32,000 nt of DNA from Nitrososphaerota archaeon. Lineage in GTDB: Archaea > Thermoproteota > Nitrososphaeria > Nitrososphaerales > Nitrosopumilaceae. The stretch is from the NCBI GenBank assembly GCA_022573895.1, contig JACZTB010000008.1:13628-45627 (forward strand), in the 5' to 3' direction. Made by a program: the position numbers and the translations under genes. Positions 1 to 32,000 of this stretch are shown here, piece by piece (position 1 is the stretch's first letter; each line of letters starts with the position of its first letter). Under the pieces are notes generated by a model. The model was not told the origin of the DNA and made no database searches. It was given only the letters and a program-made list of their open reading frames with translations.

Positions 1-195
1 GACTTTATCGCCAAACTTTTCAACAATTTTATCAGAAATGCTTTTCTCAAACGCAGGTAATTCTACTTTTTTTTCTTCAGGCTTTTTTACTACAGGTTTT
101 GAATCAGTTGTTGGTTTTTCTTCAGGTTTTGAATCAGTTGTTGGTTTTTCTTCAGGTTTTGAATCAGTTGTTGGTTTTGCAGAATCAGAACTCAT
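1..195 (-). CDS. nuoC: NADH-quinone oxidoreductase subunit C-like protein, 5' part only (gene runs off the left edge)
   Basis: Absent from ORF track because there is no stop in the window. Minus-strand ATG at 195-193 overlaps the nuoB stop (TAATG). Reads MSSDSAKPTTDSKPEEKPTTDSKPEEKPTTDSKPVVKKPEEKKVELPAFEKSISDKIVEKFGDKV. The call rests mainly on nuoA-nuoB-nuoC gene order; the visible residues are mostly a low-complexity leader. Confidence 0.55.
   Translation of the reverse strand, partial: MSSDSAKPTTDSKPEEKPTTDSKPEEKPTTDSKPVVKKPEEKKVELPAFEKSISDKIVEKFGDKV
95..180. repeat. 30-bp tandem repeat, ~2.8 copies, inside the nuoC 5' end (encodes KPTTDSKPEE repeats)
   Basis: GGTTTTGAATCAGTTGTTGGTTTTTCTTCA is identical at 95-124 and 125-154. 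The third copy at 155-178 is identical for 24 nt, then diverges. Confidence 0.9.
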
Positions 196-719
196 TATAC
201 AATCGTCCTAGCCTTCATTCTCTTGATTTTCTCTTGCAGTAAAAGACATCCTTGTATGAGAGTTTCAGGTCTAGGTGGGCAGCCTGGAACGTAGACATCA
301 ACTGGAAGTATTCCGTCAATTCCTGGAAGTACATTGTATGAATCAAAATACAATCCTCCAGTAATTGCACAAGCTCCCATAGCAATTACATACTTTGGTT
401 CTGGCATTTGATCATAAACTAATCTGAGACGTGGTGCCATTTTTCTTGTAATAGTTCCTTGAACAACAATTAGATCACATTGTCTAAGTGATCCAAATGC
501 TTCAATGATACCAAATCTTTCAACATCATATCTAGGACTTGATGCTGCACCAAATTCAACACTGCAACAAGCTGTTTCAATGTGGACAGGCCAGAGTGAC
601 CAAATTCTACCCCAGTTGATGGCGTAGCCCAATGGTTTACCGATTGCTTTTTCTAACATGTCTCCTAACTTTCCTACAAAAACATTTGCAGTTTCTGGTG
701 TTAGTAAGTCTTTGAGCAA
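195..719 (-). CDS. nuoB: NADH-quinone oxidoreductase subunit B (20-kDa/PSST, Fe-S cluster N2 subunit)
   Basis: ORF track 174 aa. Has SLWPVHIETACCSVEF, GACAITGG and VPGCPPRPE motifs typical of NuoB. The first codon at 719 is TTG; an internal ATG (MLEKAIG) lies at 659. Confidence 0.93.
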   Translation of the reverse strand: MLKDLLTPETANVFVGKLGDMLEKAIGKPLGYAINWGRIWSLWPVHIETACCSVEFGAASSPRYDVERFGIIEAFGSLRQCDLIVVQGTITRKMAPRLRLVYDQMPEPKYVIAMGACAITGGLYFDSYNVLPGIDGILPVDVYVPGCPPRPETLIQGCLLLQEKIKRMKARTIV

Positions 720-759
720 TCTTATCCCCTATCCTTGTAAATGAAATTAATATAAAAAA

Positions 760-1134
760 CTACCATATTCTTCGTTTCCCTGATAGGTATAGTGCAGGCG
801 CCATTGCTCCAAACATTATAGCTAAAAATCCCATCATAGGTAAAGTTGCACTCTTTGGAAGTTCCAAAAGAGCAGCTCCCCATGCGTACAAGAAAATTGC
901 CATGACATCAAAGACTACAAACATCAGAATGTAAGGATAATACTGCATCATAAAGTGAGTTCGCCCTTCTCCTGATGGAACTTGACCACATTCCATTGGC
1001 AAAAATTTAACAGGATTGCTTCGTTTTCTTGGTGAAATCATTCTTGAAATAACTAATGCAGGTGCCATCGCTGCTATGCCAAAGGCAAACATCAGTACCA
1101 CTGTACTGTAATTGCCCGCTAATTCCCCGACCAA
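760..1134 (-). CDS. nuoA: NADH-quinone oxidoreductase subunit A (ND3 family membrane subunit)
   Basis: ORF track 124 aa with three hydrophobic segments. The FLPMECGQ...YYPYILMFVVFDV pattern is typical of NuoA/ND3, and it lies directly upstream of nuoB. The start codon at 1134 is TTG, so the exact start is uncertain. Confidence 0.88.
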   Translation of the reverse strand: MVGELAGNYSTVVLMFAFGIAAMAPALVISRMISPRKRSNPVKFLPMECGQVPSGEGRTHFMMQYYPYILMFVVFDVMAIFLYAWGAALLELPKSATLPMMGFLAIMFGAMAPALYLSGKRRIW

Positions 1135-1246
1135 TTAGCTTTTGACTCTAATTTTTGTATAAAAAGGTATCCTTCCTTTTTTCGATCAAATTTTGGAAGA
1201 AACAGTTTTTGAAAACTGCTTTATAGGATAATTACAAAAAACGAAT

Positions 1247-1711
1247 ATGTCGTTAAATATTGGAGATGTTGCTCCTGACTTTGAACTTCCGGATATAGAA
1301 TTGAAGATGCGGACTTTGGATGAATTCAAAGGGAAAAAAATTGTATTGACATTCATAGTTGCTGCAAGTTCTCCAGTTTGTGAAGTTGAGCTGTGTACAC
1401 TTAGAGATTCCTGGCAAGAGATTTCAGATCATGGTGCACAAATAATTGCAATCAGTAATGATGGACCATTTGCAAATAAAACGTTTGCAGAAAAACACAA
1501 CTTTAATTTTCCATTGTTAGGGGATTATAACAGTAAAACAATTCGTGATTATGGCATATTGATGAAAGATTTACTTCACCTAAAAGATTACAATGCTGCA
1601 AAACGTTCTGTATTCATAATAATGGAAGATGGAAAGATTGGTTACAAATGGGTTTCAGAAGATCCGTTAAAAGAACCAAACTATGAAGAAATTAAAAAAT
1701 TTCTAAAATAA
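1247..1711 (+). CDS. Peroxiredoxin / thiol-specific antioxidant (AhpC-TSA/Bcp-like)
   Basis: ORF track 154 aa. N-terminal GDVAPDFELPD...GKKIVLTF...SPVCEVELC layout of the AhpC/TSA thioredoxin fold. ATG start; divergent from the nuo operon. Confidence 0.82.
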   Translation: MSLNIGDVAPDFELPDIELKMRTLDEFKGKKIVLTFIVAASSPVCEVELCTLRDSWQEISDHGAQIIAISNDGPFANKTFAEKHNFNFPLLGDYNSKTIRDYGILMKDLLHLKDYNAAKRSVFIIMEDGKIGYKWVSEDPLKEPNYEEIKKFLK

Positions 1712-1724
1712 GAAAAATTTCTTT

Positions 1725-2237
1725 TTATTCTATTTCTGCAATAACGTCGCCTTTAGCAACAGTTGCAGTTTCCTTTACTTTAATTGATTTTATTACACCA
1801 TCTTTGTGTGCTTTAATAGCTACTTGCATTTTCATTGACTCTAAAGTACAAACAATATCACCTTTTTTTACAGAATCTCCATCAGTAACTGCAATTGATA
1901 TAACTTTTCCTGGAATTTGACTTTTCAAAGCTAATTGTGTATCACCAGTATCACCTCCACCAGTATTTTTGTAAACAATTTCATCAAAGTGAGTATGAAT
2001 GTTTAGAGTAATTGGAACATTATCAATTACAAGATTCATTTCATTTGTAGATTGTTCAAGATATTTTGCTCTGTGATATTTTTGGTCTAAAATAAATTCA
2101 ATTCCTTTTGAGGTCATATTTAGAATTTTTAATTTATGATCATTATCATTGATTTTAATTACATATTCATTATTACCAAGATTTTCTATGATCTTTCCTT
2201 CAAATGATTTGTCAATATCTAGTATTTTATAATCCAT
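1725..2237 (-). CDS. accB: Biotin carboxyl carrier protein of acetyl-/propionyl-CoA carboxylase
   Basis: ORF track 170 aa. C-terminal biotinyl domain with the biotin-attachment motif LESMKMQ (canonical E-A/S-M-K-M). Last gene of the carboxylase operon. Confidence 0.88.
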   Translation of the reverse strand: MDYKILDIDKSFEGKIIENLGNNEYVIKINDNDHKLKILNMTSKGIEFILDQKYHRAKYLEQSTNEMNLVIDNVPITLNIHTHFDEIVYKNTGGGDTGDTQLALKSQIPGKVISIAVTDGDSVKKGDIVCTLESMKMQVAIKAHKDGVIKSIKVKETATVAKGDVIAEIE

Positions 2238-2243
2238 AATTCA

Positions 2244-3731
2244 TCAATCCAATTTATTTTTCCAATTGGAATTATTGATAGCGTTGTTCTGTATACGGCT
2301 CTTAAAGTATTCAGAATAAATTATTGCAGCAGCCAAAGCTGCTTCACTTTTCTCTTCTTTTTCTTTCTTAAGATCTTCAGTTAATCTATCAATCATTTTA
2401 TGACGCTTAAGAAAATCGGTGGATAGTTCTCCATTTTTGTACTCATCTGAATTTAGAATTGTTTTATAGAGAGGAATTGAAGTTTCTACTCCTTGAATGT
2501 AAAAGTCATTTAATGCTGAAAGCATCCTAGTTCTAGATTCCTCAAATGTTTGACCCCATGTAACGAGTTTTGCCATAAGTGAGTCATAAAATGGAGAAAC
2601 TGAACAACCAGGATATAGATAAGTATCACATCGAACGCTTGGTCCTGCTGGAATTATTACATCTGGAATAGGGCCAGTAGAAGGAGCAAATTCCAAGAAT
2701 GTATCTTCTGCATTGATTCTACACTCTATTGCATAACCATTCATTTTGAGATCACTTTGTTTGAATGGAATTGGTTCTCCATTTGCAATATCTAATTGCA
2801 ATTTGACCAAATCCAATCCAGATACAAGTTCTGTAATTGGATGTTCGACTTGTAGTCTTGCATTTATTTCAATAAAGTAGAATTCTCCATCATCAGATCT
2901 TAGAAATTCAGCAGTTCCCAAGTTAGTATAGTCAACTGCATCAGCTGCTTTACAAACTAATGTACCTATACGAGTTCTTGTTTCTTCATCAACAACTGGT
3001 GAAGGAGTTTGTTCAATCAATTTTTGATTTCGTCTTTGAATTGAGCATTCTCTCTCAAAGATGTGAACAGTATTACCATGAGTGTCTCTAGCCATCTGAA
3101 ATTCAATATGTCGTGTCTTTTCAAGAAATTTTTCTACAATAATGGCTGATTTCCCTACTGATGCCATTGATTCTCCTGTAACAGATTCATAGCCGTCACG
3201 TAATTCTTTATCAGTATTTACTATTCTAATTCCACGACCACCACCACCATAAACTGATTTTAACATTACAGGATAACCAATTTTATTTGCAATCTTTTCT
3301 GCGTCATCAGCATCTTTTACTAGACCAGGACTACCTGGAACAGTTGGAACTTTAGCTTTTAACATTGCAGCTTTACATTTCATTTTGTCACCACAAAGAT
3401 CCATCGAATCTGCAGACGGACCAATGAAATTAATTTTATTTTTTTCACACAGTCGTGCAAAATCATCATTTTCAGAAAGAAAACCATAACCTGGATGAAC
3501 AGCATCTGCACCAGATGATAGAATTACTTCTAAAATTTTTTCTTGGTTCAGATATGATTTTGCAGGAGCTGCCTCCCCAATGTGATATGCTTCAGTAGCT
3601 TGTTTTACGTGTAAAGAATTGTAATCTTCATCAGAATAAACTGCAACTGTTTTGATTCCAAGTGTCCTACATGTTCTAATTACACGTAAAGCAATTTCTC
3701 CTCTGTTTGCGATAAGTACTTTTTCAATCAT
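2244..3731 (-). CDS. accC: Biotin carboxylase subunit (ATP-grasp) of acetyl-/propionyl-CoA carboxylase
   Basis: ORF track 495 aa. MIEKVLIANRGEIALRVIRT start, GYGFLSEN, glycine-rich loop GGGGRGIR, EINARLQVEHP; canonical biotin carboxylase. Overlaps the upstream gene by 4 nt (ATGA). Confidence 0.95.
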   Translation of the reverse strand: MIEKVLIANRGEIALRVIRTCRTLGIKTVAVYSDEDYNSLHVKQATEAYHIGEAAPAKSYLNQEKILEVILSSGADAVHPGYGFLSENDDFARLCEKNKINFIGPSADSMDLCGDKMKCKAAMLKAKVPTVPGSPGLVKDADDAEKIANKIGYPVMLKSVYGGGGRGIRIVNTDKELRDGYESVTGESMASVGKSAIIVEKFLEKTRHIEFQMARDTHGNTVHIFERECSIQRRNQKLIEQTPSPVVDEETRTRIGTLVCKAADAVDYTNLGTAEFLRSDDGEFYFIEINARLQVEHPITELVSGLDLVKLQLDIANGEPIPFKQSDLKMNGYAIECRINAEDTFLEFAPSTGPIPDVIIPAGPSVRCDTYLYPGCSVSPFYDSLMAKLVTWGQTFEESRTRMLSALNDFYIQGVETSIPLYKTILNSDEYKNGELSTDFLKRHKMIDRLTEDLKKEKEEKSEAALAAAIIYSEYFKSRIQNNAINNSNWKNKLD

Positions 3732-5275
3732 AAATTGATGTTTCCGTGTTTTCTAGGTAGTTGTTTTTCTCTTTTGTTTTCAAGCATTTCTAGTGCTTTT
3801 ATTAGCATTGGTCTTGTTTCAGCTGGATCAATTACATTGTCAACAGTTCCATGAGATGCGGCAACGTAAGGATTTTCAAATTTTTCTGCAAATTCATCAA
3901 TTAATTCTTTTTTAAGAGATTCAGGGTCTTCGGCTTTGGCAAGTTCTTTCCTATACATGATTTTTACGGCTGCTTCTCCACCTAAAACTGCACATCTTGC
4001 AGTGGGCCATGCATAGTTAATATCAGTTCTAAGATTTTTACTTCCCATTGCAATGTATGCACCACCATATGCTTTACCAATAACTAGAGTAATTCTTGGA
4101 ACAGTAGCTTCACAAAATGCATAGAGTAACTTACTTCCATGTCTAATGATGCCGTTGTGTTCTTGATTAGAACCAGGCATGTAACCAGGAGTGTCTACCA
4201 AAGTGATTAGGGGTATGTTAAAGGAATCACAGAATCTGATAAAACGTGCTGCCTTATTTGATGAATCAATATCAAGTGCGCCTGCAAGATGCATAGGATT
4301 GTTTGCAATAAATCCAACAACTCTACCATTCATTCTTCCATAACCAACTATAATATTTGGTGCAAACAATTCATGCACTTCAAAGAATTCATGATTGTCA
4401 ACAATTGAGTTAATGATGTCTTTCATGTCATAGGGCTGCAAAGGATTTTCTGGAATTATGTTAATTAGATTATGATCTAATCTATTTGGATCATCATCAG
4501 TTTTTATTTTAGGTGGTTCTTCAGTATTATTTTGTGGAAGATATGAAAGTAATTTTTTAACGTAATCCATACACTCGTATTCATTTTGTGCAACAAAATG
4601 AGCAACCCCACTTTTTGTAGCATGTGTCATTGCTCCACCAAGATCTTCAAATGAAATTTCTTCACCTAATACAGTCTTAACTACATCAGGTCCTGTAACA
4701 AACATAGTTCCTACTTTATCAACCATAATTACAAAGTCTGTCATTGCAGGAGAGTATACAGCACCACCTGCTGATGGGCCTATGCTTGCAGTAATTTGTG
4801 GAATTACTCCGGAAGCTAATTGATTATAATAAAAGATATCTGCAAATCCATCAAGACTCATAATTCCTTCTTGAATTCTAGCACCACCAGAATCCATTAT
4901 TCCAATGATTGGACATCCTGTTCTAAGTGCATGATCTGTTAGTTTAGTAATTTTTTTAGCTCCCATTTTACTTAATGTTCCACCAAGTACAGTAAAGTCA
5001 TAAGCAAAGACAAAGATTTGTCTACCATTTACTGTTCCATAACCACAAACTACACCATCTGTAAAGAATATCTTTTTCTGCATATCATATTCATGATAAT
5101 GGTGTGTGACCAATGAATCCATTTCGGTAAAAGTACCTTCATCAAGTAAAAGATTAATTCTTTCACGAGCAGTTAATTTACCTTTATCATGTTGAGCTTT
5201 GATTCTATCTTGACCCCCTCCTTGTAATGCTGTGTTATTTTTTTTAATATATTCATCAATCTTTTCAGAATGCAT
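3728..5275 (-). CDS. pccB: Carboxyltransferase subunit (PccB/AccD6-like) of acetyl-/propionyl-CoA carboxylase
   Basis: ORF track 515 aa. Shows hallmarks of propionyl-CoA carboxylase beta chains: GKLTARERI, SGGARIQEG, GPSAGGAVYSPAMTDF and GKAYGGAYIAMG. Confidence 0.95.
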   Translation of the reverse strand: MHSEKIDEYIKKNNTALQGGGQDRIKAQHDKGKLTARERINLLLDEGTFTEMDSLVTHHYHEYDMQKKIFFTDGVVCGYGTVNGRQIFVFAYDFTVLGGTLSKMGAKKITKLTDHALRTGCPIIGIMDSGGARIQEGIMSLDGFADIFYYNQLASGVIPQITASIGPSAGGAVYSPAMTDFVIMVDKVGTMFVTGPDVVKTVLGEEISFEDLGGAMTHATKSGVAHFVAQNEYECMDYVKKLLSYLPQNNTEEPPKIKTDDDPNRLDHNLINIIPENPLQPYDMKDIINSIVDNHEFFEVHELFAPNIIVGYGRMNGRVVGFIANNPMHLAGALDIDSSNKAARFIRFCDSFNIPLITLVDTPGYMPGSNQEHNGIIRHGSKLLYAFCEATVPRITLVIGKAYGGAYIAMGSKNLRTDINYAWPTARCAVLGGEAAVKIMYRKELAKAEDPESLKKELIDEFAEKFENPYVAASHGTVDNVIDPAETRPMLIKALEMLENKREKQLPRKHGNINL

Positions 5276-5380
5276 AACAGTAATCTAAAGCATGGGGGTT
5301 TCCTATATTAATTTAATTTGGTGATAGAGACACTATCAAATTTTTACAAAAATTCAACAAGTATTGTTTATTTTAGAAAT

Positions 5381-5692
5381 TTAGGAGTTAATAATTAGAA
5401 ATTTCTTTTTTACCGATTTTTGGTAAGAACTAAAAGCATCTTTTTTCTCACTACATTTCTTACAGATACATAATTGAGATACGTTTGGAATATCACAATT
5501 TTCCTGAAATTCACATTTAGGGCAACCAGCAGGAGCACCACATACTGCGCATTGCAATTCATTAATTTCAGCACATTTTTCATGTTTTACACCTAATCCT
5601 TTTGCCCACAATCCAATTTCATTGACTTTGATTTTTTCTTTACATACTAAACAAGTTCCTGAGAACTTCATAGAAATTTTCCTCCAGCTCAT
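5381..5692 (-). CDS. Cysteine-rich (multi CxxC) zinc-binding protein, function unknown
   Basis: ORF track 103 aa. Its ATG overlaps the RFC stop by 1 nt (TAATG). Motifs CLVC...HEKC, CAVC...CPKC and CICKKC. Confidence 0.6.
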   Translation of the reverse strand: MSWRKISMKFSGTCLVCKEKIKVNEIGLWAKGLGVKHEKCAEINELQCAVCGAPAGCPKCEFQENCDIPNVSQLCICKKCSEKKDAFSSYQKSVKKKFLIINS

Positions 5693-6846
5693 TAGATTAG
5701 TTCAATCTCCTTTTCAATAATATCACCAAAAGTTTCTTGTATTTCTAATTCAAGAGTTTTATTTTTAATACAAAATAAAACATATGGCAAACAAAGTGTT
5801 ACAAAAGCACTAGAGGATATATGTAATTTTTTTGCCATAACAGATGATAATGACTTTATTTTGTTTCTATCCCAACGAATTCTATTAAGTAAAGGCCACG
5901 AAAGATTGTATTGTGAATATCTAATTCTATCATCATTTTGATATAATTCTATCAAAATGTCATTAAGATAGCGTAAAAGTCTCCAATTTTGAGTTTTCAT
6001 AATCTTGCCATAAAGCATATCAGCATTTGAGATAATTTCTAGATATTTTGCAAGTGTTGTATTATCTAGATTACTGGTAATTATACTAGAATAAAGTGCG
6101 TCAATCTTTTTTCTTGGATCAATTTGCATGGAATACAAAACTCCTCTAGCTTCTTCAATTGAATTTGCTTTAAAGAATGCATTTACTCCATCTTCAACAT
6201 TAATACTTTCAAAAGATGTTTCAGTTTGAGGATTAAATCCAGTAACTAGAGACTGAGTCAGATTAATCATAGAGCGGATATCTCCATGTGATTTGTCAAT
6301 AACTTTGATTAAAGATCCAGGACTTAGTTTTGCATTTTCTTTTTTTAGAATATTTTCAAGATAGACTCTCAAGAGGCGAGGTGGGAGTCTTTTGAAGTAG
6401 ATTGTTTTAACAACTTTTCTGATACTTTTCATTTTGTCTTGGGTATCATCATTTGCAGCAAGAACAATAGGTACTGTAGGTTCTTTTAGAATGTCAACAA
6501 GTGCTGTAGCACCGCCATAATCACCACGACCATGAATTCCATCTACCTCATCAACAAATATCATTGGAGTTCCTAAAACACTCACATTTCCTAAAACAGG
6601 TGTAAGAATTTCATTAATTCTAGATTTACTTCTAACGTCACTGGCATTAAGTCCAATCATATCATATCCAAATTGTTTTGCTAGGAGATAGGCTATAGTA
6701 GTTTTTCCAATTCCAGGTGGTCCAACTAGAAGAAGTGGTTTTGTTCCTTTTTTCCATTTTGCAAACCATTCCATTATTGCAGCACGAGATTCTTCGTTTC
6801 CCACCATATCAGAAATAATCTGAGGTCGATGTTTTTCAGACCACAT
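5692..6846 (-). CDS. rfcL: Replication factor C large subunit (clamp loader AAA+ ATPase)
   Basis: The ORF track extends to 6888, but the ATG at 6846 gives the canonical MWSEKHRP start, 8 nt after the upstream gene's stop. Walker A GPPGIGKTT, Walker B FVDEVDG. Confidence 0.87.
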   Translation of the reverse strand: MWSEKHRPQIISDMVGNEESRAAIMEWFAKWKKGTKPLLLVGPPGIGKTTIAYLLAKQFGYDMIGLNASDVRSKSRINEILTPVLGNVSVLGTPMIFVDEVDGIHGRGDYGGATALVDILKEPTVPIVLAANDDTQDKMKSIRKVVKTIYFKRLPPRLLRVYLENILKKENAKLSPGSLIKVIDKSHGDIRSMINLTQSLVTGFNPQTETSFESINVEDGVNAFFKANSIEEARGVLYSMQIDPRKKIDALYSSIITSNLDNTTLAKYLEIISNADMLYGKIMKTQNWRLLRYLNDILIELYQNDDRIRYSQYNLSWPLLNRIRWDRNKIKSLSSVMAKKLHISSSAFVTLCLPYVLFCIKNKTLELEIQETFGDIIEKEIELI

Positions 6847-6854
6847 CAATTTTA

Positions 6855-7970
6855 TCACTTTGGAAGTTTGGATTCGAACTCTGACCATTTATTGGCCTTT
6901 AGTAATTGATTGTACCAGTATTGATTATAATGTTCTACAGTCAAAAACAAAAATTCTAAAAATTCTTTGTGGGAAAATTCCTCAGGTAACATTTGAAGAG
7001 TAAGACGAGCATCTTGTAAATACAGATTACTTTTTTCTAAAGTAACTTCAAATCCTTTTTTCACATCATTTGCTAATAATGAATAGTAAAGTGGCCAAGA
7101 AGGTATTTTTACAAATCCATTTTTAATAGAGTCTTCAATTTCATTTCCACAACCAACACCTTCAGCAGCTCTTGCCATTCCTAAATAGAAAATTTCGCCC
7201 AGTGGTCGTTCTGCTAAAGCCATGTTTCTACCAGCAGTTCCCATAACTGCTCGATATTTCTTGTAAGATAACGTCATTTCTTCTTCAGTAATTTCAGTTG
7301 GTTTTGATTTTAATTTCTCATCAAGATATTGTCCTATTCTTGCATCTTTGAATCCTTCTTCAAACTCTTTTAGTACTTGTTCACCACCCTTCGAAATTTT
7401 ATCTCGAGCTAATTTCAAGATGTATGGGTTCATAAGTTTGTAATCATCAAGAAATTCCAAGTCTTCATCTTTATCTACGATTCTATCCATTGGTTCACTA
7501 AGATCTATTGCTAAGATATGTCCCTCAACTACATCCTGTTTTAATTGAGGATCATTTCTTCCAGCATATTCTGCTGCACCATCAAATAATGCATTAAAAA
7601 CAGGAAAGGTCATTTTTACAAAATTTGAATTTAAAATTCGTAGTACTCTGTCTTTTAGTACATCAGAGTTTTCTAATTTCGATTTTATAGGCTCAATTTC
7701 AGATGCGTTTAGTATTATTTCAGTTGAACCTACCTCATCACCAAATGCTTGCTGAGTAGAATTAGGATTAGTATCAGATTTTATTTCATTTAGAAGACCC
7801 TGTACAAATCTTTCTACAAAGTTTGGAAATTCTTTTTCTGTTTCTTCCTTATACTTTTTAAATAATTTGTAACCTTTTGATTTGAACAAACCTTGTTTCA
7901 ATATTTGCTTTCCAGGTTTTGTGCTCATCAAAGCTTCTTTACTTACAACAGATTGATCTTTACCACTCAC
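6855..7970 (-). CDS. Hypothetical protein (no domain recognised)
   Basis: ORF track 371 aa, long clean ORF packed between rfcL and a divergent promoter. The codon at 7970 is GTG; an alternative ATG at 7928 gives MSTKPGKQ. Confidence 0.6.
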   Translation of the reverse strand: MSGKDQSVVSKEALMSTKPGKQILKQGLFKSKGYKLFKKYKEETEKEFPNFVERFVQGLLNEIKSDTNPNSTQQAFGDEVGSTEIILNASEIEPIKSKLENSDVLKDRVLRILNSNFVKMTFPVFNALFDGAAEYAGRNDPQLKQDVVEGHILAIDLSEPMDRIVDKDEDLEFLDDYKLMNPYILKLARDKISKGGEQVLKEFEEGFKDARIGQYLDEKLKSKPTEITEEEMTLSYKKYRAVMGTAGRNMALAERPLGEIFYLGMARAAEGVGCGNEIEDSIKNGFVKIPSWPLYYSLLANDVKKGFEVTLEKSNLYLQDARLTLQMLPEEFSHKEFLEFLFLTVEHYNQYWYNQLLKANKWSEFESKLPK

Positions 7971-8052
7971 AAACGTAAACTTCTTTATTGTTATTTATTC
8001 TTTCAAAACAAATGTTTACTTCACTTAAATTACGAAACACTGAATATTCATT

Positions 8053-8853
8053 ATGGAAGTAATAGAAATTCTTCGTGAGGCTTCAAATAGAATTTATGAA
8101 AATGTAAAAGATCTTGCTGGTACTGAACATGCTGCAGGAGATTTTGGTAGAGGAGCAGGAGGAGATATTTCACGAAACATAGATATTGTTGCTGAAAAAA
8201 CAGTCTTAGATTATCTTAAAGAAATTAATTTTGAATGTATTGTTTTAGGTGAAGAATGTGGAAGAGTAGAACTATCAGATAATTCTAAAGGATACATCAT
8301 TATGGATGCAATAGATGGTTCTGCTAATGCAGTACGTGGTGTTCCTTTTTTCTGTAGTTCATTGGCATTTGCAACTGAGAATAAACTTAGCTCAATTACA
8401 GACGGAGTCATTACAAATCTAGTAAATGGAGAAATGTATTGGGCTACAAAAAATAAAGGTTCATTTTTCAATGGAAAACAAATCAAAGTTCACAACAGGG
8501 ATCCAATCTACAAAATAGTCGGAATTAACATATCGGGGGCAACACCAGACTTGATAAGACGATTACAATCAGTATTTGAAAACCATAATCACGCAAGACA
8601 TTTTGGTGCAAATGCCCTAGAAATGGCATTATTGGCAAGAGGGTTGATAGATATTTTTATTGATTTTAGAGAGAAAATTAGAATCCAAGACATTGCTGCA
8701 GGATATCTAATTGTAAAAGAAGCAGGGGGATTACTGTTAGATGCAGATTTGAATCCACTTGATTCTGAACTTAGTTATGATACAAGAATTTCTTTTATTG
8801 CCGCAGCAAATCAGAAAATTCTTGATGAAATAATGTCGCAGATCAAACAATGA
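8053..8853 (+). CDS. suhB: Inositol monophosphatase / fructose-1,6-bisphosphatase family protein
   Basis: ORF track 266 aa. Metal-binding motifs LGEE, IMDAIDGSANAVRG (DPIDGT-type) and the IAAGYLIVKEAGG C-terminal motif. Confidence 0.88.
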   Translation: MEVIEILREASNRIYENVKDLAGTEHAAGDFGRGAGGDISRNIDIVAEKTVLDYLKEINFECIVLGEECGRVELSDNSKGYIIMDAIDGSANAVRGVPFFCSSLAFATENKLSSITDGVITNLVNGEMYWATKNKGSFFNGKQIKVHNRDPIYKIVGINISGATPDLIRRLQSVFENHNHARHFGANALEMALLARGLIDIFIDFREKIRIQDIAAGYLIVKEAGGLLLDADLNPLDSELSYDTRISFIAAANQKILDEIMSQIKQ

Positions 8854-8986
8854 ATAGGTCACAAGAGAAAATTAAATTATTACAAGGGATTTCATAGTTT
8901 TTTTATACTTTGGAACAATAATTGAATTTTTTGAATAAAATTATAAAAGAAATATTTTTATCTTAAGTCAGAGAAAAATAAGTTGT

Positions 8987-9829
8987 ATGGTATCTGAGAT
9001 GAAGGCAATAGTCACTTATAGGGAAATTATAAAAGAAGATCTTGTAATTATACGATTAGTTCCAGAAAATGGAGTACCAAAATACAGAACTGGTCAATTT
9101 CTAACAATTGGTCTTCCAATACCAGCAGAAAAAAAGATAGTTAGAAGAGCATATTCAATTGCATCACATGCAGAGAACAGAGATTATTTTGAATTTGTAA
9201 TTAGATGGGTAAGAAAACCACTTCCCGGTCGTGTAACAACTGAATTATTTTATCTAAGTGTTGGTGATGAAGTATTTTTAGGAGACCCTACGGGAGCTGC
9301 CTTGCAAATTAGTGAAAAGTTACCAAATGGTGAAAAAGACAATAGAAGAGTAATTTGTGTTGGTGGTGGAACAGGATTAGCGCCATTTATTGGATTTGCA
9401 AAACATTTCCATGACACTAATGACAAAAGAGAATTGATTATTTTGCACGGAGCTAGTTACATTGATGAATTAAGTTACAGACGACTTTTGACAGATTTGG
9501 ACAATGAAAGCAAGAAAAGAGGGAGGGACCAATGGAACTTTAGATATAGAGCAGCTATTAGTAGACCAAAAGAATTCTATAACAGGTCTTGGTCTGGACC
9601 TGTAGGTAGAGTAGAATCATTTTTCAAGCCTGATAAAAAAACTGGATTATCACCAGTGGATAAGATGGTAGGAGAAAAAATTACACCAGATAATACAATC
9701 GTCTACATTTGTGGATATCAAGGTACTATTGATGGGGTAATAGAATCTCTTGATTCTAGAGATTTTGTTACTGAACATGAGAAAAACCCTGATGGAAGCT
9801 TTGGAATAAAGTTCGAATCATATGGATAA
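8987..9829 (+). CDS. Ferredoxin-NADP+ reductase-type oxidoreductase (FAD/NAD(P)-binding)
   Basis: ORF track 280 aa. FAD-binding RAYSIAS and NAD(P)-binding GGGTGLAPF motifs; ATG start at 8987. Confidence 0.85.
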   Translation: MVSEMKAIVTYREIIKEDLVIIRLVPENGVPKYRTGQFLTIGLPIPAEKKIVRRAYSIASHAENRDYFEFVIRWVRKPLPGRVTTELFYLSVGDEVFLGDPTGAALQISEKLPNGEKDNRRVICVGGGTGLAPFIGFAKHFHDTNDKRELIILHGASYIDELSYRRLLTDLDNESKKRGRDQWNFRYRAAISRPKEFYNRSWSGPVGRVESFFKPDKKTGLSPVDKMVGEKITPDNTIVYICGYQGTIDGVIESLDSRDFVTEHEKNPDGSFGIKFESYG

Positions 9830-9942
9830 AAATATTTTTAAAAAATAACCAATTAATTAATTTTTATTTGTGAGATGAGAAAATTAAGTCGTATTTGTAG
9901 GAATACCTGTGGATTTTTATATTGTAGTATAATTTGAAACAT

Positions 9943-10110
9943 ATGGCAAAACTCAAGTGTAAGGATTACGGTTTTGAGTGTGATTATGTATCCGAGGGGG
10001 AAATAGAGCAAGTTATTGATAATTTCAGAACTCACACAGATGATATACATGGAATAGATTATTCTAAGGAAGCCGTAATGCAAATGCTCTTAAGAAAACA
10101 AGGCGCCTAA
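9943..10110 (+). CDS. Small DUF1059-type protein (55 aa)
   Basis: Below the track cut-off. Reads MAKLKCKDYGFECDYVSEGEIEQVIDNFRTHTDDIHGIDYSKEAVMQMLLRKQGA. The KCKDxGxxCDY...H..D.HG pattern matches my memory of DUF1059. It replaces the antisense track ORF 9853..10083. Confidence 0.7.
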   Translation: MAKLKCKDYGFECDYVSEGEIEQVIDNFRTHTDDIHGIDYSKEAVMQMLLRKQGA

Positions 10111-10115
10111 GAGAA

Positions 10116-11192
10116 TTAAGCATCAAATCTTTTCATTGTTGCAGATAAAACAGGAACTTCTTTTGAAATAATTTTTTCAACTGCAGGAACAATACTCATT
10201 CTAGCTTTTACACTTTCTTCATAAATTTCGTAAATTTGATCTCTAAACAATAATTTAATCCCTGGAAGCGCAGCAATTCCTTCTGCAACAGTTCTAGGAT
10301 CTGATAAATCTAAAATTAGTGTACCTTTTTTCTTTTCTTCCATAACCAATCTGATACTATCGTAAGTGATTAAGAAATAATCACTTGTTGTTGCAACAAA
10401 GATAATATCATATTTATCAAAACCAGCTAAAACCTCATTAAATTCAATAGGATTTCCACTCAAGAGTGTTGTAAATCCAGTTGCACGGTCAATTGTTCTA
10501 CTTGTGACATCAAAGTTGATGTCTTTTTTCTTCAAAGCTTTTGCAACCATAGCAGCAGACTCACCAGTACCAATAAGTAATATTTTTTTCTTGGCATCAA
10601 GTCCTGCTTTCTCATCTACCAGTTTTATTGCAACATCACCAAGAGAGATAACTTCATTTGCTATTCCAGTTGTATCTCTCATTCTATAAGATAATCTAAT
10701 TACGCTTTCAAATAATTTATTAAGAATTTTACCAGAGACACCTGCGCTCTTTGCCTTAGCTGATGATAGTACAATCTCATCAAATATTTCTTGCTTTCCT
10801 ATAACAGGAGAATCTAATCCAGATGCTAAACGTAACAGATGAAGATAAACATCATCGCCTTTGTATACTTCAAGAGTTTGATCAAAATGATCTATATCAT
10901 TCTGATCCAATGAAGACAAAGGTACCCAAGTATCTTTAATTTGATTTAACACAAGAGTTCTTCCTTCAGGTCTTCGTGCATCAGGAGAATCAGAAGTTTC
11001 AACATTGCTTACTAAAAAGATTTCAACTCTACTTGCTGTTTGAATAATGATACATTCATCAACACCAGAAATTTTTTTAAATTCTTCAGATGCTGCAATT
11101 ACATCTTTGAAAGTATATTTTGATAATGCATGTAGAGGTACATTTTTGAAAGTGACTCTTGCATTCATTACATCAAAATGTACTTGACTCAT
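10116..11192 (-). CDS. hemA: Glutamyl-tRNA reductase-like protein (HemA family fold, atypical active site)
   Basis: ORF track 358 aa. N-terminal HemA-like layout ending in IIIQTASRVEIF (canonical is TCNRxEiy). Central Rossmann motif LLIGTGESAAMVAKAL. Shorter than typical HemA. Confidence 0.72.
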   Translation of the reverse strand: MSQVHFDVMNARVTFKNVPLHALSKYTFKDVIAASEEFKKISGVDECIIIQTASRVEIFLVSNVETSDSPDARRPEGRTLVLNQIKDTWVPLSSLDQNDIDHFDQTLEVYKGDDVYLHLLRLASGLDSPVIGKQEIFDEIVLSSAKAKSAGVSGKILNKLFESVIRLSYRMRDTTGIANEVISLGDVAIKLVDEKAGLDAKKKILLIGTGESAAMVAKALKKKDINFDVTSRTIDRATGFTTLLSGNPIEFNEVLAGFDKYDIIFVATTSDYFLITYDSIRLVMEEKKKGTLILDLSDPRTVAEGIAALPGIKLLFRDQIYEIYEESVKARMSIVPAVEKIISKEVPVLSATMKRFDA

Positions 11193-11202
11193 ACCATCAC
11201 CA

Positions 11203-11910
11203 TTAAGATTTTATCTTCTCTCGTCCACCTTTTGCAGTTCTGAAAACATTCATTCCAATGAAAAAATTTTCATGTAATGATTTTAAATAAATAATATCAT
11301 TTTCAGCGTTTTTGATTTGTTTTTTAGTAGATTCTGGATCATTTTTTAATTTTTCAAGTCTTTGATTTGATTCTTCTAAAAATTCATTAACTGCGTGTTC
11401 ATAATTTGAAACACCAGCATACTCAGGACTGAGAATATGCTCAGGAATATAATTAGGAGTTTCATCCTTGAACAGCTCAGCTTTTCTTGTAATAAATGCC
11501 TGTTCTTCTGCTGTAAGAATTGGTTGTGGGAATCGGTCTTTCTTATCTAACCAAAATTCTGGTTCGCCCATCTCTCGTCTGAAGATTTCCTCACTTTGTC
11601 TCTTAAACGTGTGAGTAGTGCCCTTTACTATGTCTTCTTTTACTTCATCAGCAATTGCCTTGTATTCTGCTTCTGCTGCAGCTTCTGCTTTCTCTTTTGC
11701 ATCTGCTGCTTTTGCAATAGCTTTTTGTAGTGCTATTTCTGCTTTTTCAGCTGCTTTAGCTGCTGCATCTGCTTTATCTGTTGCATCAACTACCACTTTT
11801 TCATCTTTTGTAGATTCAGTTTTTGTAGTTTTTTCTGTAGATGATTTTTCTGATGATGAATCTTGTGTAGGGTTTTTTTCTACTTTAGATTCTTTTTTCT
11901 CCTCAGACAT
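11203..11910 (-). CDS. Hypothetical protein with low-complexity K/E/A-rich N-terminus
   Basis: ORF track 236 aa. The first codon (11913) is TTG and the next is ATG (11910). No domain recognised. The antisense track ORF 11618..11953 is an artefact of the alanine-rich repeat. Confidence 0.6.
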   Translation of the reverse strand: MSEEKKESKVEKNPTQDSSSEKSSTEKTTKTESTKDEKVVVDATDKADAAAKAAEKAEIALQKAIAKAADAKEKAEAAAEAEYKAIADEVKEDIVKGTTHTFKRQSEEIFRREMGEPEFWLDKKDRFPQPILTAEEQAFITRKAELFKDETPNYIPEHILSPEYAGVSNYEHAVNEFLEESNQRLEKLKNDPESTKKQIKNAENDIIYLKSLHENFFIGMNVFRTAKGGREKIKS

Positions 11911-12052
11911 CAAAATTTACTATTGTTGCCTGAATTTTAATATTCTTGTATGAGAAATCATTCATCATTACTTTTTTGAACAATAATATCTACAAATATC
12001 GTTCTATCGGTTGTAAAATGATTTTCTGCCAACTATATTTTATAAAAATAAT

Positions 12053-12101
12053 GGCGCCCTCGGCGGGATTTGTGAAATTAGTTTGACGCCCTCACTTTTT
12101 T
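12053..12101 (+). other. GC-rich motif pair G(G/A)CGCCCTC followed by a T6 run; candidate small RNA or att-like core
   Basis: GGCGCCCTC at 12053-12061. TGAAATTAGTTTGACGCCCTCA at 12073-12094, then T6 at 12096-12101. A TATA-like TTTATAAAAATA lies just upstream. A related copy is at 24237-24265. Confidence 0.35.
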
Positions 12102-12229
12102 GGGCATGATTTAGACGAAGTAAAACATGGAGATAGGATTTTGAAATTATTCATCATCAAATAGATTTAACTCTGTTTGAATCATTTCTTTACAAAATTT
12201 CCTTTAAGGATTCAAAATTGATTCATTTT

Positions 12230-12340
12230 ATGATAGGATTATGTCATATTTGTTATTCTTCAGGAATTTCTTTGTCATTAGACGAAGATTTTGAAGCAAA
12301 ATGTGAAAAGTGTAAAAAATTAGATGATGTCAGAGAATAA
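12230..12340 (+). CDS. Mini zinc-ribbon protein (36 aa)
   Basis: Below the track cut-off. Reads MIGLCHICYSSGISLSLDEDFEAKCEKCKKLDDVRE, with CxxC...CxxC. Confidence 0.35.
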   Translation: MIGLCHICYSSGISLSLDEDFEAKCEKCKKLDDVRE

Positions 12341-12441
12341 AAAAAATACAACATTTACGACTCAATAATGGATTTTGATGACAGAATCAGACATTGATAC
12401 TTATATGTTCACGGAGAACCTATTGAAAATTAAAGAATTTT

Positions 12442-12636
12442 ATGATAACTAGATCTAATCGACCAATACAAATACATGAAAAAATTAAAAATGTTGTGCC
12501 AATATTCTGTGAGAAATGCAATGATCGAAGACTTCCCAAATGGATGAAAGAAATGAATATGTCACTCTGGCTTTGTGAAACTTGTAAAAATTATGTTGAT
12601 GCTGAAAATCATATAATTCGTAATACAGATGAATAA
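12442..12636 (+). CDS. Small zinc-ribbon protein
   Basis: ORF track 64 aa; CEKC...CETC pair of knuckles. Confidence 0.5.
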   Translation: MITRSNRPIQIHEKIKNVVPIFCEKCNDRRLPKWMKEMNMSLWLCETCKNYVDAENHIIRNTDE

Positions 12637-12685
12637 TCAAAAAAATAGAGTAAATTTGATTAATGGTGTTTGACTACGGTTACTA

Positions 12686-12988
12686 TTGACAGAAATTGAT
12701 AAAGAAAAATCAGTCTATCTTTTTGTACATGGGAGAAAAGATCTAGAAGATACTGCACGAGATCTACTAGTTGAAAACGGATTCTCAGCTGAGAAGATAA
12801 TCTCTGCCAAAAACAATGAGGTTGGTCAGGTAAGTGAGTACATGACATTACTGTGGGCTCCAAGTAACCCATCTACCATTAAAATTCAAAAGATCACTAA
12901 AGTAGAAAATGTTGAAAAACCTGAAGGCGTGGTAGGTCTTTGGGAAGGCGTTACGAGGGATGATCTTTTTGAGATTTCTTTGAAATAA
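12686..12988 (+). CDS. Hypothetical protein
   Basis: ORF track 100 aa with TTG start. Composition is more protein-like than the antisense ORF 12660..12872. Confidence 0.4.
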   Translation: MTEIDKEKSVYLFVHGRKDLEDTARDLLVENGFSAEKIISAKNNEVGQVSEYMTLLWAPSNPSTIKIQKITKVENVEKPEGVVGLWEGVTRDDLFEISLK

Positions 12989-13267
12989 TTGATTATACGT
13001 TACTATACAAGTAAAATTCTCTTGGAGATGGTAATGAGAATACAGAGATGTGTTATCTCAATGCAGATACAAAAAGAATATGGTTTGAGAAGATTAAAGA
13101 TGTTAATGACATGAAGATAATTGGTTCAATTCCGATTTCATTAAATTTTATGCAACATTAATAGTAAAAAAACGATCATTTACTGTCAACTTTAATTGCA
13201 ATAATAAACCTTCAGCGTTTTTTCTTGCCATTTTTTCAGAATATTTTCAAAAAATATAGTTGAAAAA

Positions 13268-13519
13268 GTGAATCATAACGATAAAGGAGTTAAAGACCAA
13301 TACAACCTTCAATTCTCATCGTCAGTTAATGATATTTTTGGATCCACTGTCAACAGATGTGTCAAGATAAATCAATTTGCACTTCCTAATAATGTAATAA
13401 TCGGTAGCGACGTTTATGAGAATATAAAATCTCAAAGTAACTATGATTTTGTAAACATGAACGTCAATCCTACAGGAGGCAAATCAATTTTTTCGGTTTA
13501 TTTAGTTTTACGAAAATAG
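13268..13519 (+). CDS. Hypothetical protein
   Basis: ORF track 83 aa, GTG start, no motif recognised. Confidence 0.3.
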   Translation: MNHNDKGVKDQYNLQFSSSVNDIFGSTVNRCVKINQFALPNNVIIGSDVYENIKSQSNYDFVNMNVNPTGGKSIFSVYLVLRK

Positions 13520-13721
13520 GATGCTTAGACCCTTGACAGTCTTAATGAAATGTTCAATCAAAGATTTGTATGTCAAAGTCCAAGCCAGACCCCGAATTAC
13601 CAAGATGAGAGGAAAGGGTGAACATAATTGAAATATTTTGATGCCATAAGAATGTAATAGAATGAAAATTTTATAATAAAATATCAATACATGTAATCAA
13701 AAAAAAGAAAAAAACATCACA

Positions 13722-14162
13722 CTAATTTCTAGGTTGTGTGAATGTTGAAATCCATGATTGTAGAATATTTCTATTTAAATCAGTAAAAGTACTTGCACTA
13801 TTGTTCCATGTCTGAATGTTTTTTTGGATTGCATCAGTAGTTGCTTGAATTATCTGATTTTGTACAGATCTTGCTTTGATAATTTGCTTGTTGGTATCTA
13901 CAATAGCAGTCTTTGCTGCCTCTGGAATGTCAGTGTTAATTCCAGTCTTTGTTGCAAATTCTTGTTGCAAAGAGATTGCAGAACTAATTGTATTCTTCCA
14001 AGCTTTATACCATTCTGATTGAATATTTGTCAATGATTGTTGATGTTGCGGAACAGCATCTATTACATTTTCAAAATATTTTTCTACATTTTTTTTGTAT
14101 ACATCAAAGATATTCTCTGATGTTTGAGTTTGTTTCTCGAATGTTTGAGTTTGTTTGCTCAT
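13722..14162 (-). CDS. Q/T/N-rich all-helical hypothetical protein
   Basis: ORF track 146 aa, ATG start. N-terminal duplicated KQTQT(F/S)E encoded by a 17-nt direct repeat. Two antisense track ORFs overlap it and are discounted. Confidence 0.55.
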   Translation of the reverse strand: MSKQTQTFEKQTQTSENIFDVYKKNVEKYFENVIDAVPQHQQSLTNIQSEWYKAWKNTISSAISLQQEFATKTGINTDIPEAAKTAIVDTNKQIIKARSVQNQIIQATTDAIQKNIQTWNNSASTFTDLNRNILQSWISTFTQPRN

Positions 14163-14386
14163 GTAAGGCGAGACTAAATCCTATTTATAATTCAATCACT
14201 ATTACAAAATTAAATTAGTGCAGAGTAAGTTTTTTGATTTTTAGATGGAAAGATGAAATATTTTCTGGAATACGGAGATCATAAAATAATTTGTATACGT
14301 TATCTTAACATTTGTTAAAAATATCGATTACTAAATTTCTAGTAACATCTCTTTACTCTGTCATGCCAAAGGCCTTGTGTTTTAGT

Positions 14387-14605
14387 TCAGTATTCTTTTC
14401 TAGCTAGTCTCAAAGCTAACTGACGTTTTAATTTTCTAGCTCTAGGTTTTGTTCTCAACAAACGTCCACAACAAGGACACCACAATCCCTTCCATTCAAT
14501 GAATATTTCACATTGAGGACATCGTTTTTGACCCTGTTCATATCTCCCACCTTTACGCCTGTTACTTTCAGCCTTGAGTTTTTTACAAGATCCATCGCAA
14601 TGCAC
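14387..14605 (-). CDS. Basic zinc-ribbon protein (paralogue of 24643..24849)
   Basis: ORF track 72 aa. HCxxxCK...RY...CPQC...CPCCGRLLR followed by an R/K-rich tail. Confidence 0.6.
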   Translation of the reverse strand: MHCDGSCKKLKAESNRRKGGRYEQGQKRCPQCEIFIEWKGLWCPCCGRLLRTKPRARKLKRQLALRLARKEY

Positions 14606-14980
14606 AATATTCTACTAAGAGCAGATATAGAAAATATTGTCGGAGTCATATGTTTCTAAGATTCATAAAGTATTCTTTAAAATTTTCAATTATTTTAGAT
14701 CATTTTTGTAATTTTTTATAAAAAATATTAAATACTGAAATTTCCTATAATATGTTATGCTGTTAGCTCTAAAATCTAACGCATAAACTGCGCATCTCCG
14801 TAGAACCAAAAAGGCAATCAGTCGATACAACGTACTGACAACGAGAGGAAATCTCTCAGAGTTCTGCAGTTAGGGGGTTGTGCCTTTCATATTTTCTTTT
14901 TTCATCCTCACACATTTTTTCTTCTGATAATATTCTCTAAACTCTATTTGATTTTTACAAAAAGTTTTAGGCATGAAACT

Positions 14981-15198
14981 AAAAGTTGGACAGCAATTAA
15001 CTGAGGTGAGATATAATCCGAAGGTTAACGTCCACTGACTTGTAAACGTGCTAAACAGATCGACCAAGTCAGCACATCAATCCATCACTTGGTTTTTACC
15101 AGTCAATGTTTTTTCAGCTAATTACTACCCATCTATCTAATCACATAATATCATAAAAAGATGATCGAGTTTTCTAAGAAATTTAATGGAGCGATCAA
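14981..15198. repeat. Left arm of a diverged long inverted repeat (partner 16621-16841)
   Basis: The reverse complement of 16621-16841 aligns along the whole length. The 46-nt block 15153-15198 is identical to rc(16621-16666). Conserved islands include AAAAGTTGGA, CGTCCACTGAC, ACAGAT, CTACCCA and TAATCAC. Outside the block, about two thirds identity by eye. Confidence 0.85.
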
Positions 15199-15263
15199 GT
15201 TTAACTAAAACTGCAAAACTCTTTGAAAGCCTGTAATTTTAAGAACTTATGCCATTTATGCTG

Positions 15264-15621
15264 TTAAGAATAATACTTGTCTCTACAATTACAAATTTTC
15301 TCTACGACATCCTCTATTGAAATATCAAGTTCAGTACTAACTAGAATCAATCCTGCAGAACTCACAGGAATTGTAAAACGATACACTTTACCATATTTTG
15401 CCATGGCAAAAACTGCAGATTCAATCTTAGAAGCCATTTGTTTCCTAGCTGCCTATCTGTATTGTGCTTGACACAATAAATTTTCTGTTTCTTTTTGTGT
15501 TAGATAAGATTTTTTTCTTTCTTTCATTTAATGAAAAAAAACTACCATCATCATAAATTGAAACGAATCTAATTTTGTCATCTATTTTCAGAATCTTTTG
15601 ACAAAATTCTTCATTATTCAC
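15264..15621 (-). pseudogene. Frameshifted remnant of a small protein gene (58-aa and 57-aa halves in different frames)
   Basis: Frame a from GTG at 15621 reads MNNEEFCQKILKIDDKIRFVSIYDDG..., stopping at 15445-15447. Frame b (15437..15264) reads MASKIESAVFAMAKYGKVYRFTIPVSSAGLILVSTELDISIEDVVEKICN.... Together they resemble a single ~115-aa protein. Homopolymer A/T runs lie between the halves. Confidence 0.4.
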
Positions 15622-15790
15622 ATCAGATTTGGTTCATTGTAGAATAAATTATTTAATTTTGAACTATTCGTTACCAAAAATTACCAATGACTAGATTTCA
15701 AAGGGATTAAAAAAATATGGATATCTTTTTCTGCATGTATTTAACAGGAAAATCCTCATACTTGATTAATACTGTTTGTTATGAAAAATA

Positions 15791-15895
15791 ATGCCAAAAT
15801 GTAGAAATTGTAGAAATGAATTTATTTCCAATGATTCCAGTTTTTGTTCTGATGATTGTTCATGTGCTCATTCAAAGAGATACTTTTTACATTAA
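15791..15895 (+). CDS. Mini zinc-finger protein (34 aa, CxxC...FCSxxC)
   Basis: Below the track cut-off. Reads MPKCRNCRNEFISNDSSFCSDDCSCAHSKRYFLH. Confidence 0.3.
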   Translation: MPKCRNCRNEFISNDSSFCSDDCSCAHSKRYFLH

Positions 15896-16394
15896 TATTG
15901 GCTACGCATGAAAACAAAAAATGTCTTACTGGTTTTTATTTGTAAAATCTACGATTGACAGCATCTCCTCGTTACAGTAAATTATATCCTTGAAATATTA
16001 AAACATGTTCTAATTTTTAAGTACACATGAACATCCTAGAAAATCACATATTCTGCCTGACGTAGTTTTTCTGTGCCACGAGTTCACATGTTCACAAACT
16101 GGGCAATTCGACTTTTCATTGATTTTACTTTTATTCAAACAGATAGATAACTGTCTGAGATTATTATAGGTTATAACCCAAAACTTGTACTAACAAATCA
16201 TACTTTCGTCTTGCTTTAGTCAATCTAGAAAATAAAATTCCATAAAACGTGAGACAATATTGTATCAAGTTTCAAAATATGATTAATTCTCTTCAAAGAG
16301 TCTTAATGTTTTAGTTCATGACTCCACTTTTGCCTGGATATCAAATAAAAAAACTTCTAATTATTAAAAGTGATTTTCATGTATTTATAATATT

Positions 16395-16547
16395 ATGACA
16401 GAACCACCTAAACCAAAAGAAGGGGATGAAATCTGTCCCATGTGTAGAAGACCAAAAAGTAAACATTCTCCTGAAGAATTACTTACATGCTCTCGTAAGA
16501 TGGTAGAGTTTAAGAAAAATACTACAGGTGGGGCTGGAATTGAATGA
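16395..16547 (+). CDS. Small hypothetical protein (50 aa) with one CxxC knuckle
   Basis: Below the track cut-off. Reads MTEPPKPKEGDEICPMCRRPKSKHSPEELLTCSRKMVEFKKNTTGGAGIE. Confidence 0.3.
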   Translation: MTEPPKPKEGDEICPMCRRPKSKHSPEELLTCSRKMVEFKKNTTGGAGIE

Positions 16548-16620
16548 ATATTTGCAAACTGTTAATGAAACTATTAAGATCCAGATCGTTTATGGAACAA
16601 TTTTGGCATTCAGATAGAAA

Positions 16621-16841
16621 TTGATCGCTCCATTAAATTTCTTAGAAAACTCGATCATCTTTTTATTGTATTATTCGTGATTATTAGTTGGGTAGCAATA
16701 AACTGAAGAAAACACCGATGTGTTAAACCAGATCACAGATTATTGGGCTAATACTGGTTAATCTGTAAAGCTCATTTGGCTGTCAGTGGACGATGATTTC
16801 AGGATCAGAGTCTGGGTTTGGCTAGTTGCTATCCAACTTTT
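16621..16841. repeat. Right arm of the diverged long inverted repeat (partner 14981-15198)
   Basis: See the left arm. The perfect 46-nt block is at 16621-16666. Confidence 0.85.
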
Positions 16842-16891
16842 ATGTTTGGCTTTTTGATTTTACAAGTTTTTGGTAACATTTCATTAAATCA

Positions 16892-16913
16892 GTTAACAGT
16901 TCGTATCAAATGT
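16892..16913 (+). repeat. Copy A of motif GTTAACAGTTCGTATCAAATGT
   Basis: 22-nt exact match to 22122-22143. The 19-nt core is also present inverted at 24072-24090. Confidence 0.9.
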
Positions 16914-16994
16914 CAATTAAAAAAGAAAGGGAGGTTTATGATTGAGGTTTTGTATTTTCCACACTCATTAGCAAAAATCACTCCGAAATCTAAA

Positions 16995-18002
16995 CTACTT
17001 TTCACAAACTACCTCACTTCTTTCTCCCTTATCATATAATGAAATAATTGCTTGTACATTGCATTCTGAGATGTATGGAAAGTCTGATTCAATTGTTGGA
17101 AACATCAGATCTTCAGGAGCTGTAGAGTGTGCCAAGCCTAACGCATGACCAAACTCATGTCTGGTAATTATTTCAAGTTGGTTTGGGGTAAGGCTATCTA
17201 CATCAAATAGTGTTATTTGTGATTTTAGAATCTGATTGTTTGATTCATCAGCAATAGAGTTTGTCCACCCAGTAAATCCATCAGAATTTACATAATTTTC
17301 TAATCTTATAGTAATATCTCCTTCTCCCTTTGTTGACTGGATAAATTCAAAATTTACAGGAATGTAAAATTCTGTTGGACTAGCAGATGCGGCTTTTAGG
17401 GCACCCTCCCATCCTAAAAAGTACTCTGACGTCATACCCTTGGGCCCTTTATGCAATAAAGAATCATCAATTTCAATTATTTCCTCAGACTGTATGGCTT
17501 TCTTTATTGATCTGATTTTTTCATCAGAATATCTGTCAGCATTTATTATGTTTACATAAAGTACTTCTTCGGGTATCAAACGCCACGATATCCACGTGTT
17601 GATTGTGTCGCCTCTTAGATTTTGGATTACATATCCTGAAGAAAGTGTTTCAGAAGATACCATATATTGTTCTTCTACCATATTAAAAAAAAGAAACGAA
17701 TAACTGCCACTTACTACAGTTATGGCGATAACTGATAGCATAATTACAGAATAATATTTCTTTTTAGCAGAATATTTTTCCTGCTTCTCAAAAGTCAAAA
17801 AGGAATTCAAGATTAGGTTTTCTTGTTTTAGTTCTCTAGTGTCATGATGATTTTGGGAGATTTGGTTTTCTAGTTTTGCTGTTAATTTGTCCGACTCTAT
17901 TTTGTTTTTTCCAAGAAGATCTGCAAGAGCAATTAATAGAATTTTTTCTTGTCGTACTTCTCGCCTTTTGTAAGATTTAGTAGTTGTGATTAATTGAGAC
18001 AT
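16995..18002 (-). CDS. Membrane-anchored zinc metalloprotease, matrixin/metzincin (M10-like)
   Basis: ORF track 335 aa. N-terminal coiled-coil region, one TM helix (YYSVIMLSVIAITVVSGSYSFLFF), C-terminal HEFGHALGLAHS plus Met-turn LMFP. The ATG lies 2 nt after the upstream stop. Confidence 0.85.
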   Translation of the reverse strand: MSQLITTTKSYKRREVRQEKILLIALADLLGKNKIESDKLTAKLENQISQNHHDTRELKQENLILNSFLTFEKQEKYSAKKKYYSVIMLSVIAITVVSGSYSFLFFNMVEEQYMVSSETLSSGYVIQNLRGDTINTWISWRLIPEEVLYVNIINADRYSDEKIRSIKKAIQSEEIIEIDDSLLHKGPKGMTSEYFLGWEGALKAASASPTEFYIPVNFEFIQSTKGEGDITIRLENYVNSDGFTGWTNSIADESNNQILKSQITLFDVDSLTPNQLEIITRHEFGHALGLAHSTAPEDLMFPTIESDFPYISECNVQAIISLYDKGERSEVVCEK

Positions 18003-18004
18003 TT

Positions 18005-18220
18005 TCAGGTCTTTGTCCTAACTGTTATAGCCTCCAAGCTTCGTGATTCAATAATTTTGTTGACTAGTTCAATGATTAATTTGGTGTTTGATTGCACAAT
18101 TTTGAGTCTTTGAATCTGTTTATCATCCAAGTTGCCTAATTTATCTGCAAGAAGCAGATCAACATATCCACGAATTGGCACTAGTGGGGTTCTCAATTCA
18201 TGAGAAATAATTTCCCACAT
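18005..18220 (-). CDS. Stand-alone HisKA/DHp-domain mini-protein (no ATPase domain)
   Basis: ORF track 71 aa. H-box ISHELRTPLVPIRGYVDLL. The frame stays open upstream to 18346 with a coiled-coil-like LKADKIRELEQERLVLLEIIKQQ but no earlier canonical start. Confidence 0.6.
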   Translation of the reverse strand: MWEIISHELRTPLVPIRGYVDLLLADKLGNLDDKQIQRLKIVQSNTKLIIELVNKIIESRSLEAITVRTKT

Positions 18221-18336
18221 GCTATCAGGAGATAGTTCATAGGATCCTTGTTGTTTGATTATTTCTAAAAGTACTAGTCGTTCTTGTTCTAGTTCCCGAA
18301 TTTTGTCAGCTTTTAGATGTATTGAGAGTTTATCTG

Positions 18337-20259
18337 TCAGTTTTGATCACCATTGATGGATTTCTTACTTTGGTTGTCATGATTTTCATCATTTGTGTAT
18401 GGAATAGTAAAGTAGAATGATGTGCCCTTTCCTACCTCAGAATCTACCCAGATTTTACCGCCTAGTTCAGTAACAATTCCTTTACAAATTACTAGTCCCA
18501 GCCCTGTTCCACCATGTGTTCTTTCTAGTGAAGTATCTATCTGGTAGAACTTTCTGAAAAGACCTGAAATTTTATCTGTTGGTATTCCGATGCCATTGTC
18601 TTTTACATAAAATAAGATATCTCCATTCTGAAGTATAGCTCCTAACTGGATTTTTCCAGAATTTTCAGATACAACTTTGATTGCATTTCGAATCAAATTT
18701 GTAATGACTTGAGACAGTCTATTACGATCAGTGTATATTTCTAAATCAGCAACATCCAAAGTTATTGAAATATCTTTTTTTTCTGCCATTAATTCTCCGT
18801 GTTTCTTTATTTCATCAAAGAAATCGCAAAGTCTGAATTTATCCTTGATGAACTTCATCTTGTTCATTTCTAGTTTTTGAGCATCCAAAATATCGTCAGT
18901 GAGACGCTCTAAACTGTTCGCCATGTTTTCAATCTCATTGACTGCCTCAAGCTGTTCTGAGGTAAGTGTTCCCAACATTTTTTTGTCTTTTAGCATCCTA
19001 CAGTACATCTTTATTGGAAAAATTGGTGTCTTTAGTTCATGAGACACCATGGCCGAAAATTCATCTTTTTGGGAAACGAATTTCTTTTCAGTTTCAAGTT
19101 CTAATTTAGATTTTACTAGTTCTTGTTCAATGGATATCTTGTCGAGTAATTCTTTGAATTGAGTTCGAATTATTTGTTTATCAGTTTTCATTTTTTGGGC
19201 CATTTGTTCCATAGACTTTCCAAGGGACAAAAATTCATCGTTTGTTTTTAAACCAGATTTGGAATCATAGTGTCCTTTTGCATATTCTTTTGTTAATAGT
19301 TCTAATTTTGAAATTGGATTTGTCAAAGTTTTTGAAAACAAAATTGATATTATAGAAATTGCAAAAATTAGTAATACTGAGGTAACAGCTATACTAATTT
19401 TAATATCATCAAGGGGTGCTAAAGCTTCGGATACATCTATCTTTGCCACCAGTCCCAAATTTACATCACTTATTGCTCTAGTTACTGCAAAAACTGGCAC
19501 TCCTCTATAATCTACTGTCTCAAGAAAAACCTCGTTATGTAAAAGAGCTTGGGTAATTGGGATGGCTAATTCATCCTTAGATATTATTACTCTTGCATTA
19601 GGATCATCTTGGAACTTTAGAGCATTAATGAAAATTGCATGACCCTCGACAGTTTTTTCTGCAATCAGGTATTCTCCAGTTTCTCCAAAATAATCTTTTA
19701 TCATTGGCCTATTAAGTTCATGTGGATCTATCAAAGCATATACAAATCCTAAATTCTTGTTGTCTGAGAATAAAGTTCTGCTAAGATAGGCATCATCCAC
19801 TGGGTGTTCTTGATATGAGAAACCAAATTTAAAATCTTCTGATTCTTCCGGAATGAATTTGTCATCCAAATAATTTCCTATAAGTGTGGGATCTGTAGAT
19901 GCGACGATCCTTCCATCTAAATTGATAATGGATAAAATTTTAAAATTATCATCAGAGTTTTGTACATCAATCAATATTTTATTCATTTTTTCTACATGCT
20001 CTGGAGATTCGTGTTGATTATACTCATCCAAAAGAAATCGTAGATTTGTTCTACTGCCAACTAAATTTATTTTGTCTTCGTAAAGATGTAAAACATCATT
20101 AATTCGTAGTCTTTCTAAATCAGCTGTTGTAGATAACATGTTCTCAACTTGAGATATGATCTGGTCATAGGAACTTTGATGAAAATATATGCCTATCGAA
20201 GCAATTGGAATTAAACCAATGATAATAAACAAAGGAATAATTTTAATTTTATAAAGCAT
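18337..20259 (-). CDS. Sensor histidine kinase (TM - Cache-like extracytoplasmic domain - TM - HAMP - HisKA - HATPase_c)
   Basis: ORF track 640 aa with two TM segments. GETGEYLIAE / DYRGVPVFAV are Cache-type motifs. H-box SHELKTPI, N-box NLIRNAIK, G-boxes DNGIGIP and GGTGLGLVICK. Confidence 0.9.
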   Translation of the reverse strand: MLYKIKIIPLFIIIGLIPIASIGIYFHQSSYDQIISQVENMLSTTADLERLRINDVLHLYEDKINLVGSRTNLRFLLDEYNQHESPEHVEKMNKILIDVQNSDDNFKILSIINLDGRIVASTDPTLIGNYLDDKFIPEESEDFKFGFSYQEHPVDDAYLSRTLFSDNKNLGFVYALIDPHELNRPMIKDYFGETGEYLIAEKTVEGHAIFINALKFQDDPNARVIISKDELAIPITQALLHNEVFLETVDYRGVPVFAVTRAISDVNLGLVAKIDVSEALAPLDDIKISIAVTSVLLIFAISIISILFSKTLTNPISKLELLTKEYAKGHYDSKSGLKTNDEFLSLGKSMEQMAQKMKTDKQIIRTQFKELLDKISIEQELVKSKLELETEKKFVSQKDEFSAMVSHELKTPIFPIKMYCRMLKDKKMLGTLTSEQLEAVNEIENMANSLERLTDDILDAQKLEMNKMKFIKDKFRLCDFFDEIKKHGELMAEKKDISITLDVADLEIYTDRNRLSQVITNLIRNAIKVVSENSGKIQLGAILQNGDILFYVKDNGIGIPTDKISGLFRKFYQIDTSLERTHGGTGLGLVICKGIVTELGGKIWVDSEVGKGTSFYFTIPYTNDENHDNQSKKSINGDQN

Positions 20260-20314
20260 TTCTCTTTATCACTCCCAAGTTTTCATCTCTTGCTTGGTTT
20301 GTAGAATAAAGAAA

Positions 20315-20670
20315 TCAAGACATAACCTCTATTAGCGTATCTACATCCATTGGTTTTCTTTGGATAGAATGAACTCCCTTTTTTTTGAGGCTATTAGTTG
20401 TAGCTTCATCTATTGTGGTCGCAGTCAATACTATGATTTTTTGATTTTTTATCTTATCTTCTTTTACCAATTCATCAATTACATCAATTCCTGTAAAATC
20501 TGGCATTGCAAGATCTAGCAGTATAACATCAAAAGATCCTTTCTTAATTAGTTCAACAGCATTCCTACCATCATTTACTACTGTACACTCGTGTTTCTTG
20601 AAAGTAAGAAATTTTGATAATGCCTTGGTAATTGTCTCGTTATCATCTACGAGCAGAATTCTTATTTCAT
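20315..20670 (-). pseudogene. Receiver-only response regulator with a frameshift right after its start codon
   Basis: GGTGA-ATG at 20670 reads ATG AAA TAA. The receiver frame (NEIRILLVDDNETI...LLDLAMPDFTG...) opens at 20671 in the +1 frame and has no ATG/GTG/TTG before residue 56. The track only reports the 63-aa C-terminal piece. Confidence 0.65.
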
Positions 20671-20833
20671 TTCACCTCTATAGGACTGAAGTACAATCCT
20701 TAAAGCAAAGTGCCTATTGATTACACAAGTCATGTTGTATATTACGCAAAAATTACATGTAAACGATCCTCACTTTAGGACTCCCTTAGGGGAGTTCTTT
20801 TTAGTTAAGACTTTTCAATTAATTTCAAGTAAG

Positions 20834-21124
20834 ATGGATAGTAAAAAACCAGAAACAACTAGAAGAGAACGTAGACCTAAACTGGACATTTATTTTGCGA
20901 TTCTAAATGCAATTCAGCAAGAAGAAACAGATGAAGGGGTCAAACCTACCAGAATTCAATACGCAAGTGGCATGTCTTATGACAAGGTAGCAAGACACCT
21001 AAAAGTTCTTCAAGAAAAAAAACTGATAATCAAAAAAGAATACTATCACCTTACAGAGAAGGGTCATAAATTTTTAGCAGAATATTCTTTGGTTAAGGAC
21101 TTTGTAGATAGAATGGACTTGTAA
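20834..21124 (+). CDS. Winged-helix transcriptional regulator (small archaeal wHTH)
   Basis: The track ORF starts at 20717 on an alternative codon; ATG at 20834 gives MDSKKPETTRRERRPKLDIYFAILNAIQ...YHLTEKGHKFL, a typical wHTH layout. Divergent from the response-regulator/kinase operon. Confidence 0.7.
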   Translation: MDSKKPETTRRERRPKLDIYFAILNAIQQEETDEGVKPTRIQYASGMSYDKVARHLKVLQEKKLIIKKEYYHLTEKGHKFLAEYSLVKDFVDRMDL

Positions 21125-21757
21125 TTATTTTCCATTTCCAAATCCAATAAGACCTACTCCTTTGTAGTGGCTTTTCTGGGACTCATTTTTGTTAGTGTTG
21201 ATTATATTTTTAATAAGATAATTGCAAATCGGATGTGATCTGGTACTGTGATGTCCTAAATTTGATTCCACTCACTACGTATTTTCAAAATTATTTCATT
21301 AAAACAATTAATAATTGGATAGCGATCGTCTAGGATTTGAACGTGGATCCTTTGACCAGGCATTCACTGACCGAAAACAGCGGTCAACTGCTTCTTCCCA
21401 GTTGATTACTATCCACATATTATTACACTTACAAAAAATAAAAAGATGATCTTTTGTGAAATATGAAAAAGAAATATGCGATCTGCATAACACAAATTAT
21501 TAATTAAATTAGATTGACTTGTTTGTTAATTTTTAATTTCTAACCGATCAAATATTTATGAATATTAATTTAAAAACATAGTACAAGCCGATCAAAATAG
21601 AAAATAAAAAATTATCAAAAATTCACACTAACACTGTTAATTGAGTACTCTTAATGATATTAATCGATCATAACTGAATTTAAAAAAATTAAAAACCTTT
21701 GGACTCAACCGAGTGCACACATGCGTGGTTAACTGAAACTGTTCTTTACAGAAACTT

Positions 21758-21952
21758 CTAACTCCTAAAATATATTATCTTGAAAATATCGGCCAAACTA
21801 AGCTCTGAGCCCTTTAAACTGGCCTCTTCAATACCTGAATAAACGTGAAAAAGAACATCATAACTAAGATTCATATCTTGAATTATTTGTGGGTCAACAC
21901 CACATTCAATAATTCTATCCAAAATTTTATCAACAGAAACTTTGCTCATCAT
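21758..21952 (-). CDS. Hypothetical small helical protein
   Basis: ORF track 64 aa, ATG start, no motif recognised. Confidence 0.35.
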   Translation of the reverse strand: MMSKVSVDKILDRIIECGVDPQIIQDMNLSYDVLFHVYSGIEEASLKGSELSLADIFKIIYFRS

Positions 21953-22117
21953 ATATCATCCCTTCATTTTGCATGAATCTTAATCATATAAGAAAAATGG
22001 AAATTTTGGCTCAATTAGAGTACCAAATTGGCTATTTGAATGACTTTTGTAGAGATGTAATGTGTTTCGTAATCTTGTATAGGATTATGCAAGGGTAATC
22101 CCAGAGAAGATTATGAA

Positions 22118-22143
22118 GTTCGTTAACAGTTCGTATCAAATGT
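22118..22143 (+). repeat. Copy B of motif (GTTC)GTTAACAGTTCGTATCAAATGT
   Basis: Exact 22 nt shared with copy A. 24 of 25 nt match the inverted copy C. Confidence 0.9.
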
Positions 22144-22211
22144 AATTCAATATAATAACTCGTAGATTATTGAATACTATCTAAATAGGATCAAGTTTAG
22201 AATTAGTTGTT

Positions 22212-22355
22212 ATGACAACAGGATACTGTGTAAAATGCAGAACTAAAAGAGAAATAAAGAATCCAAAATCTGTCACCATGAAAAATGGCAGGCCTGCAAT
22301 AAAAGGTACCTGTCCTACCTGTAAGATAAAAATGTACAGAATAGGAAAAGGCTAA
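22212..22355 (+). CDS. DUF5679-type small zinc-ribbon protein (47 aa)
   Basis: Below the track cut-off. MTTGYCVKCRTKREIKNPKSVTMKNGRPAIKGTCPTCKIKMYRIGKG matches the C.kC....i.n.....mkNGRpa.kG.Cp.C..k..RIG pattern I associate with DUF5679. Confidence 0.65.
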   Translation: MTTGYCVKCRTKREIKNPKSVTMKNGRPAIKGTCPTCKIKMYRIGKG

Positions 22356-22384
22356 TCCATCATAGGGATTTGAACCAAAGTAAC

Positions 22385-22407
22385 AATTCCCCTCGAGGAA
22401 TTTTTTT
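22385..22407 (+). terminator. Hairpin plus T7 run downstream of the DUF5679 gene
   Basis: AATTCC (22385-22390) pairs with GGAATT (22397-22402) across a 6-nt loop and runs into TTTTTTT (22401-22407). Oligo-T is the usual archaeal termination signal. Confidence 0.4.
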
Positions 22408-22541
22408 ACAAAAAAGATTATAGGTAATCAGTAAAAAGGGAATCCCCCCTCCCAGTCACACAAAACGCGATATGACTTGCGTTATGATGTGAGTTTGTTT
22501 GTTGGAAAGAATTGATATAATCAAAATACAAAAATTTTTTG

Positions 22542-23153
22542 ATGGCAAACATTTCCTGTGTTCTGTTTGATCTAGGTGGAGTCATTCTAAACTGGAATGA
22601 TTCATGGTTTATACAAGAAGTAGGTGACGAGTTTCAATTACAAAAAGAAAAATTATCTAAAGAATTTCACAAAAATCTTCCAGATATTTCAACTGGAAGA
22701 ATAAATGAAAAAGAATTTTGGTACAACATTGGAAATAAACTTGAATCACAAAAATTGATGAATCAAAACGTATCACTTTTGGATAAAATATTTCGAAAAC
22801 GTGTTTCGTTAAATAATTCTATAATTTCTCTCTCTAGAAATTTATTTCAAAAAGGGGTGGATGTTGGGATTTTATCCAATACTGAACATGTTACTTATTC
22901 GGTAGTTGAGGATTTGGTCTCTTTAACTCATTTCAAGCACAAATTTCTATCCTATAAGATAGGTCATTTGAAACCAGATCCTGAAATATACAAATACGTA
23001 ATTGACAACATACCATTTCCTAAAGAAGAATTATTTTTTATAGATGATCTCAAACCTAATGTTGAATCTGCGCGTTCTGCTGGAATAGATTCAGTGCAGT
23101 ATTTTGATTATGACGAACTTGTAAAGGAATGTCATAATCGTAAACTCATATGA
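22542..23153 (+). CDS. HAD-superfamily hydrolase (subfamily IA-like)
   Basis: ORF track 204 aa. The ATG at 22542 follows the TTG at 22539. Motif I VLFDLGGVI, motif II ILSNT, motif IV FIDD. Confidence 0.85.
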   Translation: MANISCVLFDLGGVILNWNDSWFIQEVGDEFQLQKEKLSKEFHKNLPDISTGRINEKEFWYNIGNKLESQKLMNQNVSLLDKIFRKRVSLNNSIISLSRNLFQKGVDVGILSNTEHVTYSVVEDLVSLTHFKHKFLSYKIGHLKPDPEIYKYVIDNIPFPKEELFFIDDLKPNVESARSAGIDSVQYFDYDELVKECHNRKLI

Positions 23154-23422
23154 CACAAAAAGGTCACAAAAATCACTATAACATAAAATTTCTCAAAGGC
23201 ATGGAGTATCTATCTATCTAAAAAATTCGAAAATTATTCTAAAAAATGGCTTACAAAACACTCAGAGGGAGTCCTCAATATTGAATAAAGAAAATAAGAA
23301 AGATAAAGATTGCTCTAATGATAAAAATCAGCCTACTGATGGACCGTTTAAGATAAAAATTTAAAACCTGTTTTCTTTCTTTTAAAATATTAAAAATTCA
23401 AAATTAAAACTTTAAAAAAAAT

Positions 23423-23438
23423 CCCCCCCCCCCCCCCC
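23423..23438. repeat. Homopolymeric C16 tract
   Basis: Counted directly: AAAAAAAAT then 16 C then GATTTAACGGGCGC. It is intergenic, 225 nt upstream of the CheY-like gene. Confidence 0.95.
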
Positions 23439-23662
23439 GATTTAACGGGCGCAAAAAATTTACAGTTAACATTCTATCCATTCGCACTCAATTACTGCTA
23501 CCAGTTCTTGGCATTCAGCAGAATTATTCTATCGATAAACCATGTGCAAAAACTAATCAGGAATGCAAAGATAACTTCGATATCGGGTTTCTATCCCACC
23601 ACAAGATCTGCAGATTTTGCAACATCTAAAAAAAATTTCAGCGAATTGAAGAGAGAGATAAA

Positions 23663-24040
23663 ATGACCACCGTAATTGTTATTGATGATGACAGAAATAT
23701 AGTGATGCTGCTCAGCGATTTATTAGAGATGTTTGGCATAAGGATAGTTGGGAAAGGTTACAACGGTTCAGATGCAGTAGAGTTGTATAAAAAACTGAAC
23801 CCAGATATTGTTTTTACTGATGTCATGATGCCTAGGACGGATGGTTTCTATGCACTTGAAAAGATTAGAGAGTATGACCCAAATGCAAAGGTTGTAGCTG
23901 TTACTGCTGATCTGACATCAGAAACTGCCAAAAGACTAAAAGTATTGAAAGTATCTGCAATAGTTTACAAACCATTTGACATCACAGAAATAAAGCAGGT
24001 ATTGATGACTAAACTTGATATTAAAATCAATGATGCTTAA
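23663..24040 (+). CDS. CheY-like single-domain response regulator
   Basis: ORF track 125 aa. VIDDD acidic pocket, phospho-acceptor context VFTDVMMPRTDG, conserved T (VTAD) and K (YKPF). Confidence 0.9.
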   Translation: MTTVIVIDDDRNIVMLLSDLLEMFGIRIVGKGYNGSDAVELYKKLNPDIVFTDVMMPRTDGFYALEKIREYDPNAKVVAVTADLTSETAKRLKVLKVSAIVYKPFDITEIKQVLMTKLDIKINDA

Positions 24041-24068
24041 TTTCCTTTCAATTACCTAGATTTAGTCA

Positions 24069-24093
24069 ACGTTTGATACGAACTGTTAACGAA
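24069..24093 (-). repeat. Copy C (inverted) of motif GTTAACAGTTCGTATCAAA
   Basis: The plus strand reads ACGTTTGATACGAACTGTTAACGAAAC, starting 29 nt after the CheY stop. Confidence 0.9.
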
Positions 24094-24236
24094 ACCATCA
24101 AAAAAAAAAATTTGGTAGGAATATTGTAAGTATCCCAATCGCTTTATGCCGTTATCATATCTACAAAATCATCAAAAAGGTATCCGCACCCACTGTGGGT
24201 TCAAATATCATCCGATTCGAATCCTTTAAAGAGTGT

Positions 24237-24265
24237 TGAAGTAATAGTTTGGCGCCCTCATTTTT
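24237..24265 (+). other. Second copy of the GC-rich TGAA..TAGTTTGGCGCCCTCA + T-run motif
   Basis: TGAAGTAATAGTTTGGCGCCCTCA then T5. Compare TGAAATTAGTTTGACGCCCTCA(C) plus T6 at 12073-12101. Confidence 0.35.
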
Positions 24266-24642
24266 AATAAAATACTTGCAAACCAGTTAAAATTTAGCAC
24301 AATAATATTCGTACTAAGTTTCAGAAATAATTTTAAAATGTACTAAATAATTGAGTTAAATGATTAGGGTTTGCGAGCTTATTTTTTGTGTGATTTAGAT
24401 CAAATTTTGATTAGAACTTAAGACCAACAACGATTAGTTACTTGGTGAGAGTTTCAATTATAATATGATTTTGCAAATTGGTATTTAGGGAATTCTAAGA
24501 ATTTGTATGAACGATTCATTCGTTAGTGTTTTAAGCAAATTTTGTAAAAGCATGTCATGACAATTCTATTCATTCCAATAAGACCATCCAGAAGAGATTC
24601 AGATAACACAGAAGATTAGAACACTTTATGAATATGTGATCT

Positions 24643-24849
24643 ATGAGTCAAATAATGATTCACTGCAAAAATACCTGTAAGGAATTTGAGAAAGGCAACA
24701 AGCCAAGAATCTATACCGACAATGGATGTTTTTGCAGAAACTGTGACTATTATTTCAAGGAATTATTTTCAAGATGTCCATGTTGTAATGGTTTGACTCG
24801 ACATAATACTAGAAACAACAAGGAACAAAAGCAAATTTGCAGGATATGA
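24643..24849 (+). CDS. Zinc-ribbon protein (paralogue of 14387..14605)
   Basis: ORF track 68 aa. HCKNTCK...IY...CRNC...CPCCNGLTR has the same cysteine spacing logic as the 72-aa protein. Confidence 0.55.
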   Translation: MSQIMIHCKNTCKEFEKGNKPRIYTDNGCFCRNCDYYFKELFSRCPCCNGLTRHNTRNNKEQKQICRI

Positions 24850-24907
24850 TTTTGATAAAAATGGGAGAAAAAAATTGAAAACTGTCGGAGGATTTTATTC
24901 ATAAATC

Positions 24908-25078
24908 ATGGTCTGGTATCTAATAGCTATCCCAATTGTTATAGCAATAATCATCAAACTGGTCATTCCATATATCCAGAAAAATCATATTGATAATACT
25001 GTGATTTGTGGGATTTGTAGTGGTAAATATAGCAAAAAACTAAGAGGCTGTTCTCGTTGTGGTGTTGGTAGTAAATAA
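24908..25078 (+). CDS. Small membrane-anchored zinc-ribbon protein (56 aa)
   Basis: Below the track cut-off. Reads MVWYLIAIPIVIAIIIKLVIPYIQKNHIDNTVICGICSGKYSKKLRGCSRCGVGSK: a TM helix then CxxC...CxxC. Confidence 0.4.
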   Translation: MVWYLIAIPIVIAIIIKLVIPYIQKNHIDNTVICGICSGKYSKKLRGCSRCGVGSK

Positions 25079-25165
25079 AAAAACATTTGGAAAAGAAAAT
25101 GAAAACTAGACTTTTGATAATTATTGGAATAATTGCAATTTGCCAAATAGAAAAATACAGGTCAA

Positions 25166-25381
25166 ATGACTAAGGTAGCAATGGTCAATCCTCTTGATAT
25201 GACACTTGAAGCATTGCAAAACGCACAGGATGCAATAGATGAAATAAAAGTGAGAAAAAACATCACATCAGAAAAACAAACGCTTCAAGACTATGATAAT
25301 ATCATAAAACATCTGGAGGATTCCATATCAGATATGATCAATGCTGTTGTACTATTTCAGAAGCATGAAAAGGCTTTGTAA
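25166..25381 (+). CDS. Hypothetical helical protein
   Basis: ORF track 71 aa, ATG start. A convergent 57-aa minus-strand ORF (25338..25511) overlaps its 3' end, so only one may be real. Confidence 0.4.
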   Translation: MTKVAMVNPLDMTLEALQNAQDAIDEIKVRKNITSEKQTLQDYDNIIKHLEDSISDMINAVVLFQKHEKAL

Positions 25382-25781
25382 ATGACTCTATTGCTCCAAA
25401 ATAATTACAATTTTTGCACCTGTAAAATGCAGTTCCATCTGAATGTATTGCAATTGTTTCAGGTTCATTTCCTGAGCAATCCTGTTTAAAGTAGTCGTGC
25501 CTGCTTGCCATGTTTGTTATGTACGAAATTTGTATTTAATCTTATAACCTATGCTAAGAAATGTATTCCAACCAAACAACACTATCAGAAGTGGTTTCCT
25601 TTGTTTTCGTATTGTAGCCAAATTTGTATGGGACTTACCAATCATTAGAATACTTTAAGACCATTCCATTTGGAGAAAAAGAAAATGAAAACTAAACTCC
25701 TAAAGGGATTTACAGTTTTAGTTTAACACCCTGCTTGATTTTGTAAAGTCAACAAATCTTAACCAAATTTTTTAAAAAATT

Positions 25782-25843
25782 ATTTATAAATTTCTTAATT
25801 AATTTATAAACTTCTCAAATAATTTATAAATTAATTTATAAAT
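25782..25843. repeat. Cluster of four ATTTATAAAT palindromes (spacing 20, 20, 12 nt)
   Basis: Copies start at 25782, 25802 (9/10), 25822 and 25834. Confidence 0.9.
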
Positions 25844-25882
25844 AATTCACGCCTAGTGTTTAAAATTACTGAAAAAAGATGC

Positions 25883-26210
25883 CAAGGTCATGAATACCTT
25901 GAAAAAAGATGAAACCTTGAAATTCAATTTGTGCCTAACAGTAATCAAGGTTTTCAAGGTATGGTCAAGATATCAAGAATTGTTCAAGGTAAGGTAAGAC
26001 ATGACAAGATGAAAATCGAGCCTGTATACACATATCTTGCTAAAGCTTGATAATCTTGCAATACCTTGCAAGGTAAGCTCTACCTTGCAAAACCTTGGTT
26101 ATATAGTCGAAAAATTTTTGAAATAATTTTGAGTAAGGATACAAAACCTTGGGTAAGGTATGGAAATTTTTGTTTTGTATTTAAACGAGGGTGTGACTTT
26201 TGGACAAGGT
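25883..26210. repeat. Array of 12 ACCTTG/CAAGGT hexamers (6 in each orientation)
   Basis: ACCTTG at 25896, 25914, 26063, 26082, 26092, 26146. CAAGGT at 25883, 25946, 25955, 25985, 26069, 26205. Perfect palindrome ACCTTGCAAGGT at 26063-26074. Confidence 0.9.
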
Positions 26211-26240
26211 TGGTTGTCAACAAAAACGATCCTAAAAATA

Positions 26241-26262
26241 ATTTATAAATTAATTTATAAAT
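26241..26262. repeat. Second cluster of two ATTTATAAAT palindromes (spacing 12 nt)
   Basis: Copies at 26241 and 26253. The 27-nt string at 26236-26262 is identical to 25817-25843. Confidence 0.9.
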
Positions 26263-26285
26263 TATTTCAGGCAGCAATTAATCAA

Positions 26286-28193
26286 TTACACTTTGATTAT
26301 TCCTTGCTGAACTAAATATTCCAATCCAGATGCAAAGTCATCATCAGAGATGAGATCTTCAGACCACCAACAGGCATTGTTTTTTACCCAGTCAGGAATA
26401 ATTTGGCCAGTCACTACACCAGAATCATAATTTAGTGAAACCCGGATTACACCATTTTCAATCAGATACTGGACTGCCTCAATGAATGATTCATCATTAA
26501 TGGTATCATTGCACCAAAACGCAGCTACTTCTTTTACCCAATTAGGAATCAGAACTTCAGGTGAATTGACAGTGACATAAAATGAGATTGGAGTTGCTTT
26601 ATTTCCTGATGAATCCCTTGCATTACAAATTATTCTGGTTTTCCCCACTTCAAAAAGTGAACCAGAACTAGGATTACATGAGGGTCGAACTATTTGATCT
26701 GTCTCATCAATTGCTAAAACATCATAGAAAACCCTTGCACCGTATTGGTTTTCAGCATCAACTATGATGTCAGTTGGTTTTAGAATTTTTGGGGGAGTTG
26801 TGTCTGGTGTAGGATATGATGGAGATGAAGTCACCACGTCTACACCTATGATTGTTGTATAGTCTTCATAACTAGCAATAATGGTATACCTTCCGTCCTG
26901 ATCCCATCTATTATCTACTGGAAAGAATGTTGTGACTGAAGATAGTTGTGATGATAAAACATAATCCGAAATTGTTGTAGTTGAGATAGGATTACCAAGA
27001 GTATCATAATAGAGGTAGATAATTAATTCCTCATCAGGTATTCTTTTGGATATATCATATGTAACTCTTATTCCTTCACTTTGATGGTATGTTGATTTAT
27101 CAGTTGAAATAGTAAGTAATGTCTCATGATCATGTGTTGGTTCTTCAAACTCACCAACTAGAATTTGTAGGGTAAGACTTTCACTTAGTTTGTTTTTATT
27201 TTCCATATTATCAAACAAGGAAATATCAACTGTAAATATTCCTGGTTCAGTTGGAATCCATGATAATGCGGGAGAAAAGATTTGGTATGGAGAAAGTGAA
27301 CCCCATATCCATGCTTCGAGTCCCGTTTCTCTAATTGTAATATGATAAATAAAAAAGTCTTGAGAGAAATTATTATTGTTAAAGATATCAGCTGTTATCT
27401 GTACTTGTTGAGCAACGTAAACAGTATCTAAACTGTTACCGAATGCGTCAACTGTTCTAGGATTTGTAAAAGAAATATTTGTTGGGGCTGTTTTATAGAA
27501 AAACGTGGTTTCAGCTGATCTGCTTGCATTTCCGTATTGAGCTATAATTTTGTAAGTTCCTGCAATATCCATTAATGCTCCACCTGCAGTAATTTCAGTA
27601 CCGAATTTCTTGTCATAACCAACTGATACTTGTGAAATAGATACAAGACTTCCATCAGGATGAAGAACTGTTACACTTGCTGGAGTTCCAGAATACAAAT
27701 CTCGAACTTTTCCTGTGATTAGAACTACTTCTCCTTCTGAATAGGATGCTTTGTCTGTAGTAACCGTAATAGAATTCTGTATACCACCTGGGGCATTTCC
27801 ACCAGTATAGACAATTGTTGTTTCGCCTGAATCAGAACCATATCTAAATTCAATGATATAGTCTCCAGATAACTTCCACATGTTGCCACCAGCAACGATG
27901 GTTACTTGGAATGAACCATCATAACTTGGAACTAGTTGTCCAATGGCTACATCTTCATTATCAGGAGATTTGATAAGCCAAGTAAATGCATGTCCAGAGG
28001 AAGGATCATAATTTTTGATATTTACAGTCATGATTATAGTATCTCCATCTGCATATTTTTCTGAGTCAGTGGATACAGAGATTGGAGGGATGTTGTGACT
28101 ATCGGCATACACTTCAGATGTAGACATGGTAATACCATATGAAAATAAAATTATGCTCAAAACAATAATTGGAATTTTCTTTTCAAGACTCAC
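26286..28193 (-). CDS. Large secreted or surface protein with beta-sandwich repeats, a HYR-like domain and two C-terminal Trp-rich repeats
   Basis: ORF track 635 aa, GTG start. N-terminal signal/anchor KKIPIIVLSIILFSYGITM. Recurrent (V/I)(S/T)TDK.SY..GE modules. The HYR-like stretch PPKILKPTDIIVDAENQYGARVFYD...CNPSSGSLFEVGKTRIICNARDSSGN. Tandem IP.WVK..A.WW......D..F...(L/V)(E/Q)YL(I/V)..G(V/I)I(R/K)V x2. Confidence 0.85.
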   Translation of the reverse strand: MSLEKKIPIIVLSIILFSYGITMSTSEVYADSHNIPPISVSTDSEKYADGDTIIMTVNIKNYDPSSGHAFTWLIKSPDNEDVAIGQLVPSYDGSFQVTIVAGGNMWKLSGDYIIEFRYGSDSGETTIVYTGGNAPGGIQNSITVTTDKASYSEGEVVLITGKVRDLYSGTPASVTVLHPDGSLVSISQVSVGYDKKFGTEITAGGALMDIAGTYKIIAQYGNASRSAETTFFYKTAPTNISFTNPRTVDAFGNSLDTVYVAQQVQITADIFNNNNFSQDFFIYHITIRETGLEAWIWGSLSPYQIFSPALSWIPTEPGIFTVDISLFDNMENKNKLSESLTLQILVGEFEEPTHDHETLLTISTDKSTYHQSEGIRVTYDISKRIPDEELIIYLYYDTLGNPISTTTISDYVLSSQLSSVTTFFPVDNRWDQDGRYTIIASYEDYTTIIGVDVVTSSPSYPTPDTTPPKILKPTDIIVDAENQYGARVFYDVLAIDETDQIVRPSCNPSSGSLFEVGKTRIICNARDSSGNKATPISFYVTVNSPEVLIPNWVKEVAAFWCNDTINDESFIEAVQYLIENGVIRVSLNYDSGVVTGQIIPDWVKNNACWWSEDLISDDDFASGLEYLVQQGIIKV

Positions 28194-28289
28194 GAAACGA
28201 TGGCTGAATTATCATATTTAATACTTGATAATCAATTGATAGTAAAATGATAATAGAGTGGATATAGATTGCGCCAGAATTATGCGTGA

Positions 28290-28553
28290 ATGTCTTGGGA
28301 GGAGATCAGTTATGTGGTTGCCAGCAAGACTAGAAAATTGATTGTTCTGAAACTTGAAACGCCCAGAACACCTACTTTTCTTGCAAAAGATCTTTCTGTT
28401 AATTTGGCAAATATTAGTAGATCTCTATCTGAATTGGAAGAAAAAGGGATAGTGATATGTCTAACCCCAGAACGGAGAATGGGAAAAATTTACTCACTTA
28501 CAAAGAAAGGAACCAAGGCATCAGATATCATTAAGAATATGGAAAAAGCATAA
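28290..28553 (+). CDS. Small winged-helix (ArsR/MarR-like) transcriptional regulator
   Basis: ORF track 87 aa. ASKTRKLIVLKL...TFLAKDLSVNLANISRSLSELEEKGIV...YSLTKKG. Divergent from the 635-aa gene across a 96-bp spacer. Confidence 0.75.
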   Translation: MSWEEISYVVASKTRKLIVLKLETPRTPTFLAKDLSVNLANISRSLSELEEKGIVICLTPERRMGKIYSLTKKGTKASDIIKNMEKA

Positions 28554-28657
28554 TCATAACTATTCACATGGTGGGCTTTGAACTAATCTTACGAATCTCT
28601 ATGAGAGTGCGTACCGGATGGTTTCCGTGCTGATTATGGTTCAAGAATCAGATTCTA

Positions 28658-29059
28658 TTAAGTTAAATCATATTTTTCAATCAATTTTTTAACAGTTTTA
28701 ATTCCTTTACTGCCTAATGAATACAGATCTTCCTTTTTATCATTAATGCCATCACGAATTATTTGACTTGGAGTTAGTAGTCTATTCTTAAAGTTTCCAC
28801 CTCTAAACCAACTACCAACAGGTTTTTGCCACGACTCCAATTTTATCTTAAGATTACTTCTTGATTGTTTTGGTTTAATTCTTAAAGCAAGTAGAACCAA
28901 GTTTTGGATTCCAATATCATCAATTTTTTCCAATATTTTTGATTCAAGTGAATTATGAGTGGTTAAGTTAGGACTGGAAGGATCTTCTAGCCCTGTGACT
29001 CTTTTTTCCAAAGATTCAATTCTTTCTTTCAACTTATTAATAATTTCAGAATCTGTCAT
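28658..29059 (-). CDS. Hypothetical protein: N-terminal coiled coil plus C-terminal wHTH-like region (cassette gene 3)
   Basis: ORF track 133 aa. INKLKERIESLEKRVTGLE, then ...LVLLALRI...DLYSLGSKGIKTVKKLIEKY. Starts 8 nt after the upstream stop. Confidence 0.6.
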   Translation of the reverse strand: MTDSEIINKLKERIESLEKRVTGLEDPSSPNLTTHNSLESKILEKIDDIGIQNLVLLALRIKPKQSRSNLKIKLESWQKPVGSWFRGGNFKNRLLTPSQIIRDGINDKKEDLYSLGSKGIKTVKKLIEKYDLT

Positions 29060-29067
29060 GATTACAA

Positions 29068-29820
29068 TTATTTTGAATTTGAATAAATCTGTTTTAACAA
29101 TGTAATTGTAGCTTGAATGCCTAATTTTGCAATATCCGGATCTCTAGGAAATTCATATAGTGGTGGATGTGCACCTCCGGCTCCCAAATCTGCAGTTAAA
29201 AATCCAACTGATTTTAATTTTTCAGAAATTATTTTATTTTCAATTGCCCATTTATGTAATTTTGTAATTCCCAAATATTGTGAATTTATTTTTTTACCAC
29301 ATTTAGGACACAGCACATCTTGAATTGGATCGGTTTTAGTTTTTGATTTGTATGCTTGTGCTAAGGCGCCTTCATAAGAACGCCTACAAAGAACTAAGCT
29401 AGACAGATAGCATTTTTCATTATAATCACGTATGGCTTCTTCAAGATCTAATCGTTGTTCATTCATAGGAATTTCTTTTGGAATTTTGAAATCTGTTTCC
29501 TTAGATTTTATTGAAACCAATTCCACTTCCAGATCAGGCCAAAAGCGTTCTAATTCGTTTATTGTGTCTAATTTTGTCTTATACTCTTTTTCAGATAAAA
29601 TGATTTCAATAGAGGAATACAAATGACCTAATTTTTTTGCTAATTCAGGTTTTTTTGGATTTAATTTACTTTTAAAAAATTTAAAATTTCTATTTAGTAT
29701 TAAAATTTCTGCATCATATTTCTGTTTATAATGGTTATTCGAACGATATTTTTTGAGTTTTTTTATTAATTCACGAATTCTGGAGATAGACTCCCAAATT
29801 TGACTTAATTCTTCTTGCAT
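29068..29820 (-). CDS. DUF4145-like protein with N-terminal coiled coil and an inserted CPKC knuckle (cassette gene 2)
   Basis: ORF track 250 aa. The C-terminal half EEAIRDYNEKCYLSSLVLCRRSYEGAL...LHKWAIENKIIS...LTADLGAGGAHPP...IQATITLLKQIY follows the helical DUF4145 pattern as I remember it (a domain common in restriction/Abi contexts). Confidence 0.62.
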   Translation of the reverse strand: MQEELSQIWESISRIRELIKKLKKYRSNNHYKQKYDAEILILNRNFKFFKSKLNPKKPELAKKLGHLYSSIEIILSEKEYKTKLDTINELERFWPDLEVELVSIKSKETDFKIPKEIPMNEQRLDLEEAIRDYNEKCYLSSLVLCRRSYEGALAQAYKSKTKTDPIQDVLCPKCGKKINSQYLGITKLHKWAIENKIISEKLKSVGFLTADLGAGGAHPPLYEFPRDPDIAKLGIQATITLLKQIYSNSK

Positions 29821-29859
29821 AATTTATCTTTCTTTCCATAAATTTTTTTTAAAATATTG

Positions 29860-30462
29860 TTATGTCTTGAATTCTCCTTTTGCAAGTTTACAAATGTATT
29901 CACATGCAGTATCAATTCCTTTACCCGTAACTTTATACTCTTTTCCAGTTTTAGTACCTCTATTAATAATAAGAGAGGTTGAAGAAAGACTTCTAAATAT
30001 ATGCCCAAGATCACCTACACCAGAATCATCCAAGCATTTTCTAAATCTTGTAGTTGGCAACCATTCAATTTCATATAGAATTTTGTAACTTGTTAAAATA
30101 CAAAGACCAAATTGAATATGTTTTTCAGTTTCTTTTAGTTTTAGTTTTTTAACAATTTGTATGATATCCTTTTTTATGCTAATTGTTTCAAATAATTCAT
30201 CTTCAGAAATATTGCATTTTTTTGCAAATTCTGAAGGTTTATTTTTCATTTCATAAACGATAGAAGACTGTGTGCTTCCTCCTTTGGGAGTTGATTTACG
30301 TTTTCTTTTAGGAGAACTACCATCTTTAGGCTTTTCAAATTTTGTACCTCCTATTAATGATGACAAGATAATTTTGAACGCTTCAGTTTTGTATGGTTCT
30401 TCCTGATCCTGAACAGATTCCTTGGCAATCTTGATTTTTTCTTGTAAATCTTGTGGGTCCAA
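29860..30462 (-). CDS. Hypothetical protein: helical N-domain, K/R/S-rich linker, C-terminal wHTH-like domain (cassette gene 1)
   Basis: ORF track 200 aa. The first codon is TTG and there is no ATG before residue 72. Ends ...GKEYKVTGKGIDTACEYICKLAKGE. Confidence 0.55.
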   Translation of the reverse strand: MDPQDLQEKIKIAKESVQDQEEPYKTEAFKIILSSLIGGTKFEKPKDGSSPKRKRKSTPKGGSTQSSIVYEMKNKPSEFAKKCNISEDELFETISIKKDIIQIVKKLKLKETEKHIQFGLCILTSYKILYEIEWLPTTRFRKCLDDSGVGDLGHIFRSLSSTSLIINRGTKTGKEYKVTGKGIDTACEYICKLAKGEFKT

Positions 30463-30678
30463 TGTGTAACATGTGAATATAGTATTCTTTAATCTTTGTA
30501 ATAATTCAAATATCTGTTTGTTCTTCTAAATTCAAAATATTCAGCCTGACGAAGGACCCAAAATAGAAAAGTCTATGAATTTTTACTCAAACCTATTGAA
30601 TGATTGAAATCACTGAAGAAGGTAAACATACAGCAGAATTTTTAATTTAATTATTTTTTTGTGCGTACTAAATTACCC

Positions 30679-31356
30679 TTAACCTTTTTGTAAATTACAA
30701 TACCTATGTGTTAATTGGGCATTTTTAATGGTGGTCTTGCCACCATCGACAAATCTTTCAATATGATCAACATGGGCATCATCGATATCCATGATTTAAT
30801 TTTTACAAATCTTACATATGTTTCCATCTTTTTGTTCAAAGAGTCTCTTCTTCTCCTCGTAAGTATAGAGTCTTTTATCATCTGAAGGATAATCCATTAT
30901 CTCTCGTAGTTTTGCAAACCATTTTTCCATTCTTCTCTTTGTCTGTTTTGTAAAATATGTTGCAATCTGAACTGTTTCAATAAATAATGGTGTAGATACT
31001 AGATCAATATATGCATCTGTAATCACTGATGCTTTTGGCATTACATCGTGTTTTGAATATTCTATAAAACCAATCATTTGTGCATCAAAAATTCCGTCAT
31101 TAAAAGTGGTTGCAATATATCCGCCAATATCATCTTCATCTTTTACCCATCTGTGTCCTGCTAGTTCTCCAAAAACTGTTTTACAAAGTTCTACGCATTT
31201 CTTGAATTTCTCAGTTTTTTGCTGTTCTTCTTTTTCAGATATCTCTTTTTTTTCTTCCATATAGATACTCAGAAAAGTTCTCATAGGTGATTTGTAATTC
31301 TGTATTCCTTTATCTGTCAGCGCAAAAAATCTCAAAATCTTTTCAACATCACGCAT
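30679..31356 (-). pseudogene. Remnant of a DUF262-family/HNH nuclease gene: N-terminal domain missing, HNH motif cut off by an in-frame TAA
   Basis: The track ORF 30796..31356 (ILRFFALTD...ICKICKN*) continues in the same frame after the TAA at 30796-30798. It then reads IMDIDDAHVDHIERFVDGGKTTIKNAQLTHRYCNLQKG*, a classic H-N-H core. No DGQQR-type N-domain lies upstream. Confidence 0.7.
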
Positions 31357-31360
31357 TCGT

Positions 31361-32000
31361 TTATCTGGCTCTGATAAGAATTGGGAAGTTTCTACATTGG
31401 GATTTGTAACTGAAAATCATGATGGAAAACGAATCCCTGTAAGTAAGATTAAGAGAAAAGAGATGAAGGGAAAATATCCTTACTATGGAGCTTCTGGAAT
31501 AATTGATTACGTAAACAAATCATTGTTTAAAGGTAAATATTTGCTGATAGGTGAAGATGGCGCAAATCTATTAGCTCGTTCTACACCAATTGCATTCATT
31601 GCAGATGGTGAATTTTGGGTTAACAATCATGCCCATGTTCTTAAAACATTAGAAGAAATACCATTGGAATATGTTTCATATTTCATTAATAGTATTGATC
31701 TATCTGAATGGGTAACTGGAACAGCTCAACCAAAACTGAATCAAAGAAATATGAATAAAATTCCAATTCCGATCCCATCCATTGAAGAACAAATTGAAAT
31801 TGTAAACATCCTTCAACAAAATCTCTCTTTGATAGATAAACAATTTGAAATGGTAAAAATATGGAATAATACATTAACAACACTTAGGACATCAATTCTA
31901 AAACAAGCATTTGAAGGAAAACTAATTCCTCAAGATCCTAATGACGAATCAGCAGAAATTTTACTCCAAAAAATTAAACAAGAAAAAGAACAGTTAAAAC
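31361..32000 (+). CDS. hsdS: Type I restriction-modification specificity subunit (HsdS), 3' end outside the window, no recognisable start codon
   Basis: Not in the track because it runs off the edge. Frame open from 31298. Reads ...WEVSTLGFVTENHDGKRIPVS...GKYPYYGASGIIDYV...LIGEDGANLL...FWVNNHAHVL...TAQPKLNQRNMNKIPIPIPSIEEQIEIV...ILKQAFEGKLIPQDPNDESAEILLQKIKQEKE. This is a TRD plus the central conserved helix. Confidence 0.8.

Follow-up and report, generated by a model that had tools for sequence, protein, structure and literature searches.

The two arms of an inverted repeat in the genome of a Nitrosopumilales archaeon are probably divergently oriented paralogs from a lineage-specific gene family that encodes structured non-coding RNAs (ncRNAs) of about 150 nt each. 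Within the 32-kb stretch of DNA analysed here (the window), positions 14981-15198 match the reverse complement of 16621-16841 in a full-length alignment, as the initial annotation of this DNA had described. Among the readings offered there, the one in which a pair of paralogous ncRNA genes faces outward, with a promoter or leader block in common, is supported, because the arms combine a strand-specific structure, the geometry of a promoter and a terminator, and a body and block that are conserved in other genomes.

Ammonia-oxidising Thaumarchaeota (Nitrosopumilales) rank among the most abundant marine microbes, and to our knowledge almost nothing is known of their non-coding RNAs or promoter-proximal regulation. 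What the locus adds is a candidate for a new family of structured RNAs, with several paralogs in each genome. Its immediate impact is limited, since the family is apparently restricted to a narrow clade.

Inverted arms and predicted RNA genes

The predicted features are as follows.

14981-15133, minus strand (leftward transcription): predicted L-type ncRNA paralog, with the 5' strand of terminal helix P1 at 15121-15133 and an oligo-T run (as RNA) at 14981-14984
15153-15198, minus strand: 46-nt block of the L-type gene, with a predicted TATA box at 15153-15160 and half-sites at 15162-15169 and 15191-15198 (plus-strand coordinates)
15199-16394, no strand: spacer between the divergent RNA genes, with small ORFs at 15264-15437 (minus), 15445-15621 (minus) and 15791-15895 (plus)
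16395-16547, plus strand: gene for a 50-aa zinc-knuckle-like protein (C-x2-C...H...C)
16621-16666, plus strand: 46-nt conserved block of the R-type gene, an exact match to the left copy, with half-sites TTGATCGC (16621-16628) and CTCGATCA (16650-16657) and a predicted TATA box CTTTTTAT (16659-16666)
16687-16841, plus strand: predicted R-type ncRNA gene of about 150 nt, with P1 strands at 16687-16699 (5') and 16825-16837 (3'), an oligo-T run at 16838-16841 and more T-runs to about 16875
21305-21419, minus strand: predicted T-type gene, a third and shorter paralog

Exactly two copies of the 46-mer ATAAAAAGATGATCGAGTTTTCTAAGAAATTTAATGGAGCGATCAA are present in the window, at 15153-15198 (plus) and 16621-16666 (minus), where chance alone would give none. 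In a repeat search, the near-perfect inverted repeat reaches 57 nt at 95% identity (15145-15201 vs 16618-16674). Identity between the L and R arms is 97/151 (64%) in the RNA body, close to the two thirds estimated by the initial annotation, and 10/21 in the stretch of about 22 nt that links block to body. This contrast between block and body is not due to chance, because 46 identities in a row at a per-site identity of 64% have a probability of about 1e-9 by our own arithmetic. The conserved islands named earlier and the TGATCG/CGATCA dyad of the block were all found in the sequence.

A covariance model (R1) scores 183.7 bits over 16685-16846 for the R type, 131.2 bits over 14976-15135 for the L type and 61.2 bits (E = 6e-13) for the T type, and the corresponding single-sequence folding z-scores are -2.9, -3.6 and -3.2. 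The T-type copy, which was first spotted as a BLAST side-hit and then aligned to the other types, has the terminal helix and the AACUG and GUCAGUG(A/G)A motifs in common with them, is devoid of the central domain of about 50 nt, and carries the promoter core that they share, GATCATCTTTTTAT, at about 21438-21452 (plus-strand coordinates). There is no conserved ORF on either strand of the arms, and the R-type RNA strand meets a stop after nine codons.

A fold conserved on the outward strand

The consensus fold of the outward strand reaches -29.8 kcal/mol with a long terminal helix, compared to -18.3 kcal/mol for the opposite strand. Across 14 distinct copies, 89.4% of the cells pair, whereas sliding the partners by 1-3 columns leaves 32-41%. 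The alignment contains 84 G·U cells but 13 A·C cells, and pairing would therefore drop to 75.6% if the other strand were read. The 5' and 3' ends of the RNA pair in the 13-bp terminal helix P1 (18-20 bp including P1b). Helix H3 (UGCGCU/AGCGCA) is 100% paired and is found in C-G, U-A, G-U and A-U variants, and H4 and P1b each show one double change. In total, four to five pairs change on both sides, a count that is not significant against shuffles (87/500; 10/500).

These patterns argue with moderate strength for a structure that wobble and compensatory changes have conserved on one strand. The strength is no more than moderate owing to the low diversity, the sequences behind the fold being essentially two body types and one short paralog. 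On this reading, the RNA bodies would have split into L, R and shorter T types while such substitutions kept the fold. The central domain contains three mutually crossing pairs of complementary segments, each 94-100% paired; since these cannot all nest, the structure model is incomplete.

The upstream block as a putative promoter region

The first 37 nt of the block have the dyad-symmetric layout TTGATCGC-N21-CTCGATCA, with an A/T-rich TTAAATTT between the two half-sites, and its last 8 nt are the TATA box CTTTTTAT. In the R gene this box ends 20 nt ahead of P1 (16659-16666 vs 16687), and the spacing in L and T is similar. A TATA box of the same kind also lies about 24-33 nt ahead of the start codons of protein genes in the window, for example the cctttttatac that precedes gene 1134(-). 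Transcription would be expected to start about 20-24 nt past the TATA box, at the first base of the 13-bp terminal helix, and to stop at the oligo-T run directly 3' of that helix. As such, the TATA box and oligo-T run, both of which match the consensus and lie at the right distances, would give each gene its own promoter and terminator.

Among homologues from other genomes the block is identical at 43-46 of 46 positions, in a set that includes copies retrieved without the block as query, either by the body pattern (L001, L002) or through the neighbouring protein (L014-L020). In the genomes of L001 and L002, the R-type block shows C..G variants. Within the window it sits solely upstream of this RNA. 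The block is best explained as a shared promoter region, that is, upstream DNA lying outside the RNA, and as neither a DNA switch nor a transposon end. Its 37-nt dyad is most plausibly a putative transcription-factor binding site, and this sharply defined element, about 37 bp long and joined directly to a TATA box, would be a ready probe for the controlling transcription factor.

It had been argued from the two arms that a perfect block must result from selection or from gene conversion that still continues. Both parts of that argument are borne out, because the block hardly varies between genomes and the mosaic copies reveal that family members recombine. A shared regulatory block would be unable to drift because it is read as DNA sequence, and recombination among copies would also homogenise it. 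The inverted layout would then be an accident of two family members lying back to back.

Two further observations concern the sequence of the block. Overall, neither GATC (108 vs 95 expected) nor CGATCA (11 vs 10) is enriched in the window. The A/T-rich element within the block is itself TATA-like and could initiate transcription about 28 nt earlier.

Homologues in related genomes

Homologues with the same upstream block occur singly and in many gene contexts on related Nitrosopumilales contigs. A scan with the body pattern found single copies with the block in two metagenome-assembled Nitrosopumilales genomes, a scan with a 23-mer from the block found eight metagenome contigs, and look-ups of the neighbouring 50-aa protein added further copies. 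Copies of the R type have 85-97% identity (L001, L002, L005, L007, L008, L009, L014, L015, L018, L020), and L003 and L010, both of the L type, share 88% identity with the left-arm RNA. Together with the three copies in the window, more than 10 distinct ones lie in other contexts in related contigs. The units, of about 220-340 bp, have TFIIB, PAC2, pterin dehydratase, matrixin and PNPOx-like genes as neighbours. Assemblies often break within or beside the unit (L004, L016, L026, L011).

Syntenic loci of relatives were reached through homologues of the 50-aa protein (Nitrosopumilus ureiphilus L021, and L022-L024) and of the neighbouring HTH_45 winged-helix protein at 20732-21124 (L032-L038), and a search of these loci with the RNA model and motifs found no family member. 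The family is either young or fast-evolving, and it appears to be confined to a narrow clade. A 37-mer from the block had no match in viral contigs. A degenerate body pattern gave five matches in viral contigs, which were rejected as chance because they lie in G+C-rich (54-58%), phage protein-coding-like DNA and were not matched by the RNA model.

Four mosaic copies (L010, L009, L004, L003) record recombination between family members. A more ambitious reading, which we regard as unlikely, is that the family constitutes a new archaeal RNA class with a true multi-helix pseudoknot at its centre and a dedicated near-invariant upstream element, the copies of which spread to new sites and swap body cassettes (L, R, mosaic) through recombination at the block. 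If this were true, the locus would hold a mobile or cassette-switching RNA gene and not simply a regulatory small RNA of the ordinary kind; its RNA might be catalytic or might form the core of a novel RNP.

Alternative explanations

Both DNA-level readings of the initial annotation draw on real properties of the repeat. Identical inverted repeats of 46-57 bp could serve as crossover sites, with flipping of 15199-16620 changing the neighbour of each arm; they do bound a 1.4-kb segment (46 bp identical, 57 bp at 95%), and since the mosaic members indicate that copies do recombine, occasional inversion by homologous recombination would be physically possible. Such a switch is nevertheless very improbable. 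Pfam scans of every ORF of 100 aa or more in the window, and of the small ORFs that lie between the two arms, found no recombinase, invertase or integrase domain, whether of serine or tyrosine recombinases, and no transposase. Moreover, the block is not specific to this locus, preceding unpaired single copies in at least eight other contexts (e.g. L001, L002, L005, L007). At the level of assemblies rather than reads, a single orientation is seen in three, namely the window and two contigs from two other samples (L012 and L013) that are 99.8% identical and span both arms, and the junction of the 50-aa gene with an L-type body, which a flipped state would create, is seen in no contig. The composite mobile element of the initial annotation fares somewhat differently, as the dispersal into many unrelated contexts is real. 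Together with assemblies that break at the unit and P1 strands of 13 bp that can be read as terminal inverted repeats, it would fit a non-autonomous MITE-like or SINE-like element, or its remnant, with a transposase encoded elsewhere. We consider this improbable, given that 12 copies with distinct flanks have no target-site duplications at the unit borders, that the borders of homology are ragged rather than fixed, and that the unit is asymmetric, with the 46-nt block and a 20-nt leader on one side only. Distinct conserved subtypes are present, and blastn of 14950-16900 against phage and plasmid collections gave no match. Furthermore, the substitutions keep the internal helices and strongly prefer G·U over A·C, which points to selection on an RNA and not on a DNA hairpin. 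MITEs resemble the units in being short, with terminal complementarity and many copies, and differ from them in the promoter and terminator signals and the RNA-type substitutions seen here.

The remaining alternatives assign the block or the arms another role. Instead of acting as a promoter, the block might be transcribed, forming a 5' leader hairpin or opening a leaderless inward micro-ORF (MIEFSKKFNGAI...). Its TGATCG/CGATCA dyad could form a 6-bp RNA hairpin, TTAAATTT is a possible alternative TATA box, and the inward strand has an ATG from which ORFs of 15 and 22 aa run in the two window arms. Against this, copies in different contexts share no TATA-like element upstream of the block, and the hairpin is without covariation support because its columns are invariant. 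Similarly, the length and C-terminus of the micro-ORF (MIEFSKKF...) differ by copy, with 6 aa in the T type; in L002, where the block has CAGC, CTG takes the place of its ATG, and conservation of the block at all codon positions is not a coding pattern. A transcribed block is therefore quite improbable. An archaeal replication origin, in which inverted origin-recognition boxes would surround an A/T-rich unwinding region, is the least credible proposal and would be extremely surprising: there are inverted repeats around a gene-poor stretch of 30% G+C, and a CAGTGGA motif with a weak resemblance to the cores of origin-recognition boxes, but this motif sits inside the structured, strand-specific RNA body, no orc1/cdc6 gene lies nearby, the cumulative GC skew has no inflection here, and the repeat unit occurs singly and many times over in related genomes. 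Divergent RNA genes with a shared promoter region remain the preferred explanation, and the locus would illustrate how an "inverted repeat with a frozen core" can arise from divergent paralogous RNA genes, which could aid the triage of similar cases.

Relation to known RNA families

A search of the whole window with Rfam 15 at gathering thresholds gave no matches, and at E-values up to 10 (14600-17100, and each RNA alone) only chance matches of 8-13 bits to miRNA, snoRNA and lncRNA models. A tRNA/tmRNA scan of the sequence found none, and nothing matching was found in the literature on thaumarchaeal ncRNAs. Membership of the C/D-box or H/ACA small RNAs was considered and rejected, as the alignments have no conserved C box (RUGAUGA), the RNA 3' end is CCAACUUUU and snoRNA models scored at chance. 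Targets of the invariant GUCAGUGGACG loop were sought within the window, and nothing above chance was found. The family is a candidate for a new, previously undescribed ncRNA family with a narrow lineage range.

The closest organisational parallels come from multi-copy bacterial small RNA families, such as Qrr1-5 (LuxO/sigma-54 sites), RsmX/Y/Z (palindromic GacA upstream activating sequence) and PrrF1/2 (Fur box). The likeness lies in several paralogs per genome that are close together, each with its own promoter, and in a palindromic upstream element that is better conserved than the RNA bodies. In contrast, the predicted promoter here is of the archaeal TATA type, the RNA, at about 150 nt, is longer and has its 5' and 3' ends joined in a long terminal helix, unlike a short small RNA with seed regions, and there is no sequence or Rfam relationship. 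Y RNAs and YrlA, scaffold RNAs of RNPs that are closed by a stem, likewise measure 100-200 nt, have ends that pair in a long conserved stem followed by a U-tract, and combine a variable internal module with several paralogs. Unlike them, the present family has no Rfam match even at E up to 10 and no Ro/TROVE, Rtc or other partner gene nearby, and its conserved motifs AACUG and GUCAGUGGA are unrelated to the Ro-binding helix.

Tan1, which was defined from transcript data, is a lineage-specific ncRNA that is abundant in marine group II Euryarchaeota (PMC5069720). The present family resembles it as a lineage-restricted ncRNA of uncultured marine archaea recognised in environmental sequence, and is set apart from it, going by the description of Tan1, by its other host phylum and by being known from DNA sequence alone (PMC5069720). 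As a tentative proposal, the family may act in trans as regulatory RNAs or bind protein, with transcription of its members under common control.

Enclosed segment and neighbouring gene

The initial annotation described the enclosed 15199-16620 as carrying only a frameshifted gene remnant and two mini ORFs, which needs correction: the ORF at 16395-16547 is a conserved gene whose homologues form 81 clusters, including one in the complete N. ureiphilus genome. It lies immediately upstream of the R-type RNA gene and is co-oriented with it. The identical protein gene is found directly upstream of the R-type copy in L012-L016, L018 and L020, and near-identical homologues in L002 and L008. Downstream of the homologues in N. 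ureiphilus and in three further contigs there is no such RNA. The 50-aa gene can be regarded as a neighbour of the R-type RNA gene and, at most, as a candidate partner.

In the extension of the source contig, the only feature found is a Nuo operon to the left of the window. The spacer 15199-16394 is not part of the repeat unit and was found solely in the near-identical contigs L012, L013 and L025. Pfam identified no family in its ORFs, nor on the joined translation of 15264-15621, the putative frameshifted remnant. The ORF 15264-15437 (minus) is also called as a gene in the near-identical contigs.

Extent and members of the repeat

The two arms of the inverted repeat (14981-15198 and 16621-16841) can be aligned end to end in pairwise and multiple alignments. 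Their innermost 46 nt match without a mismatch, where chance would predict no such repeat, and a repeat search extends the near-perfect portion to 57 nt at 95% identity. Between the arms, identity is 46/46 in this block, 10/21 over the next aligned positions and 97/151 (64%) over the rest, so the block is indeed frozen and the body diverged, as the initial annotation described. Among the explanations offered there, that of two outward-facing paralogous non-coding RNA genes sharing the block is the one supported by strand, fold, promoter and homologue evidence, and the arms are a candidate for a new RNA family with a notable promoter element.

15153-15198 (+) and 16621-16666 (-): 46-nt block
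14981-15133 (-): L, candidate left-arm RNA gene
16687-16841 (+): R, candidate right-arm RNA gene
about 21305-21419 (-): T, third and shorter family member, a BLAST side-hit

T shares with the other two the terminal helix, both the AACUG and the GUCAGUG(A/G)A motif and the GATCATCTTTTTAT promoter core, but has no counterpart of the central 50 nt. Single copies turned up in two metagenome-assembled Nitrosopumilales/Thaumarchaeota genomes (L001 and L002) when genomes were scanned for a pair of conserved islands of the body, GTCAGTGGACG ... TCCAACTTTT; in both, the block precedes the copy with only 3 changes. Eight contigs (L003-L010) came from a metagenome scan with a 23-mer of the block and 10 (L011-L020) from a look-up of exact matches to the 50-aa protein whose gene immediately precedes the right arm, several of the latter carrying the RNA with differing downstream contexts. 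Against a covariance model trained on 14 distinct copies, the scores are 183.7 bits for R, 131.2 bits for L and 61.2 bits for T; a search of the window with filters off adds no further member.

RNA strand and fold

On the outward strand (left arm -, right arm +), co-folding of the arms gives a long helix pairing GUUGGGUAGCAAU, just inside each arm, with the outermost GUUGCUAUCCAAC, followed by UUUU. The consensus fold reaches -29.8 kcal/mol on this strand versus -18.3 kcal/mol on the inward one, and many pairs are G·U, which turn into A·C mismatches on the opposite strand; G·U cells total 84 over all pairs and A·C cells 13, for a structure itself derived on the outward strand. A nested model tested on the alignment of copies (terminal helix P1, then P1b, H2, H3 and a two-part H4) leaves 89.4% of cells paired, versus 32-41% when all 3' partners are slid by 1-3 columns. 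Four of its pairs have changes on both sides, and its covariation score was reached by 0 of 500 shuffles. H3 is 100% paired through C-G, U-A, G-U and U-A/A-U variants, while P1 and P1b vary by wobble-compatible transitions only. Single-sequence folding of the three window copies gives z-scores of -2.9, -3.6 and -3.2. In the central domain, three segment pairs, each 94-100% paired, run in the order a b c a' b' c', which rules out nesting all three; the domain would then form a pseudoknot or adopt alternative conformers.

The block as a probable promoter

The last 8 nt of the block, CTTTTTAT, match TATA boxes lying ~24-33 nt ahead of protein-gene start codons in the window (cctttttatac before gene 1134(-); atttttatct before gene 8987(+)). 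From the end of this box to the first base of P1 is about 20 nt in R, L and T; with this spacing the RNA would start at the terminal helix and stop right after it, a typical stable-RNA design. In the other 37 nt, the half-sites TTGATCGC ... CTCGATCA, centred 29 bp from each other, make up a dyad with an A/T-rich core between them, probably a transcription-factor binding site. Transcription of the block itself as an RNA leader is argued against, as no TATA-like element upstream of it is common to copies from different contexts. The inward micro-ORF that opens at the block-internal ATG shows no conservation: its three window copies are 15, 22 and 6 aa long, and L002 has lost this start codon.

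Three more CGATCA motifs (21545, 21589 and 21665; spacings 44 and 76 bp), which echo the block half-sites, lie in A/T-rich 21460-21700 upstream of T; across the window overall the motif is not enriched.

Conservation and divergence among copies

The block is 43-46/46 identical in all copies compared, including those found without it as query (L001 and L002 by body pattern, L014-L020 through the neighbouring protein), which indicates purifying selection. Other genomes also contain both body types (left-arm type in L003 and L010, 88% identity; right-arm type in many contigs, 85-97%), so the split between L and R is old and both types are maintained. Family members evidently recombine, given the mosaic copies: L010 combines an L-like body with a leader and P1 that are R-like, the R-like bodies of L009 and L004 sit inside L-like flanks, and H4 of L003 contains an R-like patch. 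Such exchange would help hold the block uniform, and the earlier reasoning that a perfect block implies selection or gene conversion was thus well founded.

Alternative explanations and relation to known systems

The leading proposal of the initial annotation, a DNA segment inverting between 46-bp crossover sites, is not supported, as no sizeable ORF of the window has a recombinase or transposase domain, the block is single at other loci and one orientation is common to three assemblies. A MITE-like element would agree with the dispersal of copies and with contig breaks within or beside them, but it fails the defining tests: copies have no target-site duplications, homology borders are ragged, the repeat unit is asymmetric, substitutions are of RNA type and there are no phage or plasmid matches. 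Its gene content (Nuo subunits, acetyl/propionyl-CoA carboxylase, RFC, GlutR and a two-component cluster) marks the window as ordinary chromosomal DNA. A replication origin likewise fails, the window having no orc1 gene and the locus no skew inflection, and C/D or H/ACA sRNAs were rejected on their defining tests.

Neither Rfam nor ARAGORN gave a match at the arms. In logic the putative RNA genes resemble Qrr, Rsm and PrrF, families in which multiple sRNA copies carry conserved upstream sites for a regulator, and in architecture they resemble Y RNA and other RNP RNAs with a closing stem; they belong to none of these, as membership tested in Rfam came out negative. No gene is a constant neighbour of the copies, and the 50-aa CCHC-like gene stands directly ahead of roughly half of the R-type ones. 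We infer that the family consists of trans-acting RNAs, either regulatory or protein-binding, under shared transcriptional control. The family was undetected beside the 50-aa protein homologue in N. ureiphilus and three other contigs, and in the corresponding loci of relatives, where the cluster of winged-helix, response-regulator, kinase and matrixin genes is syntenic (winged-helix protein 75-88% identical), so it seems confined to a narrow clade.

Neighbouring elements

The 50-aa protein (16395-16547) recurs with 100% identity in at least six gene neighbourhoods on metagenome contigs, mostly < 3 kb, the behaviour of a gene in a module that is either multi-copy or heavily rearranged. Between R and T (16995-21124) lie a matrixin-like peptidase, a HisKA-only fragment (18005-18220), a dCache-HAMP histidine kinase, a 63-aa receiver-like fragment and an HTH_45 winged-helix protein, with similar clusters in the RNA-less relatives L034 and L036-L038. 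In L037 (about 4150-4330) and L038 (about 4030-4260), two tandem ~75-nt units (…CTGAAAAAATTTTCGAGGCTCAGATGAGGATTTTACTATGATTATCC…) downstream of the winged-helix gene occupy the position of T and could represent another kind of small RNA or repeat.

The earlier 'frameshifted remnant' at 15264-15621 (-) consists of two adjacent small ORFs in different frames (58 and 57 aa), found only in near-identical contigs and with no Pfam match, separate or joined. Segments of L014, L016 and L017 match, at 93% identity, a conserved 259-nt non-coding module just outside the left arm (14663-14921, -). In those contigs the module has other surroundings and orientations and adjoins a 104-aa gene missing from the window, which suggests a rearrangement-prone island; the module's single-sequence fold is unexceptional (z = -0.4). 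A second conserved ncRNA-like element with complementary ends, GGAAGCCAAC...GTTGGCTTCCGTGTTTCAAATAGC, adjoins the RNA family in L001 (1139-1250, 1990-2100) and L002 (about 1310-1400, -), with 0 window matches at up to 3 mismatches.

The 18-mer ACAGTTCGTATCAAATGT occurs at 16896-16913 (+), 22126-22143 (+) and 24069-24086 (-), three copies versus 0.01 expected, and in intergenic DNA of the lineage (4 copies in L001, 3 in L002, 2 in L009, and 12 other loci). It usually sits inside TTAACAGTTCGTATCAAATGTTAAT, an imperfect TTAACA...TGTTAA dyad, and often closely follows one of the RNA genes; it could be a dispersed motif with a regulatory or terminator-like role.
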